A stretch of DNA of 61,090 nt, the filler included, from Asterionella formosa (lineage: Eukaryota), in the NCBI GenBank assembly GCA_002256025.1. It is 10 parts of 10 records of this genome, joined end to end, with 100 filler letters (N's around TTAATTAATTAA, not from the genome) between each part and the next. Parts side by side here need not be neighbours in the genome. Positions count along the whole stretch, not along the records: positions 18,379 to 24,401 come from NKIB01012849.1; 9 more parts are not named here. The stretch is one strand, 5' to 3'. A model generated the notes under the pieces. That model did not search any database. It had not been told where the DNA came from and saw only the letters and a list, made by a program, of their open reading frames with translations. Made by a program: the position numbers and the translations under genes. Below, in pieces: positions 1-61,090 of this stretch. Numbering within the stretch: the stretch's first letter is position 1; each line of letters opens with the position of its first letter.

Positions 1-274
1 TCAAGAAGCTTGCTAACAAGATTGATGTTTTCGATCAATCAGAAGAAGGTTTACATCAACGAAAAGGGAACACAACGAATAGGTTCTCAAAGTGTGATGA
101 ATGGGATTGAAACTTAGTTTTAGTTTAAGCTCATTTTTAAGAAACAGTGAGAATTGACAGAGCAAGGTCAACAGCAAAAACTAGCATGAGGGCTAGCAGC
201 AAAAGATGACAGTACTAGTAGTACAACAGGAACGGCCAACATAAGAGAATACCTATCAGACGGAAGGAGTACGT
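1..274 (+). repeat. Partial LTR of copia family B (host of the nested insertions)
   Basis: Closely matches 30977-31255, part of the 5' LTR of the element at 30907 (e.g. shared GATCAATCAGAAGAAGGTTTACATCAACGAAAAGGGAA). Its remainder resumes at 4563-4579 and ends with TTAACA at 5828-5833. Confidence 0.85.
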
Positions 275-665
275 TGTTAAAGTATTACCTTTTTGATAGA
301 TCTATATTGATAGACAAAGAAGACTATAGATAGAGATGTTCGTTTCTCTTTCCGTTTCTATATTCTTGCTAGTATTGTGAGTTCACTAATCTAGTTTAGG
401 TTGTTCTGGTCTGTTTGAACAAACAAACGAACTATTCTCCAAATGTTGTTTGCATTTCTAGAAACATACAATCATAGATAGACCCATGTCTATCTCACAC
501 TTACTGATCATAGGTTTTTAACCATGATCATTCATTTTCAAACTATCAGTCTCCGAAATAGCTTATATCGTCCGGCTCATTATAGGCGGAGTAACAAGGT
601 ATAATGTGTGGTTGATGAGAGCTTGGTACATCAAAGTTGACTCATTCGAATCATTTGACTCGTTT
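275..665 (-). repeat. 3' LTR of copia A (first ~16 nt missing)
   Basis: Direct repeat of 4154-4541 with scattered substitutions and indels; ends ...TTAACA on the minus strand. Confidence 0.92.
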
Positions 666-3600
666 AACGTTGAAGTATTTTTTCAGTGCCAACTTGAACT
701 TGTTGACGTCGGCTTGGGTGCCGGTTACTGCGAGGTCATCGACGTAGGTGCATAGCAGTAGGGTAAGGATGCCTTCTCGTTTTTCGTAGAACACACAGGG
801 TTCGACACGGCTTTGTTTGAGTCTCATATCAAGTAGACAGTCTCGGAGTTTCTTGAACCATTGCCGAGCAGCTTGTACCGTGCCGTACATTGCCTTATCC
901 AGTCGGATGCAGTTGTCAGTCATAGTCGTTTCATTTTCGTAGTGGAAGTCAGCGATTCCATCTCGCCATTCTATGTAGATTTCTTCGTCGAGGTCGGCTT
1001 CGATGTCCACAATTTCAAATAAAAAATCTTTCCCGTGTATGGTGATTGCAAACACAATACGTAGGCCAGTATCCGTAACAACAGGTGCAAATGAATCTGT
1101 GAAGTCAACACCTGGTATCTGCAAGTAGCCTTTTACCACAATACAGCCCTTGTCGCGCGTAGTAGTGTTGTCGTGCTCGCTTTTTTTTTTAAATACCCAT
1201 TTTGCTCCAAGTGGCTTTTGTCCATTTAGATTCTTACGAGGATGTAGCTTCCACACTTTGCAGGAGTAGAAGTTTTCAATCTTTGCTTTGATTGCCTTGG
1301 TCCATTCGTCTTTTTTGTTACTTTATAGTGCCTGCTTGTAGCTCTTGGGTTCCATTGGGTCAGAAGCTAGGCTCGTTGAATGTGCTTCCTCACTAGGTTG
1401 GTGCTCTTTGAGGTTTTCGTTGGTGGCGTCATCCAAAATAAGTGTGCGTGCTGCGGATGATTGCTGATGTGTGTCTGCACGAGTAGGTGTAGGTGAGGTC
1501 ACAAAGCCTGTTGATAGCCTATTCATTTCTCGATCGAGCTTCGTATTCATGCCACCTGCGACGGAATCTGCAAAGCTCACTCCCTTGGGAGTACTGGGAT
1601 CGTCCGGTTTCATTGGTAGTAGGGTATCAGCCCCTGGTTCGTCAGGAGGTGTTGCGTTGGAAGGTTTAGTAAGAGTGTCAAATTCCTCATCTATACCGGA
1701 TCTGTCTGTGGTGAATTCGTCCATGTCCGATGTAGGTTTTACATTTCCATGCCAGTCGGCCCATTTAAGGCCTCTTGTGTTGAAGACCATTTTCGTAGCA
1801 ACGTTGTACATGCGGTAGGTATCACTGGCGTGGTCATGGCTGTAGCCAAGCATGACACATTTGACACTCTTTGGGGTTAATTTCTGCCTTGGCCTCCGAA
1901 TCGTGGCCCACCCCACCCTTCCAAACTGAAACAGGTGAGGATAAATCTTAGGCTGAAAGCCGTAGAAAAGCCAATCGGGGCATTTTTCTGTATTCGAGTT
2001 AGCGACAGAGTTTGTTAGTCGCATGTGCATTTTGACATTATTGGCCCACAGTAGCCCCTGGTATTTGTCTGACATTTTTGCGCTGAACATGGAGGCGCAT
2101 GCTCGGTCTTGTATCGTCAAAAATTTTCGTTCCACGACTCCGTTCTGTTGAGGAGTATGGGGGGCAGTATACTCAATCTGAATACCCTGCGTGGTGCAGA
2201 CGATACTTAGACTGGTCATGTTTTCACCGGCGTTGTCGCAGCATAGGAAGCTTACTACATAGCCCGCTGACTTGAGTGTAGTCAGTAGGGCATCCGCGAT
2301 GTTTGCCAAAAAACTCTTCTTGTTAACAAAAAAACTCCATGCCTTGCGTGTGTCTTGATCCACAAATAGAATCCAGTAGTTGCTTCCAATTAGAGATTTC
2401 TTGTAGGGACCTGAAATGTCCATGTACAATCGTTCAGCAGGAGTAGTGGCCTTGAGGGTCGTGACTTTAGGTACCGCTTTGGCCTTTGCCTTAGCTAGTG
2501 CGCAGCCTTCACACGACTGAATCTTGCCCGCAGGTTCAATACTGAGGGACTTTAGCGTTGCGCGAAGGGATGCCTCGCTGATGTGGCCGTATTTGTCGTG
2601 GGCCTCGTTGATGTCAATTTGCGTTGGTTTCTTGGTAGTTTTTGCTGTAGGAAGTTGCGTCACTGTCTTGGTAATCGTTGGAGTAGGATCGGCTGTACGG
2701 CTTGTTGTCAAGTCATGGATAGACAAGACCGTTTCGGATTGTAGGGTATGGTCTCCCTTGAAGTAGTAAAGGACGCCTTGATCCTCACAAGAAAAGGTAA
2801 GTTCGTTGTCGTACCCTTCCTCATGAAGACTCAACTCAGACCCCTTCATGCGTGCCTCGCACCCTCTGTTCTTGACAAATTGCCCGATACTGACTATATT
2901 CTTGTGGAAGTGTGGTGTGTAGAGTACCTTGCGTAGAAACATGGAACACGTTTTTGTTGGTAATCAGAATATCACCTCGTTTCGTGCATACCACCTCTTT
3001 ACTGTCATCAACAATGACCGAGACGTTGACATTTTCGACGTTTGTCATTTATTCGTCAGTCATAGTGATGTGCGTTATAGCCCCAATGTCCGCGAGCCAG
3101 CGCTCCGTTCCGTTGCTTGATGCGCAGTATTGGTCTTCGTACCACTCGTCTTCCATTGTAGGGACGAAATATACGCGTAGGAGTTCTTCAGTAGGAGTCT
3201 TGGTAGTATTCTGCATCATGTCCATGGTACCAGGGATAGCGTCCGTCGCCTCCATACTGGTAATTTCCTCGCACATTCCGACGTAGTACATGCCGGTTTC
3301 TTTTTTCTTCTCGCCGCGTAGTGCGCGTTTTGGTTCCGGGTAGTCTCCCGACACGGTATTTATTGCAATTATAGCACTTTCTTCATCTGATTTTTTTCGT
3401 TCGTGCCATTTGCATTCGTTCCGCTTGTGTTTGTTTGCCGCAGTTCTTGCAGATACCTTTGTATTTCTGTGTGAATAGGGCGATCTCCTTTGTGCTCTTC
3501 GTGCCCTTTAGCTTTCGTTTGTAGAATGCTCGGATCTTGCCTTTCAATTCGTTGAGGCTGATTGTTGTCATGCCCTCGACGACTGTAACAAGAACTGCGC

Positions 3601-4121
3601 TGTACTCCACTGGAAGCTTGTCGGTAACGTTCGCATATTTCTTTCTTCTCAAATGACGGGTCAATTGCCATCATCTTGCTTTGTATTAGATCGATCTCAA
3701 TGAACCATTCGTCTGGACCAGAGGAGCTATCATCGTTCAGCTTGCATTTGTTGAAATCGCTTGCCAGCTGGATCAGGTCCGACACAGAATGGGGAGCATA
3801 CCTTGCTTCGAGGTTCTTCCACGCCATGTATGCATCGTCATCGATCAACGTTTTCGTTTTGGCTTGGTTTACGAGTTCGAAGGCAATTCTGGTGCAGCTC
3901 ATGATGAGCAACTGGTAGGCCTTGTCGTTGGCCTCGTAGATTGTCCTGACTCCTTTGTCTGTCTCGACTTCGTACTCTTCGTCAGAGCATGGGTTGTGGT
4001 TCTTGGAGTACATCGTTCGGAATCCTCTTGCCTTCGCCAGAACAAGCGTTTTAAAGCTCCACTGGTACCAGTTCATTTCGTTGCCATCAAACTTGATGAG
4101 CCTCATGCTCTCTTCAGACAT
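651..4121 (-). pseudogene. Disrupted gag-pol of copia A
   Basis: ORF fragments 3369-4121 and 3383-3664 (gag, CKNCGK knuckle remnant), 3049-3354 (protease), 1323-2942 (GAG-pre-integrase HDKYGH..CEGC plus rve core) and 651-1256 (RT, truncated). Confidence 0.9.
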
Positions 4122-4153
4122 GGCTGTTAAACACTTAAGTTCGTTTATAAACG

Positions 4154-4557
4154 TGTTAACAAAGTATTACCATTTTGATAGATCTATATCGTTAGACAAA
4201 GAAGACTATAGATAGAGACATTTGTTTCTCTTTCCGTTTCTATATTCTTATTGTGAGTTTACTAATCTAGTTTAGGTTGTTCTGTTTGAACAAACAAATG
4301 TACTATTCTCCAAATGCTGTTTGCATTTCTAGAAACATACAATCATAGATAGACCCATGTCTATCTCACACTTACTGATCATAGGTTTTTAACCATGATC
4401 ATTCATTTTCAAACCATCGGTCTTCCGAAATAGCTTATGTTGTTGCTCTGGCTCATTATAGGCGGAGTAACAAGGTATAATGTGTGGTTGATGAGAGCTT
4501 GGTACATCAAAGTTGACTCATTCGAATCATTTGACTCGTTTGACTCCGAGTCCTAAC
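4154..4557 (-). repeat. 5' LTR of copia A
   Basis: Direct repeat of 275-665 plus 16 extra nt; the gag ATG lies 32 nt downstream on the minus strand. Confidence 0.92.
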
Positions 4558-4579
4558 TACGTAGATGAGCTCACTTTAA

Positions 4580-5827
4580 GGTTGCTGCATTTGAACCCCT
4601 AGCTCGAGGTAGGGTTGAAAAAATAATATTCAGTCAGACTAATCAAACACGTACTTTTCACGTATAAAATAGATATGTATAACGCTCAACGGAGCTTTCA
4701 CCAATACACACCATTTCCGTATGCTTACATACAGTCTTCGGACAAAGTAGGGGTGTAGGTCCACTCTATATATCGTCAGTATATAGGATCTGGTCAGAAA
4801 CTGCAGAAAGGAACTTCGGTTTTTTAACTATGCTAAAAAGACTCGAAAATTCGGGGGAAATCTGTTTATTTGGCATAGTAAAAAAACCGAAATTCCTTTC
4901 TGCAGTTTCTCGCCAGAAGTTATATACTGATGCTATTTGAAAGTTACCGATGTATCTAAATCGCCGTCAGACCCAGCCAACGTTTAGCTATCGTCGTCCA
5001 AAAACTCGACAAAATCGGCCTTTTCTACAGTCGCCAAAATATCGGAATCAGAATTATTAAGTGCCGAAACGTCATCATTGGAATGGCAGTCGTGTGCCGG
5101 AATTTTTAGTCCTAAAATCTGCTGTCCAAAAAATTCCATTGTAAGTGCCCGCTTCCACATATATAATATGATTGGTGAACGTGAATTGCATTCCTCTGTT
5201 TGATTGGCCTGGTTTGCGAGGTCTTGCAAACCCACGCCGGCCACATTGTTTAAACATGTAATATTTTCTTGGGTGTACTGACAGTCCGGTTCTATATTCT
5301 CGACGGGTACCAGGGTACCTGGTACCAGGTACCAGTAGATGATCATCATTGGACATACGCGTACCGCTCCTTGAGTGCACTTTCAAATATTTGCCGAGCC
5401 GCGGGGTCGTATACAGGACCCATATTCGTCGATAGGAGTATAGATTGTAGTACTGGTGTATGCACATGAAGCGATGTAGAACCTAAATATATATATATTT
5501 ATATATGTAAATATTAAACGATTTGAATATGTCGAACGGATTCAATGCATAGCATATAAAATCGTCAATCGGAGTATAGAGTGTCCATGCATACATGTTG
5601 ATCGTATTTTTAGCTTATATATACGTACAGCGACTTAGAGTGTCTATATTTATATTTAGCGATTTTGACAAGGAATCTATGTACGTATTCGCAAATTTCC
5701 ACTGATTCAAATATTTCAAATAGAATCACGTCATTCAAAAATAGCTAATTAAATTCTTAATTCCAGGGAATTTTCGCAACCCTAAGCAATATTTTAATTT
5801 TTGCCTAGGGGTTCAAATGCAGCAACC
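4580..5827. mobile_element. Non-autonomous TIR DNA transposon with TTAA target site (Kolobok-like)
   Basis: Perfect 23-bp inverted repeats GGTTGCTGCATTTGAACCCCTAG at 4580-4602 and 5805-5827, with TTAA on both sides (4576-4579, 5828-5831). 5'-GG termini fit Kolobok (RR) better than piggyBac (YY). No recognisable transposase inside. Confidence 0.85.
4776..4930. repeat. Long imperfect inverted repeat (~65-bp arms) inside the TIR element
   Basis: TCAGTATATA..AGAAACTGCAGAAAGGAACTTCGGTTTTTT..ACTATGC pairs with GCATAGT..AAAAAACCGAAATTCCTTTCTGCAGTTTCT..TATATACTGA, leaving a ~21-nt loop. Confidence 0.85.
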
Positions 5828-6032
5828 TTAACATACGTGACCTGTTGACACCGGTAACCTTGGTAAACAATAAAAGCAAAAATGGTTTGCACACTCCGAG
5901 TGACAGTCGTGATGATGATGGCATGGTACTGGTAACAACAGATACTCCGGAGTCCATACGACAGAGCACCCGTTGTCAATAATAAGTACGACCGGTACCT
6001 AGTAGCGGAGTTTGCAAATTCATCCATTCCTA

Positions 6033-6132
6033 NNNNNNNNNNNNNNNNNNNNNNNNNNNNNNNNNNNNNNNNNNNNTTAATTAATTAANNNNNNNNNNNN
6101 NNNNNNNNNNNNNNNNNNNNNNNNNNNNNNNN
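6033..6132. other. Artificial scaffold-joining linker (first of nine)
   Basis: 44 N + TTAATTAATTAA (stops in all six frames) + 44 N. Also at 12156-12255, 18279-18378, 24402-24501, 30524-30623, 36637-36736, 42753-42852, 48867-48966 and 54980-55079. Segments are all about 6.01-6.03 kb, consistent with size-sorted small scaffolds. Confidence 0.98.
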
Positions 6133-6403
6133 GTAGGTAACTGCGATGAAATTTCTTGCTTCAGCCATTAAGCAGGAGCTCGCCCCACGACAAGTATTAT
6201 TACCGCACCGGTATACCTGCGGTAATGGTGTGCGCCATTCTGATATACCGGTAAAATACTCCCAAATACTTTTCTTAAATCATCATTTCCATTTTACATT
6301 GTTCCATTATTAAATATTATATGCTTGTTCTTGTTTCTGTTCTTGTTAGTGCTACTGCTACTGCTGTTATCCCCTAGTCTACCCGTAGCAACATACATAT
6401 ACA

Positions 6404-9400
6404 ATGGTTGATGCCTACGAGGAACTGGTTGGAACACACAAACCTGGATCCATCACTCGAATCAAGCTCAAAAACTTTTTGACGTATTCGTTTGTTGAGT
6501 TTTTCCCTTCTGCGAGGTGTGTGTGTGTGTGTCTTGCAATGGCGTCTTGAACGTATCACATCAACTCACACCATACTCTACATAAAAGACTCAACATGGT
6601 CTGTGGACCCAACGGAACTGGCAAATCTACCATCCTCAACGCTATTTGTCTTGGTCTGGGCGGGGAGCCTAAAGTCCTTGGCCGCGCCGATGACGCAAGA
6701 GAATTCATTGCTCACAACAATGATAAGGCATACATTGAAATTGAGCTTGCTCCATTTCCTGGACAATCAGCTGATGTATTTAAACGAATCATTGACCGTG
6801 CCAAGGGGGCTGCACAAGGCCGGGGCCGGGGGGCATCCACCTTTTTTATCAATGGCGTCAAGACTAATTTAGCTGGCGTGCAAGAGCTCGTACAAGGGAA
6901 ATACCATATCAGTGTGGACAATCTATGCACCTTTTTACCGCAAGATCGGGTGGGGAGTTTTAGTGGATTTAATGCGCAAGAGCTACTTATTGAAACGGAA
7001 AAGGCAATGTCAGGGTCCAAACACTTGTACTCGGAACATGAAACCTTGATTGCTCTTGAAGATGATTTCAGACGAGGCGACAATGACCTAGGTTCGCTTC
7101 AAGAGGAACTTGGCAAGCTAAAGGCTGACAACGAACGTCTAGAACGAGAAAAGGAGCGAATAGAAGAACGGCAACAAGCTATGCAACAAATTGAATTGCT
7201 GATGAAAAAGCGCAAGTGGGTAGAATTTGATCAGTTGCGTGAAAAATGCGTCAAACTCAAGGAACAATATGATTCTCTCAAGGGAGATGTTGAAGAAGGG
7301 CGGGAACAAGTCGCGCCACTTCAAGAGAGGTATGCAGAATACAATTCGCAACATGAGCAACTTTTGGCTCGCTATCGGGCGTTGGATGGCGAAGCAGAAA
7401 CAGCAAAGAAAGAAATGCTCAAGCAAGAAAAGAAAGTGGAAACACTCATGGATAGTGTGGAAACAGGTGTTCAAGAATTGGCCTCTGTTGATGCTGAACG
7501 ACGTCAAGTGGAGCGCGTGGTCACGGAACTTCGAGGAAGGTTGAAGGAATTTGAGGCCATGGCTGCGAACTCTCCGACCATGGAAGAATGCAAATTGCAT
7601 CTGGAAGAAGCCACAGAAGAATTCAAGAATGCTCGACCCATTTTTGACAAGTTTCGAAAGACCATTGCAGATTTGACAGCCAAACAAGTTGAATTGAGAA
7701 ACCAGGCGAAGCTAGTGCATACAAAAATACTCAAGATGAACGACGAAAAGGCGATTCGCCGTCAAAAAATCTTCCGGCAGCAGCCACAGCTTGAAAAGGT
7801 TTGTGACTGGCTTGAGAACAACCGTAATGAATTTCGTCGCCCTGTTTGGGGGCCGATTGTATGCGAAGTTACTTTGAAATCAAATAATGCGGCTGCATAT
7901 CTCGAGCAGCATGTTCCAAACTCGGCGTTGAAAGCATTTGTAGTGGAGTGCAAGGCTGATTATGATTTGCTTTACAATAAAGTTCGTAGGGAACAAGGAC
8001 TGCCTATTAATATTTTGACAGTTCAGGACGGTGTACTCAAACCAATTCAACGATTATACTCGGATCAAAAGATGAATGTCTTGAAGAAAGAACATGGTGT
8101 AACGGGCTACTTAGACGAATCTTTCACTGCGCCTGATCCTATCTTACAGGCGTTGAGGCAATCAGCCCAGGTGGACAAAGTATTGGTTGGTACAGAAAAG
8201 ACTCAAGATTCTCTCGATCACAAAAAGCTCTTGGATTTTCTGGGCAAACCCGAGGATGGTTCCAATAACTTGAAGGGTTGTTGTATATTTACTGCCCAAA
8301 AGGACAAGTCCTTTAAGTACACCTCGTCGATCTCGCGCCATTCAGGAAAACCAGCTGTTCGCATCGACGAAATTACTGGTGCTCGTATGTTAGCTGTCGG
8401 TATAAATCCTGCTCAGAAGGAGAAGGTTCAAAATGAGCTCAGGGAAATGGAGCAAGAAATCGACGTCATCAGTCAGAAGATCCAGGAAACAGAAGTCGAA
8501 TCTACCGATTCACAACGTAAATGCCAAGAAGCCAAAGCGCGTCAGAAGGAATGCTCGGAAACATTGACGACTGTGCAGAAAATATCACAGAAAATCTCAA
8601 CCACCAAACAAAAAATAGAAAGGGCAGAGCGTGAAGCTTCGGTCGATAATGTCAGCGAAAAAGAGAAGCTTTTGTTGCAACTCAAGAAGCGCGTAAGTGG
8701 GTATATCACAGCGCTCGAGACGCACTGTACCTCCCATCGCAAGATCATGAAGGTCACATATAGCAGTGCCGGAGTGCGACTCATGCGTGACGAGGCCAGT
8801 GGAATTGCAGCGCGAGCCAAGATTGTCTGGGAGGAAGCTCGGGCCGAATTCGTGGGGCTTGAGCAAAAACTTCATAGGGCCAAGTCTGAACTGAAGGAGG
8901 GCAAAGGTAAATTGACAAAGATGCGAGCGGAAGCGGAAGAACTTGCACCGATATTGGACCCTGAAACTGGTGAATCCCTGCCTTTGAAGGATGTGCTTGA
9001 AGCTCTACCCTATGCTAACACGGATGACATCGATATGGCTTTGGAGGAGTTTCAAGCAAAAGCCAACTCAATTGACGACAACCCAGATGTTGTCAGGCAA
9101 TACGAACAGCGAGTAAAGGAGATCGCTCAACTGGAGAAACAGCTATCACAACACCAAGACTCCAAGGAATCCAAGGTACAGGAAATCAACCGTGTGAGTG
9201 CAAGTTGGAAGGCCGNNNNNNNNNNNNNNNNNNNNNNNNNNNNNNNNNNNNNNNNNNNNNNNNNNNNNNNNNNNNNNNNNNNNNNNNNNNNNNNNNNNNN
9301 NNNNNNNNNNNNNNNNNNNNNNNNNNNNNNNNNNNNNNNNNNNNNNNNNNNNNNNNNNNNNNNNNNNNNNNNNNNNNNNNNNNNNNNNNNNNNNNNNNNN

Positions 9401-10007
9401 NNNNNNNNNNNNNNNNNNNNNNNNNNNNNNNNNNNNNNNNNNNNNNNNNNNNNNNNNNNNNNNNNNNNNNNNNNNNNNNNNNNNNNNNNNNNNNNNNNNN
9501 NNNNNNNNNNNNNNNNNNNNNNNNNNNNNNNNNNNNNNNNNNNNNNNNNNNNNNNNNNNNNNNNNNNNNNNNNNNNNNNNNNNNNNNNNNNNNNNNNNNN
9601 NNNNNNNNNNNNNNNNNNNNNNNNNNNNNNNNNNNNNNNTCAATCAAGGGCTGGATGAGCGCAATGAACGTCTAGTCTTCAAGAGAATTGTTGCAAATTC
9701 TACCCGTCCACCAAGACGTGGTGATCACACTTCTCACTCTGGCCAGTACTGGTTGATAACTCCAAAATTGCTTCCCAATTTGTATGACATGGAGGAACAG
9801 GCCGTAACTGTGCACGTCATTAAGAGTGGTCCAGGCAACAATTTAAATCAGGGCGATTTCTCTGCTGATGCACTGTTGCTGCTTCGAAACAAGCGAGCCA
9901 GTGAGGACGACGACGGGGGAGAGGGGGACGTTGTTGACGATGAAAATGGTTCGGATCGTTTCAACGCAATCCCGAGGAAAAAGCCGACGAAAAAGCAACG
10001 AAATTAG
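6404..10007 (+). CDS. SMC5: Structural maintenance of chromosomes protein 5
   Basis: Exon 1 6404-6516 (GSITRIKLKNFLTY), GT-AG intron 6517-6588. Then Walker A GPNGTGKS, NLCTFLPQDRV, coiled coil-hinge-coiled coil. After the N gap (9216-9639) come INQGLDERNER and QYWLITPKLL. Confidence 0.95.
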
Positions 10008-10197
10008 TTTGAAGTTGTCAGCGAGAAGTTTCGTCGGTCGTAAAGAAAGGAAACATATTATAAAAGTGATCATTTCATATTGTGATTCAAGCAAGATTAT
10101 GTTACTAAGTTTGGCTCGTATGTACGTGTGAATATGATTGCCGGTAGTTCGGCGTCTTATCAATAACTCTTGAATCTAACTACTGTCACAAAAATGT

Positions 10198-11377
10198 CTA
10201 GTTTCCGTCCGCAGCTCGGCACACCTCGAGCAGCAACTTTTTGTAGTCTCCTCTCGTCTCTGACTCAACACGTTCCTCCACTGACTTTCCGACTGAAGGA
10301 ATGATGAAGAAAGAGGAGAAAGGTTGTGAGCATTGATTGATACGCAATGGTCATTAACATGTTTCACCAAGTCGAACTTACAATACTCAATGTGTGCTTC
10401 CATGACTTTCTTCATGACCAGTTGGTAGCGTATCAAAGCACAAGTCAGGAGCAGCTCGTTTGTACCGAAGCCAGCACATGCTGTCTTGATAAGCTTGGCA
10501 ATCGTTTCATACGGCTTCAATTTCATGCCAAGCATGAAGGTGGCAGCTTCCTCAACCTTTCCACCAAGCTCAGTCTCCAAAACCTTTACGATGGTGAATC
10601 CATACTTATCGGCGTACTGCAAGTTCATAGTCTTCAAATACACAGCAGGTCTTTGAGAAAGAATCTTGAATAGTCCTGTTTCGTTAGTTCCAAATTTTCC
10701 TTGTCCTGCCTTGTAAATGGTCTCCATATCTTTCTTCATCAAAGAATCTGTATGGAAGTCAGGATCAAAAACTTCTTCGGATGCTTGCAAGCAGTTCAAT
10801 ACAAGGCTTTCCAAGTCACCGCCCAATTCACTTGCAAGAACTTGACCCAAATCCTTGGTGTACAACTCAAAGTATTTCTTCTTCAATATTTCCATCTCCG
10901 TGTTGCTACGACCACAAACAATGGGAACGAGCACCAATGTGCTGGCTCCGATCCCTCCAATGGCAGAGTTAATCATTTCGCATTCCATGACATGGGAGGG
11001 AAGGGAGAGGAATTGAAGGGCTTTACCAAAGTCTTTACCTCCGCATTCGGATTTCATAACAGACTTGAGGTCCTTGCCGTGGAGTTCTGGATAGCGCAAG
11101 GCGATCTTACAGCGTGTCTCTGCATTCTGGGAACCCAATGCCTTCAGAAGACGATCTTCCTGCAGATATTAAACGAACGAGGAGTACTGAGCGATTCTGT
11201 AAAATGATTGCTATCCTTTCCAACTAAGATCCACCAGCATTGAATCTCACTTACATTTGTTCCCCATCCTTTGCAGGCCGCATGAATCTCGTTGCAAATG
11301 TCATCGATTTCAGAACCGAAAGCGTCAGGAGAGAGATCATTTTCGTGGATAATGGAAGGGTAAAAGTCGATTGTCAT
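10198..11377 (-). CDS. Annexin
   Basis: Three exons (11377-11255, 11159-10382, 10292-10198) with GT-AG introns. Annexin repeat motifs: KGWGTNE, GKFGTNE, AGFGTNE, SELGGD, SETRGDY. Confidence 0.92.
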
Positions 11378-13141
11378 GGTCCTATTCTTGTCTCGGATCC
11401 GGCTTTTGGTGAGAGATTTCGGGTGTTCGGAAATCAAACTCTACTTTTATTATAAGGCGAGGATCAGACAATGACACAGTTGTTGCACACTGTGACAATA
11501 ATAATTTAGTTGTATACAGTTGAGGTATATCTACGGAAGCATTCTTGAATCAAATTTTAACTTGTCGTTTGCTTTGCTGTGTCGTGGTTCATATAATTTT
11601 CGGATCATCACGTTTCATGCTGTTGACGAATACAGATTCCCGTTGACAACTGGTACCTGCTACCTGGTACCCATAGTAAATAGGCTCCGGCTTGGGAGTG
11701 TACATGTTGGTACCAGGTACATACCGGTATGCATCCTCCACCATGCATCATGCATGATCCAGAGATTCAAAACAAGAGGACAACATGGCACCACTAAAAG
11801 AGCCCGAATTTTAATCTTCCTGCAATGAGATGGCTTGCCTTGATGCAAATAAACATGCCATTGCAGCTAATTAGTCTCTACGCATTTTTCGGATAAAGCC
11901 TAAAAATTTTTGCTTCCTTGAGCCAATGAGCTACATGAACTATTTGGATTCAAGAGGCCAAATGAGGTGTACTGCTATCCCTTGCTTTGTTGCCAGTAAA
12001 CTTCATATCATTAAAGACTGGAAGGGCTTCCATGATACTTGTAATGATATGTTGGATAAGGTGTTCTGAAAGGAATTGACAATGAAACAACAGCAGCAAG
12101 TTGAACCTCACCCTACAGGATATTGCACATGAGCTCCCCCTCGATGGTATTTCACNNNNNNNNNNNNNNNNNNNNNNNNNNNNNNNNNNNNNNNNNNNNT
12201 TAATTAATTAANNNNNNNNNNNNNNNNNNNNNNNNNNNNNNNNNNNNNNNNNNNNTATTTCATATGTTCAGTTTTTGGAATACCGGGTACCGGTACTCGA
12301 TCCTGTAATTGCCCTTCATATAAAACATATTTTGTATATATTATATGCTCCATTTTTGGACTGCCGAACTACCTTCAATATTTTCAATCGCCCCTAGAAT
12401 TGCCTGCCGAAATTGCCTGCCGTTTATTCAATGAAATGGATTACTGATATCTATTGCCCCCTATGGACTACTGTTTACTTAACGAAAATGGACTCCCGAA
12501 ATTGGAAGAGAGTAGGATGAGCTACCAGTATGTAGGCACGAAATGATGGTTTTCTGTAAAGTGTCGACTGCAATTCCACTATTTACATCCCTACTATCTA
12601 TTCCCGCATGCTCCATTGTATACAAACTCTTTTCATTGATGCCTCAAGTAACAATGCTTCATCAAATGGATGTGGCTGGTTGTTGGATAATTCAACTTCT
12701 TATGAGATTCATATTGTCACAGCATAGTGCTTGCTTTGCAACAGTGGCGCCAAAATTTCGGTTCCTCTTTCTGTTCATTTCCGAAAGCCTTTCCGGTTAC
12801 CTCCTTTTCTAGATTTGATATATCGTGATTAATCAATTAATGATTTTTCAAAAGCAATGACATCGATCAGTCATTGCTTAGGTATCATAACTCAAAACGA
12901 TATCTAGGCCTCCATCTCGTCATTGAACCGGTATTTTTGTCAGATACGATCAGTTGTTAAAATTTAACTATAATTCTGTTTTATGTTTTCTACGTGTCCT
13001 GATGTCTTCTGGGTTTAGGTGGTTAAGATGCAGAATCAATGGTAGGTAGTCTATCCAGAGCTAGAAAGAACACAATTTTTGCACAAAAGTTTCCGAAAAT
13101 GCACAAACCGTCAGTCAGGAGAATTCATGACCATTCTTAAA

Positions 13142-13339
13142 ATGCGAATTTTCTAGTCACGTAAAGAACAAGCAGTGTAATACTGAATGTCTGTATGTAT
13201 GGCTATATTGAAGCGCGAAATGACCTACTAATCAAGATTCCATGGATATATGAACCACAACAATTAGTGCATACATAAAATTCACTGCAAAATTGACGTA
13301 GAGGTATTTTCTTGCATTTTGAGATGTTGTGCTCTCTCC
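13142..13339 (+). repeat. Dispersed repeat, copy 1 (probable transposon remnant)
   Basis: Diverged but collinear with 21511-21711 (AAAGAACAAGCAGT, TCAAGATTCCAT, AACCACAACAA, TTGCATTTTGAGATGTTGTGC). Confidence 0.8.
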
Positions 13340-14189
13340 AAGATTTCTATGGGACAGAGTCACAGATCAAATTATTACCAATAAATGATGGAGGAGCATT
13401 GGATTTGAGGGCTGTGCTGGCTGGTGAGAATCTGTCAATTATCAATAAAACATTTGATCTAATTAGATTCCATTTTTTATCTTAAAATTTTAGTCAAACA
13501 ATCATTTTCGATTTTTATTTAGGGCAGGTTTAAAAAAAGATACAAATAATTTTTTAATTTTTAAATTGTATCTTCAGAAAAAATGAGTCTTTACAGAGGT
13601 ACATTTCACAAATATATCTCAGCAACAGCAAAACAATTAGCCGTTTTTTTCGTGTCTATGCAATCATGTGCATCAGACTCAGCATTTCAATTTGTCGCTG
13701 TTAATATTACATGGCATTAAACGCCACAAAGGATAACGACTATTTCCATCGCAACGGCAACACTCATCAGCCTTCCTCAACATGATATACTCCTAGTAGT
13801 ACATTAGAAAATGAGTGCTTCCCTTATCGCAATTGCCTCTTGTATTTTGGCTGGTGTTGATGCTTTTGTTCAATCCATTCGTCCGACATGCAGGGCTTTC
13901 ATCGCCGCAAAAGCAGAAACCATCACTAAACTCTGAATTGCCGACGTTTTTGAAATCTCTGTCGATATGCCTCCCAGTAATTCTGGCTTGCAAGCCAATA
14001 TGAAGTTCAAATCTAAAACAAACACTTTTAATAGAAGAATTACACAAGAGATCCTCCTTCTGAATGCACAGCTATCACTTTCTTGACTGAAACATCCTTT
14101 TGTATTCACAACAATGAACTTTATACCCAATTTTTTCGTTTTGGTTTGCCATGATTGGTTGCCTTTGACAATTCGGATTCTTTGTTTGG

Positions 14190-14500
14190 TGGTACATGTT
14201 TGGACATGTATTGTTTCATTTGATTCCTCATAGTAGGGGTCGTTGCTGCACTAAAATATCCTTCCAAATTGTTTTTGTGACATTGCAAGAACTTCGCGCA
14301 AATTTCTTGGGATCGATTGGACAAATCATAAAACCCCTTATGAAGGATGCTTGGCCTAACAACAGATGCATGTCATTGCCGTCAGGCATGTATAGGACAA
14401 TATATCCCGACTTTTGAGCAGAAACAACAATTGTGGTAAGGGCCGCCAACTGTCCTATTCCTACCCAACCATGAATGTAAATTCAACTAGACTTGTTCTC
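14190..14500 (-). pseudogene. Decayed fragment resembling DAP3 / mitoribosomal mS29
   Basis: In-frame IHGWVGIGQLAALTTIVVSAQKSGYIVLYMPDG, a degenerate Walker A followed by the DAP3-like GxIVLYxPDG segment. After a frameshift it reads NRSQEICAKFLQCHKNNLEG. Recognised from memory only. Confidence 0.5.
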
Positions 14501-15032
14501 TCCAAGATACATGCAAGCACCAGCTTAGATTGTCGGAGAATAATGCGCTTGGCAGTGTTGTGAGCAGATAGTTGCCATTCTTCCACCATATGACCAGTTT
14601 TGTTGGTAATTAAACGAGTTGCAATAATGATAACTGCTGTTGATCCCTCCTCCAAAAAATTGTTTCCGTTGCTGCCGTTAGAGATAAAAAATGTGTCTTT
14701 GTTGATTAATTTAATTACATTACATAAATTAAATTTATAAAATTAATGTTGCTTAACGCTGTATCTGCAGCGATATGCACAGATAAACATTTCGTAGCAA
14801 CAAATAATTTGTTGCTGGAAGCAACATACCACCCGGATGTTGGAGATACAAAAAATTGGGCCGAGCACCACTTTTTATTTCTTATATCTGTTATAAGACC
14901 TGCTCTCACCGGTAGTCGAATAAATTACGATTTTCACTGTACAAAATTAGACTTCAGGACAAAGTGATTTTAGTGTTGACTGACAATGCCAATTCAGATC
15001 CGTCATCCCTTACGCCATCTTCCTTCTACAAC

Positions 15033-15599
15033 ATGAAGTTCCCTCACTGCCTTAATTACCAATTTCTCCTTCTTTGTGGTTTTTCCTTTGAGGCTACCAG
15101 TTGGACCAGCAGTCCAATATATCAAGCAAGGAGATCAGCAGGTCCATGCCAATTCATCGTTGACAATCACCGAGCCCGAGGTAGTTCAACCTCACTGTCG
15201 GGCATGGACTTCGACGATTCTTTGATAGCCAGTGCTCCTGTTGTAGTTGCATTTGCTCTATTGATTGGAGTATCCGCGCAAACCTTCATCAATGCGATGC
15301 TTCAAGGCGACCAAGGCCTAGGAGCCTTTCTGAAGGACGGCCGTGGTTACAAGGGGTCAGGTTTTCGTCCTGGAGACCGACAAACAGAAAACGACCCACT
15401 TCCTTGGTTGTCCCTACCCAAGCTTGATTTTGTGGAAGTTGCAGGACAAGAGAGTGTGACGAAACAGTTGGAACGACTGCGCAAAGACATGACCACGAAG
15501 TTGGAACAAGGGCAGGTCGACGAAGCAATTGTTGTAAGAAACGAATTGGAGGCGTTGATGCGAGCGAACGGCTTTGAATTTACAGCGAATGAATCATAA
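15033..15599 (+). CDS. Hypothetical membrane protein, probably plastid-targeted
   Basis: Signal-peptide-like N-terminus ending EATS-W, Ser/Arg-rich transit-like region, one TM helix, GDQGLGAFLKDGRGY motif and a C-terminal helical hairpin. Confidence 0.7.
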   Translation: MKFPHCLNYQFLLLCGFSFEATSWTSSPIYQARRSAGPCQFIVDNHRARGSSTSLSGMDFDDSLIASAPVVVAFALLIGVSAQTFINAMLQGDQGLGAFLKDGRGYKGSGFRPGDRQTENDPLPWLSLPKLDFVEVAGQESVTKQLERLRKDMTTKLEQGQVDEAIVVRNELEALMRANGFEFTANES

Positions 15600-15764
15600 T
15601 GAACCTTTTAAATATTACAAATTATGCAACTCTGATCAGCTGCGCTTGTTTACGGGCATGTACGCAATAAATGAGCGGTCCAGCCTCGTTCTTCCAATTT
15701 ACAAAAGAAGCTCCCACATTAATCTGACCCACGGCACATTTGCATTCTGCATAGTATTGAATGT

Positions 15765-16702
15765 TCAAACTTGTGATGATTTCACAGAATCCTTCACCAT
15801 ATCAACAAAGTATGCATGCCAGCGGTAATCCTTTGTGAGCTCAGGATGAAACGCAGTACACAGGATGTGCGCACTTCGGCAAGCGCAAATGACTTCTCTA
15901 GCCGTAGATCCGTCGGCAGCCCCAGGTAATTCAATGCGTTCCTCTTCTATCAAGGATTCCTTCTTTTCTTCTCCTTCGACAACAACTTTTCGAGAATCCT
16001 TAAATTGAATACTTCCAGGCCCAGCTCGTATTAAAGCATCAGGAACGCTCATCATGTTAACGTTTTCCCCAGACGCAATTTTCTTTTCCAGTTCGGCAAG
16101 AACAACAGCAGCCTGACTGTGCGGAGTCGCAACGACCTTTCCTAATACCCGAACACCAGGTCCTACTGTCAAAATTGCTGGAGCGCGAATATAAACACCT
16201 GGGTAAGGGCTGCTGTCCCCTCCAGGAGGAGGAGGGGTTGCCATTTCAAACGAAGAGATTTGAGACCCAAAGTAGTTGCGACAAACCAAGGCATCCAAAC
16301 CCCCTATCAATGACTGGCCATTTTCAATCACGGCAGAAGCTCCAACACACTTGTCCGCCAACAGAATCATTCCAGCGCAAGTGCCCCACGTGGGCTTCTC
16401 GGCGGAAAAGGCCTTGAGAGCATCCCACATGTTAATTCCACCACCAGTTCTAGTTCCGATCAAACCCATTGCAGTGGACTCACCGCCTGGCAAAACTATA
16501 CCATCAAGACCGTCCAGTTCTTCTGGAGTTCTGACCTATAAAAACGTCAAATAATTAGTACCACGTGCTGCCATTCACTCGTGCTGACTAATTAGGTTTA
16601 CCATACCTGAACAGTTCGACAGCCTATGGCTTTGAAACATTCTTGGTGTTCTTCGAAGGCGCCTTGGAGTGAAAGGACACCAATTAAAAGATTTTCACCC
16701 AT
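15765..16702 (-). CDS. PDX2: Pyridoxal 5'-phosphate synthase glutaminase subunit
   Basis: Exon 1 16702-16607 (IGVLSLQGAFEEH), intron 16606-16536, exon 2 with PGGEST, GTCAGMILL, RNYFGSQ, YIRAP and FHPEL. Confidence 0.95.
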
Positions 16703-17632
16703 CGCACTGTCTATAGATGGACTGAGTTGAACGAGAGCGACACCTCGTACGTAGCTATGGGCAATGCTTTGTCAACGCAGTCGTTTTTGTCAGCTATCAC
16801 AAGACTTCTGTGTACCGTGATTTTGGTTCCTTGTGATGGGTGGGTGTTTACATTTGGACGACAGAGAATGAAAACAATTGATGGTCTTGATGATGACGAT
16901 GCATGGCTGATAAGCGAGAGCTCCAGCCAACCGTTTGCCGGTATTTTGCTTACTGGTAGGTACCACGTTGTTGTAATCTCGTGGTGCTGGCTCCGCCAGG
17001 AGATACCAGGTACAACGATACACGTGCTTCAGATGGGAAAAGCTTCTTCGCTGCATGTAGGTACCGGTACCTGATACTTTCATTTGATACGACTTCATGC
17101 AAACACCTCGTCAGGTTTCACGAGTGATGACTCATTACCGTCATACCATGGTATACCAGGTAACTGGTACTGTACCGGTAGGCAAACCAAGAGAATGATT
17201 ATAAAATGTCGGTACCTGGTAGTTGCATCTAATACAGTGTGTAGAGTACCTGGTACTAAACCAGTACATAGTTTGTCCGTATGTTTGCCCTTCTGTCATG
17301 AATGATTGAATCGCCGCAGGGATTTACACCGTACATAAAAATCTCTTATATGTACGGCAGCTTGCTCCCCATTTTTTGTGCATCTTTACATCATTTGCAA
17401 CATGATATGTTCATATGATTATCATTTTGCTTCTTCCACCTGAATTATATTAGCGGGTACATACCGGTACATGAATTATTGAAGGTTGCAACATTTGCAT
17501 CATTGCTCATCAATTATTCCAATACATATAGTACTGATACCCCTCGTTCTATTGCCTTTTATCTTTTGCTGTATCAAACTATTACTCCACACCATACTTG
17601 ATACAAAATCAAAGTGTCAGTACTACAATAAA

Positions 17633-18204
17633 ATGATTCTGGAAGAACTCATCGTTGTGTTTGGCGGTGAGCTTGCCAAAGATGTGGCAGAGCAAGTTGT
17701 TGCGAAAAAGCCTCCTGAACTAGCCATCCGTGTGACTATTCGTAATGCATCAGAAAAGCCCCAAAACTTGGTTGCATACGGCCCAACGACATGCATTTGT
17801 TTTGTCATGCAGACTGTGGAGAATGCAGCACCTGCAGAAGATGTAAGTTTTGGAGCAATGGGCGCTGATAAGGATGAGTGGCAATGAATAGAAAACGCAC
17901 TCACTTGTCACTTGTTGCTTAGGCCGGTGTTTGTTTACGCTTCTTTAAAAGGAGGACACACCCTGACACACTTTTAACGGAAAAGTTTTCATTCGCAGTG
18001 TTGGGACTAGGTGACTCAAATTTACTTTTAGATCGACAAACGACCACTGCGAAGGACTGCAATCGATGTGCCCAAGACTTGGATGCTCGACTAGATGCAT
18101 TAGGTGCCAAGCGGCTATATCCTTTGGGGATATCTGACGAGCGGACAGGTCTGCAAGAGGTGGAACCATGGATTGACGGATTATGGGTCAGCATATTAGA
18201 ATGA
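17633..18204 (+). CDS. Stand-alone flavodoxin-fold protein (resembles the FMN domain of diflavin reductases such as methionine synthase reductase)
   Basis: Exon 1 17633-17842, intron 17843-17922 (GTAAGT..TTAG), exon 2 with FAVLGLGDSN, LDARLDALGA and DERTGLQEVEPWI; about 163 aa. Confidence 0.85.
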
Positions 18205-19338
18205 TGAAACAATGAATTCTTAAGGCTAGAAAGTTGCGTTGTGACTGTCCCCTTCGAAGCGATCAGAATGCAACAATGNNNNNNNNNNNNNNNNNNNNNN
18301 NNNNNNNNNNNNNNNNNNNNNNTTAATTAATTAANNNNNNNNNNNNNNNNNNNNNNNNNNNNNNNNNNNNNNNNNNNNGCTGTTTTGAGTACTACGTACA
18401 TATGTAGGGTAAATGACTAGAATATTCATTAAGCACATAAACAATCGGAGCAAATTCTTGCCGCCAACATCAGATAGACCAATATCATCATTGGTCCAAA
18501 GAAATATGGACAATGCGAGTACATGAATACCACGAGAATACAAGCAATAAAACAACAGACTAAATCCAATTGACAATGAACTGCCAATGGCGTCATCAAT
18601 CAATTCATTTCGCTTTAGACTGGGCATGATGGACAATGATGGTATGGTGAAAGGTGAATTTCTGGAGTCATTTTTCATGTGACAAAGAAAAACGATGTGA
18701 AAAATAGATATATTTTAATCAAATCTGTAGATTATATAAAATGGCTTCCTTAAGTAGACCCCTTGCCAATTTCAGCTATCCCAGGGCTGAAAAACCGAGG
18801 GGCAATTGGTATAAATTGTCTTGTCAAAATGCGAATATATGAAATATCCAATATATAATTTGATGATGGGCAATATCAGACCAATCGCATATTTCGATGT
18901 GATGATAGGAAATATCTATAATTTTTTTATATGATGGGCAATGGCACCCTAAAAATGACATTTATGCTTTACTTGTGGGCAGTAGGTAAGTGAATGACAC
19001 AATGATAGTAGCTAGTTTGTGAGTTGCCTTAACAATAACCTACTTGGTGGCTACTTGCCTTCTCGTAGTCATGTGTACTTGGCTGGGATGGCACTCACAG
19101 GATGATCTTCTCATAGTGCTTGGGGTGCCACTCATATGGCCAACCTACTCATGCCACCCAGCCTCAGTGTATACTTGCAGGAAAGAGACCACCTCTGACA
19201 TGTTTTGCCTTCAGCAAAACCCCAGCATAGTACCTCTGGTTTCTTCATATGACTGCTAAAAAATCTGGTCTGGCAGCAAGCAAAGTTGCCTACAACTACA
19301 CTGCATGTTTGTTGCCCCATTAACAAAATGTTTTTAAG

Positions 19339-20793
19339 CTAGTAAATCTCAGTGTCTCTCTCCTCTGGTTGACCTGTATCCTCCTTTTTCTTGCGCTGTC
19401 GTGCCTTATTACGAGTCTTAGCCTTGGCCTTTTTGGAGGCAACCTCAGTAGCTTTGATTGCAGTCTTGGATTGGTTTCCATTCAATAATTCATCAAGCTT
19501 TAATTGGAGTCGTCTCCTAGCAATTTTGCGATTCTGTAATACGGATCGAGTATCATGACACTCAACTCGCAATTGAGTTGGTTTGTGCACCAGCACCACT
19601 TTATTCGAAGTCTTATTAACCTTCTGCCCCCCTGGGCCAGAGCCACGAACAAACGATTCCATCAGCTCGTCTTCTTTGAGCTCTGGGAGCTGATCATCGC
19701 GACGATATTCATTCTTATTTTTGACCTCGAGTCCATGCATAACGGAGGAAATCTCCATTAGAATGACGGGACGATAATTAGAATTAGGAAGGAAGGCCAC
19801 CAGTTCAGAGAAAAGGTCCAGATCACGAACATCAGTGGATGGCACCAGCAAGGAAGGAACTGGGCACACATCACTTCGCGCGTCTCGGAATAGTTGGAGA
19901 ACTGCATTCACATATCTCTCAATGTCATTCTTGTTAGGGAGTGCTTGATACAGTATCAAATCAGAGGAGAGCTCCTTCAGCGAAGCGAAACGATCCTGGC
20001 CCAGAATCAGCTGTATTCGGTTGGACACTTCAACCTGCCTTTGTCGACTGATTTCATCTTCTGAATCTTTTTTCTTCTTCCATTCAACGTAACTTGCCAT
20101 GACTTGAGTTATTGTCTCACCTCTGCCATTCATGGAACCAAAAACCCGGTCCAGTCGTTGTACTCGGTCCCAGACAATTTGTTCTTTGTATTTGATACCG
20201 ACAATTCTGTGTTCTGGAATAGCCATGGCTAGAAATTTTTCTTTTCCCGAAACCGAATTGTTTGGCGCGTCCATGGGAGACTCCATTACCTTGTCTTCAA
20301 CTCGATCGTAGTGCAAGACAGAAAAATCAGTTTTTGTGAGGGCACTGTCCCATTGTATTCGTCGCAAAATCTCAACAGCAGGCACCAGCTTAGTTTCCTT
20401 TTCTGAGTATGTGAAATTTTCTAGACCGGCAAACAATCTCAAATAAGCTGAACTGTTTACATCCTTAAGCTTGGCAAGTCTAGCGTCGACGCCTCGCAGG
20501 CCTCTGCCCAACGTTGAGGCTAGCGTCGCAATCGGTAGCTTTCGATTGTCGAATAGGTACCGATCCTGTTCCACCGTCCACGATTGATACAGATTTTCCA
20601 TGGGTACATTGGCACCTTTGTCCGAATATAACCGTGTCCGTCTGGGTACAGCCTTATTGGCGTTTGTTCCATGGTGAAAATGAAAATAACAGTATTTCGT
20701 GAAGGCTCCGACAAATGTGCGCCTCCCGGACAAAGAGACCGATAATATCATAATGCAATAGCCAGCTGAGAAGCAAAGAACGCTAGTCTTCAT
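19339..20793 (-). CDS. Fusion of MJ1316/DUF504 domain and GGQ peptidyl-tRNA hydrolase (C12orf65/mtRF-R-like), with an organelle presequence
   Basis: MJ1316-like ILRRIQWD..HYDRV..IPEHRI..IVWDR..RLD. C-terminal FVRGSGPGGQKVNKTSNKVVLVHKPT..ECHDTRS..QNRKIAR followed by a Lys/Arg-rich tail. Single 484-aa ORF. Confidence 0.85.
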   Translation of the reverse strand: MKTSVLCFSAGYCIMILSVSLSGRRTFVGAFTKYCYFHFHHGTNANKAVPRRTRLYSDKGANVPMENLYQSWTVEQDRYLFDNRKLPIATLASTLGRGLRGVDARLAKLKDVNSSAYLRLFAGLENFTYSEKETKLVPAVEILRRIQWDSALTKTDFSVLHYDRVEDKVMESPMDAPNNSVSGKEKFLAMAIPEHRIVGIKYKEQIVWDRVQRLDRVFGSMNGRGETITQVMASYVEWKKKKDSEDEISRQRQVEVSNRIQLILGQDRFASLKELSSDLILYQALPNKNDIERYVNAVLQLFRDARSDVCPVPSLLVPSTDVRDLDLFSELVAFLPNSNYRPVILMEISSVMHGLEVKNKNEYRRDDQLPELKEDELMESFVRGSGPGGQKVNKTSNKVVLVHKPTQLRVECHDTRSVLQNRKIARRRLQLKLDELLNGNQSKTAIKATEVASKKAKAKTRNKARQRKKKEDTGQPEERDTEIY

Positions 20794-21510
20794 AACAAAA
20801 CGAAGGTATTAAGTTGATGTACATAAAGCAAAGCGGCAGAAAATGACCGCCATGGTCGAATCAAGAATCCATCATCAAAAGAACAGCGAGCGAAGAAAAG
20901 GGACGAAGAACGTCTGATGAGCGATGCATGTGGTTACCAGTGTTAAAAAGGTCCGTATTCCTTCCCGGGAAGGTCCGGCCTCGANNNNNNNNNNNNNNNN
21001 NNNNNNNNNNNNNNNNNNNNNNNNNNNNNNNNNNNNNNNNNNNNNNNNNNNNNNNNNNNNNNNNNNNNNNNNNNNNNNNNNNNNNNNNNNNNNNNNNNNN
21101 NNNNNNNNNNNNNNNNNNNNNNNNNNNNNNNNNNNNNNNNNNNNNNNNNNNNNNNNNNNNNNNNNNNNNNNNNNNNNNNNNNNNNNNNNNNNNNNNNNNN
21201 NNNNNNNNNNNNNNNNNNNNNNNNNNNNNNNNNNNNNNNNNNNNNNNNNNNNNNNNNNNNNNNNNNNNNNNNNNNNNNNNNNNNNNNNNNNNNNNNNNNN
21301 NNNNNNNNNNNNNNNNNNNNNNNNNNNNNNNNNNNNNNNNNNNNNNNNNNNNNNNNNNNNNNNNNNNNNNNNNNNNNNNNNNNNNNNNNNNNNNNNNNNN
21401 NNNNNNNNNNNNNNNNNNNNNNNNNNNNNNNNNNNNNNNNNNNNNNNNNNNNNNNNNNNNNNNNNNNNNNNNNNNNNNNNNNNNNNNNNNATTTAGCGTT
21501 TGTTGATGCG

Positions 21511-21711
21511 ATGCGAAATTTCTAGTTCCCAAAAGAACAAGCAGTCGTGTTGTTCATGTCTATATGTAGTATGTCCTTTATCTTATACTGCAAATGACCT
21601 TCTCAAGATTCCATAGAAATATTAACCACAACAACTAGTGTGTACATGAAACTTGGTACATTTTTTGTCGTTGAGGGATTGAATTGCATTTTGAGATGTT
21701 GTGCCCTCTCC
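21511..21711 (+). repeat. Dispersed repeat, copy 2
   Basis: Collinear with 13142-13339. Confidence 0.8.
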
Positions 21712-22554
21712 GAGAATACTGTCCCTCAGGTTTTCTCGTCTATTTCTACAAAACATAGAAAACCTCATCTGTCAAAGTTATCAAACTAGGCATCATGAAC
21801 TCAAAACTGTCGCTACCTTGGTCATATCTTAAAAACTGAGCAAACGACGACGAAAACAAATTCTAGCAGCAATTTCTAATCTTGTTGTCAAACAAAGTAA
21901 GTCCAATAAATTTTATTACTATTGAACGATTTTTTCTTCTACACTATTCTAAATATACTTGCGAAATAGAAATTGTTCACTGTGGTCTTCATTGTGATAT
22001 TTCGTCATGATGGTCAAGGTGGACTTGCTATCTCATCATCCCCATACTAGCTACCACAGTACAAAATCAGATGTACGTACTGGTAGTTAGTCTTGTATGT
22101 ATGCCAAATAGATACAATTATCCGGTGTATATTAGCATGATTTGAACTGGTACCAGTAGTCCTAGTACGTATGGACATGTATGAAACCATGCAAAGGGTG
22201 ACATGTGCTGAGAATTGTCTAAGTATATTTATAGCATTTAGGTATGACATGCATCCTAATGCAGCAAGTGCCAGTATGTCATGACAAAGCTATAGTATTT
22301 AGGTATGACGTTATAATGCAGCAAGGTACCCCCAGTAAATCATGAAACCGAACTCCCGTTTTGCTGTCAATTTCAATGATGATACAAAAATTGTTTATAA
22401 TTTTCGATAATCGTTTTACTAAACAAAAAGAGTCTTTTAGAATTTTGTTAGGAAAATTTTCTATCATTGATAGCAGCAATTATTGATTTTTTAGATATTT
22501 AGTCAAAAAGGGTTGTCCCAAGTTCCCCGGACTAACTCATCATGCATTTTCAGA

Positions 22555-24065
22555 CACTTATACCCAACATCTGTGACTGCGGCCTTTAACTTGCTCACAA
22601 ACTGGAAGCAGGACGCTAGGTTCTCATGTGCACACCAAATTGACCCATCAATGATGGAGTATCCTTCACAAATGTGGAAGGAAGAACTAACAGAAAACGA
22701 TGTTTCACTTGTAAATAGTGGGCAAACAAAGTTAGCTGCTGGTAGTAGGGTCAGGTATCATATTTCATGCCACAAATGCGGTAAGCAAGGCCATTAGTAT
22801 GCTTACAAGTGTGATAATGAATGTCAAACCGGTGCAACTCTACTGCTATCGGGTATAGTAGACGGAGATTTTCGAAAAAGAACCGCAATTTCAATTCATG
22901 CAACACGCCGTAGAAGTATCATTGAAACTTGATGAAAATGGAAAAATTCTAAAGAGCTGGATCCTATTGGACAATCAGTCCACAGCAGTTGACGTGTTCT
23001 CCAACTCAAGTCTATTAAAGAAGAACATCGGGAAAAGTAAAAGCACATGGACAACATGATACACTGCAATGCAGGTGTGACTAGCTAGCTAATGCAAATA
23101 TGGTTGGTGATTTTCCAGGTTATGGAACTGTGTGGTATCACCCAGCAGAAATTGCAAACATATTGCTTGTCGCTGGCCACGGTGCAGGAGCATAGATCTC
23201 ACATCACCTATAACAGCAGAGAAGGCAACAAATTCACGATTTACAAGCCTGATGGAACAAGGAGGGTGTTCAGTCAGATTGCGGCTTTTTTTTGCCATAG
23301 ACAGTAGTGAGAATGCGGAAGAGGTTACTTTGGTTAATAAGGTAGACAATAACCGTTCTAACTTTATCAATCGTGACTAAGCAATCTCGCGCATTGTTAG
23401 CTTGTCAAATTCAGAAAATCATTAGAAGACCCCCCAGTACATGCATGTTCATTAAAATAGTTGACGACAGCCTCCTGCCAAATTGCCCAGTGAATCGAAA
23501 GTACATCATGATGGCTGAGGACATACTTGGGAAAGTGTCGGGTCAATGATGCAAAATCAACAAGCAATAACAATACTAACAGCAATTAGACACGTGAAAA
23601 GTGTCTACATGAAGTGCAGGTTTGAGCATTCCACACTATTGATGGATGACCAGTTCGAGTCCATTCAAGGTGATTTAGCAGAGATGCAAACTACTCTCAA
23701 CAAAGTATCAAGTGACAAGCATGTCCCAGAAGTGTAACGCTACATCCGGACCATTAAAGAGCGGGTGAGTTGCGTGTATGACACACTACCATTAAGGAGA
23801 ATGCCGGCCAGAATGAATATCGAAATGGTGTATTGCATTGTTTTCTTGCTCAATAGTTTTCGTGTATGGATGGGATATCTTCTACTCTTAGTCCCCATGC
23901 CATAGTGATTGGTTCTCAACTAGATTGCACAAAGCACTGTCAACTTGAGTTTGGAACATACGTGCAGGTGCATGAGGAACATGATGATTCTACGACAACC
24001 AGGACAATAGGGGCAATTGCATTACGACCAACTGGAAATGCAGAAGGTGGCAACTACTTCTATGT
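22555..24065 (+). mobile_element. Highly degenerate copia-type gag-protease-integrase remnant (family D)
   Basis: Fragments across frames: AAFNLLTNWK, CHKCGKQGH knuckle, WILLDNQST, HCNAGVT, GTVWYHP, KHVPEV*RYIRTIKERV, LEFGTYVQVHEE..RTIGAIALRPTGN. Confidence 0.85.
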
Positions 24066-24501
24066 ACATAATCATTTTTATAGCGCATTCTTTCTATTCT
24101 ATTTCTAGAGTTACTGTTAATGCACTGCTTCCTTCTTGTCTTTGATTGGGGATCCTGCTGCATCACCAGTTGCTCCACTATGTCCGCCAGCATCATCAGT
24201 GGTCATTTCACCACCACCTCCCATCCTTAACTTAAAACTTGAATGTTTCTTTATTGGTAATGTTGAATCCACAAGCTAAAGCTGTCGTCAGTTGTGCCAA
24301 TTTGACAACAACGGCCAGAGGACAGTCTACAGGGGAGGTTTTTCAATGTAAACCAGATTGTTAATAAAGAATGAGCGTGAGCAAAGCGCATGTCATGAAC
24401 GNNNNNNNNNNNNNNNNNNNNNNNNNNNNNNNNNNNNNNNNNNNNTTAATTAATTAANNNNNNNNNNNNNNNNNNNNNNNNNNNNNNNNNNNNNNNNNNN
24501 N

Positions 24502-26916
24502 CAGCAGCAACGACCTCGCATAGTCGAGCACGTGGATAGTGACGATGACGAAGAAATTGATGAAGATGAGGCCTTCAATTCCGAAGATGAGCGCCGATAT
24601 GGCTCCTTCTTCTCGAGCAAGAATAGCAACAAGGAAGGACGAGGCGAGGAGAGTGAGGAAGACTCTGATGACATTGCATCATCCGATGACAGTAGTGAAG
24701 AAGGAGATGGAGGACAGTACATGTTGGATTTATTAAATAAACTTGACAGCGCTACCACTGCCGAGACACCTCATGCTCTGGCGTCACACCTGAAAGAATC
24801 AGAATACTCTTCCTCCGTCGTTACATCGACGCTCACCATGGACGCTCTCATGAATGGTCTACAAGATACACATGGCTTTGGTAAGATGCAATCCACCATG
24901 GACAAATTATCCAAGGGAAGGACAACCTCCACCCCTGTTGCCAGGATCGTCTCAGATCGGGCCCAACGAAAAGTGCACTACGAAGACTCGACGGAACAAG
25001 TCACACAATGGATTGATGCCGTACAAGAGAATCGACAGGCGGAAACACTTGATTTTCGTCCACGAGGCATCAATGTACTTTCCAAGCATGCCCTAGTTGG
25101 GAAGTTTAAACCAACGACTGACTTTGAAAAGGAATTAGCTGAAGCATTGACACAAGCTGGTCAGCAAGATGAAGCAAGTATGCTCAAGGCAGAACAACAA
25201 ATGATGGATGACTTGGGGAATAATGAAATTACCATGGAGGCCTACAAAGAACGTCGGGGGGAGTTGGCCAAATTACGAGCCCTAATGTTTTACCACGAAC
25301 AAAAACGTCATCACATGAATAAAATCAAGTCAAAAAAGTACCGGCGTATCCGTAAGAAGCAAAGGGAACGTGCCAAGGATGGTGAATTGGAGGCCAATAT
25401 TCAAGATGATCCAACTCTACAACAAGAATTGGACGAAAAGGAAGAATTGGACCGCATGCGGGAGCGAGCATCGTTGGCGCACAAAAATACATCCAAATGG
25501 GCAAAGCGTATTTTGAAACGTGGCAAGCATGTCGACCAAGATACGAGGCGGGCTTTGTCAGCGCAGTTGAAAAGGGGCGAGGATTTAAGAAATAAAATGA
25601 ATGGCACTGGTGACAGCGATGATGATGGCGATGAAAATGAAGATTTGGTGGAGACAGCAAAAAGGATTCTACAAGAGACGGAAGGCGAAGCAATTTCTGC
25701 CAAGCAAAGCAAGGGACTTTTTGCTTTGTCCTTCATGCAAAAGGGTGTGGAAAAGCAGAGACAGCAGGCTAAGGAAGAAGCGAGAATACTCCTGCAAGAA
25801 CTAGAAGCAAATGCGCAACACGCCGGTGCGGACGAGCAAAGTGAAGTGGAGCAGAAACCGAAGAGGGCGAAAAAGGCTTCATCGGCTGAAGAAATCAAGC
25901 ATATCTTGGGCGACGGCAAGCTGGTGGCAACTTCCTTGGATTTTGGAAACTCCAATTCAATCTCTGTAAGTGGCGGCATCAACATTGATTTGGGTAGCGG
26001 TCGCAACAGTGAAAATGGTGATGTAGAGCTGAGTTCTAGGACCAGACCGCATACAAGTACTTTTGAAGTGAGTGTGCAAGCCACAGATACCGAGAAGATT
26101 TTCTTAAAGGCAACTGATGAAGACCATACAAATCCTGTAAAAAAGAATGCATCGTCATCCACTTCTGCCATGACGAAAATGAACGAAGACGAGTCTAACC
26201 CATGGTTGGCAGCAACGAACGATTCCAATACAGCTATTACAGAACCTAGAAATAAGAAGAAACGCAAAACATCGGGTTTCAATAAAAAAGGAGTCGTTGA
26301 TGTTGTCGGCGCGGTCGATTTGTTCACGGACAATTTGCCCATGGAAGCGCACAACAAAGCAACGAAAGGAAAACCATCCACGAATTCTACCAACATTGCT
26401 TCCCTGACACAGGAAGAACTTGTTCGCCGTGCATTTTCAGCCCCCACTGATACAGAAGTCGAAGAGGACTTCGCGAAGGAAAAGGCCGAAGCAATGGACC
26501 GTGACGACCCAACACGCACAAAGAAGGATGTACCCAAGACGTCCAATGGGTGGGGCTCTTGGGCCGGAGCGGGCGCTCCCCCTTCAAAACCTCCCCGTAA
26601 GATTCCTAAAAAGTTGCAAGCCCCCGAAAATGCGCTTCCCAAGCGAAAGCGAGCCGACGATAAGAAACCGCTTGTCATCATCAATGAGAAGCGTATCAAA
26701 AAAACTGCCGGTAGCTTTCAGATTGCCAATATTCCTTATCCTTACACAAGCCGCCAAGAGTATGAGCGGGCCATGACGGGCGCTGTGGGAAAGGAATGGA
26801 ATGTGACTAGTGCCGTTAAGAACATGACTCGTCCTGAGATCATAACACGGGCTGGGAAGATGATTCAACCTCTCTCAAAGCGCGTTAAGGCTCCAAGACC
26901 AGCTGCAAAGTTCTAA
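24502..26916 (+). CDS. UTP14: U3 snoRNA-associated protein 14 (5' truncated at the scaffold edge)
   Basis: LAKLRALMFYHEQK..KIKSKKYRRI, ERASLAHKNTSKWAK, GWGSWAGAG, VIINEKR, PYPY..YER..GKEWN. Confidence 0.95.
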   Translation, partial: QQQRPRIVEHVDSDDDEEIDEDEAFNSEDERRYGSFFSSKNSNKEGRGEESEEDSDDIASSDDSSEEGDGGQYMLDLLNKLDSATTAETPHALASHLKESEYSSSVVTSTLTMDALMNGLQDTHGFGKMQSTMDKLSKGRTTSTPVARIVSDRAQRKVHYEDSTEQVTQWIDAVQENRQAETLDFRPRGINVLSKHALVGKFKPTTDFEKELAEALTQAGQQDEASMLKAEQQMMDDLGNNEITMEAYKERRGELAKLRALMFYHEQKRHHMNKIKSKKYRRIRKKQRERAKDGELEANIQDDPTLQQELDEKEELDRMRERASLAHKNTSKWAKRILKRGKHVDQDTRRALSAQLKRGEDLRNKMNGTGDSDDDGDENEDLVETAKRILQETEGEAISAKQSKGLFALSFMQKGVEKQRQQAKEEARILLQELEANAQHAGADEQSEVEQKPKRAKKASSAEEIKHILGDGKLVATSLDFGNSNSISVSGGINIDLGSGRNSENGDVELSSRTRPHTSTFEVSVQATDTEKIFLKATDEDHTNPVKKNASSSTSAMTKMNEDESNPWLAATNDSNTAITEPRNKKKRKTSGFNKKGVVDVVGAVDLFTDNLPMEAHNKATKGKPSTNSTNIASLTQEELVRRAFSAPTDTEVEEDFAKEKAEAMDRDDPTRTKKDVPKTSNGWGSWAGAGAPPSKPPRKIPKKLQAPENALPKRKRADDKKPLVIINEKRIKKTAGSFQIANIPYPYTSRQEYERAMTGAVGKEWNVTSAVKNMTRPEIITRAGKMIQPLSKRVKAPRPAAKF

Positions 26917-27753
26917 CGGATACAGCTTAAATATTTTTTCGATAATTCAATGGTCTGCACAAACGCAGCTACCAGAAACAATAGTTGTATCCACCGTACT
27001 CAAGCATCCTGGATGTAAAAGTAGTATGATAGTGCATAGTTCGACTTCCTGTGACACACTTTCTAGTCAGAAACTCTAGAGAGATACCGGAGAGCTGCAC
27101 TGCTGGCTACCGTTGTTTCGCCGAACGCCAAGTATTTGTAATTACATTTTTGTGAGAAATAATGATAGTTTCAATGTGACTCCAAGTATTTGAATGATCA
27201 TAGTAGCTACGATGTGAACCACATTTGTACAGTCCGAGGAATCTTCCTTTATGTTGTGCAAACCATTCCAACCATGTTCTAGCACCTGTTGATATCAATG
27301 TATTTACCATTGCAAGTATCAATCCAGAGGAAGGGCAGGTACTTTGGTCCATTTGTTCAAGAGTGAATAGAAATGGAACAATGATGAATACCAAAGACGA
27401 CGATGACAACCCTGGAGGCGGGATGATGAACTTTGGGGTCAAATTATTCGCTGTCGCACTGGGATTCGTTGATGTGATGCCCCATCTACAAGGTGGTTAT
27501 GGCTCTCATCTATCAAGCTTCATTTTATGACTGTGGGGGGGGGTATTGACTGCATATCCGTCCTCTTGCTTGCCAGGACCAAGGCGAGATCTACTTTGAG
27601 CAAATACAGTTTGGTGTTACAACTAGATTATGAAAGCTATATGAAGCAGACGAGTTAATGAATATAGAGATGTAATGAAACTATTATTGAATAAACATAA
27701 AATATATTTGTTGTACGAGGTGTGCTTCTGCCTTCCATGGATCAATGAGAAAT

Positions 27754-29490
27754 TTAATACAACGGCAACTGATCGTAGGAACATTTCAACCCTGGCATTC
27801 GAAACTCTTCGCCATCATCACCTTTGATACAGGAACCTTGCCACATTGCATCATCATTTGTGGAAAAACTCTCAAACCAAATCTGGGAGGAAATGGTCCG
27901 CATCGAGGTGCGATCGACACCTTCCAAATACATGCCAGTTTTCACTATATCCGTTTCTCCATTTATGGATGGTTCCGATGGGCGATAATCTCGTTGTGGT
28001 GACGTATACATCACACCAGGTAATCGTGGGGTCAGTCGAGTGATGAAAGAGTCATCATCATAGTTTACAATATGAATATTGGTGTCAAGGAAACTCACAT
28101 CACGGAGCAACGTTCCATGACGAGAGGACAAGAACACACCCTGTTCGGCATTCCATGCCGTCACATCTTCAAAGATGATATCTGAAACAGCTCCTAATTT
28201 CCATTTGGGATAATATCGGGGTATGGAAGATATATAAATTGCTTCAGCACTTCCCCACCAGCTTGTTGGTTGAAATGACAAGCCCTCCATCACAACATGT
28301 CGAAAGTGAATACGTTGAATATTGCCAGCATCACGATGTTGAATAGCAAGGCCTCGATTGGTATCAGCCAAGATATGCAAGTTTTCAACAAGTATATCCT
28401 CTATGTCCTCCATTGTTGAACTTCCAATCTTAAATGCAGACGATCGTGATTTGGCAATATTATTTCTTATCAAAATATTTTTGGTGGGTCCATAGCCCCT
28501 AGTTGTTTTGATACAAAGTGCATCATCAGCAGTTACAATCCTTGAGTTGGTGATTGTTACATTTATACTGGAATCAACGTCAATCCCATCATTGTTGGGC
28601 CATCTCCAATCACCAAATATTCTTACATGGTCGACCAGCACATTCTCTGATCCGCGCACGTGGAGGGTCCAATCGGGTGAATTTTGTAACGAAATGTTAG
28701 AAAGATAGACATTTTGGCATCGTTCAAATAATATTAATTGTATCCGGCACTCTCCTTGGCAAGTATCATTGCTTTGCCAAGTATTGGGGATGTATTTGTC
28801 GTCAGTAAGGTTGAACCCATGTACCAAGTCTGGAACTGCAGATCCATCAATCGTACCACCCCCAAATATTCCCACTTGCGATTGACCCTTGCATCGAATA
28901 AGAATGGGCAAAATACTATTATTTTCTTTCGATGATTTGGGAATCCCAGCCGCTTCCCAGCTGTCGGGATGTGGAAAGTCCGATTCTTGAGTGGAACCAA
29001 CAAGAAGCACGTCGGGGTCAATTCGAAGATAAACTTTCGATTTTAGGTCCAAGGTGCTTCCAATCGTGTAGCGACCCGGGGGGAAGACAACACTCCCACC
29101 TCCCCTCTCCCATGCCTCGTCGATAGTATCTTGAATCGCTTTTGTATCAATGATACTATCTTTTGGTGCGACCATGAAGATGGGCAACGAAAATGGATCC
29201 GTCATCACATTGTACGCGCCAGTTACAGGCTCTACCCCAAAATAGGTTTCGCCGTGGGTCAGAGTATTGTTGAGCATCAATTTTTTCTGTGATAAGCTGG
29301 CTGAAAATGAACAAAGGAGCAGAAACGCCATGACACCAATGGAGCAAAGGCAGCCTTCGCTTGGACAGCAACTAGAATATATCAAAATATTATCAAACGA
29401 TTCCGAGGATTCCTGAGCCAAGCCCTGATAGAATTGGGGGAGACGACGCTCTCTTTGTATGCCGTTGCTGTGGGCTGAGTGGGATACCAT
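27754..29490 (-). CDS. Glycoside hydrolase family 28 (polygalacturonase-like beta-helix)
   Basis: DTKAIQ..GGGSVVFPPGRY, GGGTIDG, NSPDWTLH, PNNDGIDVDSS, TADDALCIKT and FKIGS. An N-terminal hydrophobic segment is present; the start could be 29490 or 29331. Confidence 0.9.
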   Translation of the reverse strand: MVSHSAHSNGIQRERRLPQFYQGLAQESSESFDNILIYSSCCPSEGCLCSIGVMAFLLLCSFSASLSQKKLMLNNTLTHGETYFGVEPVTGAYNVMTDPFSLPIFMVAPKDSIIDTKAIQDTIDEAWERGGGSVVFPPGRYTIGSTLDLKSKVYLRIDPDVLLVGSTQESDFPHPDSWEAAGIPKSSKENNSILPILIRCKGQSQVGIFGGGTIDGSAVPDLVHGFNLTDDKYIPNTWQSNDTCQGECRIQLILFERCQNVYLSNISLQNSPDWTLHVRGSENVLVDHVRIFGDWRWPNNDGIDVDSSINVTITNSRIVTADDALCIKTTRGYGPTKNILIRNNIAKSRSSAFKIGSSTMEDIEDILVENLHILADTNRGLAIQHRDAGNIQRIHFRHVVMEGLSFQPTSWWGSAEAIYISSIPRYYPKWKLGAVSDIIFEDVTAWNAEQGVFLSSRHGTLLRDVSFLDTNIHIVNYDDDSFITRLTPRLPGVMYTSPQRDYRPSEPSINGETDIVKTGMYLEGVDRTSMRTISSQIWFESFSTNDDAMWQGSCIKGDDGEEFRMPGLKCSYDQLPLY

Positions 29491-31989
29491 CGGAGCAGTT
29501 GTAGATATAAATAGATAATAGTAGCACTGAGTGAATGGAATTCATTGAAATTGTAAAATAATTATGAGAACCGGCGTCAAGGACTCCTGGTCTGTTATCC
29601 GCGACATACCCCATCGTGTACCAGTATGTAGGTCTAGGCAAGTACAGGTAGGTCTATTTACATTCCGGTAAGTTCTTAGTATGGACATTATTAACGTCAC
29701 ATAAATACCGCTATTTAATGGGGTATTCATAACGGAGCACTTACTATCAGGTGTGAAATTTATCAGACTAGGTACCTGGTACTGTTCAACAAATATACTG
29801 GTCTTGCATGACTCTTTTCATGCAAGAATGATTGTAACATGCATCGAAAAATTCGACATGATGTTGATAAGCAACCAAAGTATGAAACGGAAATCGAAAG
29901 GTAAGGAGTGAAAATGACAAGCAGGGAGTAGAATAAAAAGTGAAAAAGAAAATGGGTCAGTGGAAAAATGGTGTGAAAAATTGTCAATGCATTTTCATTA
30001 ACAATTGTACAACTCTAACATTTTTTTGTCATTGCAACAAAATTTCAGAAATGTTCAGATCGAGCCTGTAGGAGCAAAACCTGATTTATGAATTGATGTG
30101 GAGGGAGTGGTTTCTGGATTGATTTGCACATGTAGTGGTGGAGGTGTTGGAGTGGCAACAGCTTGATAATGGAGGTTTGGTGGTGGGGGTGCAGACTGCT
30201 GGTAGTACCTGGCAGGAGGAGCAGGATTACCGGTAGTCGATAAATTTACTGGCTGAGCGAGTCGATGTGGGCGTTTGTCGCCTGGTTACTCTAGGAGGAC
30301 AGGTTTGAGTAGGTTGAGCAATGGAGTGGCGAGAAGGTCAACCTACTCGCGCCTCCCCAACCTCGATGTGGTATATATCCTACAGTTGGTTTTCATTACG
30401 ATGAGATTGGGATAGTTTTTGTACGTTGAAGTAAGAAGAACTAAACTACCGGTACCGGTACGGTAACTACGACTGGTTTGCAAGAACTTGCTTCGGTACT
30501 TACTTGGAAGACTATTTCTAGTTNNNNNNNNNNNNNNNNNNNNNNNNNNNNNNNNNNNNNNNNNNNNTTAATTAATTAANNNNNNNNNNNNNNNNNNNNN
30601 NNNNNNNNNNNNNNNNNNNNNNNTATTGCTGTTGTCGTTTTCCATCCTTCTTTCCTTTTTATTTCATGAGTGAAAGAAAGTCCGGGAAACATACCAAATG
30701 ATACGTAACAATATAAATAAAAGGTGTGCTCGACAGTCCCGGTACTGTTACAAGGTATAGGTACCGTACTTGATAGTTGCGGGAATTTTGCTCAACTAAG
30801 GATTTAGCTCTCTTTTTATCCTATATTAAATTGTTTATTTAAGCAAAAGTAGGGTCAGGGTTTTCCGCTTAATACTTGGCCTACCGGTATATTCGGGGTC
30901 TACCTCTGTCAAGAATAAAGCATCAATGACTGTGGACTCGACTATAGTCCAATGAGTCAAATGGTGCGTTCCCATATCAAGTAGCTTGCTAACGAGATTG
31001 ATGTCTTAGATCAATCAGAAGAAGGTTTACATCAACGAAAAGGGAATACGAAGAACAGGTTCTCGAATTGTAATGAATGGGATTGAAACTTAGTTTTAGT
31101 TTAAGCTTATAATTTAGAAACAGTGAGAATTGACAGAGTAACAAGGTCAATAGCGAAAACTAGCACAAAGGCTAGCAGCAGAAAAAAGATAACAATACTA
31201 GTGGTATAACAGGTAAGTCCTACGTAAGAGAAACCCGTCAGACAGGAAGGAGCACGAGACATTTTAACACGCTTTAAAGTGTGGCTTTGAAGGCCACAGG
31301 CTACTCAGGAATGATGGGAAGTGACAAAGACAAGTCAGTGAGGTTGCTTGCCGACATTCGATGGGCAAGATGCTAAATGGTACATGTGGAAAGCAAAGTT
31401 TCTCGCATACGCGTGCTACAAGAACTTTCAAGGAATACATAACGGTGACAAACTACCAAGAGGAGGAGAGAAAGACCTAAAGGGCGATACGATCATGTTG
31501 TCAGATGCTGATGAGAGATGCATCTGAAGGACGAGCAACACAGTTGCTTATGCAAGTTTGATAATGGCATGCCAGAGTGGGCCATTCGGACACGTAAATA
31601 ATGCAAGAAGTGCCGAGTTTCCTAACGGCAATGCTAAAGAAGCATGGGACAAGCTCATTTCTACGTATGAGTCAGGCGACATGGCGAATGTCATTGCCTT
31701 GTCCCACCAATGGACGAAGTGCACTCTAGGGGAAAACGAGAACCCTGACAGCTGGTATGTAGAGTTGGATCGTATCCGGGAAAGATTGGGCAATACGAGC
31801 TCCGCAATTTCGGATGGTACCTATGTGGCACACATGATCAACAATCTACCGGAAAGCTACAAGAGTTTGGTAGTAGGAAGGTTCGGCCTGGCGCATAACA
31901 CACTAACGGTCGAAGAGATTAAGACAGACATCCGGCACTACTACGATCTATATGTCCGGGATGACGTCAAAACGACTAACAATGAGAAG

Positions 31990-33459
31990 GAACGATTTGT
32001 TAGCTAGACATGTTACACTGACACAACATCACGCCATTCCATCGTATCCTCTTGCTTGCTTCACTTACCACAGCCAAATCAAAGCAAGTGATGTATAAGT
32101 CTGTAATAGTAAATTGTCAGTAAATTCTTGAATCAGTAAGTTTCAGGTTTCCAATGTTGCCGAATGAAACTTACCAATTCATTTTCCTTAGCTTAACTTT
32201 GAAAGAAGGTAAAATGGCGTGTCCGTCAGTTATGTTCCATCAGAAGTGAATAAGCAAGTCCAATGACAAAAGCACTTACCAATTTTGATTTGTTTTACAT
32301 TGGTGCTCCCCAACAAGCGAAACGAGCTGTTGATTCAACTGAGAAAAAAGGATATGTGCGTTTATTTTACAATTTGTTGTGGTCCTGCCTCCCAACGATT
32401 GTCATCCAAGTACCACATTCTTGGTGGCTTCATCACCTTAAACATACTCCATCCTTCGAAGGCGCAATGTATCGAAGCCACAATGTTTTTCGTTATTGCG
32501 TAAACTTTTCCTTTTTTGTCATGTTCTTTATTCCGATATTTCTTTTCATGAAGCAGGCATTGTTTGTTAACATGACAGAACAATTTCAAATATATTTGCC
32601 ATGTATATAGATATAAAAATTGTAAATATATAAATATATCAACTGTCGTACAGTTATAAAAATCAAAGGCACTCTCAATATGGAACGTCTGGTATTGTTG
32701 AGATGGTCATATTTGCATATAGATAATTCGAAAAAATTCAATACACTAGCTATATGTCCATTGTTTTCCACAACTTCGTGTACCGGTACTGTTTTTTTAA
32801 ATTTGTTTGCATCAATATTTTCTATCTACGTTGGAACTAATTATTTAAAACATTCAATTGGTGTACTAAGTCATAACCCATTTGTATCATTATTTATACA
32901 TAAGGATTTTGGTAGCAAATTGTTTAAGCCCATTTTTTGGGCGGGTTTTCTTCATGTGTACCGGTACATCATACAACAATAACATTTTATCATATATATA
33001 CAGAGTACCAGTTGCAGGTGGGAAGTGATATACAGGGGGTACCAGGAAGTCAGAGTACCAGGTAGTAAGCGAGCAACAGAACACCATATATTCATGACTG
33101 TTGCTACTGCAGCGGGACAGTAAATCATCATAGTTTTAGGATCATATGATCATAAAATTGAAAAAGGATAGTCGGAGTAGTGAGTGAGCAACAGAGCACC
33201 ATATGTTCATGACTGCTACTGCAGCGGGACATTAAATCATCATAGTTTTAGAATCGTATGATCATAAAATTGAAAAAGAATAGTCGGAGCAGTAAGCAAG
33301 CAACAGAACACCATATGTTCATGACTGTTGCTACTGCAGTGGGACAGTAAATCATCATAGTTTTAGGATTGTACAATCGTAAAATTGAAAGAGAGTAGTC
33401 GGAGTAGTAAACGAGCAACAGAACACCATATGATCATGACTGCTGCTACTGCAGCATGT
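31990..33459. mobile_element. Unclassified ~1.47-kb insertion within gag of copia B
   Basis: Gag reads NNEK before the insert and FFYTKGKFKG after it. AGAAG occurs on both sides (31985-31989, 33460-33464). The insert is AT-rich and ends in a tandem array. Confidence 0.65.
33062..33455. repeat. Tandem repeat, ~115-bp unit x ~3.5
   Basis: Units start at 33062, 33177, 33289 and 33404 (AGCAACAGA.CACCATAT..TCATGACTG..GCTACTGCAG). Confidence 0.95.
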
Positions 33460-35634
33460 AGAAGTTCTTCTACACGAAAGGGAAGTTCAAAGGTGACTGT
33501 CGTAAGTGTGGCAAGTATGGCCACAAGACGGCTGACTGTCGCAGCAAGGGCAATAGTGCCGACAAGAAGGAGCTCACTCCTGAGCAGAAAGAAAAGAGGA
33601 AAACGATCAAGTGTTTCAAGAGCCAACGTATGGGACACTACGCAAGTAAGTGCACTAGTAACAGTGCATCTAAAATTTAAAAAATCGAAGAGAACAACAC
33701 GACTACATCTACCCAGCAACTAATGTTTGTCGCCACGTGCATCGAAATTAGTTACAAACGAGGAAGTCAACCTCATTCGTGACGTCAGAAATCGCTGGTT
33801 ATTAGACAGCGGTGCTACTGTTCACATCTGCATGGACGTGTGCATGATGGAAAACAAGAAACAAGTGAGTGAAACGGTCGTGGTAGGGAATGGAACTGAG
33901 ATAGTATCAACTGTCTCTGTTACTGTGATCCTGACGACTACGGACGAAGGAAAACGCTTGAAACTCACCGATGTGCTTTATGCACCAGAGTTCAAGCAGA
34001 ACATCATCAGTGTCTCGAGAATGATCGACAAGGGTAATCAAGTGATCTTCGAGGACAATGGCATGACGATATGAAACAAGAGCGGCTTTCTGACCTGCAA
34101 AAGAGACAAAACTCGAAAACTCGGAGCAATGTATCATGTCAAAGGCAATCCAATTATCCACCAAACGGTGATGGAAGTCAAGCAACTTATTACAAGAGAA
34201 CACTACACAACAATCAATCGACGACTACAACGAAAAAGATTGGACGAAAGTTGAAGAAAAGAAAACGAACAAGCAAGGGAAAGAACAAATGGAATAATCA
34301 AAATGGTGAGTTTGAAAATAATTATGTGATTGTCGATATTAATGAAGCACATGCGATGCTTGGTCATGTGGGCGAGAAATGTTTGCACGATACGGCGAAA
34401 ATATTTGGATGGAAGTTGAGCGGCATAATGACAGTGTGCGCAGGCTGTGCGGCACCGAAAGCATGAGCTGTCCTAAAAACAACAAGAAAAATAGACGGTA
34501 CCTGGAGAGACACTGTTTGTGGACATCAGCGGACCCTACGCAAAATCCGCTGTAGGTAATCAGTACTGCATCTAAGCCGCGAAATACGCCACTTTTCGAA
34601 ATTTGTTCTACGTAGGAGTGTTCATTATGTGGTACTTCACATGAATTAATGCCACTCTTCCCGGAGAAAAGGTTACTTTTAACGGTTTCATGTGAAGATT
34701 TCACAAAAAACTTTGAACTTGAGACTGAATTAGTTGATGTTTCAAATAATTCATTTCAAAGTTCAACTAAGACCCTGCTCTCGTGGCTAATTCATTTACG
34801 AGCGACATGCATCTTCCTTTTTGAAATAGTAAGGATATTTGTGGTGTCTTAATTCATGCTACCAGGTACAGTTTATGGTTGTGCACTTCACGTAAATAAT
34901 ATTTACTGTTTTGCTGAACAAGATTACTTATCGTGGTTTCATGTGATGGCTGGTTCACAATCATACAGTTATTTCCAAGGCAGGACTAGTTGATGTTACA
35001 ACTAAACATTTTTTAGAGGATAAATCATTGCGAAAGACGACTTCACTACAAATTGTTTGATTGTAATCTGCCCTGAATTGATTGAGAAAAACGGAACGAA
35101 ATGGACCTCGAGAAATATCGCGACATGATTCATGAGGATGCAAGCAACAACCAACCCTAATGAGGACAAGACAGGTACGGAACGAAACATTTAATATTGA
35201 ATTTGAAATGCTAAACTAAATATCTATTTGAATTAGTGTGTGTTATTGACAGCAAATCTTCGGAGTGCTATTGGGCATGAATTGATGGAGAAAATCGAAG
35301 CGATGGTGTGGTTGTCGGCAAGTGGGTGCATGAGCGAAGCATATCAACAATCATCCTTACCATCGATATTGTCAGCATCCAATATGAATTCTCTTATTCT
35401 TTTACTTGAACTATATTTCGTATGAATTCTGAAGATACAAAATATATGGATAACATACCTGGTGTATTGTGCATATGTCTGGAATGGCATCGTGATGCTG
35501 AGTGTGTTGACCTCGTCAGCTAATGAATAGTAGGTATGGTACCTGGGACCAGGTACCGGTATACAAGGCCTACTCAGGGCTACTATGATACATACTACCA
35601 GGGCTAGTACCAGGGCTAGTACCAGGGGAGTACC

Positions 35635-36636
35635 TGTTGTTGAGGGGAACCTTGTCATGAATAAAGGTGAACTACAATATTATGACTATTCTATTGCTGT
35701 TTCGAGTACATCGTTGTTAGCACTCATGCATGTACCTAATCTGGTGGCTGCGCCGGTATGGTTCGTACGGAGCATGTATGGAGCATCATATGCAGATATT
35801 AACACACCCTCACCAACAGATTCAGGCAGAAGAACAGGAACGGGGGTGGAGATGATATCAGCATCGGAAGCCAAGCACGCATAATAGTTAGGAGGACTAG
35901 GGAGGGATGGAGGGCAATGGAGATAGTGCAGGCGCATCAACATATGATGGGAAGCGGGATGATGTTTAGTGAAATAATCAGCACGATTCAAACTCCCTTT
36001 TTTCCAGTATACAAGAAATTGGCCTTGGCGAACCCGATCGCGTACCCAGTAATAACGCATATCCATAGCTTTGGAACGTTTTTGTCGGACGGTATCATTG
36101 GCAATGCCACTGGCAGTGCTATTATCGGTGACAATACGGGTAGAAGGTTGGGGATGACCAAGCTCAACAAGAATGTTGCGAATAGCATATGCCTCTTTGC
36201 CATTGTGGAACAAAGCAGCTAATTCGGCCTCAGCAGCACTTGATAAAACCTCCTTAAGAATTTGACAGTGTACGTAAATAGCACCGTTAAGAGGAGGGAT
36301 GGACGTAGTGAGGCTAGGCGGAGACAAGGGTTTACAGCTGAGAAAGTGAATGCCGGCAGCGCAGGAGCAACCACGTGTTTCAGAGAGATAGGAAGCATCG
36401 CTTTCAACATGGAGGACCATGTCACTGGCAGTAAAGCGAAGTGTGGCCTCAGGATGAGTGGCACAATAATTGAGAAGGTGAGTAATAGCAGTCAAGGTAG
36501 CCACAGTGGGGGTTGCTTGTTGTGTAGCCAATGTACCAAGGGCCGGCAACATAGTACAGTCAATAGCACGGGCATAATACAATAAAGTACCAAGAATCTC
36601 TTGCACACGTGTTTTATCATGGAGGTCAAGGACAGG
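35635..36636 (-). mobile_element. 3' end of a copia element (family C): RT C-terminus, RNase H, PPT and short 3' LTR
   Basis: LGTLLYYARAID, SDASYLSE, SSAAEAE, TDNSTA, KAMDMRYYWVRDR and ADYFTKHH. Purine tract GGTGAGGGTG (35814-35805) is followed by TGTTAATATC, giving an LTR of about 35804-35635. Confidence 0.9.
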
Positions 36637-38118
36637 NNNNNNNNNNNNNNNNNNNNNNNNNNNNNNNNNNNNNNNNNNNNTTAATTAATTAANNNNNNNN
36701 NNNNNNNNNNNNNNNNNNNNNNNNNNNNNNNNNNNNTGCACAACAAGATTTATTACACATGACAAGATCTTGTGGAGTTATCCAAGCAAGTACTTTAGAC
36801 AAGCCGAAGTACACTAGTATTGTCATGGCAGAAAGACGGTTCAGGACAGCCATTATGCAGGACATGACACCAGGAACTTTTTCGGACATGACTACTGGGT
36901 AGCTAGTGGACACCATGAATGTACCTACATGGCGCCATTGGGGAATCCAACTACAAGGAGGGAAAGTATGGAGAAGCCATGACACACTTGCAAAAAGCAT
37001 ATACCACAGCCAAGGAGCAAGGACAAGAAGCTCATGGGGGCCTGTCAGGCACAAATATGCAATCCAAGTGACACAGCAAGATACTTTCAGGAGGCAATTG
37101 TTGACAATGATCATGTAGCAATGATATTAAAGCTATCAAACAAATGTATAGAATAAAAAATGCACTCAGTTTCTTCATTTAACTTAATTATCAGCAACCA
37201 GTACAGCCATTGCTTGCACATGAATTGATAGTGTGACCACTCAGATTGTACTGCAGGTAGATTGTGAGCAAGAAGACATGATCACAACATAAATGGAAGC
37301 AGACAATTGATGACTATCTAATATACCTTTAGGATGATTGATGTGCATGCATATATGCATACCGATAACTATTTTGGTGAGATCAAGCCATTTTCAGTAT
37401 GAGCAAGCAAGTCTTGAAATATTATGGGAAATTATTTGTAGTCATTTATGCCAAGACATCCACTTATATTATACACTGTTATTTACATCTGTAAAAAATT
37501 TGTGTTTGTGCTGACCAAATAAGGTAATTCTGGTTTGCACCTCTATGGGTACAACAATTTGTGTTATAATACACATGATATAATATGTTTTCATATCAGA
37601 GCATGCCCATAGTGATAGCTGCAGCAAAGGGGCAGGCTTATGAATAATGGGTTATGAGCAAAACGAAATGCATCCATGTCGCACAATGACGACAATCATG
37701 GATGAAGATAGTAAATAAAAACGTCAAGGAGTTTATGAATATATTCCCCATCGTACCGGTACCAGATAGTCTACCGGTAGTTTGTAGCTATACATGCTTA
37801 CAATATACCGGTAAGAAATAGGCTGACCATTTTCTCAAATTCATACTGGCATCATCAAGATTCCTCCCCCATCTGTCTGCCTTGTTCCTTTGCTGTATCG
37901 AGCGACTTAAAATATTACCCCAGGTATTAATCCAGATATATCAGCATACCGGTAATTAACAGCACAAACAGAATTCACCTTACCACATTCAGTCTACTTC
38001 TAACAGCTTTCGTGAAAATAAGCAGATGTGCCCAACACTTCAATTTCAATACAATTTCCTTTTTTATACGAATAGGCTTAGCTTCTCCACCATGTTTCGA
38101 GATTCCCCGTCAACGGCA

Positions 38119-41100
38119 CTAGTCAATATAATGTGTTTCACTCATGTCAGAATCTTCTCCACTAGCTTCTTCAATCGTAGAAGAACGGCCAATAGATGAC
38201 CCAGAACGATTACTGCTGTTGGAAGATCGAGTAGAGCGCTGCGTCACGGACACCTTACAACGTTTTTCTGGTGAGGGATATAGATCTTCATCATCATCAG
38301 GAGATAAGCGAAGACCGTCTTCTTCGGGAAGCGGCGACAAGGATGACTGGGTCATCGACGGGCGTGATGACCGTACACTGCCCATAGATGACCCACGGGA
38401 ACGGTGACTACGAATCTTTGACGATGTTGGGCTTGGTCCGGTGCTTCCACTACCTACACTTCTTTCGTCCCCAGAATCCAAACCGACGGAATTCTCGCTA
38501 GCAGCAATACTGCGAGGGGACGATAATTTTGGATCGGATGTTGGAAATCCCAACGCTCTGCGAAACTGTTCAATGGCGACGAGGTCGTCATGAAGGACTT
38601 CCGAAAATTCAGGATCACAACGAAGGTCGTCCTCTCGTGTATCCAAGTCTTCGAGAAGTGCAGCTCGCTGCTCATTATTTCGTCGGATCCACGTGGCGTA
38701 CTTGCACAAAAGCAACAGGAATGTGAGACGACCACCAGGCATGAGAGGGTCCTCGCCAGGAATATCAGTCGAGAAAGCGTAACGAACGCCCTCGCGAACG
38801 AAACCTAATATGGGGTTCTTCAATTTAGCATCACTCAGTTTCCCAACGCCTAACGACTGGGATAGTCGAGAGGCTTGTTGCTCCATCAGCTGGAAAGCGT
38901 CATTGTGCTTGCGTTCCGCGTCATCAAACGCTGCCATCTCCTCGTCAGTCGGTCGATCACTTTCAGGCTCCTCGGGTTCCGTGTTGAGCCACTCTTCAAA
39001 GGACGTACGTAAACATGCCATCTGAGTCTCGAGCAATCTTACAGAGTCGATTTTCTTTGCAACGCGAGCCATTGCAGCAACAATTTTGGAGGCCTCTGGG
39101 CCACTTCCAGTGATGTGGGCTAGAGCGTACCCAGCCTCTCGACGATTTCCACATTTCCAGTTGGTACCGAGGCTTCGGGCAAACGGCAGGAGCATCTGTC
39201 GGACACGATCCACATCTTCAAGGCCCCCTTCAGTCTCAGCGAGTCTAAGGTGTTCCTCCATGGATCGAAAATATCGGACAAATCCAGCTGCAAGCTGTTG
39301 GTCATCAGTCAAGGCCATTGCACGAAGCGACGGGGATGTAGCATCTGCCCATTCTCGTGGGAACAAGGCTCGAAGATCGGACATGACTTGAGCAGCCGTA
39401 GACTGCACATGGTCGGAGAAGGCGATGTGCTCATTACTATACTTGTCCTCAAGTTCCACTCCTTCGTTAAGAGGCAGAAACTGCTCAAAGCACAATGAAA
39501 CCAAAGCAACAATCTTGTCCCTTTGTAAGACCACAGGCAAATCGTCAATATCTTCGTCACTCTCGTCGTCGTCTTGATGCAAAATGGCCTTGCGACTCCA
39601 AAGTGTGACTGCAAGAAGAAAGTCCAAACCCTCTGTAATCTGCTTTGCAACCACCAAGTGGATTCCTTTGGGACTATCCTTCCATATCTCAGGCACAGCG
39701 AACGTTGGTATTGCTTCTTCGTCTGAGGTAATGACTTGACGATTCTTGAGACGATTGGAGATTGCCTCTACAATCTTGTTGCAGAGTGCTCCGATGGACA
39801 AAGAATCTTCTATCTTTAGAAGATCCACGAAGCACATCCGTTTAGAGAGGATGCGAAGGCGCTTCAGACAGAGAAATATTGAGTATTCGATGTCTTGCTC
39901 AGCACTCTGTTCTCCTTTGTCATGTACATGCTCCTTGTCAGAACTGGCCAGTGATCTCTGATCAGCACGGGAGGGTTGCCCTTGACCCTTTGACGACCGT
40001 GCAACTTTCTTCTTCTTTTTTCGCTTATTCGCTATTTGAAGTTTTCCCTCGTCACTCATTGAAGTACTGAGATCCAAAAGCTCGACAAGTCTGTTTGACA
40101 AACTAGATGCTAAGCTCTGAAGTTGCAAATGAACATCTTTGGATCGAACATGATCTCCCTGCGCCAAAAATTTAAGGGATTGAGCAATGTTTGAAATGAC
40201 TTCCTCGTTGGAAGATTCCAAGAAAGTTTCAGTCATGTTCTTGACCACGGCGATGAAATCAGTCTTTCGCTGTGGAAGGCTGAAGATGGCTGGTACTGTT
40301 GAGGTAAAGGCAAAGTCAGTAGACATCAGTTGCATGTAATAGTGCAGGGAAAAACCACGTACACAAATATCGGGGAAGGATGCTTAGACTTCCAAGAATG
40401 GAAGGATCCGTCTTGAAACGACTCATCAAACCTGGAAGAGCTTGGAGCAACGCAACACTTAGAATCTCGTGAGCCATGCCTGATGATTGCTTTGGTTTCT
40501 TCTTTTTAGTGCCGGACTCCAAAGGAGGGATTGCCTTCATTTTGAGTATTTGGACTAGGTCGTCATCAAGATCACCATATAAGAAATCAGCTTCAGCGAC
40601 AGATCCTACCTCAGCATGTGCTGCACAAGCCAGCATTTGCACAAGCACACGTTGCTTCGCAACCTCAATGCGGTTTCCGTCGCCCTCTGAAGCCACTGCC
40701 CCATCATCGCCAATCGCTCGAATGATTGCAGACCAGTTGGTGATAACGTCTCGGTGTTCAGGCATCGCGCGTAGAGATTCAACGACATGATCAACAAGTT
40801 CAATTCGAATTTTGTCGAGGGGAATTTCTCCGTTGGTGAGAGAATGTGCGATCCTAAGAAAGAAGAGAAATAAAAGGTAAGCTGTGACGTTGGGAGCATT
40901 TACGAGGGCACGTTGGGTACGAAGACTCACCACGCCGCGAGGCTGTCCAACTTTTGGACAATAAGTATCTCGGTAGATTGCACCAACGACGCGTGTGTGT
41001 CCTTTGACCACTTTTTATCCTGACTTTGTTCTTGTTCGTCCCATGCTTCCAGCTGTTCGATGACAAAGTAAAGGGCATCACGGCGAACAATAGCAGATGT

Positions 41101-42752
41101 ATCGGAGGCTAGAGACCGAACATTGATTTGGCTCCAAGCCCGATCGTCTTCCATTTCGTCCATGAAACCCCTCCTGGCGAGAATGAGAAGTAGAGCCATT
41201 GCTTGCTCTTGGACTTTGACATTGACGTCAATGACACAGTCAACAAGGCGAAGTAAGAACTTTGAGATAACATTTTGCATTCTTTCAACATCCAATGAAA
41301 CAACTCGATTGCGAGAAGTACCATTGGTTCGCTCGACTAGTGCCTTGAATGGAGCTGCCAATCCAGCGATGGCAGACTGACGGACACAAGCACACTTGTC
41401 GCTGAGCATCCATCCAAAATATTTGAGATACTTATCTCCAAGAAAGATATCAGGGCGCATCAAAGTCATTTTGGAAAGTGATTCGAGTGCGAACGCGCGA
41501 ATATGCATGTTGGAATCACGGTATCGATGCATGAAGACACCTTGCATAATATTACCAATTACCAACTCCTCTAAATCTTCTTTAGTGCGTTTGAGCGAGT
41601 CGATTTGAATTCCAAGTGCTTCGGCCTTACGGTGTCCACTCTTACCGGCCTTAGTGGCGTTGAACTGTCGGGTGGCGACTTCCAGCTTTGCCTTGATTTC
41701 AGCACTGCGATTCAAGACAGCCAACCCCATCTGCATCGCTGCAATCATGGCAGCTGCGCGCACATCGGGCTGCCCAACAGTGACCAGCTCGCTGACCCGC
41801 AGAATTAAATCTCTAAGTATCTCCGTATCAAAACGGTTTGTAGTGATGAACGATTCGTCCTTGGTCTCTGTATCACCTTCATCCTTGCTGTCTCCACTTC
41901 GTGTGTAGCCCTCAGATAATGCCACAGTCCCGAGAACAAACCAGAATTCTTCGTAGACCTTGCGATACTCACGTGCGCCACTAGCTGAGACCGAGAGAGG
42001 AATGTCGACATCCCCAAGCTTACCATCGATGGCGGCAGCATGGACAGCACCGTCGGGATCGGCACATAGTAAGACTCGATCCGCAGGAGTGTAGCGCATA
42101 TCATCAACCAGATCAGTGACAATTTGGCCCCATTGTTCACTGTCCATGTCTTCAAGAATCTTATCGTCATCAAGAATTGTTTCTGTGGTACCCCCAACCG
42201 AGCGAAAGAGAAGATTCAAGAGAGCAACTTGAGTCCTGCTTGTATCATCCTTGTGTCCCTCGACAACCTTGCGAGCTACTCGCTCCAATTGGGCAGTATA
42301 CATTGTGCGGTTGTCGTCCGCTGAATGGGTTCGCTTCTCAGAGTTTTCGGTCTTGTAAGTGTACAATAGGGAAGCAACCAAAGAATTATCAGTCGTTTCT
42401 CCTGGTTCTAAGACTTTCTTAGCGAGTGCTGCAAGAGCATTCTGCGATCCTCGTTTTGAGTTTGCCGAAGACACTTTGCTGATGGGCGCCTTGGGGCTCT
42501 TGGATTTAGCTTCTCCAATCCTGACCTGGACCTTTTTGGAGCTCGGCTTTCTGGTCTTCACGGGTGTCTTTTTCTTGGGGATCTTATTTTTGGATTTTGG
42601 GTGGACTGTATCCTCTTCGTCGTCGTCGTCCGACTTTCCACCTTCTTTGTTTTCCTCATGGTCTTCTTGAGGTTCTCCGTCGACAGATTCAGAGTCCGAC
42701 GTCATTTCGCCGTCGTCCTCCTCCGGTTCTGATTCTTCTTCGTCAATAATTA
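38119..42752 (-). CDS. SCC3: Cohesin subunit SCC3/STAG (stromalin), 5' truncated
   Basis: LLNLLFRSVG, VFMHRYRDSNMHIR, FLGDKYLKYFGWMLSDKCACVR. Introns at 40930-40854 and 40362-40296 join three ORFs in frame. Ser-rich C-terminal tail. Confidence 0.93.
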
Positions 42753-42852
42753 NNNNNNNNNNNNNNNNNNNNNNNNNNNNNNNNNNNNNNNNNNNNTTAA
42801 TTAATTAANNNNNNNNNNNNNNNNNNNNNNNNNNNNNNNNNNNNNNNNNNNN

Positions 42853-42918
42853 CCAGCGTGGATCGATCGAGAGAAGTGTCACTTAATGGCGCCTCCATTT
42901 GTTCCTCGGCGCTGGCCA
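42853..42918 (-). CDS. Possible 5' end of a gene cut by the scaffold edge
   Basis: AAAATG context and open frame MASAEEQMEAPLSDTSLDRSTL running into the linker; too short to identify. Confidence 0.3.
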
Positions 42919-43985
42919 TTTTATTGAGTGAGATCTGACGGAGATTCAGACCTGGCTGAAACGATGCAGTAAACGAGAGCACTGGATGATAATAGACTGA
43001 GAGGAATGCAACGAAGCAGAGCATACAAGAGGGCATGTTGACTAATACATGCAGAATAAGCCGCAACTGCACAATGCTTGTATCAGGTACACCGAGTAAC
43101 AGTTCTAAAAAATTTATGAGTGGAGGTGACATGGAGGATCATGAAAAGGACGGAATTACGTGGTACAGGACAGAAGTAGTATTGCTTACCGGTATTTTAT
43201 CATAGTTCAGTCTTCGCTCATTCTTTTATTTATCATATGTATAGTGGTAGACCGGACGGTACATAATAAAAAAACAGATACCGGTATTTGAATGCATGCA
43301 TGATGAATGACAGACAGGCAGGGCGGAAATGTGAATTCCTAAGATATGTATGTAATGCATGACGGCTGATGAGGATGTAGTAAAACGTAGAGTACAAATA
43401 AACCGATGTATCAGTACAAATTCAACAACTGTACCGGTACTGGAGGAGGAATGTAAGTGCGTATTTGGTGTCAAGATATACTGGTAATATTCCTGGGGGT
43501 TCTTATGATATTGCATTATATTGGTTTGCCGAAATGTATGATGCACAATCGATGTGATGATGAGACTATGGTGTCCAGCAGTGAAGTGTAATGTAAGCTC
43601 ACATAAGTACACATTGAATAAAGTAAAGCAATTGGTAATTGTCGTTCTCTGTGTCCATTTATAATTTTGCGTAATAGTTTATTAGAGGACCTTACCAGCC
43701 ACTCTTAGTATGAACCCACACTCCTTCTTGGAACATCATACCCCTGTGAAGGACTCGCCCTCCTACAGTGGCAACTATTGAAATGAACAGATTGTCAATG
43801 CATTGAATCATTGCACAAGTGAATTTTGCCATTAAATGCCTTTTAAATTGCATACAGCAGCCAAGTTGGCTGTTGAACTCATTTTGCATGTCCCCTGCTC
43901 TCGATCCCCATGTGTGCATTCTTGTTGCTCAGCCACAAACCCTTTCTAACCCACATTTGCCTGACAAATTCAGCTAGCTAGTGGT

Positions 43986-44024
<39 letters not shown>

Positions 44025-47000
44025 CGGGAGGGGGNNNNNNNNNNCCCCCCCCCCCCCCCCCCACCCCCCCCCCCCCCGGCCCCCCCCCCCCCCCCTCCCT
44101 TACACATGCTACTCTGTAGTTAGTACAATTTACTCTCAGCATGCCCACAAAAACAACAAGGGCCATCCCATAATCTACTCACTTAGTATTCAAAGTGATC
44201 TTGTTTCTGTGTGACCATTGCCTGTGATTACCACCACATGATCTCAATAATATAATGTCACGTTATAGCACCTTAAAACTACTTTATTTGTGGTAGGGTG
44301 GCCGACCTGGCGCTTCCTAGCATGATAAGGCTGGGTTTTGAAAAACTAAACAGTCACAATATCAAGCAGCAAGAACCAAACTGCTTTCCCAGCAGTATAT
44401 CTAAGTTGATTGGCATGGAATCATCAGGCCTTGACACAACATCTGCCATCATCATGGAGTGCTTAGGATAATTCAATTGTGGCAAGGCTGCTACTGCCTT
44501 CTACATGAACGTTGGTCACCATGGAAAGCCTATGAGCCTCGACCTTATTGCTTCCCCTCCCGATTTAAAGAGACCCTTGAGCAAGGATATGGTTTTACCC
44601 TTGTCTAGCAATCGGCTCAAGGCAGCAACTCAATTCAAATTTTTCATAGTCGATGACTTTAAAGATGAGGGATACTCCAAGGGCAAGCCACCCACTAAAG
44701 TTAAAATGGCTAAATCTGTTGCTGCCGCAACTCCAGATTCCCAAATCCTTGCAGCATGTATTGCATCATTGGGACTTCCAAACACTGCAGCGAGGCCCCA
44801 ATGTCTACATACGCCTAATGGAGGATCCTGTCAATATAGTGTGTTTGATGTCCCATGAAGTTGAAGACCTTCTCATCAAGCTTAACTATTGTACTCATGG
44901 AGCTACCTAACAATCGCGTTAGCTGTGGATGAATTGGAGTTGGATGGCCACAAGGAGGATCTAATGTTCGCTATGAGGTCATTGACTCCATCTGTCTCCA
45001 TGGCACAGAAAATCTTTTACGAAGCCTCTCGAAAACTCATTGAGCTCTTTGTCGCAAAGGCCACGGTGGTACTACTACAGTTAGAAAATGCATCCTACTA
45101 CGGAAACCCTATTCCCCTTATGGAGATGGAGGTCTACTGCTGTCCTGATATCACTGCTAATGGATATGAGATTAAAGATAATTCGACACATATCACCAAA
45201 AACGACAAAGTCATCATCTCTGATGGTGGAGCTGGATCTATTTTTTTCGACAAGGATGACCTGATGTAGACAACTGTGAAAATTCTTGTCACCCCCTTTA
45301 TGATTTAAGATCCTGTTACTGAGAAGAACATAACCATTGCTGGAAACAATATCACCATCATTTATCTAATGGTAGTATTGGCAAGGAATCCATTGGGATG
45401 CTGTTGGTAGATAACCAGAATAGTACTCACACTGCCACTCTCATTAACAAGGGAGCTTGTTCCTCTGGAAAGCTTCATCATATCGGGAAAACCCAGAAAT
45501 TTAAAGTTGGAACAGTGATGTCGACTGGTAAGAGCCATGCCAATCCTGGATGCTACTCCATATACTCCACAGAAAAGACAGGTGTCTGTGACATGGGCCA
45601 AATTATCGTCAATAGAAATCAGCCAAAGGGGTTGAGCATGGAGGATCAACAATGCATGTGAATTGCAGCAACTCAGCAAATTTAGACATTTCGGTTGTTG
45701 GAGGCTTGAATCCGTTAAGGACTAAGAACACCAGAGCATATTCGTATATGGGCGCCTTTAGCTAACTAATAGTAGAGCTAGGTATAGAATTCATGATGAT
45801 TATTCTGGTCAAGAGCTGCAAGTTGCGGTTATTTTCCTGAAATGGACATCGTGATGCAGGACAGGCTAAATAGAGAACGTCATCAACTCTCTCTTTGAAT
45901 CAACAGTATCACGTTTTATTAGTGATGTAAATAATTATTTCGTCTCAACACGGAAACGTCAAAACGAGGCAAATCGCTGAAAATGAAAAAGACTATGACT
46001 GGGGCGATAGAGGGATGGCCCGAAGCAAAAGTAAGCAAGTCTTGCTTTATGTTGCTTTATTCTCTCCAAACTCAAAATTGTTCCTCTTTTTGCGGCCAAA
46101 GTGATGAAAACAACCAATAATAAAGGGTTCTATATCACCAATTAGGATTTGAAATATTTGCATGCTAGCATCATCATATGTAACAAATAGTGGTACCTGA
46201 TATAACGATTATACCATGCCACCATATGCATGCTGGTGGCTGGACTCATGCTGCTCAGGGTACCCAAGGTAGCACTCATAAGTGCTTGTATCTAATTATT
46301 TAGTTTAGATAATTCGATCCTTTTCTATTTATAATAAATATATTTACCAGTATACTATGGAGTAACTGTGTACCAGTAATAACTAGTTGTTGAAAGCGGC
46401 TGGAGTCTGCATGGTGCATCATGTTGTCTCAGCCTTGACCATGACAAAACAAAAAATATCTCCATCAAAAATGAGAATGATGCTTTGCTATTAGGTACAT
46501 GTTTTAAGAACAATTTAAAAAATACAATCGAAAAAGAATAGTTGTAATAACATTAATATTGGCATCAAAAAATTCAAAAAGCAAATAGCTTATTTTTTAA
46601 TTAATGATGGTTTGAACTATTTTTATCATGGCAGTGGAGTGTTTTGGCTTTTCGCCATGAGGACAATCACCACACGTTGATAAATAAAATTATAAGCAAA
46701 ATGTTTAAATGACAGGTTGCATGCCAGCACAATGGTACTGCGGTATGTATGCTATGCTGGCAGTTGATGTATTAGCTAACAGAGCATGGTACCTGGTACC
46801 AGGTACCTCATGGCGTACCTTTTGTATGCCTCCCATGATCACACGCCGATATGTGCAATGACATGATATTCATACACAAATATATATATAAAACTATGCA
46901 TTACTCGTGAGGATATTATGCGCGAACAAAATGCATGAAAAAAGGTGGTACGACCGGTATGTCCACATCGACACTATTACTATATACACTTTACAGTATT

Positions 47001-47255
47001 TCACATGTACAATAAAGGGATTTGAATACCAGTTATATATGATGTGTTTACATCATGTCAGCAGATTTATGGGGGGAAAATATATCATATATTACTCTAC
47101 ATCAAAAATATACCGGTAAGCAAAAGTAAAATGACTAAAATGGATAATACAATTCCTCACACCAATAATATGCATAGAATGAGAAATAGTATTCACAAAA
47201 GCCAGAAGTACCACAGCAACATTACCACAACAGCAGCCGCTGCAGCAGCGCTTCC

Positions 47256-48866
47256 ATGTCGACGGCACACAGAGCCAAGCGTCGAACGAGAAATGGTTGG
47301 AAAGCAGATCGATTCAGCAAGGCAAGTACCGGTAATAGTGAAGATGATAGTTTCATCAGTCAGCTTCCATTTCACTCGTCGGCCCAAACCGAGTCGACAA
47401 GAAACCAACGCGGACCCTCGTTTTTGTTTATCAAATTCGTATTGATGCTGATGGTAGTTGGAGTACTTGCAGTATGGATGATGCATTCCTACTCTGCGAT
47501 ACCATCTCAGGGGTTGCAGCAACAGCATTTGGCTTTGACAGGCCAATCCGCAACTATCCCCTTGAAGGAATCCAGGGCGATAAAGGGTAGTGACACAAGC
47601 ATTAAGCTGACAATAAGTGGTAAAACAGCCGGGCAAAATTACTTCATTCCCAAGACGAGTATTATCCCGAATAGAATTCCAGAAGCATCAACAACTTATA
47701 GTAAAAATAAGAACAGAAAAGGAAACTTGGTGGGAATAGCGCTCGGGGTGGATGTTACAACTCCGTTTCAGATTAAACAGTCAAAACAAGAATCTTCACG
47801 TAAAAATCTTTCACAGAAACTCCAGGAATGCACTACGATACTGAAAAATCCCACTTCAATGAATGAAATGATATATTGGGATAATTATAATCCTATGGAC
47901 TATCAGTTCATTGGTGCCAATCCTCAAGGCAACGACAAGTATCTTACCTTTGAGCCCGATACCGGGGGTTGGAATTCTCAGCATATAGTACTTGAATCTA
48001 TGGTAGTTTTGGCGTTGAGCTTGGGACGAACACTTGTGCTGCCACCAAAACAAGGAACATCCTACGGCACTTCGCTCTCCTATGAGGATTTCATTGATTT
48101 GAAATCCATTGCGAAGAAATACGAGGGCTTCAAATTTGTCACAACAGAAGTGTTTCTAACGTTAGTGGCAGGAGAAGGTCACCTACTCAAAGAAGGAAAG
48201 GCAGATAACCCGCCTAATAATCAAGTCAACTGGGATAATACGCCAAATATTGGAAAATTGTTCCAGTATCTCCGCGCCGTTGGTCAAGTACCATTTGATT
48301 GGGACCCACAAACTTGCATATTAGGGATTCCTTTCCCTGATGGCCGTGGGACGGCCAATATCGAAACGACTCTTGAGAGAATATGGAAGAGGAAGGATGG
48401 ACGGCCACCTCCATTTCATCTCGATTTTCAAGGCAAGCCAACCCCTGTCAATGCACCACTTGTGGAAAGATTGAGAGAATTTGCAGCCGAACGCAAAAAG
48501 TTATGTACCTATGATGGGCCACTAGAAAACAGTACGGTGCTGCACATTCCAACAACGTCAGAAGCCAAATCCTTGATTTTTGCCCCGTTTTATGCATTTG
48601 TTTTTTTCGAAGATTACGAACACGACCTGTTGATGAAACGAATGGTACGAAATGAAATGCGATACAACGATGATGTGGTATGTGCGGCAGGTCGGATTGT
48701 GGAGTCGCTACGAGCATTAAGCACAGGCGGAACATTTTACGCCTTTCACATTCGGGGTGCTGCCTTTGAGAATGCTCACCATGACGTCCATGAAGATGCG
48801 TTATGGATATTGAACGAAATTCGAAACTTGATTCCGACAAATTCCACTGTCTTTGTCTCATCTGAC
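47256..48866 (+). CDS. GDP-fucose O-fucosyltransferase-like type II membrane protein (3' truncated)
   Basis: N-terminal TM helix and stem, then KYLTFEPDTGGWN, LALSLGRTLVLPP, PFYAFVFFED, VRNEMRYND..CAAGRIV and FYAFHIR. Confidence 0.85.
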
Positions 48867-49598
48867 NNNNNNNNNNNNNNNNNNNNNNNNNNNNNNNNNN
48901 NNNNNNNNNNTTAATTAATTAANNNNNNNNNNNNNNNNNNNNNNNNNNNNNNNNNNNNNNNNNNNNACAGGACCTTCCCCATGATGATGACAAGCAGCTT
49001 CGCAGGAGTGCATCATCGCTCGGTTGAGCTCGCCATCGTAACCAATGAACATCAAATGCTGGTACCGGAACCTGGTACCAGTATATCACACCCTGGCTTA
49101 CAGCCGCAAACTGGTGTGGACAGAATGTACATCTTAGAGTATCAGGCACCAGGGTGATGGCTAGCCACATCGTATGTACTGGTACCACGTACCATCGCAT
49201 TTCATATACCAGGTACCTGGTATGGTACCGGTACCAACGCACAGCAAGATCTCTATGTATGGACAAGCCCGAAACCAACTTACCGGTACCAGGGTACCCT
49301 GGTACCTGGTAGTCTCCCGGTACCTGGTCCTACATAGCTAGATTATGACAATGATTGGTATCATGTCGGTAGGTCTAGGAAGTACCGGTACATACCTGTA
49401 TAAGTTTGTTAGTAGGGCAAATAGCACCGACCCGGGTACCTTAACGAGGGTACAGGTATCATTGTGGAGCACTTGTTTCGCTCGTTTTTGGTGTATACGT
49501 ATCATCTTACCGGGGAGGTTGTTTCCAACCTGTTTTAAGAAATCCATGGCTGTGTTATTGACTTCACCCTGAAGATCTGCATCGTTCCGTCCGAAACC

Positions 49599-50688
49599 AT
49601 GGCCTCCCCTGATAACCCAGCCGCTGCCTTTCGTGCCAAGGCGGCCTTCATGAAGTCATGGAAGCCTGATAGTTCTCCTTCGGTATGTCTAATTTCTTCG
49701 CGATTGAAATGAATAAAATTGAATTGAATAAAATGCTTCGAGCAACTGACCCCTCTGAATGGACCACATTAACTAGAATCGGGACCGATTGGAGCTATAC
49801 GCGCTTCACAAGCAAGCAAGCAGCGGAGACGCTCCTCCGAGCATTCCATCGACGGCGGCTGTTGCAGACAAGGCCAAGTACCAAGCCTGGCAACGAAAGA
49901 AGGGGCTTTCCACAGAGCAGGCCATGCTGGCCTACATCACTGAATGTGATCGACAAGTGAGAACGTATGGATCGATCGAACCGCAAACTCCACCCGCCAC
50001 ACCCAGTGAAACCACTACAACAACTACTACTACTACGCCGCCCCGTGGCATTGCTGCCATTCCTCTCTTGTGTGCTGCCGCGGCAGAATCACGAGTGGCC
50101 TACACACGGCGCATGGCCAATACATCGACGGGTTGGTGGTCACGACAGGAACCGTTGTGCGCCACTCCTGGCACGATCCTTGCTCTTCCTGAAGTCATTG
50201 TGTTGGGATTGGCAAGTACTGTTGAATACCTAACATTGACTCGTGTGGTATGGCCGGCCTTGTTGTGGCCTACACATAATGTATGTTTGGCATTATGGAT
50301 GGTTGTGATATTGCTATACACGATTATTGGAGCTGGATGGACATTAACGTCAACCATTCTTTGGGGGTCTAGAAGAACTGGAATGTCATTGACCAGAGTG
50401 TGGGCAGATGAAATAAAACCCACGTCCTTGGCCATTCATTCATTGTGTGAGGAACATCAACCTTTGACAGTTCGGTTGGTGGGATTGTTTTTGTTACCAT
50501 ACACCACATTGGTTGAAACAATTGGGGTGAGTGGAGGTTTACCACAATCAGTGCTATACACAGTCTTGGTGTTGTGTGTCACATGGTGGTATTGGTGGTT
50601 GGTCGTTCCTTGGTTATGTGCATGCATGTTAGGAGCAGCCTTGTTGAGTGGAGGATGTTTCGCTCTGATTGATTTGGCTGGAGTGTAG
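49599..50688 (+). CDS. Acyl-CoA-binding domain protein with C-terminal transmembrane region
   Basis: Exon 1 49599-49682, intron 49683-49776, then RLELYALHKQA..GDAP..KAKYQAW..KGLS.EQAM.AYI, a poly-Thr linker and several hydrophobic helices. Confidence 0.88.
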
Positions 50689-51479
50689 TTATTAGATATA
50701 CATAGATGAGTTGGGTTTTTATTTTGGCCATTATTGCTAACAAAAATACATGAGTGACACTTTGGCTTGTTCAACATTTTCTGAAAGGCGCATTATGAAT
50801 GCATAAAATAACATGAATAATAAGCCATAAGTAATGTTTGATCAGGAATTTATTAAATTGTGGAAGTCTATTTTCTACTGGAGTACACCGTTGGATGAGA
50901 TGAGGTACAAACTATAATGTAGACAGCGCACTGGTTGGTAAACCTCTCCTGTTGTGGGACTCTGTGTGCCTGTTACATGAACCAGGATCTGGTTCAACAA
51001 ACACCAGTCAGAAGGTGCAGTTGAGATCATCATGCATCATGCTGAGGGCTTCATTGTTAAGAAGGACTTATTTTTTGTTGTTATGCTTGTTTGTCAATTC
51101 CCTATTGTACTACTTGGATGATCAAGTCAACGCATTTTCAGGGAACATGAAAATGTCATGAGCTCCCTAATTGTTAATAAACCAAATTTGCTCGCTGTTT
51201 TGAGCACCTTTTTTTCAAACAAATTTGCGCAAAATTTCTTGTCTCTGTTCTACTTTGTAGGCTATTCTTATAATTATTTTATGAAACCAGAAGCCGTGCC
51301 TCACAGTAGTAGTACTTGAGGGTGTAGTACTATGGCTGCATGCACTTCGATTGGGTAGCCACTGCACTAGACCTAGTTTGCGTTTTTCGTCTAAATAAAA
51401 ATTCTATTTTACTATAAACAGCTATGTATTAGGTTTAAGAAGGACTAACAGGAAATACAACGCCATCAACCATCATTCA

Positions 51480-53465
51480 ACACACTCCGAACAGACTTGC
51501 AGTCAAAGTCGAAGGCTTCCTTGTCTTCAAAGATTCTTGTCTATTTGTGACAGACCAGAAGTTTATTTCAGCAAGGATATTCATTGGTATCTGTTGGATT
51601 AGACCATGCTCACAACGGACAAATGCAGAAATCACTGAGCCTGTGCCTTCCTTCCTCCTTTGGAAGTTGTGGCTGCTCTCCTTTAGAACCAAGAAACCCT
51701 CATCTTGGATAAAAATAGAAACTAACTAGTACTCTNNNNNNNNNNNNNNNNNNNNNNNNNNNNNNNNNNNNNNNNNNNNNNNNNNNNNNNNNNNNNNNNN
51801 NNNNNNNNNNNNNNNNNNNNNNNNNNNNNNNNNNNNNNNNNNNNNNNNNNNNNNNNNNNNNNNNNNNNNNNNNNNNNNNNNNNNNNNNNNNNNNNNNNNN
51901 NNNNNNNNNNNNNNNNNNNNNNNNNNNNNNNNNNNNNNNNNNNNNNNNNNNNNNNNNNNNNNNNNNNNNNNNNNNNNNNNNNNNNNNNNNNNNNNNNNNN
52001 NNNNNNNNNNNNNNNNNNNNNNNNNNNNNNNNNNNNNNNNNNNNNNNNNNNNNNNNNNNNNNNNNNNNNNNNNNNNNNNNNNNNNNNNNNNNNNNNNNNN
52101 NNNNNNNNNNNNNNNNNNNNNNNNNNNNNNNNNNNNNNNNNNNNNNNNNNNNNNNNNNNNNNNNNNNNNNNNNNNNNNNNNNNNNNNNNNNNNNNNNNNN
52201 NNNNNNNNNNNNNNNNNNNNNNNNNNNNNNNNNNNNNNNNNNNNNNNNNNNNNNNNNNNNNNNNNNNNNNNNNNNNNNTATACCATGTGAAGATAAAAAG
52301 CCAGCTATATCTTCATTTGTCAAAGTTGCAGTTAACCCATCAACAAATTCAACCTTAAGCTGTGAAACTGATTCTGGGACAAGTTGATCCACAAAAAACT
52401 GATGCATTAATTAAGCCCGCAAATCCTTAATTTTCTGGGTGCTACTAGTATGTGACTTGCTTGCATGCTTCCATTTGTTCATCCGGGTGGTCAAGAAAGA
52501 AGCGACACAGCCTAGCACCCTTTGGCTCTGGTGGCTTGCTGAAAAGTGTTCTATTCAATGCAAATTTGCGATGCCTATCGGGAAGAGGTATAAAAGTTAG
52601 AGCGATTTTAATTACCATGTCATTCATGTGATTTATTGCAATTATCAGTGACTGTTTCCATGTCAACTGACTTACAAAAAATGTCAATCAAATCTTATAA
52701 AAAGTGTTAAAGCTATTCGATTACCGCACTTGGGACTAAAAAATGAACACAATTAGTACAATTTTTTTGTCAATTATGCAGTACAATAATAGGACCTGTC
52801 TTCCCATCAGCCACACACCCCGGAACCCTAGTAGTAGGGACTACATGGATCTCCAGAGAGCCACCATTTATCAGCATCCGTTAACATCTGATGATGTTCA
52901 GCAGGACTAATTATAATTGGTTCTGATTCATTGTTTCTCTTTCACTATTTTGGTTGTTACAATCCATCTGTATTGCCATTGTTGACAGCATCATCTGCCA
53001 ACAACAAAATTTCTTGTTCAGAACTGTTGGTTGACAATCATAGCTTCTTGCTCTGACCTACTCCTAAAAACCTTGTCAATACACAATCTTGCTTCCAAAC
53101 GCTTTCACCTGTGAAGGGAGGGTAGGAAAGACTTTCGATGTGGTGGTAACCAAGAAAAAACAGCAACATTTCCGATTTTGGAAGGAATGCCTGATTATCT
53201 GGCTGCACTTGTTGGCCACCTTGAATCTCTAGAATGTTGGGTGCAGAACTCATGAGAGGACCACCCTTATCATCAAAGCTAAATTAAACTGTTCTGTATC
53301 CTCAATTGAGTATCTCTGGAGCATGTATTGCCATAATTGGTCTGCTGGTAGCCAGCAGTCATGAAGCACGTGTTCGCTTTTGGCAGCCTTGAAACAAGTC
53401 AATATAAATGAATGAGTGCATTGTCTGTTGTGTGCACTGATGTCTCTTCGGCTCATGATGGTCAC
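51480..53465 (-). mobile_element. Decayed DDE-transposase-like sequence (spans N gap 51736-52278)
   Basis: Removing a 4-nt GAAG duplication near 51650 restores GSKGEQPQLPKEEGTGSVISAFVRCEHG, which resembles a segment of eukaryotic Tc1/mariner-related transposases. The upstream fragment reads HQFFVDQLVP..FLSSHGI. Many stops; no TIRs identified. Confidence 0.4.
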
Positions 53466-54058
53466 GATGGTCAGATACAGCTTTCGGTGTAAATGGGAGA
53501 CAAATAAGATCTGGAGATATTCACCCCCATTGTTGGAGGGAACAAAGCAAGTGTAATGACATGATAGAATCTGCGTCCAACCGAAAGCTAAAAAAATAAC
53601 ATACCAGCTCTACTATGGCTACCCAAACTTTAGTCTTCGTCACCCAGCCATATGTAGTGCCAGCGCAGGTTTTTGTGGACAGCAAGAACATGTTCCAGCC
53701 GTCAGTCAGCACGTGCAAACAAAATAATCCACGTATGTCAGAATACTTAACTTACATGGCTCTTGACAAAAAAATCAAGTCGAGTTTCGATATAAATATA
53801 TCGCAATTGAGTCGCGGGTCATTTCTTGACCAGCATTTTGTTCATATCAGGAAGTGGAGTCATAAAGAATACATAGTCATGTAATAATACATTGAAACAA
53901 TAAATCATTCTCTACATAGTACCATCTTTCCTTATGTCCGTGCTCCAGTACCTTTTCTGCTAACAAAACAAAGGGGAACTGTTCAAATCGAGTTGGTGCA
54001 TCACCCGCCCTCATTATCAATGAAAGCTATCATTCATTGATTCCACCCATCAAGCAAC

Positions 54059-54979
54059 ATGCCTCTTTCAAAATGTGCGAAGCAGGCTGTTTTCTTGGAG
54101 TTTCCCTCTCTATCCGATCAAGAGAAGGAATTGGCCTGGCTTATTGAAGAATCGAGAGGCTTTCGTTCCAAAAAGAAAACGGATTGGGGTAGAATCGCGA
54201 AAAAGGCGTCAGTGCCGCTAAAAAAGCAACTGGACAAACATCAAAGGTACAATACTAGTAGTTATGGCTCCCTATCGTACCACGGATTAGTACATAAAGA
54301 TAGGCGAACCCACTTTATGCAACTAAGGGATCGTATTACGTTCAGTATGGCTGCCACAATCGGGCAACCTGCCCCAAAAACCCATGGACTCCCTATTTCC
54401 ACTACTTATGGTCCAGCTTGTAGTACGGGCGTCACAAATGACACGGAAAGCGTTCATCGTGCACACTGCCGAAGATGGGACCATGCATCGCCAGCTTGCT
54501 TTCAGCATTTTTTTGGTCAACCATCACTTACGAATGATACCATCCCGGCAAAGGACCAGCATGAGTCTGAGAACACAATGCCACACTTTGCGCCATGCAT
54601 GCCACATCAACTAATTGCTGCTGAAAACATGATTCAAACGAGTGGCAAGAATAATAAGCTCCCAACCAAAGGCTTGGGTCATATTCGTCGCCGTAAAGTC
54701 GCCAACAAGGGAGTTGCATCCGATCGACTTGCTAGTTCGAGGAGATCACTTCGCCGAACTAGTCATCGATTACCTCCTCAACTTTTGGAACTTGCCACCT
54801 TGTGGAATCGTTCCGAAGTATCGAACAAAGGAACTGTTAATTGGGAAAAAATGGAGGAGCATGCCAGCAATGAGCTGAGAGAGAAAATCCGTAATGCTCG
54901 TCGTAGCATTCACTTTCGGAACAGTCCAATGGATCTCTTGGTGACGTTTGAACATAGACGTACCTTTTCTTCTTTATTG
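54059..54979 (+). CDS. Hypothetical protein with an internally duplicated helical domain (3' truncated)
   Basis: Uninterrupted ORF of more than 300 codons running into the linker, containing two similar ~65-aa segments. Confidence 0.6.
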
Positions 54980-55079
54980 NNNNNNNNNNNNNNNNNNNNN
55001 NNNNNNNNNNNNNNNNNNNNNNNTTAATTAATTAANNNNNNNNNNNNNNNNNNNNNNNNNNNNNNNNNNNNNNNNNNNN

Positions 55080-56005
55080 AGCAACAAGAAGGGCTCATCG
55101 ATCTTGCCTTCACGAGCCATCTTGACTATGGCACCCTCCATGCGCATGGGGTCACCAAGACTCAAGACGGACCTCAAGGCCTCAGTGGCAACTGTAAGTC
55201 GTTTTTGTTGCTCATTGGCGAGACATTCAAGAATAACCTGACAATCTTGATCTCCCCCAGCAGCGCGTTCGTTCAAGACTTTGACGAATTGAGCGTCGAA
55301 CTGCTCATATGCATTAAACACAACAGATTCAGTAGTTTCTCCAGCTTTGTAGGGAGGAAGGATTTTCTTCAAAGTCTTATCGTAGCTCATTCGAATTTCA
55401 GGAGTCAATTCCTGATCGTAGAAGGAGACTTTCTTTTGCTCGACGGTAGTGTCTTCAAAAGAACCAGCAGTGTTGATGGCGAGGGCCTTCTTGAGGACAT
55501 CGGTATTTGACATTTTTCTTCCTTCCGACGCCATTGATTCGGCTTCAGCCAAACGATCAGCCTCACGTTGTTCGGCCTCCTTTGCCATTCGATCTTGCGC
55601 CATTTCTGACAGCTGCATCTTTTCCTTGACATCGATAATGATGTCGTACAAGTCACGCAATGCCAGACGCTCTTCGGGGTCTCGGGAATTCTTCACCTTG
55701 GCATCGAGCCAGTTGACAAATATGTCATCGGCAGCGCGGTCGAAGTTGTTGACTACATCCACACGTGGGTCGTTGGTACTAAATACAAGGTCGGCAAGAA
55801 ACATTTCGAAGGAGTCATTCAGATTCACATCCGTTTCGGCAGAGGACGACGTCAAATCAAAGGCATCCGAGTTGATTTCATCCAAAATACCAAACAGGCG
55901 TGATGGCTTTCGTTGAACACTTCGAAGACTCTGTCGCGCGCCGAAGGGAGAAGAAAAGGCAGCTGTAGAGGCTGTTAGTAAAGACAAGGCCAAGGAAAGC
56001 TTCAT
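55080..56005 (-). CDS. Probable plastid-targeted helical protein (3' truncated; weak recalled resemblance to plant At4g37920-like proteins)
   Basis: Bipartite presequence MKLSLALSLLTASTAA-FSSPF (ASAF-type cleavage site), transit-like region, acidic helical body ending KMAREGKIDEPFLL. Confidence 0.8.
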
Positions 56006-56820
56006 GGCTGGCTGGATGGGTAGGTTGAGGTGAACGATGAAAGACGAAGAAGCAAGGAACAAGGAAAGAATAAACGAATGGATTATATAAAAGGAAGTCG
56101 CACCAAAACCTCCTCCACAGCATACCGGTAATCTACGTACAAAAATAAAATCAATAATAAATATTTATATATGTATACACATATTCAATCTACCAATACT
56201 GAATAATATCATTTTATACTTACAAAATAAAAGCAATACCGGTTGGTGCGTTTTAAAAACAAAGTTACGCGTGTAAGCAGCAGAACGTTGGACGGATGCG
56301 ACGAGGATGGCAGTGACGCATTATTTGTTGCAAGCATCCTCATCATGCAGATACCGTATTCCTATTTACTCCGGTACACCCTCGGAGTAAGATACAGTTT
56401 AAGGTTCCTCCATTTGAGTGACCCCTATTGCTCGAACTACTGGTAGGCAGAGTTTCAAACAATAAACCTTTTATTGATTCAGAGAAATTGTACAAACACA
56501 TTTCATGAGTAAACATAATATATGTACTCCCTCTGTTCTGGTATACATGGATGTAACCAACCAACCTGGTGTGCCTTTTATGAAGCAAAAGCTCCAATAA
56601 TTATCCAGCTAACAGTCCCTCCAATTAAAAATTTATTCCAAATCAAATGGTGTGTGTAATAAATGTTCTAAGTCTTCTCTAAATAGTTGAACTTGTTGGT
56701 ACACCCTCCAGAATGTACCCCCAAAACGGTTTGATATGATGACAGAACCATGTCAATATATATTACAGCTATTGACCAACTAGATGAGATGGCCTTTTTG
56801 ATTGCATCATAGCAATTGAC

Positions 56821-59112
56821 TTATTGGGTTTTCTTTTCTATTTTCTGTAGTTTGCTGCTTGATTCTTCCTTCTCTCCACTTGATCCATCGCCGCCTTCCA
56901 CAGGTCTTGAGGTGTCAACTGGATACAACCACCGTTGATATAAGTAGATAATGAAGACAACATCATCGCGGAAGCAGCTCAGTCGAGCCATTGTTGGCAT
57001 ACGGATAATAAATGCGAAAAGATCGTCAATGAAAGTGTTCAAAAACTTGTATACCAAAACTCTCCATGGCAGGTGAGCCACGGATTTCATTTTATAATTC
57101 AGAAACAGTTGGGGTGTCATGAGAACAAAGCCAAGTGCATAGACAGCGGATGATGCCGATGTGATGAGCCAAGAGTACCAACCAGTGTGCTCCTCTTGGA
57201 TAAAAGAATACAAAGTGTAAGCAAGGACAATGGGAAGGAGGATAGCACCAAGGGTTCGAGTTGCCATGCGGTCAGTTTCAATCGTTAAAGCCTTTAATTC
57301 CTCGATCTTTAGAGCTTTCTTGTCATGTTCATCGGGTTTCTTGATTTCAAGTCGTGTAGCCTTGAGCTCGTATCCGGCCATGCTTGGAAGGATATTATAC
57401 CAAGCCACCTTCCCAGCCTTGTTGGTGATCTTGACAAACTGAAAGCCGGCTCCACGTTGACATTTCCATAATGCAATTAAGCACCCACATGCTGTTGGGA
57501 TAATCATTAACATTGATGAGTCTTTTTCGATCAAAAAGAATAATATGATGATCTGACCAAGGAGATCAAGAAAAAGTGATCTAACACTCAAACCAGTTAG
57601 GTCCTTGTTTTGCCGCCAAAAGGATACTTCATTCTTAAATGTCAAAAATTCAAAAAGCAAATGGAGACCACTGGCAGTGACGGTTATGGCCAATAGTAAG
57701 ACATTTGTGTCGGCAATTAATCGTCGCATATCGTCAATATCCGATTGTTCAAAGCCAAGCTCCTTTTGACTTTCAATGGATCGCGACAGATGAGTCAACA
57801 ATCTCCACCTAGCGGGGCTCATGCCACCAGCAGTCGCAGTTCGTCGCACGTGAATGTCCTCCATATCACTTCGATCAAAGGATAGCCGCAATGGCAATGT
57901 GGTAATAGTATCATTGATGGGAATATACTTTTCACTCGTCAATCCCATTTCGTCAACATGCAATGCCGGCATCATTCCATAACCAGTTGGATGATTATTC
58001 GATTTCTTAAGCTGCACAATTTGCATTCCAGATGAATGAGAGTATTCTAAAGGATATGGTACATTGTCGTTGACGTACTTGATAGAGACTTGTGGTTTCC
58101 AGAATGGATAGCCAGCGCCTTTGTCTTTCATTTCGCGACTTTGTTGAAAGATACGGTGAGCCTCAGGCTTTGCGTATCTCATGTCCCAAGGGGGGTTCAC
58201 TGTCGCTCCTCCAGTGACGTATCTCTGCACCCACCATATCAAGTCGTGATACAGGATTCGACCAGGTGCCAGGATATGATGAGGCGTGTCATACTTGACA
58301 AGATCCACATTACCAGCAAGCAACGAGAACGAGCTGGCCAACTTTCGCAATGCATATGCTTCCTCATCAACTGTCTTGGATTTACGGTTTCCTGGAAGTT
58401 CCTTCATAATGTGTACATGAATATGCAACGTCGAATTGGACTGAAGGGCTTTCCAGATTTTAGAATTCAGTGGAAGTTTAATTGTTTGCCGCTCGCCAGG
58501 ATCCTTGTGAGATTTGTCCGTATTTTGAGAAGAAGATTTTCCAAGTTGCATAAGTTTTCCAATTTGATCCGAAATTGCCTCATAGAGGGTAAGGATTATA
58601 CTCGTTGATTCAATACCCTCTCCCGCCTTGAGTTCAGCTAACAGACCCCCTTCCTTCTTCTCTTCAGCGTCAAGCCACTTCATCGCATACGCATATGACG
58701 AGTCTTCTAGACAATATCCGTTCTGTTGATCGCAGTCCAGTGTCGTCAGTATAAACGTCTTGGACAAGGATGCTTCTGTTACTTGTTTTTCCCACAAGAG
58801 GACCCCCTCGTCAATCGGAACAGAGCCCCTATCGCCATCAGCTTGCTGCTCCAAAAATTCCGCCGCCATGAAGCTTGGATGAAAGGACTCTCTCGATGCC
58901 AAGTAAACTTTCATTCGAAGCGGAATCCCTTCGTCCCAAAGGGACTTGACCATGTTCGATGCAGGCATAGTCGAGGTGTCGAGCACCGAAAGTGGATGCA
59001 TGAGCTTGTACAAGTTCATCACTGCAAAGCTGAGGTATCCTACCGTAAGAACGCTCGCTCCGCACGACGAGGAAAAGATTCTCCATTTCTTGCTTTGCAC
59101 TTCCAATGTCAT
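56821..59112 (-). CDS. CLPTM1 / CLPTM1L family multi-pass ER membrane protein
   Basis: DTNVLLLAIT, LHLLFEFLTFKNEVSFW, GLSVRS, GFVLMTPQLFLNYKMKSVAHLPW, YKFLNTFIDDLFAFIIRMPTMARLSCFRDDVVF..YQRWLYPVD. The start could be 59112 or 59169. Confidence 0.95.
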   Translation of the reverse strand: MTLEVQSKKWRIFSSSCGASVLTVGYLSFAVMNLYKLMHPLSVLDTSTMPASNMVKSLWDEGIPLRMKVYLASRESFHPSFMAAEFLEQQADGDRGSVPIDEGVLLWEKQVTEASLSKTFILTTLDCDQQNGYCLEDSSYAYAMKWLDAEEKKEGGLLAELKAGEGIESTSIILTLYEAISDQIGKLMQLGKSSSQNTDKSHKDPGERQTIKLPLNSKIWKALQSNSTLHIHVHIMKELPGNRKSKTVDEEAYALRKLASSFSLLAGNVDLVKYDTPHHILAPGRILYHDLIWWVQRYVTGGATVNPPWDMRYAKPEAHRIFQQSREMKDKGAGYPFWKPQVSIKYVNDNVPYPLEYSHSSGMQIVQLKKSNNHPTGYGMMPALHVDEMGLTSEKYIPINDTITTLPLRLSFDRSDMEDIHVRRTATAGGMSPARWRLLTHLSRSIESQKELGFEQSDIDDMRRLIADTNVLLLAITVTASGLHLLFEFLTFKNEVSFWRQNKDLTGLSVRSLFLDLLGQIIILFFLIEKDSSMLMIIPTACGCLIALWKCQRGAGFQFVKITNKAGKVAWYNILPSMAGYELKATRLEIKKPDEHDKKALKIEELKALTIETDRMATRTLGAILLPIVLAYTLYSFIQEEHTGWYSWLITSASSAVYALGFVLMTPQLFLNYKMKSVAHLPWRVLVYKFLNTFIDDLFAFIIRMPTMARLSCFRDDVVFIIYLYQRWLYPVDTSRPVEGGDGSSGEKEESSSKLQKIEKKTQ

Positions 59113-61090
59113 TATACTTATAGAGAGGAGCGAAGGCAATGCAGGTATTGCTGGTTGATGGGATGGCAATTTGTATTTTAATGATTCATGTGATGGATGT
59201 TATTGTTAATTATACAAGCATAATAAATGATGGCGTTATGTGTCATGCATATTAGACTACCGGTACATTTTGTGGCAAGAGAATAAAATCATAATTNNNN
59301 NNNNNNNNNNNNNNNNNNNNNNNNNNNNNNNNNNNNNNNNNNNNNNNNNNNNNNNNNNNNNNNNNNNNNNNNNNNNNNNNNNNNNNNNNNNNNNNNNNNN
59401 NNNNNNNNNNNNNNNNNNNNNNNNNNNNNNNNNNNNNNNNNNNNNNNNNNNNNNNNNNNNNNNNNNNNNNNNNNNNNNNNNNNNNNNNNNNNNNNNNNNN
59501 NNNNNNNNNNNNNNNNNNNNNNNNNNNNNNNNNNNNNNNNNNNNNNNNNNNNNNNNNNNNNNNNNNNNNNNNNNNNNNNNNNNNNNNNNNNNNNNNNNNN
59601 NNNNNNNNNNNNNNNNNNNNNNNNNNNNNNNNNNNNNNNNNNNNNNNNNNNNNNNNNNNNNNNNNNNNNNNNNNNNNNNNNNNNNNNNNNNNNNNNNNNN
59701 NNNNNNNNNNNNNNNNNNNNNNNNNNNNNNNNNNNNNNNNNNNNNNNNNNNNNNNNNNNNNNNNNNNNNNNNNNNNNNNNNNNNNNNNNNNNNNNNNNNN
59801 NNNNNNNNNNNNNNNNNNNNNNNNNNNNNNNNNNNNNNNNNNNNNNNNNNNNNNNNNNNNNNNNNNNNNNNNNNNNNNNNNNNNNNNNNNNNNNNTTTTG
59901 GTAAGTAAACTGAATTCATGAAGGTTTTGTGCTTTTGCTTCTCTTGTTGCAGTGCTTCACTGTAAAAATCTTTCTCAGCACTCCAATTTGATCTGACTGA
60001 GTCATGGTAGCAACAAAGGATCATTGGTGAATTGCAATGAAGGCAAAGCTAGTGGGGCACAGGAACCACCAAACAATAATTCAAACATTCTCAGAAATTC
60101 GATATTTCTGTAAAACCCTATAATGTATTCGTTTCTTCTTATAATAGCAAAAAAATTTGGAAAAGAATATAGTATTATAAAGCGATATTTTAGTTTGTTA
60201 TTAATCAAGCATGATTAAAGGATTATCCTTAGTATACTGTAATGAGATTTGCAAATGAGTTATTGGGTCTATTCAAAGGCTAACTTATACTGGGTCCAAA
60301 TCAAGGTACGCCTTGTACTATCATGGGCATGTCCAAAACAAGGTAAACCTTAAATTGGAACTGATGATCTGATGGGTTGATCAATACAAGGTGGATGCCA
60401 ACATTGTAAAAAAACCAATACAAGCAAGGTAAAACTTTATTGGACTAAACCCTATTCCGGAGAAACTACTCATATCTTGTAATTGAGCGTCATTTAGGAA
60501 ATTATCTTGCTTTTGAAAGAGAGCCTATTTCCTTGTATTGACAAGAGCATGGATTTGCAACCTTATGGCTGCTGAATGCAAATTCCAGAAAACACTGGGT
60601 AGCCTTGTTTAGCAGGCCTGGTTTATCAATAGCCCATAATGACCCTAAATATGTTTTAGTTCACGCCTAATATTCCTAGCAAAATGCCAATCACCATGAT
60701 GCTCACATGTTGTTGCTATTCTCTTGTTGTGATTATACTTGCCCCTTCAGGGCCTGGTTATAGAATTGCAATTATCATGATGAGTTCCTCTCCTTGTCCT
60801 TGAAGGGACTTTCACACATAATTTCATAAGTCTTGACATACTTCAAAATTTGTCAGCACCATAACATGCTTATACAATCATCAATCAGCCAATTTTCAAG
60901 TAAAAAAATTATTTCACATCTTTTGTTTCAATTCATTGTGTTTTTGTCTTAATCATAATATTTTTTCAGCAGCTACTGTGAAGTTAACAAATCTACTTGT
61001 ACATCATCATTTTCAAAATTGTGCATCATACTGTAGTATGTACGTAACATGAAAAAAATGTGCCATCATTGACTTCAATTTTCTTTGTCA

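Follow-up and report, generated by a model that had tools for sequence, protein, structure and literature searches.

A diatom gene fusing a C12orf65/mtRF-R-type GGQ domain with MJ1316 and Myb-like modules: a putative organellar ribosome-rescue factor

The locus and its RNA contigs

The window, i.e., the whole stretch of Asterionella formosa DNA that was analyzed (61,090 nucleotides, filler included), harbors an open reading frame (ORF) of 484 codons on the minus strand that begins with ATG, contains zero internal stops, and has no intron (Table 1). The first-pass annotation had described a single intron-free ORF at this location, and the uninterrupted frame agrees with that description. A protein identical over the 484 amino acids is present in the public protein collection (P0002). 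A 14-codon upstream ORF, located at positions 20808-20852, terminates upstream of the 484-aa ORF, and a run of N letters occupies positions 20985-21490, farther upstream. Regarding the other genes in the window, these are ordinary nuclear genes corresponding to Utp14, an annexin, a GH28 hydrolase, a cohesin-type protein, and CLPTM1.

RNA evidence was obtained from contigs of four RNA-library runs belonging to two studies (lake or algal samples), two of the four runs being polyA-selected. The contigs, with lengths of 1818, 1832, 1507, and 1434 nt, were colinear with the ORF and showed 0 joints, 0 indels, and 1-3 base differences. All domains of the protein are found on one unspliced piece in the RNA libraries, and the colinear, jointless contigs from both studies argue for a single transcript rather than two genes. 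In these contigs, the 5′ leader extends to approximately 20842-20863 and the 3′ UTR to at least 19100, while proof of transcription itself and of the true transcript ends is beyond what contigs can provide.

Table 1. Features of the 484-codon gene and of its product, with positions in the window.
Feature	Positions	Strand	Basis
Whole ORF, 484 aa plus stop codon (19339-19341)	19339..20793	(-)	Sequence
Transcribed span in RNA contigs	19100..20863	(-)	Contigs X1 and X2 19100-20842; X3 19336-20842; X5 19430-20863
Hydrophobic signal-like leader ending VGA, F31 next (ASAFAP-like junction), residues 1-30	20704..20793	(-)	Sequence
Basic transit-peptide-like stretch, poorly conserved, residues 31-64	20602..20703	(-)	Net charge +5; variable in 20-sequence alignment
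Conserved Myb/SANT-like helix-turn-helix unit from invariant M65, residues 65-121	20431..20601	(-)	
MJ1316 domain (PF04457), residues 138-210	20164..20382	(-)	Pfam E 8.3e-15
Five-helix domain, PAH(ZNF598)/harmonin-homology-like, residues 228-367	19693..20112	(-)	
RF-1 peptidyl-tRNA hydrolase domain (PF00472), C12orf65/mtRF-R type, residues 371-469	19387..19683	(-)	Pfam E 6.3e-21
GGQ catalytic motif, G388 G389 Q390	19624..19632	(-)	Invariant in 20/20 aligned homologues
K/R-rich C-terminal tail with short acidic end, residues 440-484	19342..19476	(-)	Alignment to human mtRF-R tail up to residue 153; conserved K/R columns

Domain organization of the encoded protein

Pfam recognized two families in the protein, namely RF-1 (PF00472; 74.9 bits, cut-off 35) and MJ1316 (PF04457; 55.7 bits against a gathering score of 26.3, covering model positions 3-75 of 75). 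No third family was matched at E up to 1, so that neither a codon-recognition domain (PxT/SPF) nor a GTPase-interacting domain was detected. In an alignment of 20 homologous sequences, conservation within the GGQ domain comprised G384, G386, the G388-G389-Q390 motif, and many more residues, while the conserved positions of the tail were K454, K455, K459, R461, R465, and K469. When the profile of the family was compared with the PDB, the best match corresponded to mtRF-R (human 7a5h_C, E 5.8e-33; mouse 2rsm, E 2.7e-27). RF1/RF2 chains were matched at E of about 1e-14 to 1e-12 via their GGQ domain only, release factor H chains were matched in the GGQ part (9mor_A, E 2.7e-10; 7sa4_8, E 8e-8), and ArfB/ICT1 reached E values of 8e-4 to 0.05 over the GGQ stretch alone (profile 369-405). 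Likewise, the single sequence matched 7a5h_C at E 5.5e-24, with residues 369-470 aligned ungapped onto mtRF-R 52-153, basic tail included. The GGQ domain is assigned to the C12orf65/mtRF-R type and not to the ICT1/ArfB type because of the strength of the profile match to 7a5h_C and this ungapped alignment, as opposed to E values of at least 8e-4 for ArfB/ICT1. According to the account in PMC6514570, ICT1 and class-1 ArfB bear an extra helix and C12orf65 does not. No insertion was observed in the diatom GGQ domain when aligned to C12orf65. The first-pass annotation had reported a GGQ domain with a basic tail and no codon-recognition domains, and had placed the protein close to the small codon-independent rescue hydrolases; the Pfam and alignment results support the former, and the latter can be narrowed specifically to the C12orf65/mtRF-R type. 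Peptidyl-tRNA hydrolase activity would be expected of a protein with these features.

The MJ1316 domain had been proposed at approximately 20380-20140, and the Pfam match falls in this region, within the residues (~135-220) for which a profile match had been anticipated. Conserved positions in the 20-sequence alignment were P138, R144, D149, F157, D163-R164, N178, P193-E194-H195-R196-I197, W208-D209, R213, and D215. The diatom domain shares the residues R..WD, DR, E, P.HRI, K, WD, and R.D with MJ1316 proteins fused to 2H phosphoesterases, and the set R, D, F, Y, DR, E, P.HRI, K, VW, and R.D was invariant or nearly so across 15 MJ1316 sequences, the 2H-fused ones included. The MJ1316 block was confidently predicted as an alpha-beta fold in the AF2 model (pLDDT 95-98 over model residues 71-140). 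The predicted fold, modeled together with other residues and not alone, showed no clear structural neighbor, and no PDB sequence matched residues 65-215 (HTH and MJ1316) below E 1.2. Binding of 2′,3′-cyclic-phosphate RNA ends by MJ1316, the activity that the family's name refers to, reportedly goes back to a proposal in a 2016 NAR paper and is a computational inference; in the literature searched, no experimental report on the MJ1316 domain was found. By extension, the MJ1316 domain of the 484-aa protein may read 2′,3′-cyclic phosphates.

Upstream of the MJ1316 domain, the conserved core of the protein starts exactly at the invariant M65, while residues 1-64 vary freely among the 20 aligned sequences. 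The core begins with a unit containing the segment WTVEQDRYLF...RLAKL (residues 72-109), in which Y69, W72, D77, L80, G96-R97-G98, and R105 are conserved. The AF2 model predicted this unit with high confidence as a three-helix helix-turn-helix (HTH) fold. The Pfam Myb family was not matched by the 484-aa protein at E up to 1, and the profile of a sister family (described below) gave E values of 5.4e-4 to 5e-3 against v-Myb, c-Myb, and B-Myb. The Myb/HTH unit recognized in the first reading is consequently sustained at the level of the fold and through the sister-family profile. Myb units are characterized by three spaced tryptophans; W72, which we take to occupy the first of the three positions, is the sole invariant tryptophan within the unit.

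The stretch of 140 residues between the MJ1316 and GGQ domains, overlooked in the first reading, was predicted with confidence as a five-helix domain, in which Y235, W238, L264-G265, Y294, F302, and S329 are conserved in the 20-sequence alignment. The two models of the front module had pLDDT values of 92.4 and 90.6. Foldseek returned no match in the PDB at E ≤ 0.001 for either model, and the ESM Atlas gave no usable match for residues 225-368. Information on this domain came from P0263, a 261-aa relative composed of MJ1316 and the helical domain, which aligned to residues 132-363 of the 484-aa protein at E 4e-22. In the ESM Atlas, P0263 retrieved only an MJ1316 cluster, at 0.87. Its helical domain matches the Pfam ZNF598 PAH family (PF23202) at E 2.8e-9, whereas the sequence of the 484-aa protein itself falls short of detection at E 1; PF23202 was matched by four of the 56 family members scanned. 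We designate the middle domain PAH-like because its apparent relationship to the ZNF598 PAH domain runs through P0263 and not through a match of its own. ZNF598 is a sensor of collided ribosomes.

At the N-terminus, both the hydrophobic leader ending in VGA-F and the basic transit-like stretch noted in the first reading were confirmed. The hydrophobic 10-residue window of the leader reaches 2.28 and is followed by A-F, the junction being formed by ...ILSVSLSGRRTFVGA and FTKY.... Signal peptide cleavage before a phenylalanine is a hallmark of plastid import in diatoms. For comparison, 78 distinct N-terminal extensions were retained from 121 homologues, after exclusion of those with no core-start motif, with fewer than 35 residues, or with a start other than M, and of duplicates. 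These were submitted to a crude motif count of our own, which required a 10-residue hydrophobic window of at least 1.8, followed by [ASGC]-F no more than 24 residues later. The hydrophobic window was present in 45 of the 78 leaders and absent from 33, and [ASGC]-F followed the hydrophobic stretch in 37 of the 78, against 12.3 ± 3.0 (maximum 24) in 500 tail shuffles. Some orthologue leaders were R/S-rich with no hydrophobic core, resembling mitochondrial presequences. The leader of the A. formosa protein has the appearance of a bipartite plastid signal of diatoms, and a plastid destination is favored because of the excess of [ASGC]-F after the hydrophobic stretch. Localization to the plastid only is predicted as probable; targeting to both plastid and mitochondrion is a lesser prospect, as is targeting to the mitochondrion only.

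Relatives of the fusion and of its front module

A search of the protein collection identified 393 proteins matching at E ≤ 0.001. Among the 120 best listed of these, 119 contained both Pfam domains in identical order, and the exception was a 286-aa fragment. The named homologues belong to diatoms (Fistulifera solaris, Attheya, Amphora coffeaeformis, Cylindrotheca fusiformis, Corethron hystrix, and a name beginning with 'Thala') and to a bolidophyte (Triparma retinervis), so that the homologues with both domains anticipated by the first-pass annotation do exist. We consider the fusion to be old and retained throughout the diatoms as well as in one or more sister lineages because it was found both in diatoms and in the bolidophyte Triparma. 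A gene-model artefact, whether a chance ORF or two adjacent genes merged into one, is practically discounted by the frame that remains unbroken across 484 codons, by the jointless RNA contigs spanning all domains, and by the recurrence of the domain order in homologues from many contigs and transcriptomes. The gene is real and encodes a multi-domain protein in the nuclear genome of a freshwater diatom.

Shorter forms of the GGQ part were also searched for, and 10 of the 120 listed matches were examined. The eight highest-ranked of these were fragments of the fused family in which the end of the helical domain was present. The remaining two, P0289 and, from Tetraparma, P0293, are small and do not include the end of the helical domain; either plain forms or truncated gene models could account for them.

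The front module (residues 65-370) was compared with 1.84 billion representatives, yielding 526 matches at E ≤ 0.001, and a domain scan was carried out on 60 of the 150 listed matches, picked from the lower ranks. Among the 60 scanned, 33 carried MJ1316 alone, 15 carried MJ1316 and RF-1, and one carried RF-1 alone. The other architectures were MJ1316 with an AKAP7-type 2H phosphoesterase domain, some also with RWD (six proteins), CIA30 with MJ1316 (two), RWD and CCCH with MJ1316 (one), MJ1316 with ZNF598 PAH (one), and MJ1316 with a weak NT5C match (one). Many of the relatives with MJ1316 alone contain the HTH unit and a terminal domain starting with CDLDGVLADF, and both motifs were found in at least eight of the 150 listed representatives. 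The profile of this CDLDGVLADF sister family matched 5′(3′)-deoxyribonucleotidases of the HAD family (cdN) at E 4.6e-3 to 0.04. As judged by eye, most of the printed HAD-type sister sequences begin with acidic or polar residues and show no hydrophobic leader. Since these HAD nucleotidase-like proteins carry the same HTH and MJ1316 unit, the unit is considered to be re-used with different effectors, several of which work on the phosphate at the ends of nucleotides or of RNA.

Proposed function and comparison with known systems

The first-pass annotation regarded the locus as its best candidate for an uncharacterized system and could not tell whether the architecture had been catalogued computationally; it had been, by Burroughs and Aravind in 2019. 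These authors reported a fusion of a C12orf65-like domain with MJ1316 (PMC6514570, section 2.5, Fig. 4C) and proposed that it couples release with organellar RNA repair. The published fusion and the diatom protein share the same two domains and the same functional proposal, and by its domain content the diatom gene is one instance of that fusion. The gene itself is no discovery because the fusion is already in print. We found no mention of the lineage of the fusion, the HTH unit, the helical domain, or the plastid leader in PMC6514570, whose Fig. 4C or supplement may show them.

We assign a probability of about 0.75 to an outline in which the protein enters an organelle, binds RNA through its front module, and hydrolyzes peptidyl-tRNA with its GGQ domain. 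The organelle that receives this nuclear-encoded protein would most likely be the plastid. There, the 300-residue front module (HTH, MJ1316, and PAH-like domain) would serve as the substrate finder by binding RNA, be it a tRNA, an rRNA, or the end of a cut RNA, and perhaps also a protein of the ribosome or of a partner. The module would bring the GGQ loop into the peptidyl-transferase center, either in an organellar ribosome that has stalled or, as human mtRF-R suggests by analogy, in a split large subunit still holding peptidyl-tRNA, and hydrolysis of the ester bond would free the nascent chain. The substrate is suggested by analogy with mtRF-R, and the most likely one changes because work after 2019 places mtRF-R on split large subunits and not on non-stop ribosomes (PMC8786322). 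In that account, mtRF-R showed no release activity in vitro on standard substrates, and its role became clear once it was seen, together with MTRES1, bound to split large subunits holding peptidyl-tRNA after elongation stalling; it acts after stalling caused by a shortage of aminoacyl-tRNA, a situation for which the account knows of no RNA cut.

Several readings of the import and of the front module compete within or beside this outline. The protein could be an ordinary diatom mitochondrial mtRF-R, whose hydrophobic leader is no plastid signal and whose extra domains are lineage-specific decoration. The R/S-rich orthologue leaders with no hydrophobic core would fit this reading, as would the absence of a separate plain diatom copy among the shorter top GGQ matches, which were fused-family fragments, and the account of Duarte et al. 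2012, which describes C12orf65 as mitochondrial and as occurring in every eukaryotic group other than Viridiplantae (PMC3472500). The excess of leaders with [ASGC]-F after the hydrophobic stretch (37, with 12.3 expected) argues in the opposite direction, and we regard an ordinary mitochondrial factor as unlikely. Regarding the front module, rescue could be coupled to damage, with MJ1316 binding the 2′,3′-cyclic-phosphate end of a nuclease-cut mRNA, tRNA, or rRNA and thereby recruiting or licensing the GGQ domain. MJ1316 domains do occur beside RNA-end enzymes (AKAP7-type 2H in 6 of 60, RWD and CCCH in one, and a weak NT5C match in one), a HAD nucleotidase-like sister family exists, and the polar residues of those MJ1316 proteins are retained in the diatom protein. 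The proposal is, in addition, in print for the C12orf65-like and MJ1316 fusion (PMC6514570), and a bacterial parallel is offered by PrfH and the RtcB ligase, release factor H chains being among the matches of the GGQ part. Nevertheless, cyclic-phosphate binding by MJ1316 is computationally derived, with no experiment found in the literature searched; Pfam detected no ligase, kinase, or phosphoesterase domain in the 484-aa protein at E up to 1; and human mtRF-R responds to aminoacyl-tRNA shortage with no known RNA cut (PMC8786322). Damage coupling is inferred solely from domain co-occurrence, and we offer it tentatively.

Alternatively, the front module could be a built-in partner, i.e., the cis equivalent of MTRES1 in humans or of Hsp15/RqcP in bacteria, which would keep P-site tRNA and rRNA in place on a split large subunit and thereby give the GGQ domain access to the ester bond. 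MJ1316 would then act as a general RNA binder with no reading of damage. Pfam gave no match at E up to 1 to an S4-like domain, which is the fold type of MTRES1, Hsp15, and RqcP, and the fold matches are weak. We offer this arrangement as tentatively as damage coupling; the two versions are considered about equally likely and are not mutually exclusive. On a broader and rather improbable view, diatoms and bolidophytes own a portable 'RNA-state reader' cassette mounted on several effectors, the plastid form of which would be a complete one-protein ribosome quality-control device. Such a cassette may comprise the Myb-like HTH and MJ1316, often with the PAH-like helical domain, and its effectors may be a plastid-sent GGQ peptidyl-tRNA hydrolase and a HAD phosphatase mostly devoid of a leader. 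In the plastid form, the cassette may recognize a ribosome or large subunit stalled on cut RNA, with peptide release following. If this were true, the plastid form would be a one-protein counterpart of mtRF-R and MTRES1 or of PrfH and RtcB, and we know of no such pathway described in a plastid.

Returning to the outline of organellar import, RNA binding, and peptidyl-tRNA hydrolysis, its significance lies partly in the relative concerned, mtRF-R/C12orf65 being a human disease gene. The mechanism of mtRF-R, as presented in PMC8786322, was worked out only for split mitochondrial large subunits, where mtRF-R is joined by a separate partner. A version of mtRF-R with its own RNA-binding and helical domains, probably located in the plastid, could be considered a natural experiment on substrate finding, and the diatom protein is the most direct handle that we have seen for learning what MJ1316 binds. 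It also raises the question of how stalled ribosomes are cleared in secondary plastids beside tmRNA and SmpB, both of which are reported for stramenopiles (PMC6514570).

When comparing to known systems, human mtRF-R (7a5h_C, solved together with MTRES1 on the split mitochondrial large subunit) is the best relative in the PDB; its E-value is lower than that of RF1/RF2 by more than 18 orders of magnitude, and the margin over ICT1/ArfB is much wider still. Both proteins are GGQ hydrolases by domain content, have no codon-recognition domains, and are colinear without gaps over 102 residues, including the region of the basic C-terminal helix. In contrast to human mtRF-R, which has 166 aa and works with MTRES1, the diatom protein bears approximately 300 additional conserved residues (HTH, MJ1316, and helical domain) and a leader of plastid-type appearance, and no partner is known for it. 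ArfB (YaeJ) and ICT1 (mL62) resemble the diatom protein in outline, with a stand-alone GGQ domain, a basic tail, and codon-independent release, which is predicted for the diatom protein, but their match is confined to the GGQ stretch. PrfH (RFH) with RtcB likewise represents a release-factor paralogue proposed as tied to RNA repair; in contrast to the diatom fusion, the two are separate genes of an operon with no MJ1316, and PrfH is described in print as retaining a version of the codon-recognition domain (there termed the 'anticodon recognition domain'). Finally, the RWD-CCCH-MJ1316-2H phosphoesterase proteins (AKAP7_NLS type, 'LENG9-like') share with the diatom protein the same conserved MJ1316 residues and differ in the effector, which is a 2H phosphoesterase in those proteins and a putative GGQ hydrolase in the diatom.

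Start codon, leader and surroundings of the gene

In the 484-aa protein encoded by the gene at 19339–20793 (−), the methionine at residue 65 (M65; codon at 20599–20601) was invariant in all 20 homologues compared, marking the point where the conserved core begins, and exactly this position is used as the start of several public gene models. M65 could represent a second start yielding a leaderless form of the protein, or it could be just a structural residue. The 5′ leader of the gene also carries a short upstream ORF (ATG, 14 codons, TAA), which is contained in one RNA-library contig, X5, extending to 20863, while three other contigs stop at 20842, within this ORF. The promoter region and the next upstream gene were unreadable owing to runs of N.

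Regarding the other ORFs in the window, the 539-aa ORF is probably a retrotransposon remnant, and the 426-aa ORF lying antisense within the full-length Utp14 gene has most likely arisen as a side effect of the Utp14 coding frame.

Coordinates of additional features in the window
Feature	Position	Strand	Remarks
539-aa ORF	1323–2942	−	Retroviral-polymerase SH3-like domain, E 4.7e-10
Shorter N run	near 18331–18380		Downstream of the main gene
Upstream ORF	20808–20852	−	5′ leader of the main gene
N run, 506 bases	20985–21490		Upstream of the main gene
Utp14 gene	24721–26916	+	E 9.9e-134
426-aa ORF	25401–26681	−	Antisense within the Utp14 gene

Domain contexts among the relatives

Among the relatives retrieved with residues 65–370, P0263 (261 aa) was composed solely of a leader, MJ1316, and a helical domain. 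The latter matched the Pfam ZNF598 PAH family (E 2.8e-9), thereby linking the middle domain of our protein (residues 228–367) to the family named after ZNF598. In P0210 and P0242, MJ1316 was preceded by a CIA30 domain (E 1.6e-23 and 4.8e-22, respectively), with an HTH-like unit placed between the two in P0210; CIA30 is a complex I assembly factor family, and this combination constitutes a further organelle-flavoured setting for MJ1316.

A sister family with a HAD-type C-terminus

The Myb-like HTH and MJ1316 unit was also found in a sister family comprising at least P0173, P0180, P0187, P0199, P0205, P0207, P0209, and P0213. By-eye reading of the sequences inspected indicated that most of them lack a hydrophobic leader, their first residues being acidic or polar instead, and the family profile weakly matched 5′(3′)-deoxyribonucleotidases (E 4.6e-3). 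The C-terminal domain of these proteins is of the HAD type, with CDLDGVLADF as its first residues, whereas the protein encoded by the main gene bears the GGQ domain in that place.
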